In this document: piece after piece, positions 1-64,000 of the stretch
Layout of the letters: the number at the start of each line of letters is the position of its first letter
Position numbering within the stretch: the stretch's first letter is position 1
Assembly: GCA_046598045.1 (NCBI GenBank)
Contig: JBKJJJ010000113.1
Location: 800 to 64,799 of the forward strand
Length of the DNA stretch: 64,000 nt
Direction of reading: 5' to 3'
Origin: Candidatus Eiseniibacteriota bacterium
GTDB taxonomy: Bacteria; Eisenbacteria; RBG-16-71-46; DASYSL01
Position numbers and translations under genes: made by a program
The notes under the pieces: model-generated
What the model was told of the DNA's origin: nothing
Databases searched by the model: none
Seen by the model: the letters and a program-made list of their open reading frames with translations, nothing else

Positions 1-1080
1 CGTCTCGTCTACGTGAAGGACGGCGCGCTACTGGCCCGCAAGTTCGACCCGAACTCCGGAAAGCTCCTCGGCGAACCGCTCGTCATCGGCGAGAACGCGG
101 GCTCGACCAGCAACACGCAGGCGTTTTCCACGTCGAGTGTCGGCGCGATCGCCTACCAGAGCACGGGGCAGGGCGACACGCAGCGGATCGCGCGCTTCGA
201 CCGCGCGGGCAAGCGCCTCGGCACGGTTCTCGAGCCGACGGTGTACTCGAGCCTGTCGCTTTCCCCGGACGGACACCGCCTGGCGATCTCCGCGCGCGAC
301 GCGCAGGCCACGAAGAGCGATCTCTGGATCGTCGACCTCGATCGCAGCATCCGGACCAAGTTCACGTTCGACCCCGGCGACGAGATCTGGCCCGTGTGGT
401 CCCCGGACGGACAGACGATCGCGTTCGCCTCGGATCGCAGTGGCGTGTACCGCATCATGGTCAAGCCCGTCTCGGGCCTGGTCGACGAGAAGGAGCTACC
501 CGGCCAGGTCGGCGCCCACGTCGGGCCGGTCCAGTGGTCGGACGACGGGGCGTGGATCACGGCGATGCAGATCGGCGAGGTGGGGGACTGGAACGCGCTC
601 GTCTACCCGGCTACTGACTTGAGCAAGCCGGTCGTGCTCGCGGCGACGACGTTCAACGAGATGGGACCCGTGATCTCGGCGGATGGAAGGTTCGTCGCGT
701 ACTCGACGAACGAGTCCGGCGCGAACGAAGTCTACGTGCAGACGTTTCCCAAGGCGACCGGTCGCTGGCAGGTGTCGACGGCGCACGGGCTCTACCCGTT
801 CTGGGCGGCGGGCGACAGGGAGCTGATCTACCGCCAGACCGGCGGGCAGGTGGTCAGCGCCCCGGTGACGATGAGCGCGGCCGGCGCACTCCAGCCGGGT
901 GCGCCGGTCCTCCTGTTCCAGGGGTTCACGCTGACCTCGAACCCCGGCCGGTGGTGCGTCTCGCGCGACGGTAAGGAGATCTTCCTGCTTGAGCCCGCCG
1001 GCGCGTCCTCCGGCAAGGTCACGCCGATCATCGTGATCCTCGATGCGGGCGCGGAATTGGCGGAGAAGGCGAAGCATTGA
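1..1080 (+). CDS. TolB-like / PD40 (WD40-like) beta-propeller repeat protein, C-terminal part. The frame is open to base 1, so the 5' end lies outside the window.
   Basis: Repeated PD40-type motifs in ORF 13..1080 (LSPDGHRLAIS, WSPDGQTIAFASDRSG, ISADGRFVAYSTNESGANEVYV). The frame continues upstream of the first start codon (RLVYVKDG...). Confidence 0.75.
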   Translation, partial: RLVYVKDGALLARKFDPNSGKLLGEPLVIGENAGSTSNTQAFSTSSVGAIAYQSTGQGDTQRIARFDRAGKRLGTVLEPTVYSSLSLSPDGHRLAISARDAQATKSDLWIVDLDRSIRTKFTFDPGDEIWPVWSPDGQTIAFASDRSGVYRIMVKPVSGLVDEKELPGQVGAHVGPVQWSDDGAWITAMQIGEVGDWNALVYPATDLSKPVVLAATTFNEMGPVISADGRFVAYSTNESGANEVYVQTFPKATGRWQVSTAHGLYPFWAAGDRELIYRQTGGQVVSAPVTMSAAGALQPGAPVLLFQGFTLTSNPGRWCVSRDGKEIFLLEPAGASSGKVTPIIVILDAGAELAEKAKH

Positions 1081-1086
1081 CAATCA

Positions 1087-1111
1087 GACCAGATCAGGTC
1101 ATGATCTGGTC
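1087..1111. promoter_or_regulatory. Inverted repeat GACCAGATC-N7-GATCTGGTC abutting the antitoxin start codon; candidate autoregulatory operator of the TA module
   Basis: Perfect 9-bp arms at 1087-1095 and 1103-1111, ending 1 nt before the ATG at 1112. TA operons are typically autoregulated at such palindromes. Confidence 0.4.
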
Positions 1112-1384
1112 ATGAAACAGGTCAAGATCTCCGATCTAAAGAGCGGGCTCTCCGGCTACCTGCACGAAGTGCGGCGTGGCGAAGTGATCGTGGTCATGGA
1201 TCGCAAGACCCCGGTCGCGCGCGTGGTTGCTTATGAAGCAACCCGGGGCGAAATCGTCATACGTGCGCGCAAGGAGGGAGCGCCACTATTCCGCGATCTC
1301 CCGATTCCACCCCCGCTGCCCCTGGAGATCGACGTGCTACGGATACTGGATGAGGACCGCGCGGATCGGGATCTTCTAGGGTGA
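1112..1384 (+). CDS. Type II antitoxin, Phd/YefM (prevent-host-death) family
   Basis: MKQVKISDLKSGLSGYLHEVRRGEVIVVMDRKTPVARVV is a typical Phd/YefM N-terminus. It is about 90 aa, and its stop overlaps the GTG of the downstream PIN gene (GTGA at 1381-1384). Local GC is lower than the flanks. Confidence 0.75.
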   Translation: MKQVKISDLKSGLSGYLHEVRRGEVIVVMDRKTPVARVVAYEATRGEIVIRARKEGAPLFRDLPIPPPLPLEIDVLRILDEDRADRDLLG

Positions 1385-1800
1385 TCACATACCTCGATTC
1401 CTCGGTCATCGTGCGGCGTGTGCTTGATGAGCCCGGCCACGAGCTCGATTGGTCGCAGATCGACGAGACCGCCTCGAGCTCCTTGGCCGAGGTTGAATGC
1501 TTTCGCGCCTTGGACCGTCTCCGGCTGATCCACGCGATTGACGATGTGGCGCACGCTCGTTTGCGAGAGCAGATGTTCCGAGCATTCGAGACGTGTGAGA
1601 TTCTCGAAGTCAGCCGTGCCGTGTTCGAGCGGGCCGCGATGCCATTCCCGACCATTCTTCGCACGTTGGACGCCCTTCACCTGGCGACAATTTTGTTGTA
1701 CCGAGAGGCCAAGGGCACCCCGGTACGCATGGCGACCCATGACCGAGCGCTTGCCCGGGCCTGTCGCGCCATGGGGGTCGAGGCCATCGGCGCGGCTTGA
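1381..1800 (+). CDS. vapC: PIN-domain ribonuclease toxin (VapC family)
   Basis: N-terminal ITYLDSSVIV with the conserved acidic residue. It is about 139 aa with PIN-like spacing of acidic residues, and is translationally coupled to the upstream antitoxin. Confidence 0.8.
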   Translation: MITYLDSSVIVRRVLDEPGHELDWSQIDETASSSLAEVECFRALDRLRLIHAIDDVAHARLREQMFRAFETCEILEVSRAVFERAAMPFPTILRTLDALHLATILLYREAKGTPVRMATHDRALARACRAMGVEAIGAA

Positions 1801-1891
1801 CTTGCGTCCCATCCCGCCCCTAAGATGCCGGCTGCATCGCCGAACCGGGCTGGATCGCTCAGTCCGTTGCGGCACAAAAACTTGAAGGCCT

Positions 1892-1967
1892 GGGGATGTA
1901 GCTCAGTTGGGAGAGCGCCTCGTTCGCAACGAGGAGGTCGTCGGTTCGATCCCGATCATCTCCACCA
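1892..1967 (+). tRNA. tRNA-Ala (anticodon CGC), CCA encoded
   Basis: Cloverleaf read by hand: acceptor GGGGATG/CATCTCC with the G3:U70 alanine identity pair, D-arm GCTC/GAGC, anticodon stem CCTCG/CGAGG with loop TTCGCAA, T-loop GGTTCGATCC, 3' CCA. Confidence 0.9.
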
Positions 1968-2018
1968 TGCCGTTCCCGCCCGTTCGTGCCTGGTTGAGGC
2001 CGGCGGCCGGGGTCCGAT

Positions 2019-2117
2019 GGGGCCAGGCCTCGCACGACCCGAGTTTGTGAACCCCGTCAGGACCGGAAGGTAGCAGCGGTAAGCGAACCCTCGGGGGCGT
2101 TGCGGGTCCCCTGGCCC
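2019..2117 (+). ncRNA. ffs: Small (4.5S-type) signal recognition particle RNA
   Basis: GUCAGGACCGGAAGGUAGCAGC matches the universally conserved SRP domain IV motif (E. coli GUCAGGUCCGGAAGGAAGCAGC). The ends pair (GGGGCCAGG / CCTGGCCC) and are followed by TTTTTT. Its position immediately upstream of dnaX matches B. subtilis scr-dnaX. Confidence 0.8.
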
Positions 2118-2154
2118 TTTTTTCTTTCCTGCCTCGACCCAGAGCCGCGCGACC

Positions 2155-4236
2155 GTGCCCAAGACGCCGCCCAAGAGCCAGGCCACCGCCGACGTCCCGG
2201 CCGCGGATCCTTCCGCGCCCTCGGACCACCGCGCGCTCGCGCTGGCGTATCGCCCGCAGACGTTCGACGACGTCGCCGGGCAGCGCCACGTCACCGACGT
2301 GCTGGCGAAGGCGGTCGAACACAACCGCGTCGCGCACGCGTACCTGTTCAGCGGCCCGCGCGGCACCGGCAAGACCACGACCGCGCGCATCCTCGCCAAG
2401 GTGCTCAACTGCCCGAACCGCGTGGGCACCGCCCCGTGCAACGTGTGCGACACCTGCCGCGACATCACGAGCGGCGTCTCGCTCGACGTGGTCGAGATTG
2501 ACGGCGCGAGCAACCGCGGCATCGCCGACATCCAGCAGCTGCGCGAGGCGGTGCGCTTCGCCGCCACCGGCGGGCGCTCGAAGGTCTACATCATCGACGA
2601 GGTCCACCAGCTCTCGGGCGACGCGTTCGCGGCGCTGCTCAAGACGCTCGAGGAGCCGCCGCCGCACGTGGTGTTCATCTTCGCCACCACCGATCCGCTC
2701 AAGCTGCCCGACACCATCCGCTCGCGCACGCAGCGCTACGAGTTCGCGCGCGTCGCGGTCAAGACGATCGCCGAGCGGCTCAAGACCATCGCTGCGCTCG
2801 AGACCCAGGCCGGCCGCACGCTCGAGCTCACCGATGCCGCCGCGCTCCTGATCGCGCGCAAGGCCGAGGGCGGGCTGCGCGACGCGGTGTCGGCGCTCGA
2901 CCAGGTGGCCTCGACCGGGCGCACGACGATCGACGAGGCGACCGTGTCCGAGGTGCTCGGGCTGGTCTCGCGCGAGGCGTTCTTCGACCTCGCCGAGCCG
3001 ATGTTCGCGCGCGATCCGGCGGCGACGCTCGCGGCGCTCCACCGCGCCTACGCGGGCGGGTTCGATCCCAAGGACCTCGCCGACGGGCTGCTCGAGCACC
3101 TGCGCAACGTGCTCGTGCTCAAGGTCGACCCCGCGGCCGGCGACCTGCTCGCGGCGACGACCGAGGAGTGCGCGCGCTACATCGATCAAGGCAAAGAGCA
3201 CTCGAGCGCCGACGTGCTGCGCCTCGTGCGCATCACGACCGACACCATCGGCCTCCTGCGCGAGGCCTCCCAGCCGCTGCTCCACCTCGAGGCCGCGCTG
3301 CTCGAGATGGCGCACCTCGAGCCCGGCCGGACCCTCGCCGAGATCCTCGACCGCCTCGAGGCGATCGAGGGCGACGCGCCCGCGCCCGCGCCTTCGGGCG
3401 GGGGAGCGCGCCCGCAGACCGCGCCCGCGCCCGCGCCTGCGCGCCCGATGCCGCCGGCGAGCCCCGCGCGCTCGTACGAAGCGCCGCGCATCGCCTCATC
3501 GCCGCCTCCGACAGCCGCGCCTTATGCGCCGCCGCCGCCCGCGACGCGCCCCTCGATCCTGGGGCTCGATGCCGTGCGCCCGGCCGCGCCCGCGCGCCCG
3601 CCGCGTGCGCTCGAAGGCGGCCCGCCGCCCGCGCCCGCCGACTTCGACACGCCCGGACTGTGGCAGCGCGTGGTCGAGCTCGTGCTTCAGCGCAAGCGCA
3701 TGCTCGGCCACTTCCTCGAGACCGCGCGCGTGCCCGGCTGGCAGGACCAGGTGGTCGTGCTCGAGGTCGATCCGGCGCATCGCGGGCTGATCGAGCACAA
3801 GGACAACCGCGCCGTCCTGGTCGCCGCGTTGGCGGAGGTCTACGGACGACCGCTCGATTACCGCTGCGTCGACGCCGCGCCCGGCACGACGGCGCCGCCG
3901 GCCGCCTCGACGCCGCCCGCCGCGAAGAGCGCGCCGCCGGCATCCGCATCCGCATCCGCGCCGAAGCTCGCAATCACCGCACCGCCCGAGGACGAGGCGC
4001 CGCCGCTCGCGGAGCCGCCGCCGGGATTCGTCGACGAGGCCTCCGGCCACGAGGCGTCCCAGGTCGCGCCGCCGGCGGGCCCCGCGACGACGGCCGCGGC
4101 GGAGCCTGCGCGCCGCAAGCACCCGGCCGAGCTCTCGCCGGAGGCGCGCAACACTATGCTATGGTTGGAGGGCGAAATCGTCGGGCCCGCGCGGCCGACG
4201 CCGCCTGCGCAACCTGTGAGGCCAACCGGACGATGA
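2155..4236 (+). CDS. dnaX: DNA polymerase III subunit gamma/tau
   Basis: YRPQTFDDVAGQRHV, the Walker A motif GPRGTGKTTTARILAK, the zinc module CNVCDTCRDI and the box VYIIDEVHQLS. A long Pro/Ala-rich linker precedes the C-terminal tau-like domain. Confidence 0.9.
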   Translation: MPKTPPKSQATADVPAADPSAPSDHRALALAYRPQTFDDVAGQRHVTDVLAKAVEHNRVAHAYLFSGPRGTGKTTTARILAKVLNCPNRVGTAPCNVCDTCRDITSGVSLDVVEIDGASNRGIADIQQLREAVRFAATGGRSKVYIIDEVHQLSGDAFAALLKTLEEPPPHVVFIFATTDPLKLPDTIRSRTQRYEFARVAVKTIAERLKTIAALETQAGRTLELTDAAALLIARKAEGGLRDAVSALDQVASTGRTTIDEATVSEVLGLVSREAFFDLAEPMFARDPAATLAALHRAYAGGFDPKDLADGLLEHLRNVLVLKVDPAAGDLLAATTEECARYIDQGKEHSSADVLRLVRITTDTIGLLREASQPLLHLEAALLEMAHLEPGRTLAEILDRLEAIEGDAPAPAPSGGGARPQTAPAPAPARPMPPASPARSYEAPRIASSPPPTAAPYAPPPPATRPSILGLDAVRPAAPARPPRALEGGPPPAPADFDTPGLWQRVVELVLQRKRMLGHFLETARVPGWQDQVVVLEVDPAHRGLIEHKDNRAVLVAALAEVYGRPLDYRCVDAAPGTTAPPAASTPPAAKSAPPASASASAPKLAITAPPEDEAPPLAEPPPGFVDEASGHEASQVAPPAGPATTAAAEPARRKHPAELSPEARNTMLWLEGEIVGPARPTPPAQPVRPTGR

Positions 4237-4553
4237 AGAACCTCAATATCGCCGCCATGATGAAGCAGGCCCAGATGATGCAGTCCCGCATGCAGGAGGT
4301 GCAGGACGAGGTCGGCCAGAAGACGGTCGAGGCCTCGGCGGGCGGCGGCATGGTCAACGTCACGGCGAACGGCAAGGGCGAGGTGATCGCGATCAAGATC
4401 GACCCCAAGGCCATCGACGCCGCCGACATCGAAATGCTCGAGGACCTCGTGCTCGCGGCCGTCAACGAGGCGCACCGCCGGGCCGAAGAGATGATGAAGT
4501 CCGCGCTCTCCAAGGTCGCGGGCCCGCTCGGCGGCGGCTTCCCGTTCTCCTGA
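4233..4553 (+). CDS. ebfC: Nucleoid-associated protein YbaB/EbfC
   Basis: MKNLNIAAMMKQAQMMQSRMQEVQDEV...VNVTANGKGEVIAIKIDPKAID...LEDLVLAAVNEA is the canonical YbaB family sequence. It sits in the conserved dnaX-ybaB-recR position. The ATG overlaps the dnaX stop (ATGA). Confidence 0.9.
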   Translation: MKNLNIAAMMKQAQMMQSRMQEVQDEVGQKTVEASAGGGMVNVTANGKGEVIAIKIDPKAIDAADIEMLEDLVLAAVNEAHRRAEEMMKSALSKVAGPLGGGFPFS

Positions 4554-4604
4554 GGCTGGCCCGGAGCGCGTCCCCGCGCCCAACCTGAGCCGCCGAAAGC
4601 CGCC

Positions 4605-5243
4605 ATGTCCCTGTCGAGCCGCTTTCTCGAAAACCTGATCGACGAGTTCTCGCGCCTGCCGTCCATCGGACGGAAGACCGCGCAGCGCCTCGCGCTGCAC
4701 GTGCTCAAGAGCCCCCGCGAGGAGGCTGCGCGCCTCGCCGAGGCCATCCTGCTGGTCAAGGACCGCGTGGGTTTCTGCTCGCTGTGCGGCAACTACGCCG
4801 AGCAGGACCCGTGCCCGCTGTGCGCCGACCCGCGCCGCGACCACGCGCTGGTGTGCGTGGTCGAGCAGCCGGTCGACGTGCTGGCGATCGAGCGCACGGC
4901 CTCGTTCCGCGGCCTCTACCACGTGCTGCGCGGCGTGCTCTCGCCGCTCGACGGCACCGGCCCCGAGGACCTGCGCGTGCGCGAGCTGCTCGGCCGGCTC
5001 AATGGCGGCGCGCACGGCAGCGTCGCCGAGGGCACCCCGGGCGCGGCGGTGAAGGAGGTCATCCTCGCGACCAATCCCACGGTCAACGGCGAGGCCACCG
5101 CGATGTACCTGCAGAAGCTCCTGATCCCGCTCGGCGTGCGCGTGACGCGCATCGCGCGCGGCGTGCCGGTCGGCTCCGACCTCGAGTACTCGGACGTGGT
5201 GACCCTCGCGCGCGCGCTCGAAGGTCGCAACGACATGGACTAG
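4605..5243 (+). CDS. recR: Recombination protein RecR
   Basis: LIDEFSRLPSIGRKTAQRLALHVL (HhH), the C4 zinc finger CSLCGNYAEQDPCPLC and the Toprim segment VCVVEQPVDVLAIERT. Confidence 0.95.
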   Translation: MSLSSRFLENLIDEFSRLPSIGRKTAQRLALHVLKSPREEAARLAEAILLVKDRVGFCSLCGNYAEQDPCPLCADPRRDHALVCVVEQPVDVLAIERTASFRGLYHVLRGVLSPLDGTGPEDLRVRELLGRLNGGAHGSVAEGTPGAAVKEVILATNPTVNGEATAMYLQKLLIPLGVRVTRIARGVPVGSDLEYSDVVTLARALEGRNDMD

Positions 5244-5252
5244 GACCGTGGC

Positions 5253-5625
5253 ATGGCCGGCCGCCGGACCTCGCACTCCCTGATCGAGCAGCAACTCGGC
5301 GCCGGCCTTCCGGCGCGAGCGCCTGGTGCGCGAGGCGAGGGCCTCGGCGCGGCTCCAGCACCCCTCGATCGCGACCTTCCACGAAGCGGGGGAGGTGGAC
5401 GGGGAGGTCTTCCTCGCGCTCGAGTATGTCGAGGGCGAGATGCTCAGGGCGCGGCTCGCGCGCGGGCCGCTCGCGCCGGCGGAGGCGATCGCGATCGCGT
5501 GCGCGCTGCTCGACTTCGGGCTCGCGCGCACCGCGCATGCACTCGGGCGGACCTCCGAAGCGGCCGATCTCGACACGCGCGCGGCTCTCGCCGCCCGGGT
5601 CACGCGCCAAGCGACAGCAAGTTAA
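5253..5625 (+). pseudogene. Decayed remnant of a Hanks-type Ser/Thr protein kinase domain (internal deletions and a frame change)
   Basis: Frame 1 gives ...LIEQQLGAG (glycine-loop start). After a frame shift the sequence reads FRRERLVREARASARLQHPSIATFHEAGEVDGEVFLALEYVEGEMLRARL...AIAIACALLDFGLAR. The VAIK lysine segment and the HRD catalytic loop are missing, and DFG follows directly after the alpha-E-like segment. Confidence 0.55.
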
Positions 5626-5774
5626 CTCTCCATATTTGAACTATTTGCTTGTGCGGCGAGCGCGCTCTCTCCTATAAACCATGCAACAGCCCGACGCGCT
5701 TCCCGTGAGGAGCGCTTCGAGCGCGGGTTCATTGTCCGCGCGCGAACCACCACCGCAGGGCTGCGGGGGGAGTC

Positions 5775-6338
5775 ATGGCGAACTGGGCGTTGTTCGAAGA
5801 GGATTTTCGGGCCGTCGACGCGGTGCTCACTGAGCTCCTGCGCCGCACGCATGCCCTCAGCGTCCACCTGATCGACCGCTCGGGGACGCTCATCACGAGC
5901 GCCGGCGCCGACTCGGATTTCGATCTGCCGACGTTCGCCTCGCTCGCGGCGGCCGACGTCTCGGCCAACGCCGAGCTCGGCAATCTCTTCGGCAAGCAGG
6001 ACCTCGACACGGTCGTATTCCTCGGCGAGCCGCGTTCGATGGCCTCGACGCTGATCGGCGAGCGCATCATCCTGTGCGTGATCTTCGACAAGAAGTCGAC
6101 GCTCGGGCTGGTCCGGCTGCGCGCCAAGCGCGCCGTTCGTGACCTGCAACCTGTGTTTCACGCGCTGTTCGAGCGGCTCGGCTTGACGCCGCCCGCCGAG
6201 GTGCCGGCCACCGCGCTCGATCTCGGCGCGTACGATCCCGAGGCTGCGTTCCGGGTCGAGGCCTCGCGCCGCGTCGACGAGTTGCTGGGCGGCATGTTCG
6301 ATGGACCGTCGCTCGGCGTGGACCCAATCCAGGACTGA
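5775..6338 (+). CDS. mglB: Roadblock/LC7-domain protein (MglB-like GTPase-activating partner)
   Basis: Roadblock-like core (ALSVHLIDRSGTLITSAG...ERIILCVIFDKKSTLGLVRL), lying immediately upstream of an MglA-type GTPase. Confidence 0.7.
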   Translation: MANWALFEEDFRAVDAVLTELLRRTHALSVHLIDRSGTLITSAGADSDFDLPTFASLAAADVSANAELGNLFGKQDLDTVVFLGEPRSMASTLIGERIILCVIFDKKSTLGLVRLRAKRAVRDLQPVFHALFERLGLTPPAEVPATALDLGAYDPEAAFRVEASRRVDELLGGMFDGPSLGVDPIQD

Positions 6339-6366
6339 GCGCAGGCTCGGAAAGAGGGGGAACGGC

Positions 6367-7149
6367 TTGGCGATCCTGAACGCCCGCGCGGGCACGCTGG
6401 GGCTCAAGATCGTCTACGTGGGCGCCGCGATGAGCGGCAAGACCACGAACCTCGTCCACCTCCACAAGACCCTCCCCCCCGATCGCCGCGGCCGGCTCAC
6501 CAGCCTCTCAGGCGACGGCGAGCGCACCCTCTTCTTCGACTTCATGGCGTTCGAACTCGGCGTCGTCGCCGGGCTCAAGACCCACTTCCATCTCTATACC
6601 GTGCCGGGCCAGCCCGAGCTCATGGCCTCGCGCCGCATGGTGCTGCGCGGGGCCGACGCACTCGTGGTCGTGGTCGACTCGGATCCCCGGCGCCTGCTCG
6701 AGAACAAGCACGCGCTCGCCGACGTCGACGTCGCGCTCGAGGCGCTCGGCCAGGACCAGGCCGCGATCCCGCGCGTCTACCAGTTCAACAAGCGCGACCT
6801 GCCCGACGCGGTGCCGCTGTTCGAGCTCGACAAGGAGCTCAACCCGCGCCGCTGGCCCGCGTTCGCCGCCAAGGCGATCGAGGGCGAGGGCGTGAAGGAC
6901 TGCCTGCAGGTGATCTTCAAGCTCGCGATCTCGCACATCGGGCGCTCGCGCCAGGCCCCGGCTGTCGCACCGGCCGCGCCCGCGCCGTTCGCCGCGCCGA
7001 TAGCCGCGCCGATAGCCGCGCCGATTGCCGCCCCGTTCGCCGCCCCGGAGCGCCCGCGCTCGCCGCACGCCGGCCCCGGTCGCCCGCCCTCGAAGCCGCG
7101 ACCCGTGATGCCGGTCGGGCGCCCGCGATGGACCGACTCGCCCGCCTAG
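6367..7149 (+). CDS. mglA: MglA-family Ras-like small GTPase with an approximately 80-aa Pro/Ala-rich C-terminal extension
   Basis: LKIVYVGAAMSGKTTNL (P-loop), ERTLFFDF, FHLYTVPGQ (switch II), VVVVDSD and QFNKRDL (NKxD) align along the full length of Myxococcus MglA. A TTG start at 6367 follows GAGGGGGA. The ATG listed at 6301 would overlap mglB. Confidence 0.85.
   Translation: MAILNARAGTLGLKIVYVGAAMSGKTTNLVHLHKTLPPDRRGRLTSLSGDGERTLFFDFMAFELGVVAGLKTHFHLYTVPGQPELMASRRMVLRGADALVVVVDSDPRRLLENKHALADVDVALEALGQDQAAIPRVYQFNKRDLPDAVPLFELDKELNPRRWPAFAAKAIEGEGVKDCLQVIFKLAISHIGRSRQAPAVAPAAPAPFAAPIAAPIAAPIAAPFAAPERPRSPHAGPGRPPSKPRPVMPVGRPRWTDSPA
6991..7038 (+). repeat. In-frame 12-nt tandem repeat (GCCGCGCCGATA-like, about 4 units) encoding (AAPI)n in the MglA tail
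   Basis: gccgcgccgata / gccgcgccgata / gccgcgccgatt / gccgccccgttc read directly from the sequence. Confidence 0.6.
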
Positions 7150-7598
7150 TCGCGACCTTCTTCGGGAGCGGATTCTTCCCGATCGCACCGGCCACGTTCG
7201 CGAGCGCGATCGTAGCCGGGCTCCTGTTCGTCGCGGGCTCGGGGCCGCAGGGCCGCGGCCACCCGCTGATCGAGGGCCTGGTCATCCTCGCGCTGTTCCC
7301 GATCTCGATCGCCAGCGCGCACGTGGCCGAGAAGTCGCTCGGACATGACGCCTCGCCGATCGTGATCGACGAGGTGCTCGGCCAGATGATCACGCTCTGG
7401 TTCGTGCCGCGCACGTGGCCCTTTGTTCTCGCCGCCTTCCTGCTGTTTCGCCTGTTCGATATCTGGAAGCCGCTGCTCGCGAACGAGGCTCAGAAACTCC
7501 CGGGCGGCTGGGGCATCGTGCTCGACGACGTCGTCGCTGGGATCTATGGGGCGATCGTGCTGCAAGCCTTCCTCTGGTGGCGCCCCGGGTTCCACTAG
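7128..7598 (+). CDS. pgpA: Phosphatidylglycerophosphatase A
   Basis: FFGSGFFPIAPATFAS, IVIDEVLGQMITLW, RLFDIWKP and GWGIVLDDVVAGIYG are hallmark PgpA motifs. The gene overlaps the mglA end by 22 nt. Confidence 0.85.
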   Translation: MDRLARLVATFFGSGFFPIAPATFASAIVAGLLFVAGSGPQGRGHPLIEGLVILALFPISIASAHVAEKSLGHDASPIVIDEVLGQMITLWFVPRTWPFVLAAFLLFRLFDIWKPLLANEAQKLPGGWGIVLDDVVAGIYGAIVLQAFLWWRPGFH

Positions 7599-7737
7599 AT
7601 CTCGGCTCGCCAATCTAACGAATCACGCGCCCATCGGCTCCGTCTCCCCGATGGTGTAAACTGGCTTTCGCAGTAAGAGCGTCCCCGCTCGGCCCGATCC
7701 GATGACCCGTCCAAATCGATCAAGAAAGAGGCCAGCT

Positions 7738-7989
7738 ATGTCCGAGGTCAAGGGAATCGCCTGCGAAATTTCGAAGGGGATGTTCAGCGACGAAGTCGTC
7801 GTGCGGATCCACGTACGCGGCCAAGATGTGTCGTTCTTCGTGCCGAGTGAGTTTGTCCGGCGCGACGGGGAGAGCTCGGGCAGACTCTCGGTTCAAGTCG
7901 TTCGCAACGAGTCCCAGCCTTGGGCGATCGTCCCCAATGAATCGAGGACGACGATTCCGGTGTCCGAAGGCGACTTGGTCGAGGCGTGA
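7738..7989 (+). CDS. Hypothetical small protein (83 aa), no recognisable family
   Basis: ATG at 7738 preceded by AAGAAAGAGG. Its stop overlaps the GTG of the downstream dcd-like gene (GTGA at 7986-7989). The region is visibly lower in GC than the flanks. Confidence 0.5.
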   Translation: MSEVKGIACEISKGMFSDEVVVRIHVRGQDVSFFVPSEFVRRDGESSGRLSVQVVRNESQPWAIVPNESRTTIPVSEGDLVEA

Positions 7990-8570
7990 TCCTCTCGAAT
8001 ACCAAGATTCACGAAGCGCTGGATCGAGGTCGACTCTTCATCCGACCCGAGCCTTCGCCCCGGTTGCCGACCCCAGGTGTCGAGTGCCCGTACCAGACGA
8101 GCGCAGTGGATCTTCGCCTGGGGGATGAAATCTCATGGCTTGACGAGGGAATGCCAGTCGCGATCGATTTGAGGAGCGGCCGCTTTGCCGAGCTCTTCGG
8201 CAAGAACTCCCAGACTCGCAGGCTCAGCGACGGGCAGCCGTTCCTCCTCGAGCCGGAGCGATTCGTGCTGGCGAAAACTCTCGAACACGTCGAACTGCCT
8301 TTGTCGCCCGACCGGGCGCCGCTTGCCGCCCGAATTGAGGGGCGGAGTTCCTCTGCACGCTGTGGCCTGCTCGTTCACTTCACGGCTCCGACGATCCACG
8401 CCGGATTCAGCGGCAAGATCACGCTCGAGATCATCAACCTCGGGCCTTACCAGATCAATCTCTTCGCGGGCTCACCCATCTGTCAGTTGATTCTCGAAAC
8501 CGTGGATGGAATCCCATTCCAGAACGAGAGCCAGTTCCAGGGCCAGCCCAAGCCTGGCGGCGTTCTCTAG
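7986..8570 (+). CDS. dcd: dCTP deaminase family protein (dUTPase superfamily)
   Basis: Aligns along the full length with E. coli and Mycobacterium Dcd: MILS..I...LDRGRL.I.P, VDLRLG, IEGRSSSARCGLLVH (catalytic Ser region), GFSGKITLEIIN (catalytic Glu) and C-terminal SQFQGQ. Confidence 0.8.
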   Translation: MILSNTKIHEALDRGRLFIRPEPSPRLPTPGVECPYQTSAVDLRLGDEISWLDEGMPVAIDLRSGRFAELFGKNSQTRRLSDGQPFLLEPERFVLAKTLEHVELPLSPDRAPLAARIEGRSSSARCGLLVHFTAPTIHAGFSGKITLEIINLGPYQINLFAGSPICQLILETVDGIPFQNESQFQGQPKPGGVL

Positions 8571-8589
8571 CGCGAGCGAGTTGCGAGCG

Positions 8590-10107
8590 ATGCATAATTT
8601 GCGGCAGCCAAAATCTGCGGTTCGCAGCTCTCGGGTGTCGCCATCGAACCTGGCGCCGCCGCCCGCCGCGCGCGCGTGGTTCGACCCGCGCGCCCCGTAC
8701 CTGGTCCCGCTCGCGCTTGCGCTGTTCACCCGCATCGACTTCGCGCGCCGGCTGCCCTACGCCGCCGAGGACGCGTACATCACGTTCCGCTACGCGGCGC
8801 ACTGGGCGGCGGGGCTCGGCCCGGTCTACAACGCCGGCGAACGCGTGATGGGCTTTTCCTCCCCGCTGTGGATGGCGTGGCTCGCGCTCGGCGCGCTGCT
8901 GCCCGTGCCCATGCTCGACTTCGCGCGCGTCTCCGCGGTCGCGTTGGATCTCGCGGCGCTCGGGCTCATGGCGCGCCTGCTCGCCCGCGACGCGTCGCGT
9001 GCGTCGGCGTGGGCGTTCGCGCTGTTCTTTGCCGTGTTCCCCCTGTTCTCCGCGCACGCCGTACTCGGCATGGAGACCAGCCTGCTCGTGTTCCTGCTCG
9101 CCGCGAGTGCCACGGCGGTGCGCGCGCGGCACCCGGCGGCAGGGGCGCTCGCCGCGCTGCTCGCGCTCACGCGGCCCGAGGGATTGGTCTGCGCGTTGAT
9201 CGTGCTCGTGCTCGCGGACCGGCGCGCGTGGCTCCTCTTCGGCGTGCTCTTCGGCGCGGCGTGTGCGGCCTTGACGCTCTACTTCGGCAGCCCGATCCCC
9301 CAGAGCGTGACCGCGAAGGCGATGACCTACGGCGTGGGCGGCCGCGCGCCGGCGCTCGACTGGCTCGAGGGCTTCGTGCCCGCGTTCCTCGCCGCGCGCT
9401 GGCAGACGCTGCTCGAGGCCCAGCACCTGTTCGCGATCAGCGTGCTCACCCTGCCCGCGGCGATCGCCGGCATGCTGCGCCTGGTCCGCGAGCGTCGCGC
9501 GGCGGGGGCGGTGGCCGCGGCGGGGCTGGCTGTCCTGCTCGGCTACGCGCTGCTCGGGGTGCCGTACTTCGGCTGGTACTTCGTGCTGCCGGTGTTCGGC
9601 TGGGCGGTGGCCGTGGCGGCGGGGATGCCGCTGGTCATTCGATCGCGGCTGGTCTGGGGCGCGCTGGCCGTGTACGTTCTGAGCGACGCGCCTTACCTGT
9701 CGATCCTCTACGTCGGCCGCAACCAGGCGGAGGCCCGCCTGTTCCGCACCGCAGCCGAGACGCTGCGCGAGGACAGCGGGGGACGGGGCACGGTCTTCCT
9801 CGAGCCGATCGGTCACGTCGGCTACGTCACCGGCCTCAAGGTGATCGACGAGGTCGGCCTGGTCTCGCCCGAGGTGCCGCGCCTTCGGCGCGCGGGCGCG
9901 GGCTGGTACACCGACGTCGTGCGCGCGCGCCAGCCGAACTACCTCGTCGTCCGGCCGGCGCTCGTGGACCAGAACAAGGCGCTGACGGGAGCCGCCACGC
10001 CGTTCCGCTCGCTCGCCGAGCGCGACAGCCTGCTCGCAGGCTACGCGCTCGTGGGCGCGCCACCGAAGACCGCCGACGAACTCGTGGTGCTGCGCCGGCG
10101 CCCCTGA
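8590..10107 (+). CDS. Polytopic membrane protein, probable GT-C-fold glycosyl/arabinosyl-transferase-like protein
   Basis: At least 10 hydrophobic segments. An N-terminal loop motif AEDAYITFRYAAHWA recurs in GT-C type membrane transferases. The soluble C-terminal part is about 120 aa. The start was chosen at the first ATG after the dcd stop. Confidence 0.6.
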   Translation: MHNLRQPKSAVRSSRVSPSNLAPPPAARAWFDPRAPYLVPLALALFTRIDFARRLPYAAEDAYITFRYAAHWAAGLGPVYNAGERVMGFSSPLWMAWLALGALLPVPMLDFARVSAVALDLAALGLMARLLARDASRASAWAFALFFAVFPLFSAHAVLGMETSLLVFLLAASATAVRARHPAAGALAALLALTRPEGLVCALIVLVLADRRAWLLFGVLFGAACAALTLYFGSPIPQSVTAKAMTYGVGGRAPALDWLEGFVPAFLAARWQTLLEAQHLFAISVLTLPAAIAGMLRLVRERRAAGAVAAAGLAVLLGYALLGVPYFGWYFVLPVFGWAVAVAAGMPLVIRSRLVWGALAVYVLSDAPYLSILYVGRNQAEARLFRTAAETLREDSGGRGTVFLEPIGHVGYVTGLKVIDEVGLVSPEVPRLRRAGAGWYTDVVRARQPNYLVVRPALVDQNKALTGAATPFRSLAERDSLLAGYALVGAPPKTADELVVLRRRP

Positions 10108-10137
10108 CGCACATCGCATGAGAATGGAGACCGCATC

Positions 10138-10584
10138 GTGAAAGCCCGACTGCTCCTCGCCGAAGCCGCGACCAGCCACCCCGACGGCACGATCAGCATG
10201 CTGCGCGCCGGCATCACCAACGTGTGGGGCGAGCAGCCCCCGGTCCCCTTGCAGGCTTCGCTGATCACGCGCATCGAGGCCGACCTCGGCGACGTCGGCA
10301 ACCACAAGATCGAGATCATGTGCATGGACGAGGACGGCAAGGAGGTCATGCCCAAGCTCGACGGCCAGTTCCAGGTCGCGCGCGGCGGCGGGCACAACAA
10401 CATCCTGCTCAACTTCGGGTTCGCCTTCCCGGCGTTCGGCGTGTACACGTTCGTGGTGCGCGTCGACGGCGTGCAGTATGACTCCTGGACCTTGCGCGCC
10501 GCGCAGGCGCCGGCGCAGGGCCAGGGCCAGGCCCCGGGGCAGCCGCAGATGCCGCCCACGACGCCGGGCGGGCCGGTCCACTAG
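10138..10584 (+). CDS. Hypothetical protein (resembles the DUF6941-type family), Gln/Pro/Gly-rich tail
   Basis: GTG start. Coding-like composition. MKARLLLAEAA....GTISMLRAGI...P.LQASLITRIE....G.HKIEI.C.DEDGKEV...L.G.FQV. No catalytic motifs recognised. Confidence 0.5.
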   Translation: MKARLLLAEAATSHPDGTISMLRAGITNVWGEQPPVPLQASLITRIEADLGDVGNHKIEIMCMDEDGKEVMPKLDGQFQVARGGGHNNILLNFGFAFPAFGVYTFVVRVDGVQYDSWTLRAAQAPAQGQGQAPGQPQMPPTTPGGPVH

Positions 10585-10651
10585 GCCCAGATCGCGCTTG
10601 TCTCCGGCGCGGGGCAGGCGCATCCTCTTCCCGGGTCTCCGGGAGGAAACC

Positions 10652-12916
10652 ATGCCAGGTCGTTCCGTTCCCCCGTGTCGGGGGGCGCGTCCCAAGGCTG
10701 CGCCCGCTCGTTTCGCCCTCGCCCTCGCCACGCTGCTCGTTGTCCTTGCCGCCCCGGCGTTCGCCGCGGCGCCCGGGGTCCGCGCGCTCACCAATCCCGC
10801 TGCGTTCTTCATCGTCCCTGCCGCCCCGTGCGTCGAGGACGACGTGCTGCTCGACTTCGAGATCTGCACCTGCAACACGCAGTGGATCCGCCTCGAGCAT
10901 GCGCCCGATGGGCACGTGCGACTCGACGTGCGGGTCGATCCCCAGGTCGCGTGCGTGCGCTGCGCTCCCGACACGATGGGCATCCGCCTCGGTCACTTCG
11001 CGGCCGGCAACTACCAGATGAAGATCGAGATCGTCTCGCACATCGTGGGCGTCGCGACCGCCGACTCGGTGTTCAGCGAGACGCAAGTGCTCGCGTTCAC
11101 GGTCTCGCCGACGTGCGCCTCGCCCGCCCTGATCCCGTATCTCGACTCCGTGCGGATCGGGCGGCCCAACACGTGTTCCCTGTGCCCGCCGAGCGTGTGC
11201 GCCGGGGACAGCATTCCGGTGTTCCTGAGCGGCGTGTTCCCCGATGCGTGCACCCGGCTGGTCGAGGTGCGGCGCTTCCCCTCGCCGATCGTCGGGCCGT
11301 TCCCCGAGCCCGATATTGTGCAGATCGTCTACGAGACCAACGCGCCGTGTGGCGCCTGCGGGCTTGCCTTCGTTCGGTGGTCGGCCGAAGTCCACCTGCC
11401 GCCGCTGCCGGCAAAGTCCTACGGCCTGATCGTGGAAGCGATCCTGCGCGACACGTGCTCCCAGGACTCGCTGAGGAACTTCGGCCCCTTGATCGTGCCG
11501 TTCGCGGTCAGCGACACCTGCGGGACGAGTCCCGCCTGCTTCGACGCCTCATTCGCGCATCCATTGCTCGGCCCCTGCGACGCGTTCGTCGGTCCGGACC
11601 ACCCGGCCGTCGCCACGCTCGACCTATCGTCGACGGAACCCCTGGGCGGCGTGCAAGGCCACCTGCGCTTCGACCAGCCCGGATTGCGCGTGAGCGCAAT
11701 CGAGGCGATCCCGCCCGACTGGCTCGTGAGCTGGCTCCCGACCGAGGCCGGCGCGGACTTCGTGGCCGTCCACCTGATCCGCAGTCCCGGGACGGTGGCC
11801 GACGCGTCGGCACTCGCGACGCTGCCTTTGCTCAACGTCCATGCGGAGGTGTTGCCCGGAGCGCTTCAGCCCGACCTCGCGCGGCTCGTGCCGGTCGACC
11901 TCCTGGCGGCGAGCAAGCTCGGCCAGGACGTGCCCCAGTGCATCCAGGTGACGGACGCGCGCGACGAGTTCCGCGACCCGGCCGCGCGCTTCTGCCGCGA
12001 GCAGGGGTGCGACTACAACGGTGACTTCCGGGCCGACGTGCGCGATCTCGTGCTCATGCTGCTCTGCCTGCGCGATTCGCTCGACGTCTGCTCTCACGGG
12101 AATCATGCGCAACTCGATTGCGACGGCGACGGGGACCAGGATCTCGACGACGTGCTGTGCTGCGCGCGCGTGATCCTGGGCGGAGCGCACCCCGACAGCA
12201 CGGGCGCTCAGCCGGCGCCCGAGGTGGCGCTCGAGTTCGGCGCGCCGGTCGCGACGGCCGACGGGATCGACGTGCCGGTTGCGTTGCAGTACCCGATGCG
12301 CGTCGGTGCCGCGCGCCTCTCGTTCACGTACCCGGACCAGGTGTTCGCGGGTGCGTCGATCGAGTTGACTGACCACCCCGCGAACTGGCTTGCGCTCGAC
12401 CAGACCGGTGGTGGGCGGGCGACGATGGGCGCGATCCGGCTCGCGCCGGACTACCTGCGCGGCGACCAGTCCTCGATCATCCCGCCGCTGCGCATGACGA
12501 TCCACCTGCGGACGCGCGCGGGGCAGTCGGTGGTGGGCTCGATCGCATTCGTCTCGGGCGACTTCGCCGACGCCGGCGGCGCGACGCTCGTGACGTCGGC
12601 CGCGCCAGTTGCGATGCCGCTGGCCGGTGGGCCGCGCGTCGCGCTGTCGGCGACCCGGCCGAATCCGTTCACGAGCGAGACGCGCTTCAGCATCGCGCTG
12701 ACGCAGGACTCGCAGCTCGAGGTGTCGGTCTACGACCTCGTCGGTCGCCGGGTGGCGACGCTGTTCCGCGGGCTCGCCCCGGCCGGGACGCGCAACTTCA
12801 CGTGGCGGCGCACGCGCGACGACGGTGTGGCGCTCGGGAGCGGTGTCTACTTCGTCCGGGCCACGGCCGGCGGGCAGGCGGTCGGCGGGAAGATGCTGGT
12901 CTTGTCTAGCGAGTAG
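10652..12916 (+). CDS. Large secreted protein with a dockerin-like Asp-rich Ca-binding segment and a FlgD-Ig/T9SS-like C-terminal domain
   Basis: ATG at 10652 after GGGAGGA. Signal peptide (FALALATLLVVLAAPAFAAAP). DYNGDFRADVRDLVLML...DCDGDGDQDLDDVLC. The C-terminus reads NPFTSETRFSIAL...LEVSVYDLVGRRVATLF...GSGVYFVRATAGG. Confidence 0.7.
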   Translation: MPGRSVPPCRGARPKAAPARFALALATLLVVLAAPAFAAAPGVRALTNPAAFFIVPAAPCVEDDVLLDFEICTCNTQWIRLEHAPDGHVRLDVRVDPQVACVRCAPDTMGIRLGHFAAGNYQMKIEIVSHIVGVATADSVFSETQVLAFTVSPTCASPALIPYLDSVRIGRPNTCSLCPPSVCAGDSIPVFLSGVFPDACTRLVEVRRFPSPIVGPFPEPDIVQIVYETNAPCGACGLAFVRWSAEVHLPPLPAKSYGLIVEAILRDTCSQDSLRNFGPLIVPFAVSDTCGTSPACFDASFAHPLLGPCDAFVGPDHPAVATLDLSSTEPLGGVQGHLRFDQPGLRVSAIEAIPPDWLVSWLPTEAGADFVAVHLIRSPGTVADASALATLPLLNVHAEVLPGALQPDLARLVPVDLLAASKLGQDVPQCIQVTDARDEFRDPAARFCREQGCDYNGDFRADVRDLVLMLLCLRDSLDVCSHGNHAQLDCDGDGDQDLDDVLCCARVILGGAHPDSTGAQPAPEVALEFGAPVATADGIDVPVALQYPMRVGAARLSFTYPDQVFAGASIELTDHPANWLALDQTGGGRATMGAIRLAPDYLRGDQSSIIPPLRMTIHLRTRAGQSVVGSIAFVSGDFADAGGATLVTSAAPVAMPLAGGPRVALSATRPNPFTSETRFSIALTQDSQLEVSVYDLVGRRVATLFRGLAPAGTRNFTWRRTRDDGVALGSGVYFVRATAGGQAVGGKMLVLSSE

Positions 12917-12983
12917 GGTGGTCTCCGGCGCGCGGGGCGTTGCATTGGTGGCGCCCCGCGCGGCCCCGCCTTAAACTGTCCCC

Positions 12984-14261
12984 ATGACCTCCGAAGTGCT
13001 CTCGATCGGCAACGAAGTCCTCTCCGGCCGCACGCTCGACACCAACATGCAGTTCCTCGCCCGCCTGCTCGAGGAGGCGGGCGCCCGCGTCGTCGGCCAC
13101 CAGGCCGTGCCGGACACGGCGGGTGCGATCGCGCGCGCGCTCGACCTCGCGTTTTCGCGCGCCGATCTCATCGTGACCACCGGGGGACTCGGCCCGACGC
13201 CGGACGACCTCACCGTCTCCGCGGTCGCCGGAGCGCTCGGGCTCGGAACCCACAAGGACGAGGGCGTGCTCGCCGCGCTGCGCGCGCGCTGGACCGCGAT
13301 CGGTCGCGGCGACATGCCCGCCAACAACGAGCAGCAGGCGCTGATCCCCGACGGCGCGACCACGTGGACGAACCCGGTCGGCAGCGCGCCCGGCATCCTG
13401 CTCGAGCTCTCCGGCAAGCGCGTCGTGATGCTGCCAGGCGTGCCCGAGGAGATGCGCGAGCTCGCGCGGCAATTCCTCGCGCCGATGGTGCGCGCGGCGA
13501 GCGGCGACGTCGTCGAGTACGCGCTCGTGCGCACGGTCGGCATCGCCGAGTCGGTGCTCGAGCAACGCCTCGCCGACCTCTCGACGATCGTCGACGGCGC
13601 GTGGGTCGCGTACCTGCCCGGCCTCGGCGGCGTGGACGTGCGCGTGGCGCTGCCCACGGGCGCCGACGCCGCCACGCGCGCCGCGCTCGCCCAGCGCGTG
13701 CGCGAGGTCGTGGTCGAGCGCGCGGGCGAATACGTGTACGCCATCGACGATCGCGCGCTCGAGCGCGTCGTGCTCGACCTGCTGGGCGAGCGCGGCTGGC
13801 GGCTGGTGGTCGCCGAGTCGTGCACCGGCGGCCTGCTCGGCGGGCGGCTCACCGAGATCGTGGGCGCGTCGGCGTCGTTCGACGGCGGCGTGATCTGCTA
13901 TTCGAACGCGGCCAAGGTCGCATTGTGCGGCGTCTCCGAGGCCACGCTCGCCGCGCACGGCGCGGTCAGCGCGGAGGTGGCGCGCGAGCTCGCGGTGGGC
14001 GTCGCGCAGCGCTTCGGCGCGGCGTGCGGCATCGGCGTCACCGGCATCGCCGGGCCCGACGGCGGCACGCCGGAGAAGCCGCTCGGCACCGTGCACGTCG
14101 CGGCCTGCACGCCGGACGGCGTGTACCATCGCCCGATGCGCCTGTTCGGCAACCGCGCGCAGGTGCGCGAGCGATCGGTCACCGCCGCACTCGAGCTCAT
14201 GCGCCGTCGCCTGCTCGGCCTGCCGGCGACCTCCCCGGGCGCGCTGTTCACGCCGCGCTGA
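12984..14261 (+). CDS. cinA: Competence/damage-inducible protein CinA (MoCF-binding domain plus PncC NMN amidohydrolase domain)
   Basis: EVLSIGNEVLSGRTLDTN...ADLIVTTGGLGPTPDDLT at the N-terminus. The C-terminal half reads VAESCTGGLLG...GGVICYSN..K...LGV. It sits in the conserved position upstream of recA. Confidence 0.9.
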   Translation: MTSEVLSIGNEVLSGRTLDTNMQFLARLLEEAGARVVGHQAVPDTAGAIARALDLAFSRADLIVTTGGLGPTPDDLTVSAVAGALGLGTHKDEGVLAALRARWTAIGRGDMPANNEQQALIPDGATTWTNPVGSAPGILLELSGKRVVMLPGVPEEMRELARQFLAPMVRAASGDVVEYALVRTVGIAESVLEQRLADLSTIVDGAWVAYLPGLGGVDVRVALPTGADAATRAALAQRVREVVVERAGEYVYAIDDRALERVVLDLLGERGWRLVVAESCTGGLLGGRLTEIVGASASFDGGVICYSNAAKVALCGVSEATLAAHGAVSAEVARELAVGVAQRFGAACGIGVTGIAGPDGGTPEKPLGTVHVAACTPDGVYHRPMRLFGNRAQVRERSVTAALELMRRRLLGLPATSPGALFTPR

Positions 14262-14266
14262 CCGCC

Positions 14267-14836
14267 ATGGATCCCACGCGCACATTCCTCGCGGTCTTCC
14301 CGCCGAATGACGTGGTCCTTCGTCTCGCGGCCGCGATCGATGCGCTCAAGCAGCCCGGCGACGGCGTCGGCTGGGTGCGCCCGGCGAATCTCCATTACAC
14401 GCTGCGTTTCCTCGGCGCACTTGCGCCGGCGCAAGTCGAGGCCGCGCGCCGGGCCGCCGCCGCGGCCGCGGGGGGCGCCGCGCCGTTCACCGTGCGGCTG
14501 GGCGCGCCGGGCATGTTTCCCGACGCGCGGCGCCCGCGCGTGCTGTGGCTCGGCGCGGCCGAGGGCGCGAGCGCGCTCACGCGCCTGGCGAGCGGCCTCG
14601 AGACCGCGCTCGCGCGCGAGGGCTTCGCGCCCGCGGACAAGCCGTTCGCGCCCCACCTCACGCTCGGGCGCGTGCGCGACGCGGCGGACGGGCCGGCGGT
14701 GGCGCGGCGCTTCGCGGGGGCGGAGTTTCCGGGCGCGGGGTTCGACGTGCGCGAGTTGCTCGTGGTCAAGAGCACGCTCGATCCGGGCGGGGCGCGGTAC
14801 GAGGTGATCGGGCGGGCGCCGCTGACCCCGGGCTAG
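14267..14836 (+). CDS. thpR: RNA 2',3'-cyclic phosphodiesterase (2H family, ThpR/LigT)
   Basis: Two H-x-T/S-x motifs ([10 protein letters not shown] and APHLTLGRV), and RTFLAV at the N-terminus. 189 aa. This is only the 3' part of the long ORF 13364..14836. Confidence 0.85.
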
Positions 14837-14919
14837 TTCTGTCCCCGGCCTGCCCTAAGGTGATCTGCGTTCGGGGGAGCCTCCCCCGGGGCGATGGCCG
14901 GGGGCCCAAAAATCTTCGG

Positions 14920-14947
14920 TTGCGCCTACTGCACAAATGTGTACAAT
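14920..14947 (+). promoter_or_regulatory. Candidate sigma70-type promoter of recA (TTGCGC-N16-TACAAT) containing a CACA-AA-TGTG inverted repeat
   Basis: Hexamers read at 14920-14925 and 14942-14947, about 105 nt upstream of the recA ATG. The small palindrome in the spacer could be a LexA-type operator, but it matches no consensus I can name. Confidence 0.35.
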
Positions 14948-15051
14948 GCCTCCCGTGGCCGCTCGCAGGGCGGCTTTCGGGGCGATCGCCCCACGGGTCC
15001 CCTGAGCCGAACCCGGCTCTACCCCGCTCCCGGAAAAGGAGACAGCGCCTC

Positions 15052-16158
<1,107 letters not shown>

Positions 16159-16165
16159 GCCCGCG

Positions 16166-16762
16166 ATGAGCCCGACACCCATCGACGCCGAGGTCTCTCC
16201 CCGGGACGTCGACAAGGCGCGCGAAGCAGCGCTGCGCCTGCTCGATCGCTCCCGGAAGACCCGGCGGGATCTCGCACGCAAACTGATCGAGCGCGAGCAC
16301 GGACCCGAGGCGGTAGCCGCCGCCCTCGACCGGCTCGCGCGCGTCGGTCTGGTCGACGACGTCGAGTACGCCAAGGCGTTCGTGAGATCGAAGCTGGCCC
16401 GGCGCGCGGTCGCCCTGCGCGTCATCCGCCAGGAGCTCAAGCGCCGCGGCGTGTCCGATCCCGACGCCGAGCAGGCACTCGCTGAGCTCGACGCCGAGTC
16501 CCTGGTCGACGAAACCCAGCGCGGCGATGCCGGGGCGGCCCTGCGTCGGCTCGGCGGCGTGGGGGAGCGGGCCCGGGCCGAACGCGCGTTGGCCCCGCTC
16601 TGGCGGCGGCACCACGCGCTCGACCCGCGCCAGCGCCGGGCGCGCTGTGCAGCCGCAATGGCGCGCCGGGGCTTCGACTACGGGACCGTGGCCGAGGCGC
16701 TGGACGCCGCTGCCCGCGCCGATCCGGTCCCGCCCGACCCGGGTGGATCCGGCCCCGAATAG
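16166..16762 (+). CDS. recX: RecA regulator RecX
   Basis: [23 protein letters not shown]...[27 protein letters not shown]... shows the three-repeat RecX helical pattern. It lies directly after recA. Confidence 0.85.
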
Positions 16763-16910
16763 CCCACCCGAAGACGGCCCAGAAATCCCACCACCGCGCT
16801 ACCGCCCCTGTCGGGAATTGGCTACACTCCCCGCGGCGCGTTCCGCCCGGTTGTCGCGCCCCATCCAGAGTACGTCTGCCGCTCTCGCAGGTTTCGACAG
16901 GATCGCGTTC

Positions 16911-18818
16911 GTGTCCAAGCCGTCCCCCCGTGCGTTCGCCGTGCTGGTCGTGCTGTGCCTGGTCTCCGTGGCCGGAATGGCGCGGGCGCAGCGCGTCTAC
17001 GATCCGCTGTCGACCCCGCGCGCGAAGTTCGTCGCCCCGCTCCTCAACTATCCGGACCCGTCGTACCGCTGCAAGGATTTCTCGCTCATCAAGAAGGGCG
17101 ATTGGTACCACCTGTTCTACACCCGGGTGCGGCGCTTCTCGCCGCGGCACTACCTCGCGGGCGCGACGGAGATCCTGAACGAGACCACGTTCGGCCACGC
17201 CATGTCGACCGACCTCGAGGTCTGGTTCCCGCTCGACACGGTGCTCACCGTGCAGCCGGGCTCGTTCGACGCGCACCACGTCTGGGCCCCGAGCGTGGTC
17301 GAGAAGAACGGCGTGTACTGGATGTTCTACACCGGCGTGGTGGACGCCCAGCTCTCGAGCGGCGCCGAGGACTGGGTGCCGCGCACGCAGGTCATCGGGG
17401 CGGCGTACTCGACCGACGCCTACCTGCGGACCTGGACGCGCGTGCCCCAGCCGGTCTGGGCGGCGTGCGCGGGCAACGGCCTGCCGGGCGCCCCCTGGGC
17501 GCTGTGCATCCCGACGCTCCCGGGCGGGACCGCCGACTTTCGGGATCCGTTCGTTCTGCCGCCGCCGGCCGGCGCGCCGGCGGGGACACCGTGGTTGCTC
17601 TATTACACGGCGCGGCCGCGCAGCGACCAGTACAACTACGTGGTCGGCGTCGCCCAATCGTCGACCGGGCCGGGAGGCGCCTGGAGCGACGTCGGCGCGC
17701 TGTGGGACACCTACAGCCCGACCGGCAATTCGACACTCGAGTCGCCCCACGTGTTCCAGCATGACGGCTTGTGGAACATGTTCACCACCGGCGACCTCGG
17801 CCTCTACGGCATCCTGTGGAACACCGCGCTCGTACCCGCGACCGGCCCCTGGCAGGTGCACGGCCCGATCTCCTTCATGCTCCAGGGCAAGAAGGACGTG
17901 CCCTACGACTACAATCTCGAGCCCGAGTACTGGTTCGCCTCCGAGCACTTCAGAGAGTCGGCCCCGGTGACGCCGTCCGACTATTTCTGCGTCGTGCATG
18001 CCTATGACGCGCCGCCCCAGTTCAACCCGCCGACTGGCGCGGGCGAGGACATCTCGATCATCGAGTTCCGGCAGATGATCTGGCACCCCGACGGGTCGTT
18101 CGACCTGGCCGCGCCGAATCCCGTGCGCTCGGTCGACGCGTCCACCCCGAAGGCGCGTGTCGGCGACCGGATCCAGCTCATGATCGGCGTCGACGCCGGG
18201 GTGGGCCGGCAGGCCGACCTCGAGGTCGTGCGCGTGGTCGGGCTGCAGGAGACTCCGGTTGCGCCACAGGCGGTCGGGCTGCCCGCGACGGTGCCGCTCG
18301 GGTACCAGTCGGGCACGATCAACGTGCCCTGGCCCGTGCTCGGGGGCGGATTCCCGCTGCCCGCCACGTTCGACGTGCGGATCGCGAATCAGCCTCTCCA
18401 GGCCTGGGCGCGGGTGACCGTGAGCGCGGTCGAGGGCAGCATCGAACAGGTCCCGGCCGACGCGCCGATCACGCGTGCGAACCCTGCGGGCGCGCTCGCC
18501 CGCGCGCCGGGCGTGGGCAACATCGGCCCCGCTCCGCTGGGAGTCGTGAGCCTGCGCGAAGTCGGATCGACGCCGCTGGGCGGGGGTCGCGGCCTCCTGG
18601 TCGAGATGCCCGCGGCCGGCGCGGCGCGGATCGAGATCTTCGACGTCCTCGGTCGCCGGGTTCGGGGCCTGGGCGATCGCGAGCTGCCCCGCGGCTCGAC
18701 CATCGAATCGTGGGACGCCCGCGACGACGCGGGGCGCGCGGTCCAGCGCGGGATCTACTTCGCCCGCGTGACCACCCCGTTCGGCCGCGCCAGCGCCCGC
18801 TTCCTGATCCTCGATTAG
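16911..18818 (+). CDS. Secreted five-bladed beta-propeller glycoside-hydrolase-like protein (GH32/43/68 clan) with a FlgD-Ig/T9SS-like C-terminal domain
   Basis: GTG start with signal peptide (AFAVLVVLCLVSVAGMARAQ). WYHLFYT, HVWAPSVVEKNGVYWMFYTG, FRDPFV and ESPHVFQHDGLWNMF resemble propeller blades of this clan. The C-terminus IEIFDVLGRRVRGL...GIYFARV is homologous to the tail of the 10652..12916 protein. Confidence 0.7.
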   Translation: MSKPSPRAFAVLVVLCLVSVAGMARAQRVYDPLSTPRAKFVAPLLNYPDPSYRCKDFSLIKKGDWYHLFYTRVRRFSPRHYLAGATEILNETTFGHAMSTDLEVWFPLDTVLTVQPGSFDAHHVWAPSVVEKNGVYWMFYTGVVDAQLSSGAEDWVPRTQVIGAAYSTDAYLRTWTRVPQPVWAACAGNGLPGAPWALCIPTLPGGTADFRDPFVLPPPAGAPAGTPWLLYYTARPRSDQYNYVVGVAQSSTGPGGAWSDVGALWDTYSPTGNSTLESPHVFQHDGLWNMFTTGDLGLYGILWNTALVPATGPWQVHGPISFMLQGKKDVPYDYNLEPEYWFASEHFRESAPVTPSDYFCVVHAYDAPPQFNPPTGAGEDISIIEFRQMIWHPDGSFDLAAPNPVRSVDASTPKARVGDRIQLMIGVDAGVGRQADLEVVRVVGLQETPVAPQAVGLPATVPLGYQSGTINVPWPVLGGGFPLPATFDVRIANQPLQAWARVTVSAVEGSIEQVPADAPITRANPAGALARAPGVGNIGPAPLGVVSLREVGSTPLGGGRGLLVEMPAAGAARIEIFDVLGRRVRGLGDRELPRGSTIESWDARDDAGRAVQRGIYFARVTTPFGRASARFLILD

Positions 18819-18846
18819 CGCGCCCCAATCCTGTAAACTGCGCCGC

Positions 18847-21552
18847 ATGCGCAAGATGACGTCCAGCGAACTCCGACGACGCTTCCGCGACTACTTCGCG
18901 GCCCGCGGCCACACCGTCGTGCCCTCGTCGCCGCTGGCGCCGCTGGGCGACCCGACCCTGCTGTTCACCACCGCGGGCATGGTGCAGTTCAAGCCCTACT
19001 TCGGGCTCGACCCCGAGCGCCTGCCGTACCGCCGCGCGGTCTCCATTCAAAAGTGCCTGCGCCTGACCGACGTCGACAACGTGGGCCGGACGCCGCGCCA
19101 CGACACGTTCTTCGAGATGCTCGGCAATTTCTCGTTCGGCGACTACTTCAAGGCCGAGGCGATCGCGTTCGCGTGGGAGTTCAGCACGGTCGAACTCGGG
19201 CTGCCGATCGACCGCATCCACGTCTCCGTGTTCAACGGCGAGGGCGGCCAGGCGCCCGCGGACGAGGAGGCGCGCGGCTTCTGGCTCGAGTTGGGCGTTG
19301 CGCCGGACCACATCGTGGCGCTCGGCAAGGCCGACAACTTCTGGGGCCCGGCCGGCGGCACGGGCGCGTGCGGCCCGTGCTCGGAGATGTACTACGATCT
19401 CGGGCCCGAGGCCTGCACCTGCGGCGGCAAGTGCGCGCCCGGGGCGGACTGCCCGCGCTACATGGAGTTCTGGAACAACGTGTTCCCGCAGTATGACGCG
19501 CAGGCCGACGGCTCGATGCCGCTGCTCGCGCGGCCAGGCATCGACACGGGCATGGGCCTCGAGCGCCTCGCACTGATCGTGCAGGGCGCGGACTCGATCT
19601 TCGGCACCGACCTGTTCGCGCCCGTGATCGAGGAGGTCGCGAGGCTCGCGGGCCTCACCACGCTGCCGAAGCTCGGCCGGCCCGACGACCCCCAGGGGGT
19701 CGCGCTGGCGATCATCGCCGATCACGTGCGCGCGCTGACGTTCGCGCTCGCCGAGGGCATCGCCCCGTCGAATGAGGGCCGAGGCTACGTGCTCAGGCGC
19801 CTGCTGCGGCGCGCCTCGCGCAATGGCCGCCTGCTCGGGCTGACCGGACCGTTCCTCTCGCGCGCGGCCGAGGTCGTGGTGGACTCGTTCCTCGCCGATT
19901 ACCCCGAGCTGGGGGAGTCGCGCAAGCGCATCGCCGCGGTGATCGGGCGCGAGGAGGAGAACTTCCTGCGCACGTTCGACCGCGGATTGCTGCAGCTGGA
20001 GAAAGTGTTCGCCAGCGAAGCCCACAGGACGGGCGAGAAGATCCTGCGCGGCGAGGAGGTGTTCGAGCTCTACGACACCTACGGTTTCCCGGTCGAGCTG
20101 ACCGAAGAGATTGCCCTCGAAAAGGGCATGGGGATCGATCGCGCCGGCTTCGATGCCGCGATGGCCGCGCAACGGGAGCGGGCGCGCAAGGCGACCAAGT
20201 TCGGCCGGAAGGCCGCCGAGGACGACGTCGGACCCGAGTGGATCTGGCTCGAGGACGTCCAGGAATCGGAGTTCGTCGGCTACGAGACACTGACCGCGGT
20301 CGCGCGCGTGACCCGTTACCGCGTGCTCGGCATGGGCGAAGTCGAGCTCGTGCTCGAGTCGACGCCGTTCTATGCCGAGTCGGGCGGGCAGGTCGCCGAT
20401 GCGGGCACGCTCGAGGGCAGAAACGATTCCGGAATCGTCCGGCTCGAGGTCGTGCACGTGCGCAGGGACGGCGACGCGATCATCCATCGCGCGCGCCTGC
20501 TCGAGGGCACGATGCCCGTGAGTGAAGTCCGCGCCCAGGTCGACGCCGACCCGCGCGCCGCCACGCGCCGGAACCACACCGCGACCCACCTGCTGCACGC
20601 CGCGCTCCGGCGCGTGCTCGGCACGCACGTGCTGCAGGCCGGCTCGCTGGTCGCGCCCGATCGCCTGCGTTTCGACTACTCGCACTTCGAGGCCACGACG
20701 CCCGCGCAGATCACGGCGGTCGAGGACGATGTCAATCGCGCGGTGCTCGCGAACCACCCGGTCGTGGTCGAGCACCACACGCTCGAGGACGCGCGCAACT
20801 CGGGCGCGATCGCGCTCTTCGGCGAGAAGTACGAGGACGAGGTGCGCGTCATCCGGATCGTCGACGATGCGCACGGCGATCTCGTCTCGGCCGAGCTCTG
20901 CGGCGGCACGCACGTCGCGCGCACCGGCGACATCGGCCTGTTCCGCATCCTCGAGGACAGCTCGATCGCCAGCGGCACGCGCCGGCTCGAGGCGGTGACG
21001 GGCCAGCTGCTGGTCGACTGGACGCGCGCCGAGGAACGCCGCCTCGCCGAGATCGCGCGCGCGGTCAACGCCAGCCCCGCCGATGCCCCCGCGCGCGTCG
21101 CGCAGCTGCTCTCCGAGCTCGCCGCGCTCAAGGCCGAGCTCGAGGAGAGCAGGAAGGGCGGCCTCCTCGATGCGGTCAGGACGCTCGCCGTGAAAAAAGT
21201 CGACGGGCAGAAGGGCGCGTGGGTCGTGGGCACGTTGCCGCCCGCTGACGGCGGCGCGTTGCGCGAGGCCGCCGACGTCGCGCGCGGCGTGCTCGGCACC
21301 GGCGCGGCCGCGTTCGCGTGCGTGGGCGACGGCAAGGTGGCGTGGCTCGCGGTCGTGACCGACGACCTGGCGTCGTCCAAGGCGCTGCTTGCCGGCGACA
21401 TCCTCAAGGCCGGCGGCGTGGGCGGCGGCGGCAAGCCGAATCTCGCGCAGGGCGGCGGCAAGGACGTGGCGCAGGTGCCTGATCAACTGCGCAAGATGGC
21501 GGAGTTCCTGGCGGCGCGGCTCGACAGCGCGATGGCCGAGACCTGGACATGA
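18847..21552 (+). CDS. alaS: Alanine--tRNA ligase
   Basis: FFEMLGNFSFGDYFK, WGPAGGTGACGPCSEMYYD and EFWNNVF. Editing domain HTATHLLHAALR. C-terminal CGGTH and a DHHA1-like end. Confidence 0.97.
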   Translation: MRKMTSSELRRRFRDYFAARGHTVVPSSPLAPLGDPTLLFTTAGMVQFKPYFGLDPERLPYRRAVSIQKCLRLTDVDNVGRTPRHDTFFEMLGNFSFGDYFKAEAIAFAWEFSTVELGLPIDRIHVSVFNGEGGQAPADEEARGFWLELGVAPDHIVALGKADNFWGPAGGTGACGPCSEMYYDLGPEACTCGGKCAPGADCPRYMEFWNNVFPQYDAQADGSMPLLARPGIDTGMGLERLALIVQGADSIFGTDLFAPVIEEVARLAGLTTLPKLGRPDDPQGVALAIIADHVRALTFALAEGIAPSNEGRGYVLRRLLRRASRNGRLLGLTGPFLSRAAEVVVDSFLADYPELGESRKRIAAVIGREEENFLRTFDRGLLQLEKVFASEAHRTGEKILRGEEVFELYDTYGFPVELTEEIALEKGMGIDRAGFDAAMAAQRERARKATKFGRKAAEDDVGPEWIWLEDVQESEFVGYETLTAVARVTRYRVLGMGEVELVLESTPFYAESGGQVADAGTLEGRNDSGIVRLEVVHVRRDGDAIIHRARLLEGTMPVSEVRAQVDADPRAATRRNHTATHLLHAALRRVLGTHVLQAGSLVAPDRLRFDYSHFEATTPAQITAVEDDVNRAVLANHPVVVEHHTLEDARNSGAIALFGEKYEDEVRVIRIVDDAHGDLVSAELCGGTHVARTGDIGLFRILEDSSIASGTRRLEAVTGQLLVDWTRAEERRLAEIARAVNASPADAPARVAQLLSELAALKAELEESRKGGLLDAVRTLAVKKVDGQKGAWVVGTLPPADGGALREAADVARGVLGTGAAAFACVGDGKVAWLAVVTDDLASSKALLAGDILKAGGVGGGGKPNLAQGGGKDVAQVPDQLRKMAEFLAARLDSAMAETWT

Positions 21553-21571
21553 ACCGCACGCGGGAGGCCCG

Positions 21572-22636
21572 TTGAAGGGACTCATTCTCTCCGGCGGCCG
21601 CGGCACGCGGCTGCGCCCGATCACGCACACGAGCGCCAAGCAACTGGTGCCGGTGGCGAACAAGCCGATCCTGTTCTACGGCCTCGAGGCCATCGTCGAG
21701 GCGGGCATCAGCGAGATCGGCATCGTGGTCGGCGACACGCACGCCGAAATCCGCGAGGCGGTGGGGGACGGATCGCGCTTCGGCGCGAAGGTCACCTACA
21801 TCCAGCAATCGGCGCCACTCGGCCTGGCCCACGCGGTCAAGGAGTCGAAGCCGTTCCTCGAGGACGACCCGTTCGTCATGTACCTGGGCGACAACTTCCT
21901 GCGCGAGGGCATCACCGGCTTCGTCAAGGAGTTCGAGCAGCACCGCCCGGACGCGCAGATCCTGCTCGTCCCGGTGCCGAACCCGCAGGACTTCGGCGTC
22001 GCCGAGCTCGCGGGCGAGCGCGTGCTGCGCCTCGAGGAGAAGCCGAAGGCGCCGAAATCGAACCTCGCGCTGGTCGGCGTGTACATGTTCACGAGCAGCG
22101 TGTGGGCGGCGGTCGACGGCATCAAGCCCAGCCCGCGCGGGGAGCTCGAGATCACCGACGCGCTGCAGTGGCTGATCGACCACGGCAAGACCGTGCGCTC
22201 GCATGTGATCACCGGCTGGTGGAAGGACACCGGCAAGCTCGAGGACATGCTCGAGGCCAACCGCATGGCGATGTCGCACTGGGAGACGCGCATCGAGGGC
22301 GAGGTCGACCAGGCCTCGGTGGTCGAGGGCGCGGTCGTGATCGAAAAGGGCGCGCGGGTGGTGCGCTCGCGCCTGCGCGGGCCGCTCATCCTCGGCCCGG
22401 GCGTGGTGGTGGAGGACGCGTACGTCGGCCCGTTCACAGCCATCGCCGAGGGCGCGCGCATCTCGCGCGCCGAGGTCGAGCACTCGATCGTGCTCGAGCG
22501 CAGCGTGATCGAGGACGTGCCGACGCGCATCGACTCGAGCCTGATCGGCAAGGACGTCGTCGTCACCAAGAGCCCGGACCGGCCGCGCGCGCACCACATC
22601 ATGGTGGGCGACTCGAGCCGGGTCGAGCTGGCCTGA
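21572..22636 (+). CDS. Sugar-1-phosphate nucleotidyltransferase, long-form glucose-1-phosphate thymidylyltransferase-like (N-terminal NTP-transferase plus C-terminal left-handed beta-helix)
   Basis: LKGLILSGGRGTRLRPITHTSAKQLVPVANKP (GGxGTRLxPxT motif). Hexapeptide-like repeats occur in the last approximately 100 aa. TTG start at 21572 follows GGGAGG. Confidence 0.8.
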   Translation: MKGLILSGGRGTRLRPITHTSAKQLVPVANKPILFYGLEAIVEAGISEIGIVVGDTHAEIREAVGDGSRFGAKVTYIQQSAPLGLAHAVKESKPFLEDDPFVMYLGDNFLREGITGFVKEFEQHRPDAQILLVPVPNPQDFGVAELAGERVLRLEEKPKAPKSNLALVGVYMFTSSVWAAVDGIKPSPRGELEITDALQWLIDHGKTVRSHVITGWWKDTGKLEDMLEANRMAMSHWETRIEGEVDQASVVEGAVVIEKGARVVRSRLRGPLILGPGVVVEDAYVGPFTAIAEGARISRAEVEHSIVLERSVIEDVPTRIDSSLIGKDVVVTKSPDRPRAHHIMVGDSSRVELA

Positions 22637-22668
22637 GGCAGACGAGCGCTCCGCGCCCGGCCCATCCC

Positions 22669-23532
22669 ATGCGCATCCTCGTCACCGGCGGTCACGGCAT
22701 GCTCGGCCAGGATCTCCTCCCGTTGCTCGCCCAGGCCGGCCACGACGTGCGCGCGCCGCGCCATGCCGACGCGCCGCTGGAGGAGAAGGGCACGCTCGAG
22801 GCCTGGCTCGGCGGCTGGACGCCCGAGCAGGTCATCCACCTCGCCGCCTACACCGACGTCGACGGCTGCGAGAAGGACGAGGCCCGCGCCCGCGCGTCGA
22901 ACGCCGTCGCGACCGAGCGTGTGGCCGCGCTCGCGTTCCGCTGGGACGCGCACATGACCTACCTCAGCACCGACTACGTGTTCGACGGCAGCGCGCAGAG
23001 CCCGATCCCGCCCGAGGCGCACCCGTCGCCGCTCAATGTCTATGGCCGCACCAAGCTGCTGGGCGAGGACGCGGTGCGCCGCATCGTGTCCCGGCACTGG
23101 ATCGTGCGCGTGTCGTGGCTGTGCGGGCCCCTGGGGCGCAACTTCGTCGCCGCGATCAAGGCGCGCATAGCCGCCGGCCAGCCGCTCTCGGTGGTCGACG
23201 ACCAGCGCGGGCGGCCGACGTTCACGTTCGATCTCGCGCCCGCGCTCGTACGCCTCGCCGCGAGCGCCGCGCCGGGCACGTACCACCTCGCGAACCAGGG
23301 CGAGTGCACCTGGTACGAGTTCGCCGCCGAGATCCTGCGCCGCTCCGGCGCGGCGGTGCCGCTCAAGCGCACGACCACGCTCGAACTCAATCGCCCGGCG
23401 CTCCGGCCGGGATATTCCGTGCTCGACACCACGAAGGCCGACCAGGCGCTCGGGGCGCCACTCCCGACCTGGCAGGATGCTCTCGAACGTTACGATCGCG
23501 CGGCGCCCGCGCGTGGAGCCACCCATGCCTGA
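22669..23532 (+). CDS. rfbD: dTDP-4-dehydrorhamnose reductase
   Basis: MRILVTGGHGMLGQDL (Rossmann), AAYTDVDGCE, STDYVFDG and YGRTKLLGE (YxxxK). Confidence 0.85.
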   Translation: MRILVTGGHGMLGQDLLPLLAQAGHDVRAPRHADAPLEEKGTLEAWLGGWTPEQVIHLAAYTDVDGCEKDEARARASNAVATERVAALAFRWDAHMTYLSTDYVFDGSAQSPIPPEAHPSPLNVYGRTKLLGEDAVRRIVSRHWIVRVSWLCGPLGRNFVAAIKARIAAGQPLSVVDDQRGRPTFTFDLAPALVRLAASAAPGTYHLANQGECTWYEFAAEILRRSGAAVPLKRTTTLELNRPALRPGYSVLDTTKADQALGAPLPTWQDALERYDRAAPARGATHA

Positions 23533-24187
23533 GACCACAGCCGCCGATCTCGCCGCCGACGCGCGGCGCTACCTCGACACCACGGCGGCGACGCTGGCCG
23601 CGCTCGCCGCGTCCGAGGCGCCGCGCCTCGCCGCGGTCTCCGCGCTGCTGGCAAACCGCCTGCGCGCGGGACAGACGCTGTTCACCTGCGGCAACGGTGG
23701 GTCGGCCGCGGACGCGCAACACATCGCGGCCGAGCTCTCCGGCAAGTTCTACCTGCATCGCCCCGGGCTGCCCGCGATGGCGCTGACGACCAACACCAGC
23801 GCGCTCACCGCGATCGCGAACGACTTCTCGTACGACGAGGTGTTCTCGCGCCAGCTCGAGGCGCAGGCGCGGCCGGGCGACGTGCTGTTCGTGCTCACGA
23901 CCAGCGGACGCTCGGCGAACTGCCGCAAGGCGGTCGAGTGGGCGCGCGCGAACGGCGTGACCACGGTCGCGTTCACCGGCTCGAAGGGCATCGACTTCGC
24001 CGACCTGTGCGACCATGCGTTCGTGGTCGCCTCGGACGACACGCCGCACGTGCAGGAGGCGCACATCACGCTCGGGCACGCGCTGTGCGCGCTCGCCGAG
24101 GCCGCGCTCTACGGGCCCGCGGGCACGCCGCCGGCCACCGAGCGCGCGATCCTGGCCGCGGGCGGGACGACGGGCGGCGGGCGCTGA
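23525..24187 (+). CDS. gmhA: SIS-domain sugar isomerase, D-sedoheptulose-7-phosphate isomerase-like
   Basis: LFTCGNGGSAADAQHIAAEL, ALTTNTSALTAIANDFSYDEVFSRQLE and DVLFVLTTSGRSAN. The ATG overlaps the rfbD stop. Confidence 0.8.
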   Translation: MPETTAADLAADARRYLDTTAATLAALAASEAPRLAAVSALLANRLRAGQTLFTCGNGGSAADAQHIAAELSGKFYLHRPGLPAMALTTNTSALTAIANDFSYDEVFSRQLEAQARPGDVLFVLTTSGRSANCRKAVEWARANGVTTVAFTGSKGIDFADLCDHAFVVASDDTPHVQEAHITLGHALCALAEAALYGPAGTPPATERAILAAGGTTGGGR

Positions 24188-24191
24188 GCGC

Positions 24192-25079
24192 GTGAACGCG
24201 TACCTCGAGGCGCTCCGGCCGACGCAGTGGGTCAAGAACGGTCTCGTGTTCGCGGGCGTGCTGTTCGCGGGCACGCTCGCCGATCCGCGGGCGCTCGGCC
24301 GGGCGGCGCTCGGGTTCCTCGCGTTCTCGCTGCTCTCGGGCGCGGTCTACCTGTTCAACGACCTGCGCGACGCCCAGGCGGACCGGCTTCACCCGCGCAA
24401 GCGCCTGCGGCCGATCGCCTCGGGCCGGCTCCCGGTCGGCGCGGCGTGGGTGGAGTTCGTGATCGTGGGCGCGGTCGCGGCGGCGCTGTCGTGGTTCCTC
24501 GGCCCGTGGTTCGCGGCCACGGCCGCGGGCTACTTCGGGCTCAACCTGGCCTACTCACTGGGCCTCAAGAACGTCGTGCTGGTCGACGTGATGGCGATCG
24601 CGAGCGGCTTCGTACTGCGCGCCATCGCCGGCGTCGAGCTGCTACGCCCGCTCCGGCCGGACGTCGAGCTCTCGCCGTGGCTCCTCATGTGCACGTTCTT
24701 CCTCGCGCTCTTCATGGCATGCGGCAAGCGTCGGCAGGAGCTGCTCCACCAGGACACCGGGGAGGCCGAGGGCCGGCGTCGCGTGCTGCTCTCGTACAAC
24801 GCCCCGTTCCTCGACACGCTGGTCACCGTCTGCGCGGCGACGACGCTCGTGTCGTATGCGATCTACACGATCTGGCCGGGCACGGTCGAGAAGTTCCATA
24901 CCACGGCGCTCCTGTGGACCGTCCCGTTCGTGGCCTACGGCGTGTTCCGCTACCTGTGGCTCACGCGGGTGGGGGACGAGGGCGAGGATCCCTCCTCGAC
25001 CGTGATCGCCGATCGGCCGCTGATCGTCTCGGTCCTGCTGTGGCTCGCCACCGTCGCCGTCGTGCTCTACCTGCGGTGA
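24192..25079 (+). CDS. UbiA-family prenyltransferase, decaprenyl-phosphate phosphoribosyltransferase-like
   Basis: RPTQWVKNGLVF and YLFNDLRDAQADRLHPRKRLRPIASG (NDxxDxxxD motif). 8-9 TM segments. GTG start. Confidence 0.75.
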   Translation: MNAYLEALRPTQWVKNGLVFAGVLFAGTLADPRALGRAALGFLAFSLLSGAVYLFNDLRDAQADRLHPRKRLRPIASGRLPVGAAWVEFVIVGAVAAALSWFLGPWFAATAAGYFGLNLAYSLGLKNVVLVDVMAIASGFVLRAIAGVELLRPLRPDVELSPWLLMCTFFLALFMACGKRRQELLHQDTGEAEGRRRVLLSYNAPFLDTLVTVCAATTLVSYAIYTIWPGTVEKFHTTALLWTVPFVAYGVFRYLWLTRVGDEGEDPSSTVIADRPLIVSVLLWLATVAVVLYLR

Positions 25080-26032
25080 GCCGGCGCCGCGCGGCGCAGC
25101 CGCCCTCTGCGGCGCGGCCGCCCGCCGTGGCGCGCGCGCGCGCGGTGCGTCTCGACGCCTACGCCAAGGTCAATCTCGGGCTCCTGGTCGGGCCGAAGCG
25201 CCCCGACGGCTACCACGAGATCGCGACCACGCTGTGCGCGATCTCGCTCCACGACACGCTCGAGTTCGCGCCCCGCGCGCGCGGCTTCACGCTCGCCGTC
25301 GACGGCCCCGAGGCGCGCGGCGTCCCGAGGACGCGCGCCAACCTCGTGCTGCGCGCGGCGCATGCGCTCGCGGCCGCGCTCGGCGAGACGCGCGGAGCTG
25401 CCATCCGCCTCACCAAGCGCGTGCCCCACGGCGCGGGCCTGGGCGGCGGATCGAGCGACGCGGCCGCGACCTTGCGCGGTCTTGCGCTCCTGTGGCGCCG
25501 GCGCGTGCCGCGGGCGCGCCTGGCAGAGGTCGCCCAGAGCCGCGGGAGCGACGTCCCGTTCTTCCTCGGCCCCAGTCCGGCATTCGCGACGGGGCGCGGC
25601 GAGCAACTCTTCCCGCTGGCGCCGATCGCGCCACCGCTTCGGGTGTTGATTTTGGTACCAAACGTCGTGGTCTCGACCAAATGGACCTACGGCCGGTACG
25701 TCATCCCGAAAAGCCGGTTGACAGGTTGGAAGCGGATGGCTAGGCTTCTACAACTTCGGTCCGAAGTGATTGGCGGATCAAAGTTTAAGAAGAATTTTTC
25801 AAACGATCTCGAAACCGTGGTCCTGCCGCACACCCCGGCGGTCCGCAAAGCCCTTGCGGCGTTGCGAGCTAGCGGGGTTCAGGCAGTCCGGATGTCGGGC
25901 AGTGGATCAGCGGTATTCGGGGTCTCGGACTCGACGCGCGACCTGAAGCGCGCCGCGGCCGGGTTGGGCAGCACAGGTCTCAGGGTTTACGTGGCCCGCT
26001 CGATGCGAGTGGGTTCGCGACCGCGTCGGTGA
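25076..26032 (+). CDS. ispE: 4-diphosphocytidyl-2-C-methyl-D-erythritol kinase
   Basis: AYAKVNLGLLVGPKRPDGYHEI, the GHMP motif KRVPHGAGLGGGSSDAAATL, GSDVPFFL and MSGSGSAVFG. The GTG start overlaps the previous stop, and the exact start is uncertain. Confidence 0.85.
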   Translation: MSRRRAAQPPSAARPPAVARARAVRLDAYAKVNLGLLVGPKRPDGYHEIATTLCAISLHDTLEFAPRARGFTLAVDGPEARGVPRTRANLVLRAAHALAAALGETRGAAIRLTKRVPHGAGLGGGSSDAAATLRGLALLWRRRVPRARLAEVAQSRGSDVPFFLGPSPAFATGRGEQLFPLAPIAPPLRVLILVPNVVVSTKWTYGRYVIPKSRLTGWKRMARLLQLRSEVIGGSKFKKNFSNDLETVVLPHTPAVRKALAALRASGVQAVRMSGSGSAVFGVSDSTRDLKRAAAGLGSTGLRVYVARSMRVGSRPRR

Positions 26033-26149
26033 GCGCCCTCTGGACAGCCCGAGCAGGGTTGTCTGCGCCGACGCACACTCCCGGCCGATACGCTCCCCAG
26101 TGCGTATCGGGGGCCGGCGATGGAATCGCCTGCCAGAGGTGGACCACCA

Positions 26150-26458
26150 ATGCTGCGAATCACGGAAGTCCGTGTCTCGCTACGGGACGACGCCAAGCTC
26201 AAGGCTTTTGCCAGCATCACCCTGGAGAACTGTTTCGTGATCCGGGGACTCAAGGTCATTGAAGGCAACAACAACCGCATGTTCGTCGCGATGCCCAGCC
26301 GCAAGCGCCCCGACGGCAAGCACCAGGACCTGGCGCACCCCATCACCAAGGAAATGCGCCAGCACATCGAAACCGTGATCATCGGCAAGTACGAGGAAGA
26401 GAAGGGGCGGGGCGCGAGCCCGCAGGAGTACGACGAATCCGAGATTTTTGCCGACTGA
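26150..26458 (+). CDS. spoVG: Septation/regulatory protein SpoVG
   Basis: MLRITEVRVSLRDDAKLKAFASITLENCFVIRGLKVIEGNNNRMFVAMPSRKRPDGKHQDLAHPI is the near-invariant SpoVG core. The ATG follows GAGGTGG. Confidence 0.9.
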   Translation: MLRITEVRVSLRDDAKLKAFASITLENCFVIRGLKVIEGNNNRMFVAMPSRKRPDGKHQDLAHPITKEMRQHIETVIIGKYEEEKGRGASPQEYDESEIFAD

Positions 26459-26535
26459 AACGGGCGGGTCGCAGCCGGCTCAAGATTTCTCGACCCGCCT
26501 CACACCCCGCCTCCCGGCGGGTGTAGATTGGCGCC

Positions 26536-27102
26536 ATGACCCGGCGCCGAATGCTCGAAATCGCGGTGGCCGCGGGCGTGTTGCTGTTACTGCTCGCGGT
26601 CTTCCTCGTCCGGCCGACCGCGCGCCACACCAGCGCGCCCGCCACCGTGCTGTTCGAGCGCGTCCCGGGGTCGCCCCCCGACTTCGGCAGTGGCGCCTAT
26701 CAATCCCTCATCGCCCTCTCTCCCGACTCCGCGCGCGCGCTCGTGCTCTATCCGGTCGAGTTCGAGGAGCGCGCCGACCTCTATGTCACCGATCGCGCGC
26801 GCGGGGACGGCTATCGCATGGTGCTGGTCGACTCCCTGCACCGGGAGGACTCGCCCAAGGCCGTCGGCTGGCTCGACGCGTCGAAGGCCTGGGTGATCGT
26901 CGGACACCAGTTCGGGACGGTGTCGCCCGGGGGCGACCTTTACGCGCTCGACCCGGGGACCGGGACGGCGGACTGCCTGTGGGCCTCACCGGACTCGGAT
27001 CGCACGCAGGCAGTAGGGTTTACGCCGCCCCACCAGGTCCGGCTCGTGGTCTTCGACGCCAACCTCATGAATCCCCGGGATTCCGTCGCCACGCTGCCCT
27101 GA
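26536..27102 (+). CDS. Hypothetical membrane-anchored or secreted protein
   Basis: An N-terminal hydrophobic helix (IAVAAGVLLLLLAVFLV) is followed by a soluble approximately 150-aa domain. No family recognised. Confidence 0.5.
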   Translation: MTRRRMLEIAVAAGVLLLLLAVFLVRPTARHTSAPATVLFERVPGSPPDFGSGAYQSLIALSPDSARALVLYPVEFEERADLYVTDRARGDGYRMVLVDSLHREDSPKAVGWLDASKAWVIVGHQFGTVSPGGDLYALDPGTGTADCLWASPDSDRTQAVGFTPPHQVRLVVFDANLMNPRDSVATLP

Positions 27103-27105
27103 AGG

Positions 27106-27135
27106 TTGACCGATCTGACGACAGCGTGCTAATTT
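27106..27135 (+). promoter_or_regulatory. Candidate promoter for tRNA-Gln (TTGACC-N18-TAATTT)
   Basis: Hexamers at 27106-27111 and 27130-27135, 14 nt upstream of the mature tRNA 5' end. The 18-nt spacing is slightly long. Confidence 0.35.
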
Positions 27136-27149
27136 ACGCACTCCCCGAT

Positions 27150-27223
27150 TGGGGAGTAGCGCAATGGTAGCGCAGCGGCCTTTGGAGCCGCCCGTCCAGG
27201 TTCGAATCCTGGCTCCCCAGCCA
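27150..27223 (+). tRNA. tRNA-Gln (anticodon TTG), CCA encoded
   Basis: Acceptor TGGGGAG/CTCCCCA, anticodon stem GCGGC/GCCGC with loop CTTTGGA, T-loop GGTTCGAATCC, discriminator G and CCA. The U1 start is typical of tRNA-Gln. Confidence 0.9.
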
Positions 27224-27418
27224 TCCTCTTGGCCGGAGCCCGGCGCAGCGCGCAAAGCCTCCCTCGGCGTCCCGCGGAGTGGCGGGACCCTCTGCACAAG
27301 TCCCCCGACCGCAAGGTGGCCGACGATGGACTGGGAGCCCGAGCATGGTCCAGGCATGAGACGCTTGGTCCTCTTGGAGATGGCGCAGCGTCGCGCGCGA
27401 AGCGCGGATACTGCGTCG

Positions 27419-28384
27419 ATGTTGGCCGAGGACGAGGAGCGAAGGGGATCGTTGGACACGCTCAAGATCCTGACCGGAACCGCGAACCCCGAGCTGGCGC
27501 AACGCATCTGCGATCACCTGGGCGTCGAGCTCGGCCTGGCGACCATCGGCCAGTTCGAGGACGGCGAGATCCGGGTCCGGATCGACGAGAACATCCGCGG
27601 GCTGGACGTGTTCGTGGTGCAGCCGACCATGCCGCCGGCGGAGAACATGATGTCGCTCCTGGTCATGCTCGACGCGTGCAAGCGCGCGTCGGCCCGCCGC
27701 GTCACCGCGGTGGTGCCCTACTACGGGTACGAGCGCCAGGATCGCAAGGACCAGCCGCGGGTGCCGATCACCGCCAAGCTCGTGGCGAACCTGATCACGG
27801 TGGCCGGTGCGGACCGGATGATCTCCATGGACCTGCATTCGCCGCAGATCCAGGGGTTCTTCGACATCCCGTTCGACCACCTGTATGCGGCGCCGGTGAT
27901 GATCGAGTACTTCCTGAGGAAGAAGCTCGGGGAACTCGTCGTCGTCGCGCCGGACATCGGCTCGGTCAAGATGGCGCGCGCGTACGCCAAGCGCCTGGGG
28001 GCGGAACTGGCCCTCGTGGACAAACGGCGTCCGTCCGCGGACTCGGTCGAGGTGATGAACATCATCGGCGACGTCGAGGGCAAGAACGTGGTGTTCTTCG
28101 ACGACGTGATCAGCACCGGCCGCACGCTTTGCGAGGCGGCCGACGCGATGAAGGCCAACGGCGCGCGCGACATCTACGCGGGCGTCACGCACGCCGTCCT
28201 GCCCGACGGCGCGGCCGAACGGCTCCTCGCCTCGCCCATCCGCGAGATCGTGGTGACCGACACCATTCCGCACGATCCGCGGCGCCTGAACGAGAAGTTC
28301 ACGGTGCTGTCGGCGGGCGGACTATTGGGAGAGGCGATTCGTCGCATCCACGAAGAGCGTACGCTCAGCTCACTCTTCGTCTGA
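27419..28384 (+). CDS. prs: Ribose-phosphate pyrophosphokinase
   Basis: LKILTGTANPELAQRICDHLGV, RVTAVVPYYGYERQDRK, DLHSPQIQGFFDIP and VFFDDVISTGRT. The start is ambiguous: ATG at 27419, or TTG at 27452 just after AAGGGGA. Confidence 0.9.
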   Translation: MLAEDEERRGSLDTLKILTGTANPELAQRICDHLGVELGLATIGQFEDGEIRVRIDENIRGLDVFVVQPTMPPAENMMSLLVMLDACKRASARRVTAVVPYYGYERQDRKDQPRVPITAKLVANLITVAGADRMISMDLHSPQIQGFFDIPFDHLYAAPVMIEYFLRKKLGELVVVAPDIGSVKMARAYAKRLGAELALVDKRRPSADSVEVMNIIGDVEGKNVVFFDDVISTGRTLCEAADAMKANGARDIYAGVTHAVLPDGAAERLLASPIREIVVTDTIPHDPRRLNEKFTVLSAGGLLGEAIRRIHEERTLSSLFV

Positions 28385-28449
28385 CAACCGAAAACACACT
28401 GGCCCCCGGGCGGTTCAATCCGACCCGGGCTGTCTGAAGGAGGCATTCC

Positions 28450-29124
28450 ATGGCCATCGTTCCCCTCGCGGGACGGGTCCGCCCGGGCACGGGCAAGGGC
28501 CCAGCCCGGCAGGCACGTCGCGCCGGCGAGATTCCCGGAGTGATCTACGGCTCCGGTGAAACCCCGACCGCGCTCGCTGTCCCGAAGAAAGAATTCGAGC
28601 TCGCGCTCAAGAACGCGCACGCGGGCGGCAACGTCATCGTGGCGCTCCGCCTCGATGGCGCGGCCGAGCAGACCGCGATCATCCGCGAAGTCCAGCGCGA
28701 CCCGATCTCGCACGACATCCTCCATCTCGACTTCCACCACATCTCGCTCACCGAGAAGGTGACCGTCGAGGTCAACGTCCACCTGATCGGCGTCCCCGAC
28801 GGCGTGAAGAATGGCGGCGGCATCCTCGAGCACATCACCCGCACGGTCGAGGTCGAGTGCCTCCCGACGCAGATCCCCGCGCACATCGACGCCGATGTCA
28901 CGCGCCTCGCGATCGGCGACTCGGTGCATGTCCGCGACCTGTCGGTGACCAATGCCGTGATCCTGTCCGATCTCGACATGACGATCGCGACCGTGGTGCC
29001 GCCGACCGTCATGGTCGAGCCGGTCGCGGGCGCGGCGGCGACGTCGACGGAGCCCGAGGTCATCGCCAAGGGCAAGGGTGACGACGCCGAGAAGGCCGAA
29101 AAGGGCGACAAGGGCAAGGGGTAG
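28450..29124 (+). CDS. rplY: 50S ribosomal protein L25 / general stress protein Ctc
   Basis: GKGPARQARRAGEIPGVIYG, IIREVQRDPISHDILHLDFH and NVHLIGVPDGVK. Acidic/Lys-rich C-terminal tail. Confidence 0.9.
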   Translation: MAIVPLAGRVRPGTGKGPARQARRAGEIPGVIYGSGETPTALAVPKKEFELALKNAHAGGNVIVALRLDGAAEQTAIIREVQRDPISHDILHLDFHHISLTEKVTVEVNVHLIGVPDGVKNGGGILEHITRTVEVECLPTQIPAHIDADVTRLAIGDSVHVRDLSVTNAVILSDLDMTIATVVPPTVMVEPVAGAAATSTEPEVIAKGKGDDAEKAEKGDKGKG

Positions 29125-29133
29125 ACCTCTCGC

Positions 29134-29751
29134 ATGGTGACGCTGGTCGTGGTCGGGCTGGGCAATCCCGGTCCGGACTACGCCGGCACGCGCCACAACG
29201 TCGGCTTCGAAGTGGTGCATCTCCTGGTCGAACGCCTGCAAGCCCGGCCGGAGGAGACCACGCGGACTTACGCCTCCTGGGCGGCCCGCGTGCCCGGGGA
29301 TCCCGAGCGGTCGCTCGTGCTCCTCACGCCGCTCACGTTCATGAACGCGAGCGGACGCGCGCTCGAGGAATACCGCGAGCGCCGCGGTCTCGAGGTCGAG
29401 CGGGTCCTGGTGGTGGTGGACGACATCTACCTCCCGCTCGGACAGCTTCGGCTCAGGGCGCGGGGCGGTGACGGCGGGCACAACGGCCTGGCGTCGGTGG
29501 CGGAGGGCCTGGGCAGCGATGCCTACGCGCGACTGCGGGTCGGCGTGGGCGAGGCGGGCGACGGGCAGCAACTGGTGGACCACGTGCTCTCGGGATTCGC
29601 GCCCGGGGAGGAAGCGGCGCTCGAGGGCGTGCTGGACGCCGCCTGCGAGGCCAGCCTCCTGTGGGCGCGCGAAGGCATCGTGGCAGGGATGAATCGCTTC
29701 AACGCAAGACCGCGCGCAGTGCGCGAAAACGCCCCGGAAGGGGAGAGGTGA
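29134..29751 (+). CDS. pth: Peptidyl-tRNA hydrolase
   Basis: LVVGLGNPGPDYAGTRHNVGF, TFMNASGRA and GGDGGHNGLAS. Confidence 0.95.
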   Translation: MVTLVVVGLGNPGPDYAGTRHNVGFEVVHLLVERLQARPEETTRTYASWAARVPGDPERSLVLLTPLTFMNASGRALEEYRERRGLEVERVLVVVDDIYLPLGQLRLRARGGDGGHNGLASVAEGLGSDAYARLRVGVGEAGDGQQLVDHVLSGFAPGEEAALEGVLDAACEASLLWAREGIVAGMNRFNARPRAVRENAPEGER

Positions 29752-29755
29752 TCGA

Positions 29756-30226
29756 GTGCACGAGTACGAAACCGTGTTCATCCTGGATCCGGGTCTCGAT
29801 GAGAACCAGGTCAACGAGGAAGTCGAGAAGACGTCGAACCTGATCACGACCAACGGCGGCAAGATCCTCGACCTGCAGCGCTGGGGTCGCAAGCGCCTGG
29901 CCTACGAGATCAACAAGAAGCGCGACGGCGTGTACACGCTGATCAAGCACGAGTCGTCGGGCGAGGTGGTCAAGGAGCTGGAGCGTCGCCTGCGCCTCAA
30001 CGACAGCGTCATGCGCGTCATGACCGTCATCGCCGGCCCCGAGTGGGAAGCGCCGGTCGATGGCGAGAATTCGATGCTCGGCACGGGCATCAACCCGACG
30101 CCGCGTCCGGCGCCGGTCGAGGCGGCTCCGGCCGCCGCCGCTCCGGCTGCAACGGCTCCGGCTGCAACGGCTCCGGATGCCGCGCCGGCTGCTGCGGCTC
30201 CGGCTGCCGCGGAGGCGGGCGAGTAG
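29756..30226 (+). CDS. rpsF: 30S ribosomal protein S6 with an Ala/Pro-rich C-terminal extension
   Basis: HEYETVFILDPGLDE...WGRKRLAYEINKKRDGVY. GTG start. Confidence 0.95.
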   Translation: MHEYETVFILDPGLDENQVNEEVEKTSNLITTNGGKILDLQRWGRKRLAYEINKKRDGVYTLIKHESSGEVVKELERRLRLNDSVMRVMTVIAGPEWEAPVDGENSMLGTGINPTPRPAPVEAAPAAAAPAATAPAATAPDAAPAAAAPAAAEAGE

Positions 30227-30242
30227 TTCTCGCCCACGGGCC

Positions 30243-30638
30243 GTGTCGGACCTGAAGCTGCCGCGCGTCAACCGGGTGATGCTGGCCGGGCGTGTCACGC
30301 GCGACTTCACGATTCGATACACCTCGACGCAGGTGCCGGTCGCGATGTTCACCGTGGCGTTCAATCGCCCGGTGAAGGACGCGGAGGGCCAGTGGAGCGA
30401 GGTGCCCGGATTCGTCAACGTGCTGGTGTCGCACCGGCTCGCCGAGCTGTGCGCCGAGCACTTGCACAAGGGCAGCGCGGTCTATCTCGAAGGCCGGCTG
30501 CAGACGCGAAAGTTCGAGGCCAAGGGCGGCGCAAGCCGCTCGGTGCTCGAGATCAAGGCGGACCAGGTCCAGTTCCTGGACCGACCGACGACGGAGCCCA
30601 CGCCGCCCAAGGCGGTGGAGGGCGACCTGCCGTTCTGA
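30243..30638 (+). CDS. ssb: Single-stranded DNA-binding protein
   Basis: OB-fold pattern (NRVMLAGRVTRD...VYLEGRLQTRKFE) and an acidic C-terminal tip ending in DLPF. It sits in the conserved rpsF-ssb-rpsR position. Confidence 0.85.
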   Translation: MSDLKLPRVNRVMLAGRVTRDFTIRYTSTQVPVAMFTVAFNRPVKDAEGQWSEVPGFVNVLVSHRLAELCAEHLHKGSAVYLEGRLQTRKFEAKGGASRSVLEIKADQVQFLDRPTTEPTPPKAVEGDLPF

Positions 30639-30721
30639 CATGGACCACGGGTGACGCGACTCGCTGAGAGCCGCGGCGCCCTCCCCGGGGCCAGGCTCCG
30701 GGGACCAACCAGGAGGTACTC

Positions 30722-30964
30722 GTGGCTCGCGATCGCGAACCCCGTGCGGTGAAGAAGAAGTTCTGCAAGCTGTGCCTGGAGAAGGTGCCCTACGTCGACT
30801 ACAAGGACGAGAAGCGCCTCACGCGCTTCATCACCGACCGCGGCAAGATCGTGCCGCGCCGCATCTCCGGCGCCTGCGCGCGTCACCAGAAGCAGATCAC
30901 GATCGCGGTCAAGCGCGCCCGCGTGCTTGCGATGCTGCCGTTCTCCAGTGACTTCTACCGCTGA
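30722..30964 (+). CDS. rpsR: 30S ribosomal protein S18
   Basis: [50 protein letters not shown]. Confidence 0.95.
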
Positions 30965-31961
30965 GACGATCCGGATCGCCGACCCTCGCCGCCGGACCGG
31001 CGCGGGGCTGCTCGGCATCCTGTGCCTGATCCTGCTCGGGCAGCTGCTCACGCCCGAGCCGTGGATGGTGTTGTGGCCGGTGTTGCCCGTCGTGGGCGCG
31101 GCCGCGCTGTTGCTGACGCAGACGCAGTTCCCGGCGCTCGGGTGGCTGCTGCCGTTGGGCACGATCGGGGCTCTGCTCGCCCTCGGGGTGCAGGACCAGC
31201 CCTGGGCCTGGTGTCTCGCCGCGGGTAGCGTGGCCGCGGCGATGCTCGGGCTCGCGGACCGCGCCGGCGCGCCGCTCGAACGCCGCGCGTGGGCTTACCT
31301 GCCGGTGATCCTGCTGGCGGCGGTGTTCCCGATCATTCCCGGGTACCGGGATTTCATCGGCGCGGCGGCGGGAGCGATTCGTTCCGAGGAAGCGCGGCAA
31401 CTCGCGGTGCTCGAGTCCACGCCGATGGCGGCGGACCAGAAGGTCGCGGCGGGACAGCTCATCGCCTCGGGAATCCAGTTCGGACTCCTGCTCGCGCAGA
31501 ACGTGTTGCCGGTGTTCCTGTTCGTCTGGGTCGCGCTGCTGGTGCATCTCGCCGAGCGCCTCGCGCGCCGGCTGGCGGACCTGGTCAGGCGCCCGTTGCC
31601 CACGGCGTTTCCGTTCGAGCGGTTGCGCATGCCGGACGGCATGCTGTGGCTCCTGGTCGGCGGCCTGGCGATGATCGCGTTGCGCGATCCGCGCGTGATG
31701 CCGGTGGGCGTGAACCTCGCGGGCTCGGTCGCCCTCGCGTTTGCGCTGCAGGGATTGTCGGTGGTCAAGGTGTACCTGGTCTCCCATGGCATGACGCCGG
31801 GGCTGATTGCTCTGTTGTTCCTGTTCACGCTGCTCACGATGTGGCCGATCCTGCCACTCGCCTGCGCGGGCGTGGGCCTGATGGACCTGTGGCTCGATTT
31901 CCGGCGTCTCGAACCCCGTGCGGAGAGGGACGAGCCGGAAGGAGGCAACCTGTGGAAGTGA
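30948..31961 (+). CDS. Polytopic membrane protein, YybS/DUF2232-like by position
   Basis: About 8 hydrophobic segments. It occupies the slot between rpsR and rplI that holds yybS in Bacillus. The start is uncertain (GTG 30948 or TTG 30927, both overlapping the rpsR end). Its stop overlaps the rplI start. Confidence 0.55.
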
Positions 31962-32398
31962 TCCTGATCGACGACGTGGACGGGCTGGGCAAGAAGGGCT
32001 CGACCGTCAAGGTGGCGAACGGTTACGCGCGCAATTTCCTCGTGCCGCGCAAGCTCGCGATTCCGACCGGCGGCGGCGCCGCGCGGTTGTTCATCGAGAT
32101 GGCGAAGCAGCGCGACATCGCGAACGACAAGTCGAAGAAGGCCGCCGAGGCGATCGCCGCGAAGTACAAGGGCGTGTCGCTCGAGGTGACCGCGAAGGCG
32201 GGCGAGGACGGCACGCTGTTCGGTTCGGTGACGTCGGCCGACCTGGCGGAGTTGTTCGGCAAGCAGGGCATCGTCACCGACAAGAAGAAGATCGAGATCG
32301 CCGAGCCGATCAAGACCGTCGGCGAGCACACGGTGATCGTGCGGCTCCATGCCGGGGTCGAGGCGCCGGTGGTCGTGCGCGTGGTTGCCAAGTCATGA
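31952..32398 (+). CDS. rplI: 50S ribosomal protein L9
   Basis: [39 protein letters not shown] start. Confidence 0.95.
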   Translation: MEVILIDDVDGLGKKGSTVKVANGYARNFLVPRKLAIPTGGGAARLFIEMAKQRDIANDKSKKAAEAIAAKYKGVSLEVTAKAGEDGTLFGSVTSADLAELFGKQGIVTDKKKIEIAEPIKTVGEHTVIVRLHAGVEAPVVVRVVAKS

Positions 32399-33744
32399 TG
32401 CGGCGCGAGGGAGGCGAAGGGATGCTGGCGCTCCCCGCGCGTGGCTTTCGGGGGACTTTCATGGTGCTGGCCGTTTCGCTGGCGCTTGTCGGCTCGGTCT
32501 CGCAGGCCGGGGCGGTGACGAAGCGGGCGGCGAAGGCTTCCGCTTCGGCGGCGGCCACGCGGTCGGGATCGGTCGTGCTGGCGCGGGTGGGGAATACCGT
32601 GGTGACGCGGGCGGATTACGAGGCGCGGCTGGCAGACCTGCCGCCGCAGTACAAGGGGCAGTTCACCACGCCCGAGCAGAAGCGCCAGTTCATCGACCGC
32701 CTGCTCGAAGAGAAGGTGTGGCTCGCGACCGCACTCAGGGCCGGCGTCGACAAGCGTCCCGAGGTGCAGAAGCAGTTCGAGAACTATCGCCGCGACACGC
32801 TGATCCGCACCTACCTGGGCGAGGCGATGAAGAACGCGCCGGCCCCGTCGGACTCGCTCGTCCAGTCGTTCTACGACGCGCATGTCAGCGAGTACACGGC
32901 CGAGGAGCAGGTGCAGGTGCGCCAGATCCAGGTCGCGGACGAGAAGACCGCGCTCAAGGTCAAGGGGCTGCTCGCCAAGGGCGGGGACTTCGCCGCGCTG
33001 GCCAAGCAATACTCGACCGACGGCGTGACCAAGGAGAAGGGCGGCGACTTGGGCCCGGTGTCGAAGAGCGGCTTCTTCGGCTCGCTCGGCCGGCAGGAGG
33101 TCCTCGCCGACAGCGCGTTCGCGGCGCCGATGAACTCGGTGCGCGGGCCGATCAAGACCGCACTCGGCTGGCACCTGATCGAGATCACGGGCCGCACCGC
33201 GGCGCACGCGCGGCCGATCGAAGAGGTCAAGCCGGTGATCGTCCGCCAGCTCACGCAGCAGGTGAACCAGGACTTCTACCAGTCGAGCCTGAAGCAGGCG
33301 AAGGTCACGGTCGGGCTCAAGCTCGAGGAGGCGGCGATCAACGAGGCCGTCAACTCCAAGAAGTCAGCGGTCGAGATGTTCCGCGATGCGGGCGAAGTGC
33401 CGAACGTGGACGATCGCATCGCCGCCTATCGCAACGTCGTGGCCAGCTACCCGGAGAGCGAATACGCCCCGCAGGCGCTGTTCATGGTGGGATTCGTTGA
33501 GTCCGAGGAAAAGAGGGATTACGATCAGGCTGAGGCGTCGTTCAAGGACCTGCTCACGAAGTATCCCCGGAGCGAGCTGGTGTCGTCGGCGCAGTGGATG
33601 ATCGACAACATGCGCTCGGACAAGACCCCGGACTTCGACCTGCCGGGCGACCTGGGGAAGGCGAGCGACCACGACGCGGCGCAGCATGCGAGCCCAAAGC
33701 TGCATGACCTGCCGGTGGAGAACCAGAAGCCCGGCAAGCCGTAG
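32395..33744 (+). CDS. Secreted parvulin-type peptidyl-prolyl isomerase (SurA/PrsA-like) with a TPR-like C-terminal region
   Basis: Signal peptide. SurA-N-like helices. Parvulin core VQVRQIQVADE...GGDLGPVSKSGFFG...GPIKTALGWHLIEITGR. Confidence 0.8.
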   Translation: MMRREGGEGMLALPARGFRGTFMVLAVSLALVGSVSQAGAVTKRAAKASASAAATRSGSVVLARVGNTVVTRADYEARLADLPPQYKGQFTTPEQKRQFIDRLLEEKVWLATALRAGVDKRPEVQKQFENYRRDTLIRTYLGEAMKNAPAPSDSLVQSFYDAHVSEYTAEEQVQVRQIQVADEKTALKVKGLLAKGGDFAALAKQYSTDGVTKEKGGDLGPVSKSGFFGSLGRQEVLADSAFAAPMNSVRGPIKTALGWHLIEITGRTAAHARPIEEVKPVIVRQLTQQVNQDFYQSSLKQAKVTVGLKLEEAAINEAVNSKKSAVEMFRDAGEVPNVDDRIAAYRNVVASYPESEYAPQALFMVGFVESEEKRDYDQAEASFKDLLTKYPRSELVSSAQWMIDNMRSDKTPDFDLPGDLGKASDHDAAQHASPKLHDLPVENQKPGKP

Positions 33745-33769
33745 CGCGAGACCACAGGGGGAGGCGGCG

Positions 33770-34258
33770 ATGGCGGTGATCGAGGTCAAGATCAACGGAC
33801 TGGCCCCCGACCCGCAGGCGGACAGCCACATCCTCATCCTCAAGGAAAAGGACGGGGAGCGCGTGCTCCCGATCGTGATCGGCCCCGCCGAGGCGCAGGC
33901 AATTGCCCGCGAATTGGCGGGGCAACGTTTTTCCCGCCCGTACACCCACGACCTGCTCGCGACCATCGTCGAGGGCCTCAAGGCGAAGGTCACGCGCATC
34001 GTGATCTCCGACCTGCGCGAGAACACGTTCTATGCCCACCTCGTGATCGAGAAGGACGGCGAAGTGGTCGCGATCGATGCCCGTCCCTCGGACTCGATCG
34101 CGCTCGCGCTGCGCTGCGGCGCCGACATCTTCGTCAACGAGAAGCTGCTCGCCGAGCCCGGCGAGCAGGACGAGTTGAGCGAGGAGGAGAAGGCGCAGCA
34201 GCTAAGGCGCTTTCTCGAGAATCTGGATCCGGAAGACTTCGGGAAGTACAACCCTTGA
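33770..34258 (+). CDS. Bifunctional nuclease family protein (DUF151/BFN)
   Basis: ILILKEKDGERVLPIVIGPAEAQAIA...RPYTHDLL...VVISDLRENTFYAHL...IDARPSDSIALALR. Confidence 0.8.
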   Translation: MAVIEVKINGLAPDPQADSHILILKEKDGERVLPIVIGPAEAQAIARELAGQRFSRPYTHDLLATIVEGLKAKVTRIVISDLRENTFYAHLVIEKDGEVVAIDARPSDSIALALRCGADIFVNEKLLAEPGEQDELSEEEKAQQLRRFLENLDPEDFGKYNP

Positions 34259-34358
34259 GCCGATTTGGCGCCCGGTTGTTCCGGTTGGCTGCCGTCCTTC
34301 TCCTAGCGCGAGTGCAGTTGCCTCACTTGTAGTCCAGTTGCGGTCTCCTTGATCTTCG

Positions 34359-34378
34359 AACCTGCCCCGGGGCAGGTT
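34359..34378. terminator. 20-nt perfect palindrome AACCTGCCCC/GGGGCAGGTT between convergent genes; possible bidirectional terminator hairpin (no U-tract)
   Basis: Read directly. It lies in the 185-nt gap between the BFN gene (+) and aroH-tyrA (-). The absence of a T-run makes its function uncertain. Confidence 0.3.
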
Positions 34379-34443
34379 GGGACTATGCCTGCGTCTCACC
34401 GCTGCATGGCGCGCCCGTTGCGGACGACATGCCCAAGGCAGAT

Positions 34444-35622
34444 CTAGCGACCCCGCAACTGTCGATCGAGCGTGCGGCGGAGCGTCTCCCACGCGCGCAA
34501 CACCTCGCTGCGATTTCCCCGGCAGTACGCCAGCGCCACCCGCGGATCCGCCTTCGCCAGCCGCGTCATTCCGCGAAACCCCGGTCCCGCGAGCCCGCGC
34601 CTCTCCGCCCCGGCCCCGCTCGCCGCGATCGCCATCGAGATCAAGTAGGGGAGATGGCTCGTCCGCGCCAGCGCGCGGTCGTGCGCGGCGGGCGTGACGA
34701 TGAGCGCCTTCGCGCCCACCGCGCGCACGAGCTTGCGCGCCGCCGCCGGCACCGGGACGCCGCGCACCGGCAGCAGCGCGAACGAGGCGCCATCGAACAA
34801 CTCCGCGCGGGCCGACGCGAACCCGTGCCCCTCGTTGCCCGCAATCGGGTGCCCGCCGACCGCGCGCACGCCGAGCTTCGCGGCCCGCGCGAGCGCCTCG
34901 GTCACGCCGCCTCGCGCGCTGCCCGTGTCCATCAACACGGCGCCGCGCGGGAGCGCCTTCGCCGCGCGGTCGATCAGCGTGGGGAGCGCGTCGACCGGCA
35001 CCGCAAGGAGCGCGATCGCCGCGCCCGCGCACGCCTCGTCCAGCGTGCGCGCGACGCGATCGATCGCGCCGCCGCGCAAGGCCGCCCGCGCCACCCGCGG
35101 ATCGCGATCGAAGCCCACGCGCTCGAAGCCGCCCGCGCGCCCGAGCGCGAGGCCGAGCGAGCCCCCGATCTGCCCGAGCCCGAGCAGCGCGACGCGCGTC
35201 TTGCGAGCACCGGCGCTCGCCTGCACCACCGAACGCCCCCGAGAGGATGCGAGATCCGGCCGCAAGGCCTCCGCGCCATCGAGGTACACCGGCACGAGGC
35301 GGCGCGCGCGCGGCGCGCCCTCGACCGTGAGCAGCACGCGCACCACGCGGGGCAGGGCGTGCGGCACGTCGACCTCGGTCGCCCCGAGCAGGGGGACGTC
35401 GGCCCAGCCAAGCTTGCGCGCGGCGTGCGCAGGGAAATCGGCGGTCAAGTCGGGCGTCGCGGTGAAGATCGCGCTCACGATGCGCTCGGGCTTGAGGCCG
35501 TTGAGGCGCACGAGCTCGAGCAAGAGGCGCGCGGTCGAGGCGCGGATCGCCTCGGCGCGGTTCGCGGGCACCTGGATCGCGCCGCGGACGGCGGCGATGC
35601 GGCCAGGGGTGGAGCGGGGCAT
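34444..35622 (-). CDS. tyrA: Fusion protein: AroH-type chorismate mutase (N-terminal) plus prephenate dehydrogenase TyrA (C-terminal)
   Basis: The N-terminal approximately 120 aa (AAVRGAIQVPANRAEAIRASTARLL...IVSAIFTATPDLTADFPA...) match the AroH class CM. These are followed by VALLGLGQIGGSLGLAL (Rossmann) and GGHPIAG (prephenate dehydrogenase signature). Confidence 0.85.
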   Translation of the reverse strand: MPRSTPGRIAAVRGAIQVPANRAEAIRASTARLLLELVRLNGLKPERIVSAIFTATPDLTADFPAHAARKLGWADVPLLGATEVDVPHALPRVVRVLLTVEGAPRARRLVPVYLDGAEALRPDLASSRGRSVVQASAGARKTRVALLGLGQIGGSLGLALGRAGGFERVGFDRDPRVARAALRGGAIDRVARTLDEACAGAAIALLAVPVDALPTLIDRAAKALPRGAVLMDTGSARGGVTEALARAAKLGVRAVGGHPIAGNEGHGFASARAELFDGASFALLPVRGVPVPAAARKLVRAVGAKALIVTPAAHDRALARTSHLPYLISMAIAASGAGAERRGLAGPGFRGMTRLAKADPRVALAYCRGNRSEVLRAWETLRRTLDRQLRGR

Positions 35623-35658
35623 GGAGCCTCCTGGGGTCGAAACCGCGGGGCAGGCACG

Positions 35659-35690
35659 AAAAAGCCCACTTCCGGGCCTCTGGAAGTGGG
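35659..35690 (-). terminator. Intrinsic terminator on the minus strand (9-bp stem CCCACTTCC/GGAAGTGGG, 8-nt loop, then CTTTTTC)
   Basis: Read directly. It lies 130 nt after the amidase stop and only 37 nt before the aroH-tyrA start codon. A canonical U-tract terminator is rare in this GC-rich window. Confidence 0.65.
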
Positions 35691-35713
35691 TTCGGTGCGA
35701 GTCGCGAACGACG

Positions 35714-35785
35714 TTACGCCGAGGCCCACTCCGGGCTGGGGTAGGCGGCGTAATACGAATTGTTCAGGCGCGCGAGCGAGTTCAT
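35714..35785 (-). promoter_or_regulatory. Candidate 23-codon leader peptide MNSLARLNNSYYAAYPSPEWASA (3 Tyr and 1 Trp) upstream of the terminator
   Basis: ATG at 35785 and TAA at 35716-35714 on the minus strand. The Tyr codons sit in an unusually AT-rich patch (aacaattcgtattac). The 3' end of the ORF overlaps a segment (GGAGTGGG) complementary to the 5' arm of the terminator. No strong SD. Confidence 0.35.
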
Positions 35786-35820
35786 GACCTGGAGAGTCTA
35801 CGCCCCTCGCGCCGGGGAGG

Positions 35821-38424
35821 TCAACGGGTTGCAGCGGGTACGTCGAGCGTTGCGCCCGGGTTCGGCGCGGGCAGCGTCACGCGCATGATCGTCCCCCCCG
35901 CAGCGAGCGTCACCCCCGCACCCGCCGGCAACCCGTCGAAGCGCGCCTTCCCGTTCGCGTCCGTCATCAGGATCCAGCGCCCGTCGAGTTCGATCGGCAC
36001 GCCCGCCGCGGGCGCGCCGGCGCGCGTCGCGGTGACCGGCAACGCGACGAACGCCTTGGCATCGCCGCCCAGGTCTTCGAGCAGAGCGAGGTAGATCGCG
36101 TACGCCTCGTCCCGCAGGCGGGCCGCGCCGCGCGCGGGCTCGGCGTATGCCGTGCGGGCGTCGGGCAGGTTGACCGCGACCGCGACCGCCGCGGTCTGCT
36201 GGACGAGATACGCGGGCGACTCCACAACGCTCGCCCCGCGCGTGACGCCCCGATCATCCAGCCGCGCCGTAATCCGCCGCGCCAGCGCCTTTCCGCCCGC
36301 GCTCGAGAAGTAGTGCCCCGCGCTCGCGGACCGCGGCGCCGCGCGGTGGGAAAGCGAGAGCACGCGCTCCGCCCCGAACGCCTCGGTGACGCGCAGGCGG
36401 GCGACCGCGTCGAGCGAGTCGGGCCGGTCGCGCGTGAGCGTGACCACCGCGCCCGCGGCCTCGAGATACTCGCGCAGCGCGCGCGCGGTGCGCAGGTTCG
36501 CGTCGGCCTCGATCGCCTGCGCGCGCCGGGCCGCGAGCGCGTCGCCCGGCGTGCCGGCGGCGGGGGCGGTGACCGTGGAGTCGAACCGCGCGGAGTCCCC
36601 GGGCCCCGAGTCGCCGGGCCCCGCGAACATGCCCGTCGTGTCCGCACCGCCGCCCGCCGGGTCGAGCGCGATGCGCCGCCCGAGCAGCGCGCCGCCGGCG
36701 ATCGCGGCCAGGCGCAACTGCGTGACCGCCGGGCGCGCCGACGCGGCCAGGGGCGGAGAGGCGAGCGTCACCCAACCCGCGGCTGATGCGGTCGGCGGCG
36801 CGCTGTCGGGCGCGGCTGCGAGCGCGAAGAACCCGTCGGCATTGGTCCGCGCAGTCGTGCTGTCGCCCGCGCCGCCGCGCACTGTCGCGCCGGCGATCGG
36901 CCGCCCGTCGGCGGTGCGCGCGAACCCGCTGACCGCGCGCGCCGGGGCGCCGGGCGCGGCGAGCGTGACGTGCGCCGCACCGTCCGCGACGGTCAAGCCC
37001 GGGCGCGGCCGGACGAGGGTGCCGACGAAGTCCGCGATGCTCCCGCCCGTGATCCGCGCGTACGCGCGCGCCTCGCCCGGCGTCGGCGCGCCAATGAGCG
37101 AATCCACGATCACCGCCCCGACGCGCGCGGTGAAGCGCGCGCGCACCGTGTCCGCGAGCGCGCGGCCGTGGCGATCGAGCGCCCGCAGCGTGAGGCCCGC
37201 GAGCTGTCCCGGCGCGAGCCTGCCGCCGGCTGGCGCGATCTCGAGGGTCTCGCGCGCGACCGGGAGCACGACCTCGAACGAATCGCGCCGCGCCTTGCTC
37301 CAGTTGCCGCCGGCCGCGCGCATTGCCCACTCGACGCGGTGCCAGCCGTCGGTCAAGGGCGTGGGCGGCCGCCACCTCAGCGTCCACGCGCCCGGGACGA
37401 TCCTCCCGCTCGCGCTGGCGAAGCGCTCGATCCGCGACGTGTCGACCGCCGCGCCGTCGACCACGAGCCGGACCGTGCCGGGCGCGCGGTCGGCGACGGC
37501 CACGATCCACGGGCGCTCGGCGCCGTCCTGCGGGTCGTCGACCGTGGTGATCGGGTCGACGCGCGTCGCGACCACGCGCGGCACGCCCTGGCGGAAGTAG
37601 TCGAGCAGCCCGAGGAAATACGCCTCGGCCTCGAGCCGTTGTTTGGACGCGAGCTGGAGCCGCGATTCGACGTCGGGGTTCGTCAGGTACGACGACTCGC
37701 CGAGCACCGCCGCGCCCACCGCGTTGCGCACCACGAAGTAGTTGCCCGGCAGCAGGCGGTCCGCGCCCACCCCGAGGTTGAGCGCCAGGTGTCGATGAAT
37801 CGCCTGGCCGAGATCCCAGCTCGCCTCGGGGTCGGTGAACTTGTAGTAGGTCTGGGTCTCGTTCAGGTCGTGGCGCGCGCCCGCGTCCGCGTTGTGGTGG
37901 ATCGAGAGGAACACGTCGGGGTCGAATGCGTTCGCCTTCGCGCTGCGCGCGGCGAGGTCGGAGCGGAGCGAGCTGTCGATCGGCGTGCCGAAGTCCTTGT
38001 CCGCGGTGCGCGTGAGCAGCACCTCGGCGCCCGCGTCGGTCAGCAGGCCCCAGAGGTGAAGCGCGACCCCGAGGTTGACCTCGGCCTCGGTCAGGCCGTG
38101 GACGCCGATCGAGCCCGGGAAGCGCCCGCCGTGCCCCGGGTCGATCGCGACCCTCCGGCCGCGCAAGGGCGTGGTATCGAGGCCCGTGAGCGGCTCGACG
38201 CGGCGCTCGTAGCCGGGCAGCGCGCGGCCGCCGCCGGGCGCGACACTCGGCGTGGAGGGCGGCTCGGGCTCGCCGGTCTTCAAGGCGGTGGCAGGCTTGC
38301 GCTCGGGCTTGGTGTCGGCTGCCGGAGGCGCGGGCGCAGCAGTACGCGGATGCTTGCCCGCGCAGCCCGCCGCGGCGAGCGCCAGGGCAAAGGCGAACAG
38401 GGGCAAGGCGCGGCGCAGGGACAT
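35821..38424 (-). CDS. Lipoprotein with two N-acetylmuramoyl-L-alanine amidase (Amidase_3) domains separated by a long Ig-like/beta-rich region
   Basis: Lipobox LALAAAGC. The first domain reads RRVAIDPGHGG...VFLSIHHNA...YFVVRNA...ESSYLTNP. A second amidase-like segment lies near the C-terminus (RRIALDPAGGG...VLSLSHRAA). This is only the 3' 2.6 kb of the 1652-aa ORF in the track. Confidence 0.85.
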   Translation of the reverse strand: MSLRRALPLFAFALALAAAGCAGKHPRTAAPAPPAADTKPERKPATALKTGEPEPPSTPSVAPGGGRALPGYERRVEPLTGLDTTPLRGRRVAIDPGHGGRFPGSIGVHGLTEAEVNLGVALHLWGLLTDAGAEVLLTRTADKDFGTPIDSSLRSDLAARSAKANAFDPDVFLSIHHNADAGARHDLNETQTYYKFTDPEASWDLGQAIHRHLALNLGVGADRLLPGNYFVVRNAVGAAVLGESSYLTNPDVESRLQLASKQRLEAEAYFLGLLDYFRQGVPRVVATRVDPITTVDDPQDGAERPWIVAVADRAPGTVRLVVDGAAVDTSRIERFASASGRIVPGAWTLRWRPPTPLTDGWHRVEWAMRAAGGNWSKARRDSFEVVLPVARETLEIAPAGGRLAPGQLAGLTLRALDRHGRALADTVRARFTARVGAVIVDSLIGAPTPGEARAYARITGGSIADFVGTLVRPRPGLTVADGAAHVTLAAPGAPARAVSGFARTADGRPIAGATVRGGAGDSTTARTNADGFFALAAAPDSAPPTASAAGWVTLASPPLAASARPAVTQLRLAAIAGGALLGRRIALDPAGGGADTTGMFAGPGDSGPGDSARFDSTVTAPAAGTPGDALAARRAQAIEADANLRTARALREYLEAAGAVVTLTRDRPDSLDAVARLRVTEAFGAERVLSLSHRAAPRSASAGHYFSSAGGKALARRITARLDDRGVTRGASVVESPAYLVQQTAAVAVAVNLPDARTAYAEPARGAARLRDEAYAIYLALLEDLGGDAKAFVALPVTATRAGAPAAGVPIELDGRWILMTDANGKARFDGLPAGAGVTLAAGGTIMRVTLPAPNPGATLDVPAATR

Positions 38425-38484
38425 GGCGGGCAGGCTAACAGAGGCGGGGCGCGGCGGCCACCGCGATCGGCCCCCGAAATCGCC

Positions 38485-38514
38485 TTGACACAAGGCTTTA
38501 ACCGCGACCACAAT
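38485..38514 (+). promoter_or_regulatory. Candidate sigma70-type promoter of the liv operon (TTGACA-N18-CACAAT)
   Basis: A consensus -35 at 38485-38490 and a -10-like hexamer at 38509-38514, about 90 nt upstream of the livJ-like ATG. Confidence 0.35.
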
Positions 38515-38601
38515 GCCGCGTTTCGCCCCGACTTCCGCTTTGCCCGGGCCTCTCCCCGGGACGCCCTCGGGGTCTCGATTCCCGCCCGCTCGGAGGTCGT
38601 A

Positions 38602-39798
38602 ATGCGCCCCATGATGAGCCGTCTCGCCGCTTGCCTCGCCATCCTCGCCCTGGTCGCCGGCTGCGCCCCGAAATCGGCCAGCACGCTCAAGGTCGGCATC
38701 TACGGATCGACCACCGGGGGGACCGCGACGTTCGGCAAGTCGACCGTCAACGGCGCCCAGCTCGCGTTCGAGGAGGCCAACGCCGCCGGCGGCGTCGGCG
38801 GCATGAAGCTCGAGTGGCCGACCGAGGACGATCAGTCCAAAGCCGAGGAGGCCGCGACCGCGGTCCAGAAGCTGATCACCCAGGATCACGTGATTGCGCT
38901 CATCGGCGAGGTCGCCTCGTCGCGCTCGCTCGCGGCGGCGCCGATCGCACAGAGCAACGGTGTGCCCATGATCTCGCCCAGCTCGACCAACCCCGAGGTC
39001 ACGAAGAAGGGCAACTTCATCTTCCGGGCGTGCTTCCTCGACGAGTTCCAGGGCCGCGTCATGGCGCGCTTCGCCGCCGACACGCTCAAGCTCAAGCGCG
39101 TCGCGATCTTGACGGACACCAAGAACGACTACTCGGTCGGCCTCTCCCAGTTCTTCGTGGACGAGTACAAGCTCCGCGGCGGCTCGATCGTCGGGGAAAA
39201 GTCGTATTTCGAGGGCGACTCGGACTTCCGCTCGGCGCTGACCGCGCTCAAGGCTAACAACCCCGACGCGATCTTCGTGCCCGGCTACTACACCGAGGTC
39301 GGCTCGATCGCGCGCCAGGCCCGCGAACTCGGCCTCACCGTGCCGCTCCTGGGCGGCGACGGCTGGGTCTCGGACCAGCTGCTCAAGATCGGCGGTGACG
39401 CGCTCAACGGCTCGTACTACTCGAATCACTTCGCGCCCGACCAGCCGAGCGCGAGCCTCCAGAAGTTCCTGACCGACTACAAGGCGAAGTACAACTCGAG
39501 CCCCGACGCGATCGCCGGCCTCGCCTACGACACCGCGAACCTCGTGGTCGACGCGCTCAAGCGCCTGCAGGCGTCGGACCCGGCGGCGTTCGCCGCGCTG
39601 GGCTCGGACAAGAGCGGCAACGCCGAGGCGGCGAAGGCCGCGCGCGCGAAGTTGCGCGACATGATCAACAACGTGAAGGACTTCCCGGGCATCACGGGCG
39701 TGATCAACTTCGACGCCAATAGGAACCCGGTCAAGCCGGCGGTCGTGATCAAGATCGAGGGCGGCGTCGAGAAGTTCGCGGCGTCGATCGCGCCCTAG
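38602..39798 (+). CDS. Branched-chain amino acid ABC transporter substrate-binding lipoprotein (LivJ/LivK family)
   Basis: Lipobox ALVAGC. VGIYGSTTGGTATFG, LIGEVASSRSLAAAPIA, PMISPSSTNPEVT and RVAILTDTKNDYSVG are type I PBP Leu/Ile/Val-binding patterns. Confidence 0.9.
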   Translation: MRPMMSRLAACLAILALVAGCAPKSASTLKVGIYGSTTGGTATFGKSTVNGAQLAFEEANAAGGVGGMKLEWPTEDDQSKAEEAATAVQKLITQDHVIALIGEVASSRSLAAAPIAQSNGVPMISPSSTNPEVTKKGNFIFRACFLDEFQGRVMARFAADTLKLKRVAILTDTKNDYSVGLSQFFVDEYKLRGGSIVGEKSYFEGDSDFRSALTALKANNPDAIFVPGYYTEVGSIARQARELGLTVPLLGGDGWVSDQLLKIGGDALNGSYYSNHFAPDQPSASLQKFLTDYKAKYNSSPDAIAGLAYDTANLVVDALKRLQASDPAAFAALGSDKSGNAEAAKAARAKLRDMINNVKDFPGITGVINFDANRNPVKPAVVIKIEGGVEKFAASIAP

Positions 39799-39819
39799 TC
39801 CGGCCCCGCCCCCGCGCGC

Positions 39820-40722
39820 ATGCAGGAGTTCCTCCAGCAGCTGGTCAACGGCATCACGTGGGGCAGCGTGTACGCGCTGATCGCGCTCGGATACACGATG
39901 GTCTACGGCATCCTGCGCCTGATCAACTTCGCGCACGGTGACATCTTCATGCTCGGCGCGTTCATCGCGTACTACGCGGCGGGCTGGTTCGGCGTGCAGA
40001 CGCACCCCTCGGCATGGGGCGCGCTGCTCGTGCTCGTGACCGCGATGACGGGCGCGGGAATCGCGGGCTTCGTGATCGAGCGCTTCGCCTACCGCCCCGT
40101 GCGCAAGTCCTCGCGCCTGACCGCGCTGATCACCGCGATCGGCGTGTCGCTGCTGCTCGAGAACGGCGGGCTGCTCGTGTTCGGCACCGACCCGCGATTC
40201 TTCCCGCAGGTCGCGACCGTCCAGAAGATCGCGCTCGGCGGCGGCGTCACGGTGACCAACATCCAGCTCATCATCCTCGCGGTGTCGATCGTGCTCATGC
40301 TCGCGCTGCGCTGGATCGTGATGTCGACCAAGACCGGCAAGGCGATGCGCGCGGTGTCGTTCAACCGCGACGCCGCGACGCTGATGGGCATCGACACCGA
40401 CCGGATCATCTCGTTCACGTTCGTGCTGGGCGCGGTGCTCGCGGCCGCGGCCGGGGTCCTCGTCGGACTGATGAACCCCAAGATCGATCCCTTGATGGGC
40501 ATCATGCCCGGCCTCAAGGCGTTCGTCGCCGCGGTGGTGGGCGGGATCGGCAACATCCCGGGCGCGGTGCTCGGCGGGCTGATCATGGGCGTGTCCGAGG
40601 TCCTGGTCGTCGGCTACGTGTCCTCGACCTACCGCGACGCGATCGCGTTCGTGCTCCTGATCGCGATCCTCCTGTTCCGCCCGTCGGGGCTGCTCGGCAA
40701 ACACCAGGCCGAGAAGGTCTAG
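39820..40722 (+). CDS. livH: Branched-chain amino acid ABC transporter permease
   Basis: QQLVNGITWGSVYALIALGYTMVYGILRLINFAHGD and GKAMRAVSFNRDAATLMGI are classic LivH. Confidence 0.9.
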   Translation: MQEFLQQLVNGITWGSVYALIALGYTMVYGILRLINFAHGDIFMLGAFIAYYAAGWFGVQTHPSAWGALLVLVTAMTGAGIAGFVIERFAYRPVRKSSRLTALITAIGVSLLLENGGLLVFGTDPRFFPQVATVQKIALGGGVTVTNIQLIILAVSIVLMLALRWIVMSTKTGKAMRAVSFNRDAATLMGIDTDRIISFTFVLGAVLAAAAGVLVGLMNPKIDPLMGIMPGLKAFVAAVVGGIGNIPGAVLGGLIMGVSEVLVVGYVSSTYRDAIAFVLLIAILLFRPSGLLGKHQAEKV

Positions 40723-40726
40723 CCCC

Positions 40727-41716
40727 ATGGCGCGCGCACTCAAGACCGCCGGGATCCTCGTCCTCCTGGTCGTGCTCAACGCCCTGATGCCGACGCTGGT
40801 GCCGAACAGCTACTACGCGCGCGTCATCATGCTGTGCGGCATCAACGTGATCCTGGCGGTGAGCCTCAACCTGGTCAACGGCTTCACGGGCCAGTTCTCG
40901 ATCGGCCACGCGGGCTTCATGGCGATCGGCGCGTACACCTCGGCCGTGCTCACGATGCGCGCGCTGCCCGGCGCGATCGCCGCCATGGCCGCGGCCGGCG
41001 TGCCGCCCATGGTCGCGCACGGCGCCGCGCTGCTGCTGGCGACACTCGCGGGCGGATCGCTCGCCGCGGTCGCGGGGCTCGCGGTCGGGCTGCCGTCCCT
41101 GCGGCTGAGGGGCGATTACCTCGCGATCGTGACGCTCGGCTTCGGCGAGATCATCCGCGTCATCATCCTCAACGTCGAAGCGATCGGCGGCGCGCGCGGG
41201 CTGTCGGGCGTGCCGGCGTACACGAACTTCTTCTGGGTCGCGCTCTGGGCCTTTGTCGTAATTGGCGTGTCGTATAACCTGCTCGGTTCGACGCACGGCC
41301 GGGCGATGCTCGCGATTCGCGAGGACGAGATCGCCGCCGAGTCGCTCGGCGTGCCGACGACGCGCTACAAGGTGATGGCGTTCGTGGTGTCGGCGTTCTT
41401 CGCGGGGGTCGCGGGCGCGCTCTACGCGCACTACGACAGCTACCTCAACCCGGCATCGTTCACGTTCCTGCGCTCGATCGAGATCATCGCCATGATCGTG
41501 CTCGGCGGCATGGGATCGGTCTCGGGCGCGATCATGGCCGCCATCGCGCTCACCGTCCTGCCCGAGGCGCTGCGCGGCGTGAAGGAGTACCGCATGGTGA
41601 TCTATGCGCTGCTCCTGATCGTACTCATGATCACGCGCCCCTCGGGCATCATGGGCACGCGCGAGTTGTCGCTCGCCTGGCTCAAGCGCAGGTTCGCGCG
41701 GGGAGCGGCGTCGTGA
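40727..41716 (+). CDS. livM: Branched-chain amino acid ABC transporter permease
   Basis: NLVNGFTGQFSIGHAGFMAIGAYTSA, LRGDYLAIVTLGFGEIIR and GRAMLAIREDEIAAESLGV. Confidence 0.9.
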   Translation: MARALKTAGILVLLVVLNALMPTLVPNSYYARVIMLCGINVILAVSLNLVNGFTGQFSIGHAGFMAIGAYTSAVLTMRALPGAIAAMAAAGVPPMVAHGAALLLATLAGGSLAAVAGLAVGLPSLRLRGDYLAIVTLGFGEIIRVIILNVEAIGGARGLSGVPAYTNFFWVALWAFVVIGVSYNLLGSTHGRAMLAIREDEIAAESLGVPTTRYKVMAFVVSAFFAGVAGALYAHYDSYLNPASFTFLRSIEIIAMIVLGGMGSVSGAIMAAIALTVLPEALRGVKEYRMVIYALLLIVLMITRPSGIMGTRELSLAWLKRRFARGAAS

Positions 41717-42494
41717 TCGAGGGCCCGGGCGGCAAGTCGCTCTCGCTCGACCACGTCTCGATCGTGTTCGGCGGGCTGACCGCGGTGAGCGACCTGTCGC
41801 TCGACGTCCAGCCCGGCGAACTGGTCGGCTTGATCGGCCCGAACGGAGCCGGCAAGACCACCGTGTTCAACATGATCACCGGCGTCTATGCGCCGACGTC
41901 GGGCACGATCCGCTTCGGCGACATGGTGATCAACGGCCAGCGCCCGCACGGCATCTGCGGCGGCGGGATCGCGCGCACGTTCCAGAACACGCGCCTGTTC
42001 GCCGGGCTGACCTGTCTCGACAACGTGAAGATCGCCGCGCACCAGCGCGCGCACTCGTCGTTCTGGGACGGGCTGTGGGCCACGCCCAGGAGCGCCGCCG
42101 ACGAGCGCGCGATCGACCAGAAGGCGCGCGCGCTGCTGGCGACGCTCTCGCTCTCGGACGTGGCGGATACGCGCGCGGCCGACCTGCCGTACGGGCGCCA
42201 GCGCCGCCTCGAGATCGCGCGCGCGCTCGCCACGGACCCGAAGCTGCTGCTGCTCGACGAGCCCGCTGCGGGCATGAACCCGCAGGAGACCGAGGCGCTC
42301 ATGCACCTGATCGAGGAGGTGCGCAAGCGCTACAACCTCGCGGTGCTGCTGATCGAGCACGACATGAAGGTCGTGATGACGATCTGCCAGCGCATCGCCG
42401 TGCTCGATTACGGCGTGAAGATCTGCGAGGGCAGCCCCGCCATGGTGCGGCACGACCCGGCGACGATCCGCGCCTATCTCGGCGAGGACGTCGC

Positions 42495-42498
<4 letters not shown>
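41713..42498 (+). CDS. livG: Branched-chain amino acid ABC transporter ATP-binding protein
   Basis: GLIGPNGAGKTTVFN (Walker A), LPYGRQRRLEIARAL (signature), LLLLDEPAAGMN (Walker B) and a C-terminal BCA_ABC_TP_C-like end. Confidence 0.9.
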
Positions 42499-43208
<710 letters not shown>

Positions 43209-43799
43209 CTAGCGCCCCGCCGCGTGCTGCGCCAGCCCGTCGAGGAAGAGCTGCACCGCGAGCATCACGAGCAGCATCCCCATCACGCGCTCGAGCGCGA
43301 GCAGGCCCTTCCGCCTCAGGATGCGCTCGAGGAACCCCGACGACAGCAGGATCACCGCGCTCGCCGCCCACGCGAGCGTGAGCGCGAGCAGCCATGTCCC
43401 GAGCCGCGCGGGCTGGGAGCGCGCGAGCAGCAGCAGCGTCGACAGGGCCGACGGCCCGGCGAGCAGCGGGATCGCGAGCGGCACGATGAACGGCTCGCCG
43501 TCGATGCCGTCGGCGAGGCCCTGGCCCTCGGACGGGAAGATCATGCGCAGCGCGATCAGGAACAGCACGATGCCGCCCGCGATCGAGATCGACTCCTGCT
43601 TGAGGTGGAGCCACGCCAGCAGCGGCTGCCCGATCAGGAGGCACGCCACGAGCACGAGCAGCGCGATCAGCAGCTCGCGCACGAGCACGCGCTGCCGCCG
43701 CGCCACGGGCACCTGCTTGAGCGCGGCTGCGAACGCCGGGATGTTGCCCAGCGGGTCCATGACCAGGAACAGCGTGACCGCGACCGAGACCAGTTCCAT
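43209..43799 (-). CDS. MarC-family (UPF0056) integral membrane protein
   Basis: FLVMDPLGNIPAF and IPLLAGPSALSTLLLL. About 6 TM segments, 196 aa. Confidence 0.8.
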   Translation of the reverse strand: MELVSVAVTLFLVMDPLGNIPAFAAALKQVPVARRQRVLVRELLIALLVLVACLLIGQPLLAWLHLKQESISIAGGIVLFLIALRMIFPSEGQGLADGIDGEPFIVPLAIPLLAGPSALSTLLLLARSQPARLGTWLLALTLAWAASAVILLSSGFLERILRRKGLLALERVMGMLLVMLAVQLFLDGLAQHAAGR

Positions 43800-44695
43800 C
43801 AGTCCAGCTCCCCGGGAGCGAGCCCCCGCTCGTCGATGGTGATCACCTGGCCGCCGACGCGCGTGCGCGTGATCGCGCCGTCGTCGATCCGGAGCTCGAC
43901 CTGCACGCGGCAGGGGCGGCCGAGCGCCGCGCCCTGCTCGCCGACGATGCGCAGCGTCGGCGAGCTGGCGCGCACGAGCCCGAGCGCCCACAGCCGCGCG
44001 GCGAGCGGGCCGTGCACCGAGCCGGTCGCGATGTCCTCGTTGAGGCCGATGTGGGGTGCGAAGAAGCGGCTCTGCACATCCGCCTTGGGATCGCTCGTGC
44101 GCTGCGTGAACAGGCAGAAGCCGCGCGTGCCGAGCTCGAGCGCGATCGCGGCCAGCGCCTGGAAGTCGGGCTCGAGCCCGAGCAGCTCGACGGGCGTGGC
44201 GAGCGGGAAGAGCAGGTCGCCGTCCTGCGTGCGCACGACCCTGGGATCGGTGTGGAAGCCCTCGGGCGCCATGTGGAGCACCTTGGCGATGCGCGTGAGC
44301 GGGGCGTCGAACGGCTCGAGCACCGGCCGGGGAATCGTGATCCACAGCGCGCCGTCCTCGCGCACGACCTCGAGGTCGGCGGTGCGCGAGCGCAGCGTCA
44401 CGCGCGACGCGCCGGCGAGCGGCCCCGTCAGCGCGGCATGCGCGCAGGCGAGCGCCGTGTGCCCGGAGAGGCCGACCTCCTTGCCCGGCGTGTGGAAGCG
44501 CGCGTGGAACGTGGTCGGGCCGGCGGGCCAGAGGAACCCGTTGCCCGGCTGGCGCACGGTCTCGGACCAGCGGCGCTGCCCGGCGTCGGACACCGGGCCG
44601 TTCGCGATCACCGCGCCCGCGGGGTTGCCCCGGCCCGGCGTGTCGGTGAAGACCTCGGCCTGGACGAAGCGACCCTCCATGACGACCTCGCTCAT
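43799..44695 (-). CDS. PhzF-family isomerase
   Basis: VFTDTPGRGNPAGAV, GLSGHTALACAHAL, FFAPHIGLNEDIATGSVHGPLA. Two-domain DAP-epimerase-like length (298 aa). Confidence 0.8.
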   Translation of the reverse strand: MSEVVMEGRFVQAEVFTDTPGRGNPAGAVIANGPVSDAGQRRWSETVRQPGNGFLWPAGPTTFHARFHTPGKEVGLSGHTALACAHAALTGPLAGASRVTLRSRTADLEVVREDGALWITIPRPVLEPFDAPLTRIAKVLHMAPEGFHTDPRVVRTQDGDLLFPLATPVELLGLEPDFQALAAIALELGTRGFCLFTQRTSDPKADVQSRFFAPHIGLNEDIATGSVHGPLAARLWALGLVRASSPTLRIVGEQGAALGRPCRVQVELRIDDGAITRTRVGGQVITIDERGLAPGELD

Positions 44696-45105
44696 CGCTT
44701 GGGCCCCTTGCGCAGCGCAAAACGCAGCCCCGACCAGTCGTGGTCCACCGCGCAGATCTTGAAGTCGACGATCCCCGCGGCGAGCGCGGTGGTGCGCACG
44801 TCGCTCTCGCTCACGTCGCCCGCGAGGGGAGAGGTCTTCTTGGCCCACACGATCCACAGCCCGCTGCCCTCGGCGCGGGGAGCGAGCTTGCCCATCCCCT
44901 TCAGGAGCTCCGCCCGCGAGCGCACGAACCAGAGCGTGAGGTCGGCCGCGCCGCGCGCGTCCCGCCGCGCGATCGTGCCGTGCGGCAGTTCCCCGAGCGT
45001 GTCCTCGAACCCGGCGGGGGCGCCGAGCAGCGCGACGCGCGTCCCCTCTTTGATCCCGAGTTTCTTCGGCAGGGGCGTCCCCGAGTAACCGGCGGCCGCC
45101 TTCAT
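44692..45105 (-). CDS. Hypothetical protein (DUF3052-like)
   Basis: MKAAAGYSGTPLPKKLGIKEGTRVALLGAP...LWIVWAKK. ATGA coupling on both sides within the minus-strand operon. Confidence 0.5.
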   Translation of the reverse strand: MKAAAGYSGTPLPKKLGIKEGTRVALLGAPAGFEDTLGELPHGTIARRDARGAADLTLWFVRSRAELLKGMGKLAPRAEGSGLWIVWAKKTSPLAGDVSESDVRTTALAAGIVDFKICAVDHDWSGLRFALRKGPKR

Positions 45106-45554
45106 TTCGCGAACAGGCCGCCGCGGCGGTAGCCGTCGAACCCGAGGCGCGTGAGCCGTGCGAGCTCCTTGAACAGCGCCGGGTCCGGGGCCGCGAAGTT
45201 GAAGCACGATTTGCCCTTCATGCGCTTCCGGAGCGCGGGGGAGATGCGCTCGAGCAGCTCGGGGAAGATGTAGACCGGCATCAAGTGGTAGCTGACGTAG
45301 CGCTTGCCGGTCTTGACCGCGCCGAAGAACACCTCGGTGCCGTACTTGGGCACCGACCGGGTCTCGAGGTAGTAGATGCCCGGCCCGTCGTACTTGACGA
45401 CCATGCGCCGGGCGTAGGGCCGGAGCAGCTTCTGGAGCGCCGAATAGGTTTTCGAGAAGTCAGGCGCCGCAGGCTTGCGCGAGGCCCGCTTCTGCAGTGC
45501 TTTCTTTACGACCTTCTTGGGGGCTGCCTGCCTGCTGGTGCGAGCCGTCGCCAT
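45102..45554 (-). CDS. Hypothetical protein with a Lys-rich N-terminus (possibly DUF1801/YdhG-like)
   Basis: Coding-like composition, operonic with downstream genes. The family assignment is from memory only. Confidence 0.45.
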   Translation of the reverse strand: MATARTSRQAAPKKVVKKALQKRASRKPAAPDFSKTYSALQKLLRPYARRMVVKYDGPGIYYLETRSVPKYGTEVFFGAVKTGKRYVSYHLMPVYIFPELLERISPALRKRMKGKSCFNFAAPDPALFKELARLTRLGFDGYRRGGLFAK

Positions 45555-45653
45555 GCCACCTCCGGGAGTGAGGGGTTGGGGGAGGCTCCAAGAAACAACG
45601 ATCGCGCGGCCCGGGCAAGCCCAAAGCCGCGCGATCGTTTGGTTCCCTGTGCG

Positions 45654-46082
45654 TCAAGCGGCGAGTCGCTGTTCCCCGCGGAAGCGGTCGACCTCTTCGG
45701 GGCTCCAGAACGCGCACGCGTCGTGGCCCGGGTTGACCACGATCCCGTGGCCCTTGGGCAGCATCGCGATCAGCCACTCGAAGTCCACCAGCAGCTCGGT
45801 GTTCCAGGCCCGGTACTGCGCGCGCAGCTCGTGCGCGTGGGCCGGGCTCGTGAACGCGCACACGACCGCGTGACCGAGTGGCGTCGAGACCGCCAGCGGG
45901 CGCACCGTGATGCCCTCGGCAACGGTCGAGCCGTCGCCCGGGAGCAGGACGACGAGCTGCGCCTCGCGCATCTCGTTCGAGAGCCACTCGACCGAGGCGC
46001 GGCCCTGGGCGTAGGCGAGCAGCGCGCGCTCGAGCGGGTCGCTCGGCGCCGGGGTGCCGATGAGTCCGTTGAGGATGCCCAC
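45654..46082 (-). CDS. SseB-family (enhanced serine sensitivity-like) protein
   Basis: LLAYAQGRASVEWLSNEMREAQLVVLLPGD...LAVSTPLGHAVVCAFTSPAHA...GIVVNPG resembles the SseB N-terminal domain. Confidence 0.5.
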   Translation of the reverse strand: MGILNGLIGTPAPSDPLERALLAYAQGRASVEWLSNEMREAQLVVLLPGDGSTVAEGITVRPLAVSTPLGHAVVCAFTSPAHAHELRAQYRAWNTELLVDFEWLIAMLPKGHGIVVNPGHDACAFWSPEEVDRFRGEQRLAA

Positions 46083-46225
46083 GGGGCGCCTCCAGGTTCG
46101 GGCCTCGGCCGGCCCCCGACCGGCGGTCGGGGGCGATGGCCGATGCCCCGTTATCGGCCCGCGCGGGCCGGGCCTGAAGTCCCTCCGGGATCGCGCAAGC
46201 CGCTGTGATCCGGTATCTTTCCCCC

Positions 46226-47653
46226 ATGTCCGCCAACGATCGCCTGCGCGCGCTGCCCTCCGTCGACGCCCTGGTCCATGACGCCCTCGCCCTTGTCCCG
46301 GCGGGGGACCTGGCGCGCTCGCTCGTGGTCGAGGCGGCCCGGGCGGTCCTCGAGGACGAGCGCCGGACGCTCGCTGCCGGCGCCGCCGGCACTGCGGGCT
46401 CGGCGGGCTCGGCGGGCTCGGCGGACGGCCCCGAGCCCGCGTCCCGCGCGGCCCGCGTGCTCGCCCGGGCCCGCGCCCTCGGCGAGCCCGCGCAGCGCCG
46501 GGTGATCAACGCCACGGGCGTGGTCCTGCACACGAACCTCGGCCGGGCGCCGCTGTCGCAAAAGGCGCGCGAGGCGCTGATGGAGGCCGCGCAGGGCTAC
46601 CTGTCCCTCGAATACGACATCGCCGAGGGCCAGAGGAGCCACCGCGCGATCGGGGTCGAGGCCTGGCTCACGCGCCTCACCGGGGCCGAGGCCGCGCTCG
46701 TGGTCAACAACGGCGCGGCCGCGCTGCTGCTCGTGATCTCGGCGCTGGCGCAGGGGCGGAAGGTCGTGGTCTCGCGCGGGGAGCTGGTCGAGATCGGCGG
46801 CTCGTTCCGGCTGCCCGAGATCCTGCGCAAGGCGGGCGCCGTCCTGGTCGAGGTCGGCACCACGAACCGCACCCGGATCGACGACTACCGGCGCGCGCTT
46901 ACGCCCGACGTCGCGCTCCTCCTGCGGGTCCATCCGAGCAACTTCCGGGTGACCGGGTTCAGCGAGCGGCCGACCCGCGTCGAGCTCGCCGCGCTCGCCA
47001 GGGAGGCGAAGATCCCGTTCGTCGAGGACGTGGGATCCGGCGCGCTGGTCGACACCGCCCGGTTCGGTCTCGAGCACGAGCCGACCGTGCTCGAAAGTTT
47101 GACCGAGGGCGCGGATCTCGTTACATTCAGCGGCGACAAGTTGCTGGGGGGACCTCAAGCCGGGCTCGTCGTGGGCCGGCGCGAGTGGATCGAGGCGCTC
47201 AAGCGCGATCCGCTGGCGCGGGCCCTGCGGATCGACAAGCTCACAGTCGCGGCCCTGGAGGCGACCCTGGCGGCGTACGTCGAACCCGAGCGCGCGATGA
47301 GCGAGTTGCCCACGCTCGCGCTGCTCGCGGTCGAGAGTCATGCGCTCGAGGCCCAGGCCCATCGCCTCAGGGACGCACTGTCGAGCGTGGACGGGCTCGA
47401 GGTGACGGTGGTTCCCGGGACGAGCGAAGTTGGCGGCGGCGCCCTTCCGGGCGCGTCGCTGCCCACGTTCGCGGTGGCGCTGACTTCTCCGGGCCGTTCC
47501 GCAGCCGCACTGGAACGGCGATTGAGACTCGGAAGACCACCGATCATCGCACGCATTCGGGACGAGCGCGTTCTGTTCGACGTACGCACGCTCACAGGCG
47601 AAGACCCCGCCGACATCGCCCGCATCGTGGGCGACGCCCTGGCCGGGGATTAG
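46226..47653 (+). CDS. selA: L-seryl-tRNA(Sec) selenium transferase
   Basis: LRALPSVDALV, VINATGVVLHTNLGRAPL, VNNGAAALLL, GELVEIGGSFRLPEI and FSGDKLLGGPQAG (PLP lysine). Confidence 0.9.
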   Translation: MSANDRLRALPSVDALVHDALALVPAGDLARSLVVEAARAVLEDERRTLAAGAAGTAGSAGSAGSADGPEPASRAARVLARARALGEPAQRRVINATGVVLHTNLGRAPLSQKAREALMEAAQGYLSLEYDIAEGQRSHRAIGVEAWLTRLTGAEAALVVNNGAAALLLVISALAQGRKVVVSRGELVEIGGSFRLPEILRKAGAVLVEVGTTNRTRIDDYRRALTPDVALLLRVHPSNFRVTGFSERPTRVELAALAREAKIPFVEDVGSGALVDTARFGLEHEPTVLESLTEGADLVTFSGDKLLGGPQAGLVVGRREWIEALKRDPLARALRIDKLTVAALEATLAAYVEPERAMSELPTLALLAVESHALEAQAHRLRDALSSVDGLEVTVVPGTSEVGGGALPGASLPTFAVALTSPGRSAAALERRLRLGRPPIIARIRDERVLFDVRTLTGEDPADIARIVGDALAGD

Positions 47654-47679
47654 GGGCGCCACACGGAAGGAGCCGGACC

Positions 47680-50600
47680 TTGTTCCTGACCAAACTGGAA
47701 TTGCACGGGTTCAAGTCGTTCGTCGATTCCACCGACGTCACGTTCGGCAACGGCATCACGGCAGTCGTCGGTCCCAATGGCTGCGGCAAGACCAACATCT
47801 CCGACGCGATCCGCTGGGTGATGGGGGAGCAGAGCGCCAAGCAACTCCGCGGCGACGCCATGGACGACGTGATCTTCAACGGCTCCGCGCGCCGCAAGCC
47901 GGTCGGCATGGCCGAGGTCACGCTCACCATGCTGAACGACAAGGGCATTCTCCCGACCGAGTACACGTCGGTGGAGATCGGCCGCCGCGTGTACCGCTCC
48001 GGCGTGTCCGAGTACCTGCTCAACAAGCAGGTCGTGCGGCTCAAGGACATCAAGGACCTGTTCTTCGACACCGGCATGGGCAGCCACGCCTACTCGGTGA
48101 TCGAGCGCTCGATGGTCGACAACCTGCTCTCCGACAACACCGGCCACCGCCGCTTCCTGTTCGAGGAGGCGTCGGGAATCACGAAGTACAAGCAGCGCAA
48201 GAAAGAGGCGCTCAACAAGCTCGAGGCCACGCAGGTGGACCTCGTGCGCGTGACCGACCTGCTGGTCGAGATCGAGAAGGAGATCGGCTCGCTCGCCCGC
48301 CAGGTCGCGCGTGCGCGGCGCTACGAGCGCCTGCGCGGCGAGATCCAGGACGCGGACCTGCGGCTCTCGGCGCTCAAGCACGAGGGCCTGATCGCGCGCG
48401 AGAAGGAGCTGGCCGAGGACCACCAGGCCGAGTCCATCCGCCGCGAGGCCGCGCAGACCGAGCTCGACATGCGCGACGCCGCGCTGCAGACCATCAAGAT
48501 CGAGCAGATCGAGGAAGAACGCACGCTCGCCGCCGCCCAGCAGGCGCTCGCCGAGCGCGAGGCCGCACGCGCGTCCGCCCAGCACGAAGCGCTGGTGCTG
48601 ACCGAGCGCGGCTCCGGGCTCGAGCGCCGCATCAAAGAGCTCGATGCCGAGCTCACGGCCGCGGGGCAGCGCCTCACCGACCTCGCCGCGCGCGAGACCG
48701 ACCTGCGCGGGCAGGTCGCCCAACTCGAGACCGACGAGGCCGCGCGCCGCGAGGAGCTGGCCGCGCACGAGACCGAGGTCACCGGCCTCGAGGGCGTGCT
48801 CAAGGAACTGCGCGCCGAGGCGGTGGGCGTCAAGCAGCTCGCGCTGGATCTATTTCAAGCCGAGTCGAAGGAGCGCGCCGAGGTCGAGCGCGCGCGCGAG
48901 CGCCTGTCGAACCTCGCCGAGCGTCGTGAGGCCGCCGAGGCCGCGCTCCAGCTGCTCGCCGAGCGGCTCGAGCGCACGGCCGCCGAGGCGGGCGAGGCGC
49001 AGGCCGAGGCCGAACGCCACGAGACCGCGCTCACCGCCGCGCGCGCGCATGCCGAGGCGCTCGAGGCGCGCGGCATCGAGCTCGAGACCCTGGGCGCGCA
49101 GCGCGCCGAGGCCGAGTCCGCATTGCGCGCCGAGTTCGCGGGCGTGAGCTCGCGCCTCGCCACGCTCGAGGAGCTGAAGCGCGCCTACGAGGGCGTCGAC
49201 GAGGCGGTCAAGAAGGCGCTCGCCGAGCGCAAGGGGCAGGGCGCGATCGGCCTCGTCGCCGACGTGCTCGACGTGCCCGCCGACTGGCTCGATGCCGCGT
49301 CCGCCGCACTCGGGCCCGCGCTGTCGGCGGTCGTGTTCCAGGAGGGCAACGCGCTCGACGAGGCCGCTGAGGCGCTGGTCGGCCGCGGCAAGGGCCGCGT
49401 CGCGTTCCTCGCGCTCGATCGCGCCGGCGAGGCCTCCGAGACGTGGCGCCGCGCCGCCGGGCAGCGCTTCGCCGAGGCCGCGAGCTGGGGCGGCGCGACC
49501 GCACTCGCCGATGTCGTGCGCGCGAAGGACGGCGCCGACGCGCTCGTGCCGGCGCTCCTCCTCGGCGTGTTCGCGCTCGACGACGAGAACGAGGCCCGCC
49601 GCGCGTCCATGCTCTATCCTGAGTTCACGTGGGTCTCGCGCCGCGGCACCGTGTTCGCGCGCGGGATCGTCACCGCCGGCCGCGCCCAGGACGCCGACCG
49701 CGGCCTCTTGCGCCGCGAGCACGAGATCCAGGCGCTCACCGGCGAGCGCGCGCTGATCGAGGGCCGCCTCGCCGAGGCGGTGAGCAAGCGCGCGGCCTGG
49801 GCGAGCGAGCGCGAGGCCTGGCAGGGCGAGACGCGCGACCATGGCGTGGAGCTCGCGCAACTGCGCGACGCGCACCACGCGACGCGGGCGCGTATCGACG
49901 GGCTCGAGCGCGAGCGCGGGCAGGCCGAGACCGGCCGCCAGGCGCGGCTCGACGAGACGGTCGCTGTGGCGCACGACGAGGCACAGGTCACCGACCTGCT
50001 CGCCGGGCTCGAGGCCGCGCTGAACGAGATCACTGGCAAGTCGAGCGCCCAGAGCGGCGAGGCACAGTCGATCGAGCAGCGGCTGGCTGCGCTCGAGACC
50101 GAGCGCGAGACGCTCGCCACCCGGGCGCAGACCGCGCGCAGCGCGTGGCACGACGCCACGTCGCGCCTGTCCGGCCTGCGCGAGGAGTTGGCGCGCTGCG
50201 AGGTCTCCGCGCGCGAGCTGGCGCAGGGCCGCGCGGTGCGCGAGGGCGAGCGTGTCGCCGCCGTCGAGCGCCAGGTCGAGACCGAGGGCGGCAAGAAGAC
50301 CGCCGAGGCCTCGCTCGAGGGGCTCGTCCAGTCCGAGGCTGAGGCCCGCGCCGCCGCCGACGATGCGCGCAAGCGCACGCTCGGCAAGCGCGAGATCGTG
50401 CAGGCCGAGGAGGAGTCGCTGCGCGGCCTGCGCCACGAGGCGAACGCGCTGGCCGAGCTCGTGCACACGCTCGAGGTCCAGCGCCTGAACGCGCGCAGCG
50501 AGCTCGACCGCACGCTCGAGCGCCTGCTGGTCGAGTACGAGGTCGACTTGACGACCTATGTGCCCGAGCCGTGGGACGAGGAGAAGCACGGCGTGTGGGA

Positions 50601-51408
50601 CGCCGAGCGCGTCGAGGCGCGGCTGGATGAGGCGCGCACGAAGTTCCGCGGGCTCGGCCCGGTCAATCTGCTCGCGCTCGAGGAATACACGCGCAAGAAG
50701 GAGCGCCACGACTTCCTCACCACGCAGGTCGCCGACCTCCAGTCCGCGCGCGGGCAGCTGCTCGAGGCGATCGAGAAGATCAACTCGACCGCGAGCCAGC
50801 TCTTCCTCGACACCTTCACCGAGGTCCAGACCCACTTCACGGACACGTTCTCGACGCTGTTCGTGGGCGGCTCGGCCGAGCTGCGCATGGTGGGCGACGA
50901 CCCGCTCGAGTGCGAGATCGACATCCTGGCGCGTCCGCGCGGCAAGAGCCTGCAGTCGATCTCGCTGCTTTCGAGCGGCGAGCGCGCGCTGACGGCGATC
51001 GCGCTGCTGTTCGCGATTTACTTGATCAAGCCGTCGCCGTTCTGCCTGCTGGACGAAGTGGACGCTCCCCTGGACGAGGCGAACGTCGACCGCTTTGTCA
51101 CGCTGCTGCGGCGCTTCAGCGAGAAGACGCAGTTCATCATGATCACCCACAACAAGAAGACCATGGAGGCCGCCGCCTCGCTCTACGGCGTGACCATGCA
51201 GGAGCCCGGCGTCTCGAAGCTGGTCTCGGTGCGCTTCGACACGCCGGAGACCAGGCAGCAGCTCGGGGAGGGCACGGAGGCTGCGGCCGAACCGACGAGC
51301 GAGTCCGCTGCCGACTCGGTCGCGCCGGCTTCGGCCGGCGACGTCCCTGTGCCATCGCCGGTGGACGCGGAGCTCGCCAGTTCGAGTTCGGGCAGGACCG
51401 CGGACTAG
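47680..51408 (+). CDS. smc: Chromosome partition protein Smc
   Basis: LFLTKLELHGFKSF...AVVGPNGCGKTNISDAIRWVMGEQS. Long coiled coils and a hinge (GAIGLVADVL). C-terminal LSSGERALTAIALLFA and FCLLDEVDAPLD. TTG start at 47680 follows GGAAGGA. Confidence 0.95.
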   Translation: MFLTKLELHGFKSFVDSTDVTFGNGITAVVGPNGCGKTNISDAIRWVMGEQSAKQLRGDAMDDVIFNGSARRKPVGMAEVTLTMLNDKGILPTEYTSVEIGRRVYRSGVSEYLLNKQVVRLKDIKDLFFDTGMGSHAYSVIERSMVDNLLSDNTGHRRFLFEEASGITKYKQRKKEALNKLEATQVDLVRVTDLLVEIEKEIGSLARQVARARRYERLRGEIQDADLRLSALKHEGLIAREKELAEDHQAESIRREAAQTELDMRDAALQTIKIEQIEEERTLAAAQQALAEREAARASAQHEALVLTERGSGLERRIKELDAELTAAGQRLTDLAARETDLRGQVAQLETDEAARREELAAHETEVTGLEGVLKELRAEAVGVKQLALDLFQAESKERAEVERARERLSNLAERREAAEAALQLLAERLERTAAEAGEAQAEAERHETALTAARAHAEALEARGIELETLGAQRAEAESALRAEFAGVSSRLATLEELKRAYEGVDEAVKKALAERKGQGAIGLVADVLDVPADWLDAASAALGPALSAVVFQEGNALDEAAEALVGRGKGRVAFLALDRAGEASETWRRAAGQRFAEAASWGGATALADVVRAKDGADALVPALLLGVFALDDENEARRASMLYPEFTWVSRRGTVFARGIVTAGRAQDADRGLLRREHEIQALTGERALIEGRLAEAVSKRAAWASEREAWQGETRDHGVELAQLRDAHHATRARIDGLERERGQAETGRQARLDETVAVAHDEAQVTDLLAGLEAALNEITGKSSAQSGEAQSIEQRLAALETERETLATRAQTARSAWHDATSRLSGLREELARCEVSARELAQGRAVREGERVAAVERQVETEGGKKTAEASLEGLVQSEAEARAAADDARKRTLGKREIVQAEEESLRGLRHEANALAELVHTLEVQRLNARSELDRTLERLLVEYEVDLTTYVPEPWDEEKHGVWDAERVEARLDEARTKFRGLGPVNLLALEEYTRKKERHDFLTTQVADLQSARGQLLEAIEKINSTASQLFLDTFTEVQTHFTDTFSTLFVGGSAELRMVGDDPLECEIDILARPRGKSLQSISLLSSGERALTAIALLFAIYLIKPSPFCLLDEVDAPLDEANVDRFVTLLRRFSEKTQFIMITHNKKTMEAAASLYGVTMQEPGVSKLVSVRFDTPETRQQLGEGTEAAAEPTSESAADSVAPASAGDVPVPSPVDAELASSSSGRTAD

Positions 51409-51842
51409 TCCCAGTCCGCGTTCAGGCAATTCTCCGTGAGGCTTTCGACATACTTCTTGATGAACTGCGCGGTGGCGGCAAAGCGATCGGGGTAGAACAG
51501 CATTTCGTGATCCGGCTTGCCCGTCACGTAGCCGATCGCCCAGCGCGACTCTGACTGGCCCGGTTCATGGAGATACCAGGTCGGGCTGGATCGCTGATCG
51601 TTGGAATAGAACAGCCAAGAGTCAAGGTACTCCGGGTTGGCCCGCAGCCACGCTTCGAACAGCGCCGCGTCCAGATCCTCGAGATCCTCCAGGTAACCGG
51701 ATTCCCGGAGCAAGCCGACCATCGACACGTTGCCGCGCCGAACATGTTCGATCGGCATGCGGCAGAGGTTGCCGAGCATGGCCTCTGTCATGGCTTCGAA
51801 CTCCCTCCACGTGGTCTGGCGCTGCGCTCCCTGATCTGACAT
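51405..51842 (-). CDS. Hypothetical protein (145 aa), orphan, lower GC
   Basis: Clean ORF with non-shadow composition (W, Y, F, N and E rich). Its stop shares the CTAG tetranucleotide with the smc stop. Confidence 0.5.
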   Translation of the reverse strand: MSDQGAQRQTTWREFEAMTEAMLGNLCRMPIEHVRRGNVSMVGLLRESGYLEDLEDLDAALFEAWLRANPEYLDSWLFYSNDQRSSPTWYLHEPGQSESRWAIGYVTGKPDHEMLFYPDRFAATAQFIKKYVESLTENCLNADWD

Positions 51843-51933
51843 CCTGCGGATTCGTCGCGCCCGTATCTTCGGGCTCGCGATTGCGAGGGTAGTCTTGCAC
51901 CGACCGGCGCTCTGCGCGAGTCAGGAATGTCCG

Positions 51934-52860
51934 ATGGGTTTGTGGGATCGCCTCACCTCCGGCCTCAAGCGCACGCAGGACGCCGTCACCGGGCGCATCG
52001 CCGAGGCGTTCCAGTCCGTCGTGGGCGAGCAGCTCGATGACGAGACCGAGCGCCGCCTGGACGACGCGCTGCTCGCCGCCGATCTCGGCCCGCAGGTCAC
52101 CGACCAGCTGATCACCGCACTGCGCAAGCGCCGCGGCCTCAAGGACGCGGACGCGTGGCGCGCCGCGCTCGCCGAGGAGCTCGAGACCGTGCTCATGACC
52201 GCGCGGCCGTTCGCGCTCGCGCCGCCTCAGGGCGTCAAGCCGTGGGTCGTGTTGCTGGTGGGCGTCAACGGCGTGGGCAAGACCACGATGATCGGCAAGC
52301 TCGCCGCGCGCGAGAAGGCGCTCGGGCGCAGCGTGCTCGTGGTCGCGGCCGACACGTTCCGCGCCGCGGCCGCGGACCAGCTCGCGGTATGGGCCGACCG
52401 CGCGGGCGCGGACCTGGTGCGCACGCGCGAGGGCGGGGACCCGGCGGCGGTCGCGTTCGACGGCGTCGCGGCGGCGGTCGCGCGCGGGATCGACACCGTG
52501 ATCGTCGACACCGCTGGAAGGCTCCACACCCGCACCAATCTCATGGAGGAGCTGGCGAAGATCCGCCGCGTGATCGGCCGCGCGCTGCCTGGCGCGCCGC
52601 ACACCACGCTGCTCGCGCTCGACGCCACGCTCGGCCAGAACACGCTCGCGCAGGCGCGGCAGTTCCAGGCCGAGATCGGCGTCGACGCGGTCGTGCTCAA
52701 CAAGCTCGACGGCACCGCCAGGGGCGGCGCCGTCGTCGCGCTGGTCGTCGAGTTGGGGATGCCGATCGCGCTCGTGGGCGTGGGGGAGTCGATCGACGAC
52801 TGGTCGGAGTTCGACGCGGCCGCGTTCGGCCGCGCACTCGTCCTCGCCGGAGACGACTAG
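51934..52860 (+). CDS. ftsY: Signal recognition particle receptor FtsY (short form)
   Basis: MGLWDRLTSGLKRT, LLVGVNGVGKTTMIGKLA, VVAADTFRAAAADQL, VIVDTAGRLH and LNKLDGTARGG. Confidence 0.95.
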   Translation: MGLWDRLTSGLKRTQDAVTGRIAEAFQSVVGEQLDDETERRLDDALLAADLGPQVTDQLITALRKRRGLKDADAWRAALAEELETVLMTARPFALAPPQGVKPWVVLLVGVNGVGKTTMIGKLAAREKALGRSVLVVAADTFRAAAADQLAVWADRAGADLVRTREGGDPAAVAFDGVAAAVARGIDTVIVDTAGRLHTRTNLMEELAKIRRVIGRALPGAPHTTLLALDATLGQNTLAQARQFQAEIGVDAVVLNKLDGTARGGAVVALVVELGMPIALVGVGESIDDWSEFDAAAFGRALVLAGDD

Positions 52861-52867
52861 CGCCTCG

Positions 52868-53725
52868 CTACTGGTTCGAAGGAACCGGGCCCTTCGGATG
52901 GAGCTGCTTCTTGCGCCAGCCCGCGAGCAGCTCGCTCTTCGCGCCCGAGCCCCATCTCACGACCGTCACCGTTCGCGTCTCCGAGGAGATCGGCGTCTCG
53001 GGCGCCGAGGTCGAGACCTCGCCCAGCTTGTAGGCCTGGCGCAGCCAGTCCTCGGTCTCGACTTCCTTCACCAGGCTCGTGATCGGCACCTTGCGCGACA
53101 TCCACTGCTTGCGGCGGAGGTCCGTGATCTTGTTGATCGTCGAGTCCGGCATGTCGCGCGGGTTGCGCAGCTTGCGGTGGAGCGTGACGATCTGGCACTC
53201 GATCGGGCCGCGCGGCGTCTGCACGGTCTCGAAGCCGAGCGTGTCGACCTCACCGCGCAGCGAGGAGAGATCGGGCAGACCCCGGTTCGCGCCGGCGCGC
53301 TTGATCTCGATCATCTCGGGCAGGCCCTCTTCGTCGGTCTCCATCATCATCATGCGCGAGTAGACCGAGAAGCGCACGTCCGACTGCGGATCCTTGAACG
53401 CATCGTTGCTGACGAGCGTCAGGTCCGATGCGTAGTTCGCCGAGTCGGGTCCGAACCAGGTCTCGACCCACGTGCAGGACTCGCCGCGGAACACTTCCTC
53501 GCCGGCGATGTGCACCTCCTGGTAGCTGACCGCCTCGTTGCCGTTGCTGTTCGAGACCTCGATCTTGTAGCGGACCCAGTCGCCGACCTTGAAGTTCTTC
53601 TTGCGATAGTCGATCAGGCCGATGCCACTGACCCGGAGCGCGAGCGCCGGCGTGGCGACGCACACGGCCAGGGCGAAGGCGAGCAGGAGCAGGCCGGCGC
53701 GGGGCGCGGACGAGCGAACGAGCAT
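52868..53725 (-). CDS. Hypothetical secreted protein (285 aa), lower GC
   Basis: Signal peptide (AGLLLLAFALAVCVATPALA). Balanced, Lys/Glu/Ser-rich composition unlike the neighbouring genes. No family recognised. Confidence 0.55.
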   Translation of the reverse strand: MLVRSSAPRAGLLLLAFALAVCVATPALALRVSGIGLIDYRKKNFKVGDWVRYKIEVSNSNGNEAVSYQEVHIAGEEVFRGESCTWVETWFGPDSANYASDLTLVSNDAFKDPQSDVRFSVYSRMMMMETDEEGLPEMIEIKRAGANRGLPDLSSLRGEVDTLGFETVQTPRGPIECQIVTLHRKLRNPRDMPDSTINKITDLRRKQWMSRKVPITSLVKEVETEDWLRQAYKLGEVSTSAPETPISSETRTVTVVRWGSGAKSELLAGWRKKQLHPKGPVPSNQ

Positions 53726-53822
53726 GCGAGCGGGATTCTCCTTTCGGCGTTTCTGAATCGGCGGGTTGCGAGGCGGCGAAAGCATACCATACAATCCCGT
53801 CCGAGGTCCGCGCCCCCGAGGT

Positions 53823-54536
53823 ATGAACCCGCCCCCCGCGCAGGCACCGGTGCGGCCGAACCTGACGAATTCTTCACGCCTCCCGCAACCCGACCCGACC
53901 CCCGATCGACTCGACGATGCCGGCCTCGTCGCCGCGCTGCTCCTGCGCCGGCCCGCCGCGCGCGCCCGCACGCGGCTGACGCGGCTGGTCTCGGCGCGCC
54001 GCCTCGAGGCGTGGGCGCGCCTGCCGATCGTCGACTGCGTCGCCGACGCCCGCCGCCAGCTCGCCGCCCCAGGCGAGGATCCCGCGCCGGGCGACGACGC
54101 CGATGCCCGGCGCTTCGCGGCGCTGCTCGAATTCGCGCGCCGCGCGCTCGGGCCAGCCCCCGGGCTCGAGCTGTCGCGGCCCGAGGACGTCGTCCCTCTG
54201 CTCCACGACTGGCGGACCGCGCGGCGCGAGCACTTCGTCGGCTTTTACCTCAACGCGCGCAATCAATTGCTCATGCGCGAGCTGATCTCGGTCGGCAGCC
54301 TGTCGGCCTCGATCGTCCACCCGCGCGAGGTGTTTTCTCCGGCGATCGCGCGCGGGGCGGCGGGCGTGATCGTGGCCCACAACCACCCGAGCGGCGACCC
54401 CGAGCCCAGCCCCGAGGACATCGCGGTCACGCGTCGCCTGGCCGACGCGGGCACGCTGCTCGGGATCGAGTTGCTCGACCACGTGGTGGTGGCCGAGCGC
54501 GGTTTCGTGTCGCTCAAGGCCCGGGGGCACCTGTGA
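53823..54536 (+). CDS. radC: RadC-family JAB/MPN-domain protein with a degenerate N-terminal region
   Basis: LNARNQLL...ELISVGSLSASIVHPREVF..A......GVIVAHNHPSGDPEPSPEDI.VT.RL...G.LLGIELLDHVVV (JAMM-like HNHPSG motif). The start is uncertain. Confidence 0.8.
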   Translation: MNPPPAQAPVRPNLTNSSRLPQPDPTPDRLDDAGLVAALLLRRPAARARTRLTRLVSARRLEAWARLPIVDCVADARRQLAAPGEDPAPGDDADARRFAALLEFARRALGPAPGLELSRPEDVVPLLHDWRTARREHFVGFYLNARNQLLMRELISVGSLSASIVHPREVFSPAIARGAAGVIVAHNHPSGDPEPSPEDIAVTRRLADAGTLLGIELLDHVVVAERGFVSLKARGHL

Positions 54537-54605
54537 GTTGACTTCGCGGGGGCGGCCCCCGACAATCGCCCGGCGACCGCCGCGAACTTCCGCGAGGAGC
54601 CGACG

Positions 54606-54998
54606 ATGCCATGCCATCACTGCAGCACCCCGGTCGGAGACAGCCCGTACGTGCTCGTGCTCTCGGGGTTCGACGAGGACTGGCAGCTCCCGATCTGCCG
54701 CTCCTGCCAGGCCATGCGGCAGAGCGGGCAGCTGCCGGTCGACCTGCTCGTCCAGCAGTGGGCGTTCGCGCGCTCCGCGGATCGGGCGGGAAAGACCGGC
54801 GAAATGGAGATGGTCGTGATCCAGCTCGATTGCCTGGGCTGCGGCCGCCCGTTCCGCCCGGCGGCCGGCGATCCGACCGGGTCGATCACCGCCCAGCGCC
54901 TTCCCGACCGCTCGATGTCGACGGTGTGCCCCGAGTGCGAGCGCACGAACGTGCTCGAGCGCCGCGGTGGCCAGTTGGTCGCGGTCTCGCTCTGGTAG
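54606..54998 (+). CDS. Hypothetical protein with four CxxC pairs (two predicted zinc ribbons)
   Basis: CHHC...CRSC and CLGC...CPEC, read from the translation. No family recognised. Confidence 0.5.
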   Translation: MPCHHCSTPVGDSPYVLVLSGFDEDWQLPICRSCQAMRQSGQLPVDLLVQQWAFARSADRAGKTGEMEMVVIQLDCLGCGRPFRPAAGDPTGSITAQRLPDRSMSTVCPECERTNVLERRGGQLVAVSLW

Positions 54999-55005
54999 CG
55001 CCCGC

Positions 55006-55695
55006 CTAATTCCGCTCGCTGTCCCCGGCCTGAAGCCCCGGCAGGCCACGCTCCTTCAAGACGACGTCGAGCTTCTCCGCCAGCCAGCGCTGCGCCATCG
55101 GCGCGCGCGCTGCGGGCCCCGGCGACTCCAGCGCCCGCAGCTTGTCCACGACCGGCACGTCGAGGTTCTGGCACAGCGTGTGGACCGCGGCCTCGAACGA
55201 CACCTCGTCGACGGCGACCGTGATCAGCGCGTCCGAGTGGCGCGCGAGTTGCAGCAGGTAGGCATAGCTGACGAGCAGCCGGCGCTTGAACTCGGCGAGC
55301 TCGGGGTCGGCCTCGTCGACCGCCGCCTCGGGCTCGACGCGCGCGTGGGCGCGGCGGTAGGGACGGTTGGTGAACTCCTCCTCGAGGCGGGCGCGCTCGA
55401 GCCCATAGAGCGTGATGTTCGATCGCCCGTCGGGCAACACGGCGACCGGGCCGAGCCGGCCGATCGTCGCCAGCGGGTGGAACGCGGGCGCGCCCTCGTA
55501 GTCCTTCTCCCAGCCGGGCAGCAGCGTCGCGACCGCGATCAGCCCCTCGCCCTGCGCCGCGTCCTCGACCAGCGCGCGGTAGCGCGGCTCGAACACGTGG
55601 AGCGGCAGCGCCACCCCCGGAAAGAACACGGTCGCCGGCAGCGGGAACACCGGCACCACGCCCGAGAACGAGCTCTCCGCCAGGCGGTCCCTCAC
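55006..55695 (-). CDS. LON N-terminal (substrate-binding) domain protein
   Basis: VPVFPLPATVFFPGVALPLHVFEPRYRALV is the canonical start of the Lon N-domain. 229 aa. The GTG start overlaps the queG stop (GTGA). Confidence 0.75.
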   Translation of the reverse strand: MRDRLAESSFSGVVPVFPLPATVFFPGVALPLHVFEPRYRALVEDAAQGEGLIAVATLLPGWEKDYEGAPAFHPLATIGRLGPVAVLPDGRSNITLYGLERARLEEEFTNRPYRRAHARVEPEAAVDEADPELAEFKRRLLVSYAYLLQLARHSDALITVAVDEVSFEAAVHTLCQNLDVPVVDKLRALESPGPAARAPMAQRWLAEKLDVVLKERGLPGLQAGDSERN

Positions 55696-56822
55696 GCGGC
55701 CTCCCGCGCGGCGGCGATCTCGGCACGGCAGTCGGGGTCGTGCTCGCTCTGCGCCGCTGCGGCGAGCGCGCGCGCCGCGGCGGCGCCGCCGATCCGCCCG
55801 AGCGCCCACGCGGCATGGCGACGCACGAGCGGCGCGTCGTCGGAGAGCGCCCGCTCCAGCGCCGGGGCGTCGGCCTCCAGGCCGCGGTTGCCGAGCGCGA
55901 CGCAAACGTTGCGCAGGAAGCCGTCGCGCCCCGCGCGCAGGACCGCGGTGCCGGTGAACGCGGCCTTGAACGCCTCGGCGTCGAGCCGGAGCCAATCCGC
56001 GAGCGGCGTCTCGAGCAGGCCCGGCCGGGCGCGCACCTCGGCCGATTGCGCGGCCTGCGCGAAGCGGTTCCACGGGCAGGCGTCGAGGCAATCGTCGCAG
56101 CCGAAGATGCGCTGCCCGACCAGCGGGCGCAGCTCGGCGGGGATCGCGTCCGAGAGCTCGATCGTCAGGTAGCTGATGCAGCGCCGCGCGTCGACCTGGT
56201 AGGGGGCGGGGATCGCGCCGGTGGGGCAGGCGTCCATGCAGCGCGTGCAGGTGCCGCAGCGCCGCACCGCGGGTGGATCGGGCTCGAGCGCGACGTCCAC
56301 CACGAGCTCGCCGAGCATCGCCCAGTTGCCGGCCTCGGGCGTGATCACGTGCGCGTGCTTGCCGATGAAGCCCACGCCCGCGCGCTCGGCCCACGTGCGC
56401 TCGAGGAACGGCCCGGTGTCGACCGAGGTGCGCGCCTCGCAGCCGGGCCACTCCGCGCGGGCGAAGCGGGCGAGCGCCTTGAGCCGCGAGCCCACCGCGC
56501 GGTGATAGTCGCGGCCCCTCGCGTAGCGGGCGATTCCGGCGGCGTTGCCATCGGGTTCATCGGGGCGGTGGTAGTTCCAGGCGACGGCGACGAGCGAGCG
56601 GGCTTGCGGCCAGAGCGTGCGTGGGTGGCTGCGCTCCGCGACCATGCGTTCCAGCCAGTCCATCTGCCCGTGGTCGCCGCGCGCGAGCCAGGCACGGTAG
56701 TGGGCCGCGCCTGCGTCGGCGGCGGGATCCGGCGTATCGAGCCGCGCGATGCCCGCGCCGACGAAGCCGAGGCGGAGCGCCTCCCGCTTGATCGCCGCGC
56801 TCCGGGCGCCCTCAGGCTGCAG
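55692..56822 (-). CDS. queG: Epoxyqueuosine reductase; the start is unresolved
   Basis: GQMDWLER, two 4Fe-4S motifs (CGTCTRCMDACP and CDDCLDACP) and C-terminal HEAT-like repeats. The first ATG is at 56663. The conserved N-terminus (AIKREALRLGFVGAGIARLD...YRAWLARGDHGQ) continues in frame upstream with no ATG/GTG/TTG. The upper bound given is an in-frame CTG. Confidence 0.8.
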   Translation of the reverse strand: MQPEGARSAAIKREALRLGFVGAGIARLDTPDPAADAGAAHYRAWLARGDHGQMDWLERMVAERSHPRTLWPQARSLVAVAWNYHRPDEPDGNAAGIARYARGRDYHRAVGSRLKALARFARAEWPGCEARTSVDTGPFLERTWAERAGVGFIGKHAHVITPEAGNWAMLGELVVDVALEPDPPAVRRCGTCTRCMDACPTGAIPAPYQVDARRCISYLTIELSDAIPAELRPLVGQRIFGCDDCLDACPWNRFAQAAQSAEVRARPGLLETPLADWLRLDAEAFKAAFTGTAVLRAGRDGFLRNVCVALGNRGLEADAPALERALSDDAPLVRRHAAWALGRIGGAAAARALAAAAQSEHDPDCRAEIAAAREAA

Positions 56823-58524
56823 GCGCGGCGCTCCCCAGGTAACCGACGACCAGCACGGTGATGTCGTCCGCTTGCTGGTAGCCGGCGGCGAATGCGTGCA
56901 CCTCGTCGATCACCAGCGTGACCAGGTCGTCGGCGCAGATCGGCCCGGCGGCCTTGAGGCAGACCTCGAGGCGCCTCTCCTCGAACTGCTCGGTGGTCTT
57001 GTCCTCGGCCTCGGTCACGCCGTCCGAGTAGAGGATCACGCGGTCGCCCGGGGCGAGCGTGAGCGCGTCCTCCTCGTAGGCCAGCCCCGGGAAGGCGCCG
57101 ACCATGAGCCCGCCCTTGTCGAGCTTCCGAAGCTCGCCGCCCGCCGTCAGCAGGTACGCGGGGTTGTGTCCCGCGCTGGTCAGCCGCATGTGGCCCTCGG
57201 CGTCGATCACGCCGTAAGCGATGGTCGCGAAGCGCCGGTCGACGCTGCGCCTGAGCAGCGTCTGGTTGAGGCGCGCCATGGCCTCGCTCGGACCGGTCAG
57301 CGTCTGCGCCGAGGATGCGAGGATGCCCTGAATCGCGGCCGCGAGCAGCGCCGCGCCGGGGCCCTTGCCCGAGACGTCGCACAGGGCGAAGCCGAGTCGG
57401 CCGTCGGGGAACTCGATGTATTCGTAGAAGTCGCCGCCGATGGCGCGGCAGGGGATGGTCGTGCCCGCGAGCTCGATCGCCGCGGTCGAGAACCGGCGCG
57501 GCGGCAGCAGCGCGCGCTGGATCTCGGCCGCGACCGTGAGCTCGCGCTCGAGCTTGATCTTCTCCTCCGAATCGCGCACCAGGCGCGCGTTCTCGATCGC
57601 GACCGCGGCCTCGGCGGCGAGCTGCTCGAACGTGGCGTGGAGGTCGGCGGCGTCGAGTTGCCCGAGCCCCGCGCTGTCGACGTAGAGCACGCCCATCGGC
57701 TGCTTCGCTTTGACCTGCGACGCGGCGTCGCCGGTATCGAACTCGGCCGTGCGCACGCGCGGCAGCGGGGCACACAGGATCGAGCGGATCTTGAGGTCGA
57801 TCTGCGTGTGGCGCGAGTCGGGGACCTCGTTCTCGTAGACCAGCTTGCCGGTCTCGAACACCTGGCTCGGCACCGACTTGCTGAGCTTGAAGTCGCGCCC
57901 CGGCAACGACTGGTTCTTGCGGCCGCGCGCCATGCGCACGTCGAGTTCACCCGCCTGGTTGACCATCATCACGAATCCGCGTTCGGCGCCGGCGAGCACG
58001 ATCGCGTGGTCGACCACGATCGCGAGCACTTCCTCGAGCACGCGGCCCTCGACCATCGCGCGCAGCGCCTGTCCAAGCATGCCCATCGCGCCGCGGGGCC
58101 GGGAGGCGGCGGCCGACTCGGCGACCGCGGCGACCGCGGCGGCCGCGGCCGCCTGCGCGCCGCCGCCCGTGAGCGTGCGCATGTCGTCGCGGATGATCTC
58201 GTGCCTGCCGGTCGACATCTCGGCTGAGACCAGCTGGAACTCGACCGGCGGGTGGTTCGGCGAGCCGAGCTGGATCTGGTCACCATGCACGAGCGCGTGG
58301 CGCTCGATCTTCTCGCCGTTCAGGTACGTTCCGAAGCGCGAGTTCGTGTCGGCAACGTAGAAGCGCTCCCCCTCGCGCGTGAGCTCGGCGTGATGGCGGG
58401 AGACGTCCGCCTCGGCGAGCACGAGGTCGTTCTCGTGGTGGCGGCCGATGCGGAAGGGAAAGCGGGCCACGGGAACCGTGCGAAAGCCCCCGGGCTGGGG
58501 AACGACGAGTCGGGCTTCATCCAT
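56812..58524 (-). CDS. FHA - GAF - PP2C (SpoIIE-type) serine phosphatase
   Basis: FHA: FRIGRHHENDLVLAEADVSRHHAEL...FYVADTNSRFGTYLNG. GAF-like middle region. PP2C: EIQRALLP...GGDFYEY...FALCDVSGKGPGAAL...ILYSDGVTEA. Confidence 0.85.
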   Translation of the reverse strand: MDEARLVVPQPGGFRTVPVARFPFRIGRHHENDLVLAEADVSRHHAELTREGERFYVADTNSRFGTYLNGEKIERHALVHGDQIQLGSPNHPPVEFQLVSAEMSTGRHEIIRDDMRTLTGGGAQAAAAAAVAAVAESAAASRPRGAMGMLGQALRAMVEGRVLEEVLAIVVDHAIVLAGAERGFVMMVNQAGELDVRMARGRKNQSLPGRDFKLSKSVPSQVFETGKLVYENEVPDSRHTQIDLKIRSILCAPLPRVRTAEFDTGDAASQVKAKQPMGVLYVDSAGLGQLDAADLHATFEQLAAEAAVAIENARLVRDSEEKIKLERELTVAAEIQRALLPPRRFSTAAIELAGTTIPCRAIGGDFYEYIEFPDGRLGFALCDVSGKGPGAALLAAAIQGILASSAQTLTGPSEAMARLNQTLLRRSVDRRFATIAYGVIDAEGHMRLTSAGHNPAYLLTAGGELRKLDKGGLMVGAFPGLAYEEDALTLAPGDRVILYSDGVTEAEDKTTEQFEERRLEVCLKAAGPICADDLVTLVIDEVHAFAAGYQQADDITVLVVGYLGSAAPAA

Positions 58525-58592
58525 GGGGTCGGGCGTCCTCGGGCAGTCGGTTTTTCGGTGGACGGGACACGAGCGCGGCTATCTTAACCGAC

Positions 58593-59138
58593 ATGCCCCT
58601 GCGCCCGCCCCAGTTCCGATTCTGCCTCGCCTGCGGCGGCCCCCTCGCGCCGGGCGGCCTGTGCCCACGCTGCGGCGAGGCGCGGCTGCCCCGGCCCACC
58701 CCGGCGGTTGCGGTCGCGGTGGTCGAGGCCAGCCAGGTCCTCCTGGTCAAGCGCCGCTACGCCCCCATGGTCGGGCACTGGGCGCTCCCCGCGGGCTACC
58801 TCGAGGGGCACGAGGACCCCTGGCGCACGGCCCGGCGCGAGGCGCGCGAGGAGACCGGACTCGAGATCCGCCCGACCCGCCTCATGGGCGCGTTCCCCGG
58901 CGGGGGGCAGGACGGGCCGGTCGTGCTGCTCGTGTTTTCGGGCACGGTCGAGGGCGGCCGCCTCGAGGCCGGCGACGACGCCTCCGAGGCCGCGTTCTTC
59001 CCCCTGACCCGGCTTCCGACCCCATTGGCGTGGGGTCCGCACCGGGTGGTGCTCGCCGCCCTCCTCCAGCAGCACGGCCTGCCCGTTCCGGACAGCCTGA
59101 TTGGACCAAAAACCTTGCCCGGGAAGGGATTGCCCTGA
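58593..59138 (+). CDS. NUDIX hydrolase with an N-terminal zinc ribbon
   Basis: CLACGG...CPRCG is followed by the Nudix box GHWALPAGYLEGHEDPWRTARREAREETGL. Confidence 0.85.
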   Translation: MPLRPPQFRFCLACGGPLAPGGLCPRCGEARLPRPTPAVAVAVVEASQVLLVKRRYAPMVGHWALPAGYLEGHEDPWRTARREAREETGLEIRPTRLMGAFPGGGQDGPVVLLVFSGTVEGGRLEAGDDASEAAFFPLTRLPTPLAWGPHRVVLAALLQQHGLPVPDSLIGPKTLPGKGLP

Positions 59139-59147
59139 AAATATCAG

Positions 59148-59176
59148 TTGCATTGGATTTCTTGGCTCCCTAGTGT
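59148..59176 (+). promoter_or_regulatory. Candidate sigma70-type promoter (TTGCAT-N17-TAGTGT) for the mqnD leader RNA
   Basis: Hexamers at 59148-59153 and 59171-59176, in an AT-richer patch just after the NUDIX stop. Confidence 0.3.
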
Positions 59177-59182
59177 TGTTCT

Positions 59183-59520
59183 TCAACCTCAGCTCGGGTG
59201 CCCGGAAAGTACTTTCCCGATAAGATTTGGGATACCGGACACTCAGGCCAACGGCCATGACCGCGTGCCTCGCTGACTCTGGATTCGCCTCAAGGATGAT
59301 GCCAGGATGAGCTCGCTTCGGCGGGCTTTAGGAGCCCGTTTCGGGGATGGACTTCGGGGGGAGCCTCCCCGAGCGGCTCCGCTTCTCTTCGGAGTATGGC
59401 CCGGAGATTCGGGTCATGCGGATGCTGAGCCAGGACCCGTTTCGGGGGGAACGGTCCCGGCCGGCTCCTTTCCGAGCCGCAACTCGGTTACATTGGCCTC
59501 CTTCCAAGGAGGCCTTTTTC
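59183..59520 (+). ncRNA. Unclassified structured RNA, either the 5' leader of mqnD (candidate riboswitch/attenuator) or a stand-alone sRNA. The 5' end is inferred only from the candidate promoter.
   Basis: The 382-nt gap has no credible ORF. It contains many short GC stems with UUCG/UUUC loops, a duplicated 12-mer cccgtttcgggg, mutually exclusive helices near the 3' end and a terminal terminator. Confidence 0.4.
59495..59519 (+). terminator. Intrinsic terminator GGCCTCC-ttccaa-GGAGGCC plus TTTTT; its 3' arm contains the AAGGAGG Shine-Dalgarno of mqnD
   Basis: Read directly. The T-run ends 2 nt before the ATG at 59521. The 5' arm (CCTCC) is an anti-SD. Confidence 0.7.
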
Positions 59521-60393
59521 ATGTCCGACGCCCCGACCACGACGACCACGACGACCGCGACTCCCGTGCTGCGCGTGGGCCACAGCCCCGATCCCGACGA
59601 TGCGTTCATGTTCTACGGACTCGCCCACGGCCACGTGAGGATCCGCGACTACCGGATCGAACACGTGCTCGAGGATATCGAGTCGCTCAACCGCCGCGCC
59701 GCCGCGCGCGACCTCGAGGTCACCGCAATCTCGGCGCACGCCTACCCGCGCGTCGCCGACGCCTACCACATCCTCGCCACCGGCGCCTCGATGGGCCGCG
59801 GCTACGGTCCCGTGCTCGTCGCCACCAAACCGATGACGCTCGCGGACCTGCGTGGCAAGCGCATCGCGATCCCCGGCCCCTGGACGACCGCCGCGCTCCT
59901 GACCGCGATCTACGTCGATGGCCACACGCCGGTCGAGGTCATGTTCGACGACATCCCGCGCGCCGTCCTCGCGGGCGAGGTCGACGCCGGCGTCGTGATC
60001 CACGAGGCGCAGCTCACGTACGCCGCGATGGGTCTGACCAAGATCGTGGACTACGGTGAGCTCTGGGCCTCGGAGACCAACGGCCTGCCGCTGCCGCTCG
60101 GCCTCGACGTCGTGCGCGCGGACCTCGGCCTCGAGCTCTGCCAGGAGATCAACCGCGGCCTTCGCGAGTCCATCCTCTACGGCCGCGCCCACCTCGACGA
60201 CGCGATCGCCTACGCGCTGACGTTCGGCCGCGGGCTCGACAAGGCGCTGGGCAAGAAGTTCGTCGGCATGTACGTGAGCGAGGACACAGTCGACATGGGC
60301 CAGCCCGGGCGCGAGGCGCTGCGGCTGCTGTTCCAGCGCGGGGCGGAGAAGGGGATCATTCCGGCCGTGCCGGAGCTGGTGGTGATCGACTAG
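59521..60393 (+). CDS. mqnD: Menaquinone (futalosine pathway) MqnA/MqnD-family protein, most like 1,4-dihydroxy-6-naphthoate synthase
   Basis: LRVGHSPDPDDAFMFYGL...HVLEDIESLNRRA...EVTAISAHAYP...GPVLVA...VIHEAQLTY is a periplasmic-binding-protein-like fold motif set of MqnD. An unusual poly-Thr run (T8) lies at the N-terminus. Confidence 0.75.
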   Translation: MSDAPTTTTTTTATPVLRVGHSPDPDDAFMFYGLAHGHVRIRDYRIEHVLEDIESLNRRAAARDLEVTAISAHAYPRVADAYHILATGASMGRGYGPVLVATKPMTLADLRGKRIAIPGPWTTAALLTAIYVDGHTPVEVMFDDIPRAVLAGEVDAGVVIHEAQLTYAAMGLTKIVDYGELWASETNGLPLPLGLDVVRADLGLELCQEINRGLRESILYGRAHLDDAIAYALTFGRGLDKALGKKFVGMYVSEDTVDMGQPGREALRLLFQRGAEKGIIPAVPELVVID

Positions 60394-60398
60394 GTCTG

Positions 60399-60896
60399 GT
60401 GATCGACCAGGTTCCCAGGAGGCGCGGCGTGTACGACGACTCGCAGCTCCCGTTCTCGATCATGACGTTCATAGCGATGTGCGCGATCCTGTTCGCGATC
60501 GCGCTCATCCCGACCATTTTCTTCTTCCTCACGATGCAGCGCACGCTGGCGCGCTGCGCCGCCTCGTCGCGCACGATGACCCCCGGGCAGGTCTGGCTCG
60601 GGCTGATCCCGATGTTCAACCTGGTCTGGTCGTTCTTCCTCGTGAGCGCGCTGTCGGACTCGTTGCACAACGAGTTCACGCGCCGGGGCATCGTCGAGGA
60701 GCCGCAGCCCGGGCGCACGCTCGGCCTCGCCTACGCGATTCTCGGGCTCCTCTCCGCGGTGCCGTTCGTGGGCTTCCTCACAGGCATCCCCGCGCTCGTG
60801 TGCTGGATCCTGTACTGGGTCAAGATCGCGGACCTCTCGGGGAAGATCGCGCTGCCTTGGGTGGAAGGGGCTGCGGCTGCTCCGGCGGGTGCGTAG
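60399..60896 (+). CDS. Small integral membrane protein, paralog 1 (about 4 TM)
   Basis: Shares about 45% identity with the next gene across the core L.RCA..SRT..P..VWL.L.P..N.VW.F..V.ALS.SLH.EFTRRGIV.EP.P. GTG start (or ATG 60462). Confidence 0.6.
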   Translation: MIDQVPRRRGVYDDSQLPFSIMTFIAMCAILFAIALIPTIFFFLTMQRTLARCAASSRTMTPGQVWLGLIPMFNLVWSFFLVSALSDSLHNEFTRRGIVEEPQPGRTLGLAYAILGLLSAVPFVGFLTGIPALVCWILYWVKIADLSGKIALPWVEGAAAAPAGA

Positions 60897-61013
60897 CTCT
60901 CCCCGGAGAGGGAACTACCCGAAACGCTCGCGGGTAGCAATGGGAGCGAGCCCGCAGCCGGTGGCCCTCGCCGGATCGCGGCGCCCGGGTCGCGCACAAC
61001 ACGGAGACGCGAC

Positions 61014-61457
61014 TTGAGCCTGCCCAACCTGGCCTGGTTGAAACCCTTCCTCCCGCTGCTTCCGTTCCTGTTGGCGCTCGCGCTGCTGCCGACGATCCTC
61101 TTCCTGCGCATGCTCGAGCAAACCCTGACGCGCTGCGCTCCCGAGTCGCGCACGTTGCCGCCGCGACGGGTCTGGCTGATCCTGGTCCCGCTCTGGAACG
61201 TCGTGTGGCTGTTCGTCGTCGTGAACGCGCTCTCCAACTCGCTGCATCGCGAGTTCACGCGCCGCGGCATCGTCGCCGAACCCCGTCCGGCGCACCGCCT
61301 CGGAACCGTGTACGCGATCCTGATGGCGATGGCGATCATCCCAGTCCTGGGGATCCCGGCATTCCTGGCGGGCGCACTGGTCGGACTCCGCTACGGGATT
61401 CGGATCAAGGCGTACTCGGGCATGCTCGCCACGCCCTTCGTCGCCGAGGCTGCCTGA
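61014..61457 (+). CDS. Small integral membrane protein, paralog 2
   Basis: TTG start. The conserved core is the same as paralog 1, with a hydrophobic N-terminal segment and two C-terminal TM segments. Confidence 0.6.
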   Translation: MSLPNLAWLKPFLPLLPFLLALALLPTILFLRMLEQTLTRCAPESRTLPPRRVWLILVPLWNVVWLFVVVNALSNSLHREFTRRGIVAEPRPAHRLGTVYAILMAMAIIPVLGIPAFLAGALVGLRYGIRIKAYSGMLATPFVAEAA

Positions 61458-61482
61458 GGCGCGGCGGGGGCGAGCAGCGGGC

Positions 61483-61870
61483 GGCCACTTGCGCCGGCGC
61501 AAGCTCGCAGCGAGGCCAACTCGCATGCCACGTGGCATGCGAGTTGCGATCCGGGCGTTGCGGCACAACGAGTTAGGCCAATTTTGTGATTCCCGCGGAC
61601 GTGCCCCGGGGGATGCTCGCGCAGGCTGGGAGCCGCTTGCGCCGGGGCAAGCGCGCGGCGCGGATCGCCGCCCGCTCAGGGGCCGGTTGTCGAGCAGAGC
61701 AAGCACCCGAGCCAGGTCGAATTTTCGTCAGGTGGGAAAAATCGAGCATGCCACGTGGCATGTTCAACGCGATTCGGCCGTTGTCGCGCAATGAGTTACG
61801 CCAAAATAGAAATCCGAGCGAACCTGCCCCGCCTGCGCGAGTCGGCCGCCACTTGCGCCGGCGCAAGCGC
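61483..61870. repeat. Composite palindromic repeat array: a 20-mer containing a 16-bp palindrome (x2, plus one degenerate copy), 30-bp and 22-bp palindromes built on CATGCCACGTGGCATG, and an approximately 130-nt unit repeated with a 223-nt period
   Basis: CCACTTGCGCCGGCGCAAGC at 61485-61504 and 61849-61868. GCTTGCGCCGGGGCAAGC at 61635-61652. CAACTCGCATGCCACGTGGCATGCGAGTTG at 61517-61546. GAGCATGCCACGTGGCATGTTC at 61744-61765. The units 61524-61655 and 61747-61870 align along their full length with indels. Confidence 0.75.
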
Positions 61871-61874
61871 CCGC

Positions 61875-62297
61875 CTACTCCCCGAGGATCTTGATCAGCA
61901 CCCGCTTGTCGCGCTTGCCGTCGAACTCGCCGTAGAAGATCTGCTCCCACGGACCGAAGTCGAGCTTGCCCGCCGTGATCGCGACCACGACCTCGCGCCC
62001 CATGATCTGGCGCTTCAAGTGGGCGTCGGCGTTGTCCTCGCCGGTGAGGTGGTGCTTGTACGCGGTCGGGCTGGGGTCGTGCGGGGCGAGCTCCTCGAGC
62101 CACTTCGTGAAGTCCTGGTGCAGGCCCGATTCGTCGTCGTTGATGAAGACGCTCGAGGTGATGTGCATCGAGTTCACGAGGCAGAGCCCCTCGCGCACGC
62201 CGCTCTCGTCGATCGCAGCCTGCACGTCGCGCGTGACGTTGACGAACGCGGTGGTCTGTTTGGTGTGAACGACGAGCGCCTTGCGGAAGGACTTCAT
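61875..62297 (-). CDS. yjbQ: YjbQ/UPF0047 family protein (secondary thiamine-phosphate synthase-like)
   Basis: [11 protein letters not shown]...[32 protein letters not shown]......Y.H...[10 protein letters not shown]......[25 protein letters not shown]. Confidence 0.85.
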
Positions 62298-63037
62298 CGA
62301 TATTGAACCTTGAGCCTTCCCCACGAGACGTACGGCGCCGGCACGGCGCCCGCAGAATACGAAACGGAGCTGATCCCAAGATCGATCGGGGAACCGTCGA
62401 TCGCGTAGGCAACCCCACTGACGCTGAGATTCATGGGCCGATCGTCCTCACAACACAGGCCCGGGCCGGTCGCCAAGGCGCATGAGCCGCTGAGGTCGAA
62501 CTGAATACTCCAGAGGCCGGTCCGGACCTGGGGATCGAGTTGCCAGCTCTGCGGCCTCGAAGCGCGGAGGGCGAGGATCCCGTTCGAGCTCCCGCAACTG
62601 GACGGAACGCAGAACGAGGAGTCGCGGCTTGTGGTGAAACTCTCAAAACTCGTCTGGCCGATGGGCGAGGCACATCCCGCGACGGCGGGTGCGAACTGAG
62701 CGGCCACCCGTCCCGGCCCCTGGCACCCGCCCGGTTCGAACTGCCAGGCGGGGGTGACCGTGGTGGCATCGGCCCCCGAGCAGGCACAAGCATAACTGGG
62801 GCTCGACTTGATCCGAATCTGCAGCTCGAATCCGGTGACGGCGTTGGGAAGGCCCTGGACGAACACGACGAGATTCGCCAGTCGATCCGTGCTCACCACC
62901 GGATGTGCCGTCTCGATCGGGGAACAGGAATTCCACGACAGGCCGACTGCCGGGGCGGCTCCGACCGGACGGGGACAGCAGATCACTGCAGCGGCGAGCA
63001 TACCGAGGAGAGGCGCGCAGCGGTTGCGAACATGCAT
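62294..63037 (-). CDS. Hypothetical secreted Cys-rich protein (247 aa), lower GC
   Basis: Signal peptide ([12 protein letters not shown]). 15 Cys in total, most of them after the signal region. The C-terminus is ...[12 protein letters not shown]. Its stop overlaps the yjbQ start (ATGA). Confidence 0.6.
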
Positions 63038-63087
63038 GACGATTGACCCGCGGGGGAGGGTGCGCGACATAAGTGGCAAAGCCTTGA

Positions 63088-64000
63088 TCAACCCGTCGCC
63101 AGGATCTCGTACAACGTCGAACGCTGCGCCGGCTCGAATCCCGACTCGCGGATCAGCGTCTTCGTCTCCTCGACCGTGGTCATGTTCACGTGGCCGGTCG
63201 CCTTGTGCACGTTTTCCTCGAACAGCGTGCCGCCGAAGTCGTCGGCGCCGAAGTGCAGCGAGACCTGGCCGGTCTTCTTGCCCTCGGAGAACCACGTCGC
63301 CTGCACGTGGTCGAAGTTGTCGAGGATCAGCCGGCTCGCGGCGAGTGTGCGCAGGTAGCGCGACGGCCCGGCGTTGCGCGCGACCCACTTGCGCAGCGGG
63401 GTGTTGTCGCGCTTGTACGACCAGGGGACGAACGCGGTGAAGCCCGCGTTGCCCTCGGCGTGCGCCTTGTCCTGCAATGCGCGGATCGAGTTCAGGTGCT
63501 CGAGCACGTCCTCGGCGGTCTCGACGTGGCCGTACATCATGGTCGCGGTCGAGCGCAGGCCGATCTCGTGCGCCACGCGGTGCACGTCGAGCCAGGTCTC
63601 GGGCCCGCCCTTCTTGGGCGAGATCTTCTTGCGCACGCGCTCGGACAGGATCTCGGCGTCGCCGCCGGGCAGCGAGACCTGGCCGGCGCCCTTCAAGGCA
63701 GTCAGCACGCCACGAATGTCCAGGCCGGAGACTTCGACCATCTGCTGGATCTCGGGCGCCGAGAAGAAGTGCGGCGTGATGTCCGGGAAGCGCTCACGCA
63801 CCGTGCGCACCAGCCGAGGGTAGAACTCCCACGCGATCGCCGGGTTGAGCCCGCCCTGCAGCAGCACGGTCGTGCAGCCGTATGTGCGCGCGCGGTCGAA
63901 GTGCTCCATGACCTGCTCGAGCGTGAGCGTATAGACGTCCTCGCCGACGTAGGACGGCTTGCGGTAGAACGCGCAGAACGTACAGTCCACCGTGCAGACG
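63088..64000 (-). CDS. Radical SAM menaquinone biosynthesis enzyme, MqnC/MqnE family (cyclic dehypoxanthinyl futalosine synthase or aminofutalosine synthase). The N-terminus lies outside the window.
   Basis: CTVDCTFCAF (CxxxCxxC), TVLLQGGLNP, PHFFSAPEI, LPGGDAEIL, STATMMYGHVET and GFTAFVPWSY. The frame is open to base 64000. Confidence 0.85.
   Translation of the reverse strand, partial: VCTVDCTFCAFYRKPSYVGEDVYTLTLEQVMEHFDRARTYGCTTVLLQGGLNPAIAWEFYPRLVRTVRERFPDITPHFFSAPEIQQMVEVSGLDIRGVLTALKGAGQVSLPGGDAEILSERVRKKISPKKGGPETWLDVHRVAHEIGLRSTATMMYGHVETAEDVLEHLNSIRALQDKAHAEGNAGFTAFVPWSYKRDNTPLRKWVARNAGPSRYLRTLAASRLILDNFDHVQATWFSEGKKTGQVSLHFGADDFGGTLFEENVHKATGHVNMTTVEETKTLIRESGFEPAQRSTLYEILATG

Follow-up and report, generated by a model that had tools for sequence, protein, structure and literature searches.

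The spacer upstream of aroH-tyrA, 198 nt on the minus strand of the window (the whole 64-kb stretch of DNA that was analyzed), very probably carries a transcription attenuator of the ribosome-mediated, leader-peptide type, which would sense charged tRNA-Tyr and control a single gene, aroH-tyrA. The spacer contains a short open reading frame (ORF) with three Tyr codons, together with four RNA segments that can form three competing helices, the last of which is a predicted intrinsic terminator. A tyrosine-sensing attenuator had been proposed from the letters of the sequence, with the spacer, the mini-ORF, the segment GGAGTGGG at 35732-35725 and the terminator as its elements. All of these are found in place (Table 1), and the proposal is supported by the conservation of Tyr leaders, by covarying helices and by the linkage to tyrA.

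The aroH-tyrA locus and its leader

The upstream neighbor of the spacer encodes an N-acetylmuramoyl-L-alanine amidase (Amidase_3). Pfam searches bear out both flanking assignments made earlier, i.e., the amidase upstream and the aroH-tyrA fusion downstream. The aroH-tyrA product leads from chorismate to prephenate and on to 4-hydroxyphenylpyruvate, towards tyrosine. Judged from its Pfam domains, the regulated enzyme yields a tyrosine precursor, which fits Tyr as the sensed residue. The gene is monocistronic at the window locus, and the gene that comes after it is convergent. In a sequencing-run search, matches to the window sequence are found in DNA metagenomes only, and no RNA sequencing run matches.

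Table 1. Features of the aroH-tyrA locus in window coordinates. Positions within descriptions are read along the minus strand.
Feature	Position	Strand	Description
BFN_dom protein gene	33686..34258	+	gene after aroH-tyrA, convergent
aroH-tyrA	34444..35622	-	AroH-type chorismate mutase and prephenate dehydrogenase fusion, 392 aa; Pfam CM_1, PDH_N, PDH_C
Spacer	35623..35820	-	198 nt
Shine-Dalgarno sequence of aroH-tyrA	35627..35632	-	AGGAGG, read from sequence
Match to covariance model R1	35654..35785	-	70.5 bits, E = 4e-18
Predicted terminator (3:4)	35659..35690	-	CCCACTTCC (35690-35682), 8-nt loop, GGAAGTGGG (35673-35665), C+TTTTT (35664-35659)
Segment 4 and U-run	35659..35673	-	GGAAGUGGG (35673-35665), then C and UUUUU (35664-35659); terminator 3′ arm and U-run
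Segment 3	35682..35690	-	CCCACUUCC; terminator 5′ arm; 35683-35690 can also pair with segment 2 (antiterminator)
Leader ORF	35714..35785	-	MNSLARLNNSYYAAYPSPEWASA; 23 codons and stop; 3 Tyr codons (35755-35753, 35752-35750, 35743-35741)
Segment 2	35715..35732	-	GGAGUGGG (35732-35725), partner of segment 1 or segment 3; CGGCGUA (35721-35715), outer partner of segment 1
Antiterminator (2:3)	35732-35725 : 35690-35683	-	8 contiguous pairs, one of them G-U
Segment 1	35738..35752	-	inner CUACCCC (35744-35738), outer UACGCCG (35752-35746); pairs with segment 2 as anti-antiterminator
Tyr codon 15	35741..35743	-	TAC; most conserved Tyr, inside segment 1; columns 53-55 of alignment A2
Tyr codons 11 and 12	35750..35755	-	TAT TAC; proposed stall sites
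-10 hexamer	35795..35800	-	TAGACT; 9 nt ahead of leader ATG; promoter scan
-35 hexamer	35819..35824	-	TTGACC; overlaps amidase stop codon; promoter scan
Amidase stop codon	35821..35823	-	TGA

A scan of the sequence finds a candidate sigma-70-like promoter of consensus level, TTGACC-18-TAGACT, at 35824-35795 of the minus strand. It is the sole such promoter-like site in 3 kb, where shuffled sequences average 0.1. The earlier caveat that the leader ORF has no Shine-Dalgarno (SD) sequence stands, but its companion, that the spacer leaves no room for a promoter, does not, since this candidate overlaps the amidase stop codon. Transcription would start at approximately 35789-35787, 2-4 nt ahead of the leader AUG. 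The short distance from the -10 box to the leader ATG means that the RNA on which the ORF is translated would be leaderless or nearly so, and the lack of an SD sequence likewise means that translation would need to be leaderless. The same arrangement is seen in relatives. A TANNNT box is present 6-10 nt ahead of the leader start codon in 36 of 41 relatives, and in most a TTGAC-like -35 sequence sits 17-19 nt 5′ of the -10 box. An SD-like motif precedes the leader ORF in only one of the 41 and is absent in the other 40.

Both segment 1 and segment 2 are contained in the leader ORF, and the leader stop codon of the window lies 8 nt past segment 2. The inner part of segment 1 consists of the last Tyr codon followed by CCCC; its partner is GGAGUGG (35732-35726), a match but for one C-A mismatch, and the outer part forms a 7-bp helix with CGGCGUA. 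The inner and outer helices together have a predicted energy of -21.2 kcal/mol. This 1:2 hairpin was missing from the three-element inventory of the sequence-only reading. The 8-bp pairing between segments 2 and 3 claimed there is confirmed, but it requires no bulge, the pairs being contiguous. The antiterminator duplex has an energy of -13.2 kcal/mol (z = -5.1 relative to dinucleotide shuffles). The predicted terminator folds at -16.7 kcal/mol, with six G-C pairs in its 9-bp stem, and ends 36 nt ahead of the aroH-tyrA start codon. Only two terminator-like sites are found within 3 kb, and the spacer hairpin is one of them.

It should be noted that the family has better examples than the window leader: its three Tyr codons do not form one continuous run, and the C-A mismatch interrupts its 1:2 pairing.

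Tyrosine codons and helices in related leaders

Conservation of the mini-ORF and its Tyr codons in relatives had been set as a test of the tyrosine-sensing proposal, and its outcome favors the proposal. Leaders homologous to that of the window are found directly before aroH-tyrA in 41 distinct Candidatus Eisenbacteria sequences, each with an antiterminator segment, a terminator and 2-4 Tyr codons in frame, and versions with 5-8 Tyr are present in three other phyla. Counted by locus, 35 of 89 Eisenbacteria loci have the leader layout immediately before aroH-tyrA, the 89 being those Eisenbacteria-type aroH-tyrA loci that have enough upstream sequence. The leader is absent from the remaining 54, thus this control is dispensable. 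In the leaders of Zixibacteria, Ignavibacteriales and Lentisphaeria the helix sequences differ yet stay complementary, as in the pairing of CGAUAGCGGG with CCCGCUAUCG.

The covariance model R1, built from the leaders of relatives, matches the window once, at a level that sets the element apart from a chance arrangement (Table 1), and no second copy is found in the 64 kb. Among 160 tyrA loci, strong R1 matches are situated directly upstream of the tyrA homolog; the remaining matches in the flanks of these loci are opposite-strand palindromes of the terminator, or are weak.

Tyr accounts for 114 of 915 leader residues (12.5%) versus 1.35% in the two flanking proteins. Important is the reading frame of these codons: 114 TAY triplets of the leaders are in frame, and the other two frames have 0 and 3. 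The enrichment persists when the ORFs of 32 loci are chosen by geometry only, with no Tyr criterion; Tyr then makes up 11.9% of residues, and at least two Tyr are present in 31 of the 32 loci. The Eisenbacteria leaders have few Tyr codons (2-4), often alternating as Y-x-Y-x-Y. Leaders from the distant phyla (Zixibacteria, Ignavibacteriales and Lentisphaeria) display runs such as NYYRYYYC, YYRYYYYY, YYYFYYYC, YYFFYFY and YYYWFYYY.

Compensatory changes, a further check proposed earlier, are found in all three helices. In helices defined from the same sequences that were later scored, 96.0% of cells are paired in the terminator helix (3:4), with 33 double-change cells, 97.4% in the antiterminator (2:3, columns 64-72:133-141), with 21, and 93.2% in segments 1:2 (columns 52-59:64-71), with 18; much of this covariation stems from a few sequence classes (CCCACUUCC versus CCCGUCUCC), thus the independent evolutionary events are fewer than the cells counted. 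When one partner is slid by 1-3 columns as a control, at most 67% of cells are paired for every helix. Column 55, the third base of Tyr codon 15, covaries with column 68 of segment 2, and linked changes extend over the four columns 55, 68, 137 and 156. RNAalifold independently gives the 1:2 hairpin and the terminator.

The antiterminator pairing is also detected leader by leader. Tested against dinucleotide shuffles, the best upstream partner of the terminator 5′ arm is significant at p <= 0.05 for 46 of 47 leaders, and at p <= 0.01 for 37 of the 47. In the 11 leaders that were detailed the best partner is inside the ORF, and in nine of these it begins 8-14 nt past the last Tyr codon.

Proposed mechanism and alternative explanations

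In the proposed mechanism, transcription would begin at the candidate promoter described above, across the amidase stop codon, and a ribosome would load onto the essentially leaderless 5′ end of the RNA. A shortage of Tyr-tRNA would make the ribosome stall within segment 1 or shortly ahead of it, on Tyr codons 11/12 (or 15). A ribosome stalled there would mask segment 1 and leave segment 2 free, so that segment 2 could pair with segment 3 once the latter is made. The 2:3 pairing would block the 3:4 terminator, and RNA polymerase would continue into aroH-tyrA. With plentiful Tyr-tRNA the ribosome would instead reach the stop codon and mask segment 2; where the ribosome has already gone, or has never loaded, segment 1 would hold segment 2. 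With segment 2 masked or held, the 3:4 hairpin and its U-run would form, and transcription would stop before the tyrA start codon.

Structure modeling is consistent with this sequence of events. When the nascent RNA is folded with a ribosome mask over a Tyr codon, nearly all leaders show upstream pairing of segment 3. For the window leader, masks at the three Tyr positions leave 8, 8 and 6 segment 3 bases paired, and a mask at the stop codon leaves none. Unconstrained folding of the free nascent RNA of the window gives mixed answers: one fold shows the 1:2 hairpin with segment 3 unpaired, and another shows 8 segment 3 bases paired upstream. In minimum-free-energy folds of the full leader the terminator prevails for most of the family, and it does so even under a ribosome mask at a Tyr codon. 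Equilibrium folding by itself thus fails to reveal the switch, which must be kinetic and, like that of trp, settled ahead of the synthesis of segment 4.

The leader could act mainly on translation, through access to the tyrA ribosome-binding site, with a hairpin that is not a regulated terminator; combined control is another possibility. We consider such translational control improbable at the window locus. Past the terminator and ahead of the tyrA SD, 22 of 41 relatives have a CCUCC/CUCCG stretch with complementarity to segment 4 (GCGGAGG) as well as to the SD, and the duplex that segment 4 forms with the downstream stretch is stronger than shuffles in 11 of the 41. Several relatives also have poor U-runs after the hairpin. 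Leaderless polycysteine ORFs of mycobacteria, described in the abstract as attenuators of operonic expression, offer a precedent (bioRxiv 10.1101/834739). A fifth segment of this type (CCUCCGC after the terminator, pairing with segment 4 or with the SD) was tested as a candidate element; it is supported in some relatives but absent in the window (p = 0.6 relative to shuffles), thus it has no part in an explanation of the window locus. Moreover, the hairpin of the window is canonical and is followed by C+UUUUU, and the tyrA SD is 26 nt beyond the U-run and outside of every conserved helix.

The leader might also stall ribosomes for a reason other than a shortage of Tyr-tRNA, either by EF-P-dependent Pro/Gly arrest at a YP-x-P-G motif or by a general sensing of aromatic residues, and for this we see little chance. 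The sequence Y-P-x-x-G is indeed conserved among leaders, with PPPG in some relatives; however the codons for Pro and Gly in the leader make up the CCCC and GGGG strands of helix 1:2, and the YPSPE of the window is no polyproline motif. The frame across GGGGUGGG varies as well, giving G-W in some relatives and G-V-G in others. Thus what is conserved is the RNA pairing and not the peptide. Aromatic sensing finds some support in distant leaders that mix Phe or Trp with Tyr (YYFFYFY, YYYWFYYY), and in the Phe-Tyr-Phe leader AroR of C. glutamicum, which in the account given in PMC11802643 answers to Phe and not to Tyr. Against this, Phe and Trp represent 0.9% and 2.1% of leader residues, far from the level of Tyr.

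That the hairpin is merely the intrinsic terminator of the amidase gene, with the Tyr mini-ORF a chance ORF in the spacer, had been raised as a caveat in the sequence-only reading. The hairpin is 131 nt past the amidase stop codon on the same strand, so that read-through from the amidase would end there, and it may serve the amidase as well. In addition, a similar hairpin is retained at two loci (L020 and L125) that have no leader ORF. Yet leader and hairpin accompany tyrA and not the amidase: 33 of the 35 leader-bearing loci have no amidase homolog upstream, and two loci in which an amidase gene does precede tyrA (L001 and L002) have neither leader ORF nor hairpin. Conservation covers the mini-ORF, the Tyr codons in it and the reading frame, and the segments 5′ of the hairpin covary with the hairpin. 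On these grounds the amidase-terminator reading is rejected as very improbable.

Segment 2 (GGGGUGGG) bears what we take to be a superficial resemblance to part of the T-box motif. A ligand-, tRNA- or protein-binding RNA switch (T-box-like, a riboswitch, or a TRAP/PyrR-like target) with an incidental ORF, for which the T-boxes that control tyrosine genes in Firmicutes provide a model (PMC1262725), is scarcely credible here: no Rfam family, T-box included, is recognized at E <= 10 in the window or at E <= 1 in distant loci, the RNA from AUG to terminator is only ~100 nt and made up of the three competing helices, the Tyr runs are retained in other phyla where the helix sequences are wholly changed, and such a switch would leave unexplained the in-frame Tyr codons, the placement of the start codon 6-10 nt past the -10 box, and a stop codon that is always before segment 3.

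Comparison with known systems

The well-known cases of leader-peptide attenuation respond to Trp, Phe, His, Leu, Thr and Ile/Val, and in E. coli tyrA is under the TyrR repressor and not a leader. An Rfam cmscan of 35300-36100 at E <= 10 gives only two chance-level matches, to a miRNA and an sRNA; in the window there is no match to the leader families (Trp_leader, Phe_leader, His_leader, Leu_leader, Thr_leader and the leu-phe leader), nor to the T-box model at E <= 10. The same scan of three distant loci (L064, L071 and L147) reveals nothing relevant. A search of the literature, the scope of which did not extend to an attenuator survey of Bacteroidetes/Chlorobi, found no description of a Tyr leader. 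The Tyr version of ribosome-mediated transcription attenuation is thus most likely one without an earlier description. We further lean towards regarding the window element as the first representative of a family, so far undescribed, of Tyr-specific, leaderless leader-peptide attenuators in Eisenbacteria, Zixibacteria, Ignavibacteriota and Lentisphaerota. In about half of its members, antitermination may be linked to exposure of the tyrA ribosome-binding site through a fifth segment that resembles an anti-SD sequence.

A conserved Tyr leader would fill a gap, as the known control of tyrosine genes at the RNA level consists of T-boxes. It would also give Candidatus Eisenbacteria, to our knowledge a phylum without a cultured member, a first concrete element of gene regulation, and it suggests that leaderless translation is at work there. 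The alignment and model could help to annotate tyrA regulation in metagenomes, and the element, being small (~130 nt) and modular, may serve as a tyrosine-responsive genetic part.

The closest likeness in layout is to the classical E. coli leaders trpL, pheL, hisL, leuL and thrL. These also have a short ORF in which codons for the amino acid made by the pathway are abundant, and four segments that give a 1:2 helix, a 2:3 antiterminator and a 3:4 terminator with a U-run. In both, the regulatory codons are in or just before segment 1, the stop codon adjoins segment 2, and the controlled gene belongs to the matching biosynthetic pathway. Furthermore, E. coli pheA and the aroH-tyrA of the window are both chorismate mutase fusions. 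The window element differs in that it is proposed to sense tyrosine and shows no similarity to the Rfam leader families. Its ORF lacks an SD, and the start codon is separated by 2-4 nt from the predicted start of transcription. The Tyr codons of Eisenbacteria leaders are few and often alternate, in contrast to one run, and the host of the window belongs to an uncultured phylum of 70% GC.

In C. glutamicum, the aroR leader that precedes aroF is an attenuator with a Phe-Tyr-Phe peptide (Neshat et al. 2014, as cited in PMC11802643). According to that summary it answers to Phe limitation, and Tyr availability has no effect. As described there, it resembles the window element in being a leader-peptide attenuator of the aromatic amino-acid pathway with Tyr in its peptide, but it controls a DAHP synthase, whereas the window target is tyrA, in the Tyr-specific branch, and Tyr is the sole enriched residue. 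A candidate upstream ORF with an intrinsic terminator, uORFC-13-1, was identified before aroF in Acholeplasma by comparative genomics (PMC8632094). It likewise has a shikimate-pathway target and a consensus with promoter boxes and a terminator; unlike the window leader it has a ribosome-binding site, Phe (UUU) codons and aroF as its target, and the sequences are unrelated.

The leaderless polycysteine short ORFs of mycobacteria are presented in their abstract as Cys-responsive attenuators (bioRxiv 10.1101/834739). At that level of description they share with the window leader an ORF at a leaderless 5′ end, enrichment of one residue and biosynthetic genes downstream; the amino acid and the phylum are different, and the window element, set beside this abstract-level account, displays a clear intrinsic terminator with a covarying antiterminator and anti-antiterminator.

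Tyr-specific T-boxes regulate tyrS of Bacillus and tyrosine genes of Firmicutes through a choice between terminator and antiterminator (PMC1262725). Both they and the proposed attenuator would read out the charging of tRNA-Tyr, with the same kind of output. However a T-box binds the uncharged tRNA directly and without translation, whereas the sensor in the window is a conserved ORF that is proposed to be translated.

The aroH-tyrA leader and its paired helices

The features of the locus, of the alignment of 41 relatives' leaders (A2, spanning AUG to U-run), and of related loci (L-numbers) are collected in the table. The mini-ORF, the segment 2 core and the terminator hairpin proposed in the sequence-only reading are all present in the window (G+C 70%). 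That reading also had segment 2 pair over 8 bp, with a bulge, with the terminator 5′ arm (segment 3); the 8 pairs are found, but they are contiguous, with one G-U and no bulge. The window leader can also form a hairpin between segments 1 and 2. Because the BFN_dom neighbor is convergent, aroH-tyrA is the sole gene of the regulated unit. A terminator-like hairpin of 10 pairs lies 276 nt past the tyrA stop codon, within the BFN_dom gene. A 1652-aa ORF upstream of the spacer was rejected as a high-GC artefact, its upper part overlapping two plus-strand ABC permease genes; the true amidase start is most likely at 38424, with the lipoprotein-like sequence MSLRRALPLFAFALALAAAGC.

Features of the aroH-tyrA locus, of alignment A2 and of related loci
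Feature	Location	Strand	Remarks
ABC permease genes (BPD_transp_2)	39820-40722; 40727-41716	plus	overlap region above amidase
1652-aa ORF	35821-40779	minus	rejected
N-acetylmuramoyl-L-alanine amidase (Amidase_3)	probable start 38424, stop codon 35823-35821	minus	upstream of spacer; lipoprotein-like signal
Promoter-like site	35824-35795	minus	TTGACC-18-TAGACT; spans amidase stop codon
Spacer amidase/aroH-tyrA	35820-35623	minus	198 nt
Leader ORF	35785-35714	minus	MNSLARLNNSYYAAYPSPEWASA
Segment 2 core	35732-35725	minus	GGAGTGGG
Terminator hairpin	35690-35659	minus	CCCACTTCC, 8-nt loop, GGAAGTGGG, CTTTTT; -16.7 kcal/mol
R1 match	35654-35785		70.5 bits, E = 4e-18
aroH-tyrA fusion	35622-34444	minus	AroH-type chorismate mutase (CM_1) + prephenate dehydrogenase (PDH_N, PDH_C); 392 aa
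BFN_dom gene	33686-34258	plus	convergent, next after aroH-tyrA
Terminator-like hairpin	34168-34145	minus	
Segment 1	A2 columns 52-59		last Tyr codon plus CCCC
Segment 2	A2 columns 64-72		GGGGUGGG or GGGGAYGGG
Segment 3	A2 columns 133-141		CCCACUUCC or CCCGUCUCC
Segment 4	A2 columns 152-160		terminator 3′ arm
Apparent decaying leader copies	L011 2811-2942; L020 2829-2962; L125 442-497		
L064, Zixibacteria	2794-2941		NYYRYYYC
L072, Zixibacteria	about 200 nt before aroH start		YYRYYYYY
L071, Ignavibacteriales	276-449		YYYFYYYC
L047, Ignavibacteriales	about 200 nt before aroH start		YYFFYFY
L049, Lentisphaeria	about 200 nt before aroH start		YYYWFYYY
L147, taxon unassigned	2584-2758		YYYARYYRRYYC

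A2 defines the four segments, and compensatory changes in relatives, a check that had been proposed, are found in all three helices: the terminator 3:4 has 96.0% of cells paired and 33 double-change cells, the antiterminator 2:3 97.4% and 21, and helix 1:2 93.2% and 18, although the helices were defined from the same sequences on which pairs were counted, and a few sequence classes supply most of the covariation, so that independent events are fewer than the cells counted. For each helix none of 500 shuffles matches the observed percentage, and controls with the partner slid by 1-3 columns are 41-67% paired. Changes are linked across column 55 (third base of the last Tyr codon, U/C), 68 (A/G), 137 (U/C) and 156, and unguided RNAalifold predicts hairpin 1:2 along with the terminator. 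When each leader is tested on its own, the upstream sequence that pairs best with the terminator 5′ arm exceeds dinucleotide shuffles in 46 of 47 leaders at p ≤ 0.05 and in 37 of 47 at p ≤ 0.01. The 11 leaders with a listed partner have it within the ORF, where it ends 7-22 nt short of the stop codon; in nine of these it begins 8-14 nt past the last Tyr codon.

Linkage to tyrA and coding signal of the leader ORF

The closest homologues of the window's tyrA are from Candidatus Eisenbacteria. An alignment of 35 fusion-protein homologues was used to fetch 160 loci, 80 each from GTDB genomes and JGI metagenomes, and the tyrA start was located in every one. A scan of all these loci finds the leader arrangement in 46, of which 41 are distinct, and the conserved Tyr mini-ORF expected upstream of tyrA is thus present. 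Among the closest relatives, L003, L081, L153, L150, L146 and L149 share the window's layout of promoter, Tyr-containing mini-ORF, GGGGUGGG, and CCCACUUCC hairpin with U-run; in L001, L002, L082, L155, L052 and L039, tyrA immediately follows the upstream gene, with no leader arrangement. Typical leader peptides are MNTSRAYAYAYAYPLRGW..., MHTPRSTYAYAYRYPRPGMG... and MKNRASYACAYAYPPRGWASA.

It had been cautioned that the hairpin, which follows the amidase gene in the window, could simply be the amidase terminator. This is largely ruled out: of the 89 Eisenbacteria-type loci that extend 700 nt or more upstream, 35 contain the leader; in 33 of them no amidase homologue precedes it, and two amidase-tyrA loci lack both leader and hairpin. 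Thus the leader tracks tyrA, not the amidase gene, and the element belongs to tyrA, although in the window the hairpin would additionally halt amidase read-through.

L001 and L002 are two contigs of one bin (ant_bin.394), each with the amidase followed by aroH-tyrA (76-77% identity to the window) and no leader, suggesting that two strains share the bin or that the locus is duplicated. Of the apparent decaying copies, that of L011 has one Tyr left, with D, C and H at former Tyr positions, each one base from TAY; L020 and L125 retain a hairpin like 3:4, and the leader ORF is missing.

Tyrosine makes up 114 of 915 leader residues (12.5%) vs 1.35% in the window's two flanking proteins, and TAY triplets number 114, 0 and 3 by frame; Phe and Trp are at 0.9% and 2.1%. 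Since the initial leader list demanded at least 2 Tyr, Tyr was recounted on ORFs chosen by geometry only (covering the antiterminator partner, stop before the terminator, 10-50 codons); it is 11.9%, with at least 2 Tyr in 31 of 32 loci. The reading frame across GGGGUGGG varies among relatives (G-W or G-V-G), and the leader's Pro and Gly are encoded by the two strands of helix 1:2, CCCC and GGGG; thus this region is conserved as RNA, and Tyr as codons. The TAT:TAC ratio is 61:53 in leaders; for tyrA and the amidase gene of the window, a small sample, it is 3:14. The share of TAT is partly due to third-base pairing with segment 2 (column 55 with 68), and slower decoding may be another role.

Start of the leader and the proposed switch

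It had been cautioned that the leader ORF has no obvious Shine-Dalgarno (SD) sequence and that a promoter would have to lie inside or upstream of the amidase gene. The first point holds, an SD-like motif being found in 1 of 41 leaders vs 30 of 41 upstream of the estimated tyrA start, but a promoter would be supplied by the promoter-like site in the table, the sole one of its kind in 3 kb (shuffles yield 0.1), with the leader AUG 9 nt past its -10 box. In 36 of 41 leaders the start codon follows a TANNNT box at a distance of 6-10 nt, and a TTGAC-like -35 is found a further 17-19 nt upstream. From these consensus sequences and the rarity of SD motifs, the ORF is most likely translated from leaderless RNA, a reading that removes the main caveat.

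When Tyr codon 11 or 12 occupies the A site, the ribosome would cover about 35770-35740, including all of segment 1, and segment 2 would therefore be free to pair with segment 3. Once it has reached the stop codon (35716-35714), the ribosome would span about 35731-35702, i.e., segment 2. When the nascent RNA, ending where segment 4 begins, was folded with ribosome masks, 8, 8 and 6 segment 3 bases of the window leader paired upstream for the three Tyr positions, and 0 for the stop-codon position; nearly all relatives show the same pattern. At equilibrium the complete leader favors 1:2 plus 3:4 (-48.9 kcal/mol) over the forced antiterminator (-41.7 kcal/mol), thus the choice must be kinetic, as in trp. 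The geometry fits classical attenuation, and the masked folding agrees with it.

In 22 of 41 relatives (L008, L014, L099, L107, L124 and others), the region from the terminator to the tyrA start contains a CCUCC/CUCCG stretch that is complementary to segment 4 (GCGGAGG) as well as to the SD sequence of tyrA. Its duplex with segment 4 exceeds shuffles in 11 of 41 relatives; that in the window is no better than shuffles (p = 0.6). The stretch could be an added translational layer in those relatives, whereby the antiterminator would free segment 4 to bind it and unmask the SD.

Other phyla and known systems

R1, a covariance model of the 1:2 hairpin and the terminator, has one match in the window and weaker ones in front of aroH-tyrA homologues with 35-47% identity. 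The six distant leaders in the table, listed with their Tyr-rich stretches, have 5-8 Tyr, with Phe or Trp interspersed in some, and a terminator with a matching antiterminator. Their segments 2, 3 and 4 are very different in sequence, yet remain complementary over 8-13 bp (z -3.9 to -6.7), e.g., CGAUAGCGGG with CCCGCUAUCG, and CGAUGGUGGGCUU with AAGCCCGCCAUCG. Such divergent but complementary helices, together with the Tyr runs, are the strongest single argument for antiterminator and tyrosine sensor alike. L047 has a TTGACA-17-TATATT promoter 9 nt before an ATG, a spacing that suggests a leaderless start here too.

As judged from sequence, the element is very probably a Tyr leader-peptide attenuator, and belongs to ribosome-mediated transcription attenuation, all of whose defining sequence-level features are present, with promoter, translation and the response to tyrosine predicted. 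It is clean, conserved and found in several phyla; it fills a gap and is directly testable, though its mechanism is unsurprising. No Rfam 15 family matches the window element or three distant loci, and no tyrosine leader peptide is described in the accessible literature that was searched; the family is somewhat more probably new than already described. In a survey from 2005, attenuators are given for His, Thr and Phe, but T-boxes for Tyr (PMC1262725). The most similar known systems are the aroR leader of C. glutamicum (Phe-Tyr-Phe), which is reported to respond to Phe, not Tyr (PMC11802643), a Phe uORF that precedes aroF in Acholeplasma (PMC8632094), and the leaderless Cys-sensing ORFs of mycobacteria (10.1101/834739).

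Follow-up and report, generated by a model that had tools for sequence, protein, structure and literature searches.

Directly upstream of mqnD, in a 64,000-nucleotide stretch of DNA from a Candidatus Eisenbacteria lineage (hereafter the window, meaning the whole stretch that was analysed), lies a previously undescribed and strongly conserved RNA. We favor, at a probability of roughly 0.6, the interpretation that this region is a structured 5′ leader of the mqnD mRNA, about 340 nt long, which constitutes a new RNA family of one Candidatus Eisenbacteria lineage and acts in cis as a gate for the gene. The leader probably switches mqnD on and off; translation is the step that it probably gates, and probably termination as well, and the G-rich tips of its hairpins may act as mimics of the Shine-Dalgarno sequence. 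For comparison, 28 related loci were gathered. The features of the locus, in window coordinates, are the following.

58593–59138, + strand: gene for a zinc-ribbon NUDIX hydrolase (PF00293, 8e-20), the constant upstream neighbour
59148–59176, + strand: promoter P1, with −35 TTGCAT, a 17-nt spacer and −10 TAGTGT, and an A/T-rich stretch in front
59184–59310, + strand: 5′ domain, which begins with conserved YCAACC/CCAGCGG and has a middle of variable length
59307–59470, + strand: H1-U1-V1-H3-U2 core, the extent of the covariance-model match (model R1, 140.6 bits, E 5.5e-30)
59311–59326, + strand: hairpin H1, GCUCGC-UUCG-GCGGGC, with compensatory changes in 5/6 pairs
59331–59380, + strand: unit 1 (U1), a long hairpin of 50 nt (RNAalifold), with its apex at 59352–59363
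59377–59394, + strand: variable hairpin V1 (CUCCG/CGGAG), whose CUCC is common to V1 and the base of U1
59396–59417, + strand: hairpin H3, AUGGCCCG-GAGAUU-CGGGUCAU, with 99.4% of cells paired
59420–59468, + strand: unit 2 (U2), the second long hairpin, with apex UUUC[GGGG]GGAA at 59440–59451 and a U-rich stretch after it
59472–59487, + strand: spacer hairpin V2 (CCGAG/CUCGG), variable in sequence and length between loci
59489–59495, + strand: TACATTG (TAnAnTG), with T, A, A, T and G unchanged throughout 24 aligned sequences
59495–59514, + strand: Shine-Dalgarno-sequestering, terminator-like hairpin GGCCUCC-UUCCAA-GGAGGCC, then U5 at 59515–59519
59521–60393, + strand: mqnD (1,4-dihydroxy-6-naphthoate synthase; PF02621, 1.9e-73), the gene into which the leader runs

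The order NUDIX gene, RNA, mqnD is present in every related locus with enough flanking sequence, while the outer genes on both sides of this block vary among loci. The RNA is never found apart from mqnD although these outer genes have been reshuffled, and other mqn genes nearby have no such leader, mqnD being the only carrier. A consistent link to the genes of one pathway, which is a general mark of riboswitches, is therefore observed here with mqnD only. One candidate for an RNA without mqnD, L101, was rejected. Partway through the spacer its sequence gives way to the 3′ end of a different ORF, on a contig of 1 kb, and for this reason it is probably a chimeric assembly. With regard to the gene itself, PDB matches of MqnD are AF1704 (9e-75) and TTHA1568 (3e-57), deposited as 'menaquinone biosynthetic enzyme', and 1,4-dihydroxy-6-naphthoate synthase is the name given to MqnD homologues in the source records.

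A preliminary description of this DNA had taken the gap at 59139–59520 to be non-coding. The gap is real, the feature coordinates given for it were all exact, and neither a conserved ORF nor a coding signal is present among the homologous leaders. The ORFs that individual leaders do contain have no common frame, start or end across loci, leader indels of 1, 2 and 10 nt are not multiples of three, and the sole peptide string common to the leaders is encoded by the invariant bases of U1 and lacks a Shine-Dalgarno sequence. An in-frame extension of mqnD from 59347 was rejected, as its frame and extent are not kept across loci. A leader-peptide attenuator would need a short ORF, conserved and preceded by a ribosome-binding site, a combination that these leaders lack.

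Comparison by eye had also matched the upstream part of the region to no known riboswitch class, and Rfam 15 likewise gives no match at or above gathering score. Across the whole window Rfam finds an SRP RNA, two tRNAs and nothing else; at E ≤10, cmscan of 59000–59650 returned only chance-level matches (mir-3596, rsmX and snR76, all ≤15.7 bits), five homologous loci have no Rfam match in common, and ARAGORN detected no tRNA or tmRNA in the region. Model R1 matches 27 loci at 77–154 bits, together with a minimal variant, L130, at 65 bits, and it has no further match in the window, where a second copy is absent. Neither model R1 nor the twin-motif pattern is found in 79 mqnD loci of other lineages, including the Eisenbacteria metagenome-assembled genome L041, and the distribution is thus narrow, being confined to a single lineage. 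The RNA is also absent from the viral contigs searched, and a dispersed repeat or mobile element was rejected on the grounds that there is no viral match and no second copy in the window. When a 20-nt core pattern was used, 40 metagenome stretches were recovered, of which 19 at NUDIX/mqnD loci share flank similarity and the remaining 21 are chance matches inside unrelated sequence. The literature searched on futalosine, mqnD or menaquinone with riboswitch describes no such element.

The leader has its own conserved promoter of sigma-70 type, P1, from which the predicted transcription start is at about 59183–59185. What had been called promoter-like in the window recurs as TTGnnn-N17/18-TAnnnT at the homologous place in 24/24 relatives with upstream sequence; the bases TTG, TA and T are invariant alignment columns, and adjacent bases vary. 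A consensus promoter scan did not call P1, which has 3/6 matches in each hexamer. The tRNA genes of the window share this promoter type (TTGACT-N18-TAAGAT and TTGACC-N18-TAATTT).

Both folding energy and sequence covariation reveal structure in the RNA. The minimum free energy on the + strand is −176.9 kcal/mol versus −152.7 ± 6.4 kcal/mol for shuffled sequences (z −3.78; 0/100 shuffles as good), and the − strand gives a z of −2.71. When the alignment is fitted to the model, 95.6% of cells are paired, versus 34–58% in controls with slid partners, and 15 pairs have compensatory changes (0/500 shuffles as high), with much of this covariation amounting to a few changes between two subgroups. A plain MAFFT alignment pairs 91.4% of cells, with 12 pairs altered in both partners, against 34–60% once the 3′ partners are slid. 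Because the roughly 140 G·U pairs among the 1352 cells of the model-fitted alignment would be C·A on the other strand, the + strand is the RNA. A search of relatives for conservation and covariation in the region before mqnD had been proposed as a check, and both are found, always directly upstream of mqnD. A structured 5′-leader domain with covariation, another general mark of riboswitches, is accordingly present.

The conserved core consists of a 50-nt hairpin, nearly invariant and present once or twice, with the cap CUUC-GGGG-GGAG; the preliminary description saw just fragments of these long hairpins. U1 has the sequence GGAG-C-CCGU-U-UCGGGG-AU-GG-A-CUUC[GGGG]GGAG-CC-U-CCCCGA-GCGG-CUCC and is the sole unit present in L130. 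In the model-fitted alignment 98.5% of its cells are paired, yet 16/20 pairs never vary, so that support for its fold comes from thermodynamics and from covariation in its homologue U2. Eight pairs of U2 have compensatory changes, for example 215/226 (C-G in 13 sequences, U-A in 13), 213/228 (G-C in 14, C-G in 10) and 209/229. The apical loops of U1 and U2 are GGGG in all 27 sequences. Selection on the leader is strongly purifying, and U1 is 86–100% identical across loci versus 47–78% at four-fold degenerate sites of mqnD. A 12-nt duplicate, cccgtttcgggg, does occur at 59335–59346 and 59436–59447, but as part of the homologous U1 and U2 rather than as an independent repeat, and its frequency in the window does not exceed that expected by chance. 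Immediately after U2, a run of seven U residues is found in L083 and L084. Read from the sequence, U2 and this run in L083 would form a terminator, although irregularities in the upper stem keep a simple scan from calling it.

The remaining hairpins of the core vary more freely. The GCTCGC-TTCG-GCGGGC stem reported earlier is the covarying hairpin H1 in relatives; with the alignment fitted to the model, 99.4% of its cells are paired, and the sequences of its stem and loop differ widely between loci. In H3, 15 sequences have C-G at pair 170/185, 9 have U-A and 2 have U·G. The CTCCG-N8-CGGAG element, correctly described, is V1; at its fifth pair the window has G-C, L001 A-U and L119 U·G. In the second subgroup a branched insertion of 60–75 nt is found at this position. 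Upstream of the core, the 5′ domain holds an A/U motif, GAAAAnAUUU, and a hairpin, CCCGA/UUGGG (59216–59231). The motif corresponds to the palindrome GGAAAGTACTTTCC at 59204–59217, which is present as reported but of which only AAA-N4-TTT is conserved; these bases are invariant, and the two subgroups diverge in the remainder of the palindrome region. The same GAAAAGATT falls within the promoter spacer of L130. Downstream of the core, two mutually exclusive helices had been proposed, CGGCTC/GAGCCG (59462–59479) and CCGAG/CTCGG (59472–59487). Both can be drawn in the window, but they are not conserved as a competing pair, since the former is specific to the window and the latter alone has counterparts, as the variable spacer hairpin V2. 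Long-range helices closing the 5′ and 3′ ends, suggested by RNAalifold, were not adopted; they differ between the two subgroups and are weakly supported.

The leader ends in a hairpin that encloses the Shine-Dalgarno sequence of mqnD, AAGGAGG at 59506–59512, within its 3′ arm. This hairpin and its T5 tract, already recognized in the window, are conserved in relatives: the Shine-Dalgarno-enclosing hairpin is present in 25/25 loci (ΔG −10.9 to −19.1 kcal/mol), and at least four consecutive U residues follow it in 21/25, a good U-tract being missing in L001, L083, L084 and L091. The hairpin has the GC-rich stem-loop and U-tract of an intrinsic (Rho-independent) terminator, and termination is predicted to occur there. 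A scan found it to be terminator-like in the window, L085 and L130, with a window stem of 8 pairs (6 of them G-C) followed by TTTTT. The SRP RNA gene of the window has a stem and then T6 at its end, and thus hairpin-plus-U ends occur in this organism.

These features suggest how a cis-acting gate could operate. Transcription would begin at about 59183 from P1, and the RNA would fold into the 5′ domain, H1, U1/U2, H3 and variable spacers before ending in a GC-rich hairpin 6–7 nt before the AUG, with the Shine-Dalgarno sequence as 3′ arm and usually a U-tract after it. In this default fold mqnD would be off, because the last hairpin would block ribosome binding and, in most members, would probably terminate transcription as well. 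To switch the gene on, the apex of U1 or U2, GGGGGGAG, would act as a Shine-Dalgarno mimic and pair with the anti-Shine-Dalgarno arm and C-rich loop of the last hairpin (CUCC-N0-3-YYCC), which would free the Shine-Dalgarno sequence and prevent termination. The balance between these states would be shifted by an effector, which could be a metabolite or a protein recognizing the invariant U1/U2. Consistent with such a switch, in 17/25 members no upstream sequence complements the anti-Shine-Dalgarno arm and loop better than the U1/U2 apex, which ranks among the top three in 24/25, and the resulting duplex, at −13 to −18 kcal/mol, is comparable in stability to the hairpin itself. This complementarity shows no true covariation and is partly trivial, because any run of G residues complements an anti-Shine-Dalgarno sequence.

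If such a gate exists, its effector could be of more than one kind. Instead of a compact multi-helix junction, the core presents hairpins in series whose stems are invariant in sequence, an architecture that a binding site for a protein or a device based on Shine-Dalgarno/anti-Shine-Dalgarno competition would explain no less well than a metabolite aptamer would. It is possible, although we consider it doubtful, that U1 and U2 are sites for an RNA-binding protein that alters the stability of the Shine-Dalgarno hairpin, such as a dedicated regulator, a CsrA-like global regulator that recognizes GGA motifs, or an enzyme of the pathway. The U1/U2 stems are invariant while other stems covary freely (H1 in 5/6 pairs), a pattern typical of sequence-specific recognition of hairpins; the same apex is present in both copies, and GGA occurs in apexes, linkers and the Shine-Dalgarno sequence. 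In the predicted fold, however, the GGA motifs are mostly paired and not in loops, and the resemblance to rsmX is weak and sub-threshold (E 3.6; 14.5 bits versus a gathering score of 56) and resides largely in the H1 stem-loop. Moreover, L130 manages with a single unit, and no dimer site is required.

A small-molecule effector is the special case of our preferred reading in which the leader is a metabolite-binding riboswitch. Here U1/U2, perhaps with the 5′ domain, would be the aptamer, and formation of the final hairpin would depend on the binding of a nucleotide, a compound related to quinones or an intermediate of the futalosine pathway. Several futalosine intermediates have a nucleoside moiety, and tandem similar hairpins are known in some riboswitch classes. 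A riboswitch or attenuator platform had been suggested in the preliminary description, and it is supported in part, by the non-coding, covarying leader of a biosynthetic gene, the strong conservation, the conserved promoter and the combined terminator and Shine-Dalgarno hairpin at the leader end, but the competing helices are not conserved, and a conserved, covarying anti-terminator helix was not found in their stead. This reading is unlikely in our view. Neither a multi-helix junction nor a pseudoknot displaying conserved unpaired nucleotides is present, most of the invariant bases belong to stems, one unit suffices in L130, and the leader occurs in a very narrow group and on mqnD rather than on other nearby mqn genes. 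Reviews of riboswitch ligands regard quinone coenzymes, for which no riboswitch is known, as a conspicuous gap and suggest soluble precursors as plausible ligands instead (PMC9971707, PMC10043782), which counts in favor of a riboswitch at this position. U1/U2 and the Shine-Dalgarno hairpin could be the first known RNA sensor controlling quinone biosynthesis, a new riboswitch class that would bind a soluble intermediate (for example the MqnD substrate or a nucleoside-bearing futalosine) and would work by an unusual competition of Shine-Dalgarno mimic and anti-Shine-Dalgarno, with the hairpin tips set against the terminator, a proposal that we regard as improbable but not negligible.

Alternatively, the RNA might be independent of mqnD, with P1 driving a small RNA of ~290–335 nt that ends at the U-rich tract of U2 or at the final hairpin. 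In this case mqnD would be expressed from a separate weak promoter with a −10 box, TAnAnT, at 59489–59494, its mRNA would start inside the hairpin with the Shine-Dalgarno sequence free, and the linkage would reflect compaction and shared ancestry. Such an RNA would have its own promoter, strong and conserved with an A/T-rich upstream element, and its own terminator, either the canonical terminator-like hairpin (59495–59519) that ends 2 nt before the AUG or the U7 directly after U2 in L083 and L084. The TAnAnTG element (TAGAGTG in L081 and TAGACTG in L130) resembles a −10 box in its pattern of conservation, at positions 1, 2, 4 and 6, and could by its sequence be that of a second promoter, which, if true, would remove the question of Shine-Dalgarno masking from the mqnD mRNA and would make the upstream RNA a separate product. 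However, no TTG −35 box was found 16–18 nt upstream, an extended −10 box is absent, and in the subgroup of the window there is no purine 6–8 nt downstream; the space between the final hairpin and the AUG is itself too short for a promoter. Together with the constancy of its linkage to mqnD despite the reshuffling of outer genes, the retention of the Shine-Dalgarno hairpin in the four loci that lost the U-tract, which points to translational control rather than mere termination, makes an independent small RNA quite unlikely. Less likely still is a constitutive leader without sensing, which would stabilize or process the mRNA or place a fixed brake on mqnD translation. The leader is indeed a string of very stable hairpins, and no alternative fold is proven. 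Nevertheless, the 50-nt units are near-invariant, far above neutral sites, and a terminator lies directly before the only start codon, and it is hard to avoid a regulated alternative state for these reasons.

The mqnD leader is thus a concrete and well-delimited candidate for RNA-based control of quinone biosynthesis, of which no example is known. Its conserved core is compact, comprising the 50-nt hairpin and the 25-nt Shine-Dalgarno/terminator hairpin, and both this core and the natural minimal variant L130 can be directly synthesized and tested. The leader also gives an initial view of how genes are regulated in Candidatus Eisenbacteria, a phylum that to our knowledge is known from metagenome-assembled genomes only. 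Even if the effector were a protein, or the RNA a separate small RNA, this would still be a new RNA family, although its restriction to one lineage would make its interest mainly local.

Among known systems, the leader invites comparison with riboswitch platforms that are OFF at the level of both transcription and translation, in which the terminator hairpin also holds the Shine-Dalgarno sequence. These share the long leader of a biosynthetic gene, the conserved structure upstream, and a last hairpin composed of anti-Shine-Dalgarno and Shine-Dalgarno arms and a U-tract just before the start codon. It differs from them in having no Rfam aptamer match, no junction-type aptamer and no covarying anti-terminator, and in having its conserved bases in stems. 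Guanidine-II (mini-ykkC) RNAs consist of two tandem, near-identical hairpins in the 5′ UTR with invariant apical tetraloops and are thought to control access to the Shine-Dalgarno sequence. The mqnD leader resembles this class in its tandem similar hairpins, invariant tips and proposed link to Shine-Dalgarno access, but its loops are GGGG on a CUUC/GGAG stem rather than ACGR, its hairpins are ~50 nt rather than ~16 nt long, G-only loops cannot kiss by Watson-Crick pairing, and a variant with one hairpin exists. Guanidine-II was therefore set aside, as two ACGR-tetraloop hairpins are absent and a library that should include the class gave no Rfam match.

Other comparisons concern parts of the leader. 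CsrA/RsmA-binding RNAs (RsmX/Y/Z and leaders) likewise have repeated GGA hairpins, one GGA overlapping the Shine-Dalgarno sequence and a terminal Rho-independent terminator, but the GGA motifs of the mqnD leader are mostly paired, including that of the apex in the consensus fold, and its units are far longer than a CsrA site. A CsrA/Rsm-type RNA would present A(N)GGA in the loops of several hairpins, and this pairing, with the sub-threshold rsmX score, speaks against that type. As with riboswitch-terminated or leader-derived small RNAs such as Listeria SreA/SreB, the strength of the promoter and the position of the terminator just before the gene would yield a stable RNA of ~335 nt in abundance, and this RNA could also act in trans, although there is no evidence for a trans target, and the G-rich apexes would pair with C/U-rich sequence rather than with Shine-Dalgarno sites. 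RNA thermometers (ROSE, fourU) similarly sequester the Shine-Dalgarno sequence in a hairpin directly before the start codon. The mqnD stem is much more stable than theirs, with 7–9 GC-rich pairs and a ΔG of −11 to −19 kcal/mol, and it is preceded by ~300 nt of conserved structure for which a thermometer has no need.

Between the NUDIX gene and mqnD lies a predicted structured leader RNA, which we rate as a new RNA family, although the kind of regulation it suggests is familiar. All elements listed for this gap in the preliminary description were found exactly where it placed them.

Elements of the leader and the genes that border it (positions in the window)
58593-59138, +, zinc-ribbon NUDIX gene, upstream border of the gap (PF00293, 8e-20)
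59148-59176, +, promoter P1, TTGCAT-N17-TAGTGT
59184-59310, +, 5' domain with a conserved start and a conserved GAAAAnAUUU...CCGG motif
59204-59217, +, 14-nt palindrome within the 5' domain
59311-59326, +, hairpin H1, GCTCGC-TTCG-GCGGGC
59331-59380, +, unit U1, one long hairpin interrupted by small bulges, with a CUUC/GGAG stem and a GGGG loop at its tip
59377-59394, +, variable hairpin V1, CTCCG-N8-CGGAG
59396-59417, +, hairpin H3
59420-59468, +, unit U2, built like U1 with the same kind of apex, then a U-rich stretch
59472-59487, +, variable spacer hairpin V2
59489-59495, +, conserved TAnAnTG
59495-59514, +, Shine-Dalgarno hairpin, followed by U5 and a single C before the AUG (ATG at 59521)
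59521-60393, +, mqnD, downstream border of the gap (PF02621, 1.9e-73)

The gap had been described as lacking a credible ORF, and this is borne out: the ORFs crossing it are ordinary stop-poor frames of GC-rich DNA, from one locus to another the leader ORFs change their frame, start and end, and indels between close relatives measure 1, 2 and 10 nt. Every member has a U1 that is 86-100% identical to that of the window, compared with only 47-78% identity in the neighbouring mqnD at third positions that are four-fold degenerate. The plus strand folds at -176.9 kcal/mol, where dinucleotide shuffles give -152.7 +/- 6.4 (z -3.78, with none of 100 folding as well), and the minus strand gives a z of -2.71. 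G.U pairs occupy about 140 of 1352 cells, two invariant ones lying in the apexes (counted in the model-fitted alignment), which identifies the plus strand as the RNA strand.

Conservation and covariation, as expected of the RNA control that had been suggested here, are evident among relatives. Standard pairs fill 91.4% of cells in a plain MAFFT alignment and 95.6% in a model-fitted alignment, the latter biased towards structure, with both sides changed in 12 and 15 pairs, respectively. When partners are slid by 1-3 columns, the paired share is 34-60% and 34-58%, and none of 500 shuffles equalled the observed percentage in either alignment. Independent events are fewer than these cell counts suggest, because many changes separate the two subgroups of relatives. 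Compensatory changes affect five of the six pairs of H1, one pair of H3 (C-G / U-A) and eight pairs of U2, including its apex stem (C-G in 13, U-A in 13), and this last exchange supports the CUUC/GGAG stem with its GGGG loop; in U1, 16 of 20 pairs are invariant. Two smaller features proposed earlier stood only in part. The conserved portion of the palindrome is limited to AAA-N4-UUU, and the duplicate cccgtttcgggg, although present at 59335-59346 and 59436-59447, merely represents stem strands, namely the 5' strand of the U1 upper stem and of the U2 apex stem.

Among genome records, a Candidatus Eisenbacteria MAG is the closest (MqnD identity 89%), and MqnD homologues form a tight group of 67-95% identity, followed by proteins of other phyla at 64% or less. 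Loci were gathered from contigs encoding tight-group MqnD, from the genome collection and from one metagenome scan with the most conserved 20-mer, which returned 40 stretches, 19 of them at NUDIX/mqnD loci and all of these with the whole motif. The other 21 were rejected as members, since the 20-mer is all that they have in common and they match it by chance. R1, a covariance model built on the H1-U1-V1-H3-U2 core, matches 27 loci with 77-154 bits, and finds neither a second match within the window nor any with E < 1 in 79 mqnD loci of other lineages, a set that includes a second Eisenbacteria MAG (L041) whose gap upstream of mqnD spans only ~60 nt. The twin motif YTTCGGGGGGAR occurs in exactly two copies in every full member, and its sole occurrence in the other mqnD loci is one match attributed to chance. 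No viral matches to the leader were found. A shortened variant, L130 (65 bits with R1; MqnD 72% identical), has P1 and a 5' domain, then H1, only one U1, a run of U5, TAGACTG and the Shine-Dalgarno hairpin, and lacks V1, H3 and U2; the irreducible core is therefore one unit plus the Shine-Dalgarno hairpin.

The subgroups differ in the middle of the 5' domain, and the second carries a branched insertion of 60-75 nt at the V1 position. This insertion lies between U1 and H3 in L085-L089, L092, L114, L120 and L123; the loop of its inner hairpin, GAGUUCCG, is conserved and sits on a covarying stem (GUGAC/GUCAC, GUGAU/AUCAC, GAUGA/UCAUG), and a string similar to this loop, UUCCGCGU, recurs directly before TACACTG. 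One 1018-nt contig, L101, has a leader near-identical to that of L121 but within V2 it runs into an unrelated ORF, at its 3' end, in place of mqnD, and is most likely a chimeric assembly given that the contig is so short.

The final hairpin had been proposed to terminate transcription while masking the Shine-Dalgarno, and its sequence is consistent with both roles. A scan called it terminator-like in the window, a hairpin encloses the Shine-Dalgarno in each of the 25 loci extending to the start codon (dG -10.9 to -19.1 kcal/mol), and at least four U follow it in 21 of these. The stem is preserved in different forms: the window's subgroup has GGCCUCC/GGAGGCC, the other subgroup has GCCUCCG/CGGAGGC, and L083 has GGGCG/CGCCC around the Shine-Dalgarno. 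The overlapping helices at 59462-59487, present in the window, are not conserved as a pair. In L001, L083, L084 and L091 the Shine-Dalgarno is still enclosed without a good U-tract. Judging by sequence, L083 and L084 (2850-2915 in each) have U7 directly after U2, a strong terminator-like arrangement that a simple scan did not call, and a Shine-Dalgarno hairpin without a U-tract, the reverse of other members. Hairpin-plus-U ends occur elsewhere in this organism, since the terminal stem of the window's SRP RNA gene is followed by T6. The distance from hairpin to AUG is only 6-7 nt, and the mqnD mRNA must therefore either contain the hairpin or start within it.

The leader is made of repeated Shine-Dalgarno-like GGAG segments (the 5' bases and apexes of U1 and U2, the 3' arm of V1, the true Shine-Dalgarno) and anti-Shine-Dalgarno-like CUCC segments (at the 3' base of either unit and in the 5' arm of the last hairpin). 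In that hairpin the loop always starts with CC-containing pyrimidines (UUCC, UCCC, CCCC, CUUC), and arm plus loop, CUCC-N0-3-YYCC, is thus complementary to the apex GGGGGGAG. When each leader was searched for the sequence that pairs best with this arm and loop, the U1 or U2 apex was the top candidate in 17 of 25 members and among the top three in 24; its energy, -13 to -18 kcal/mol, roughly equals that of the hairpin. We infer this pairing even though the complementarity of G-runs to an anti-Shine-Dalgarno is partly automatic and no covariation accompanies it; no other conserved anti-terminator was found in the leaders. The rank and energy of the apex led us to propose two roughly balanced states, and such an apex/anti-Shine-Dalgarno switch is most likely how the leader works. 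In the OFF state the apex stems would be closed and the Shine-Dalgarno hairpin formed; in the ON state an opened apex would pair with the anti-Shine-Dalgarno arm, leaving the Shine-Dalgarno free and no terminator. A putative effector recognizing the invariant units would shift the balance.

If that effector were a metabolite, the leader would be a riboswitch, a special case of this switch that position, conservation and expression platform would fit. We nevertheless consider it unlikely, given that the leader is a string of hairpins, that its stems are invariant and that it is confined to one gene in one lineage. Those same stems would suit a protein-bound leader, which we hold to be doubtful but somewhat less so: no candidate protein is in view, and a likeness to rsmX is weak and far under threshold. 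Known families offer little: in agreement with the earlier comparison by eye, Rfam 15 at gathering scores returned only the SRP RNA and two tRNAs from the whole window, and E values up to 10 gave only chance-level matches of at most 15.7 bits in the leader region. ARAGORN found no tRNA or tmRNA there, five homologous loci had no sub-threshold Rfam family in common, and the leader failed the defining tests of every named RNA family tried. It would work like riboswitch or attenuator platforms whose terminator also masks the Shine-Dalgarno, and its tandem look-alike hairpins recall guanidine-II. Literature searches turned up no RNA element for mqnD, futalosine or menaquinone genes, and according to two reviews no riboswitch is known for quinone coenzymes (PMC9971707, PMC10043782).

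Quite improbable is an independent small RNA, with mqnD transcribed from a separate promoter at TAnAnT, as this sequence has no -35 box, the RNA was never seen away from mqnD in the collected loci and the Shine-Dalgarno enclosure persists where the U-tract is lost. Least credible is a passive structural leader, with which near-invariant 50-nt units are hard to reconcile. The interest of the leader comes mainly from its menaquinone/futalosine pathway context and its small, directly testable core, and is tempered by the narrow distribution.

P1 had been noted as promoter-like, and the pattern TTGnnn-N17/18-TAnnnT recurs at the equivalent position in all 24 relatives with enough sequence. Its invariant columns are TTG, TA and T, with variable neighbours and an A/T-rich stretch ahead; a consensus scan did not call it (3/6 matches in each hexamer). 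Transcription should start near 59183-59185. The window's tRNA genes have promoters of the same type (canonical TTGAC-N18-TAnnnT), so the organism uses sigma-70-type promoters; tRNA-Ala, the SRP RNA (71 bits) and tRNA-Gln lie within 1892-2119 and 27100-27223. A conserved GAAAAGATT motif (59204-59231) is located 20-45 nt downstream of P1 in all members except L130, where it sits inside the promoter spacer (L130:500-540, TTGCAA-cGAAAAGATTctggga-TAGTAT), and because of this placement it may be a DNA operator instead of an RNA element. TAnAnTG stands directly 5' of the Shine-Dalgarno hairpin in all 25 loci as TACATTG, TACACTG, TAGAGTG or TAGACTG, with -10-box-like conservation of positions 1, 2, 4 and 6; neither a -35 box, an extended -10 box nor an RNA pairing partner was found for it.

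The order NUDIX, RNA, mqnD is kept at every locus with flanks available, and genes beyond this trio vary (FHA-GAF-PP2C in some loci, an RND transporter in others), as do those downstream of mqnD. Among solved structures, the best relatives of MqnD are AF1704 and TTHA1568; the deposited name of TTHA1568 is 'menaquinone biosynthetic enzyme'. A radical-SAM/CofH_C gene of MqnC/MqnE type (63088-64000, -) lies downstream on the opposite strand, and futalosine genes are thus clustered; among them the leader is present only at mqnD. A YjbQ/UPF0047 gene (61875-62324, -) is also downstream on that strand. Two paralogous small membrane proteins are encoded 3' of mqnD on the same strand (60399-60896, with a weak DUF4328 match, and 61014-61457) and may share its transcription unit; a ~148-aa gene follows mqnD in several relatives too. 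The protein of the strictly linked NUDIX gene has a CxxC...CxxC zinc ribbon at its N terminus and bears a weak, sub-cut-off likeness to the NAD(+) diphosphatase NudC (38.7 bits, cut-off 158). Divergent from it, upstream, is a gene for a large FHA-GAF-SpoIIE (PP2C phosphatase) protein (56812-58524, -), kept in many, not all, relatives.
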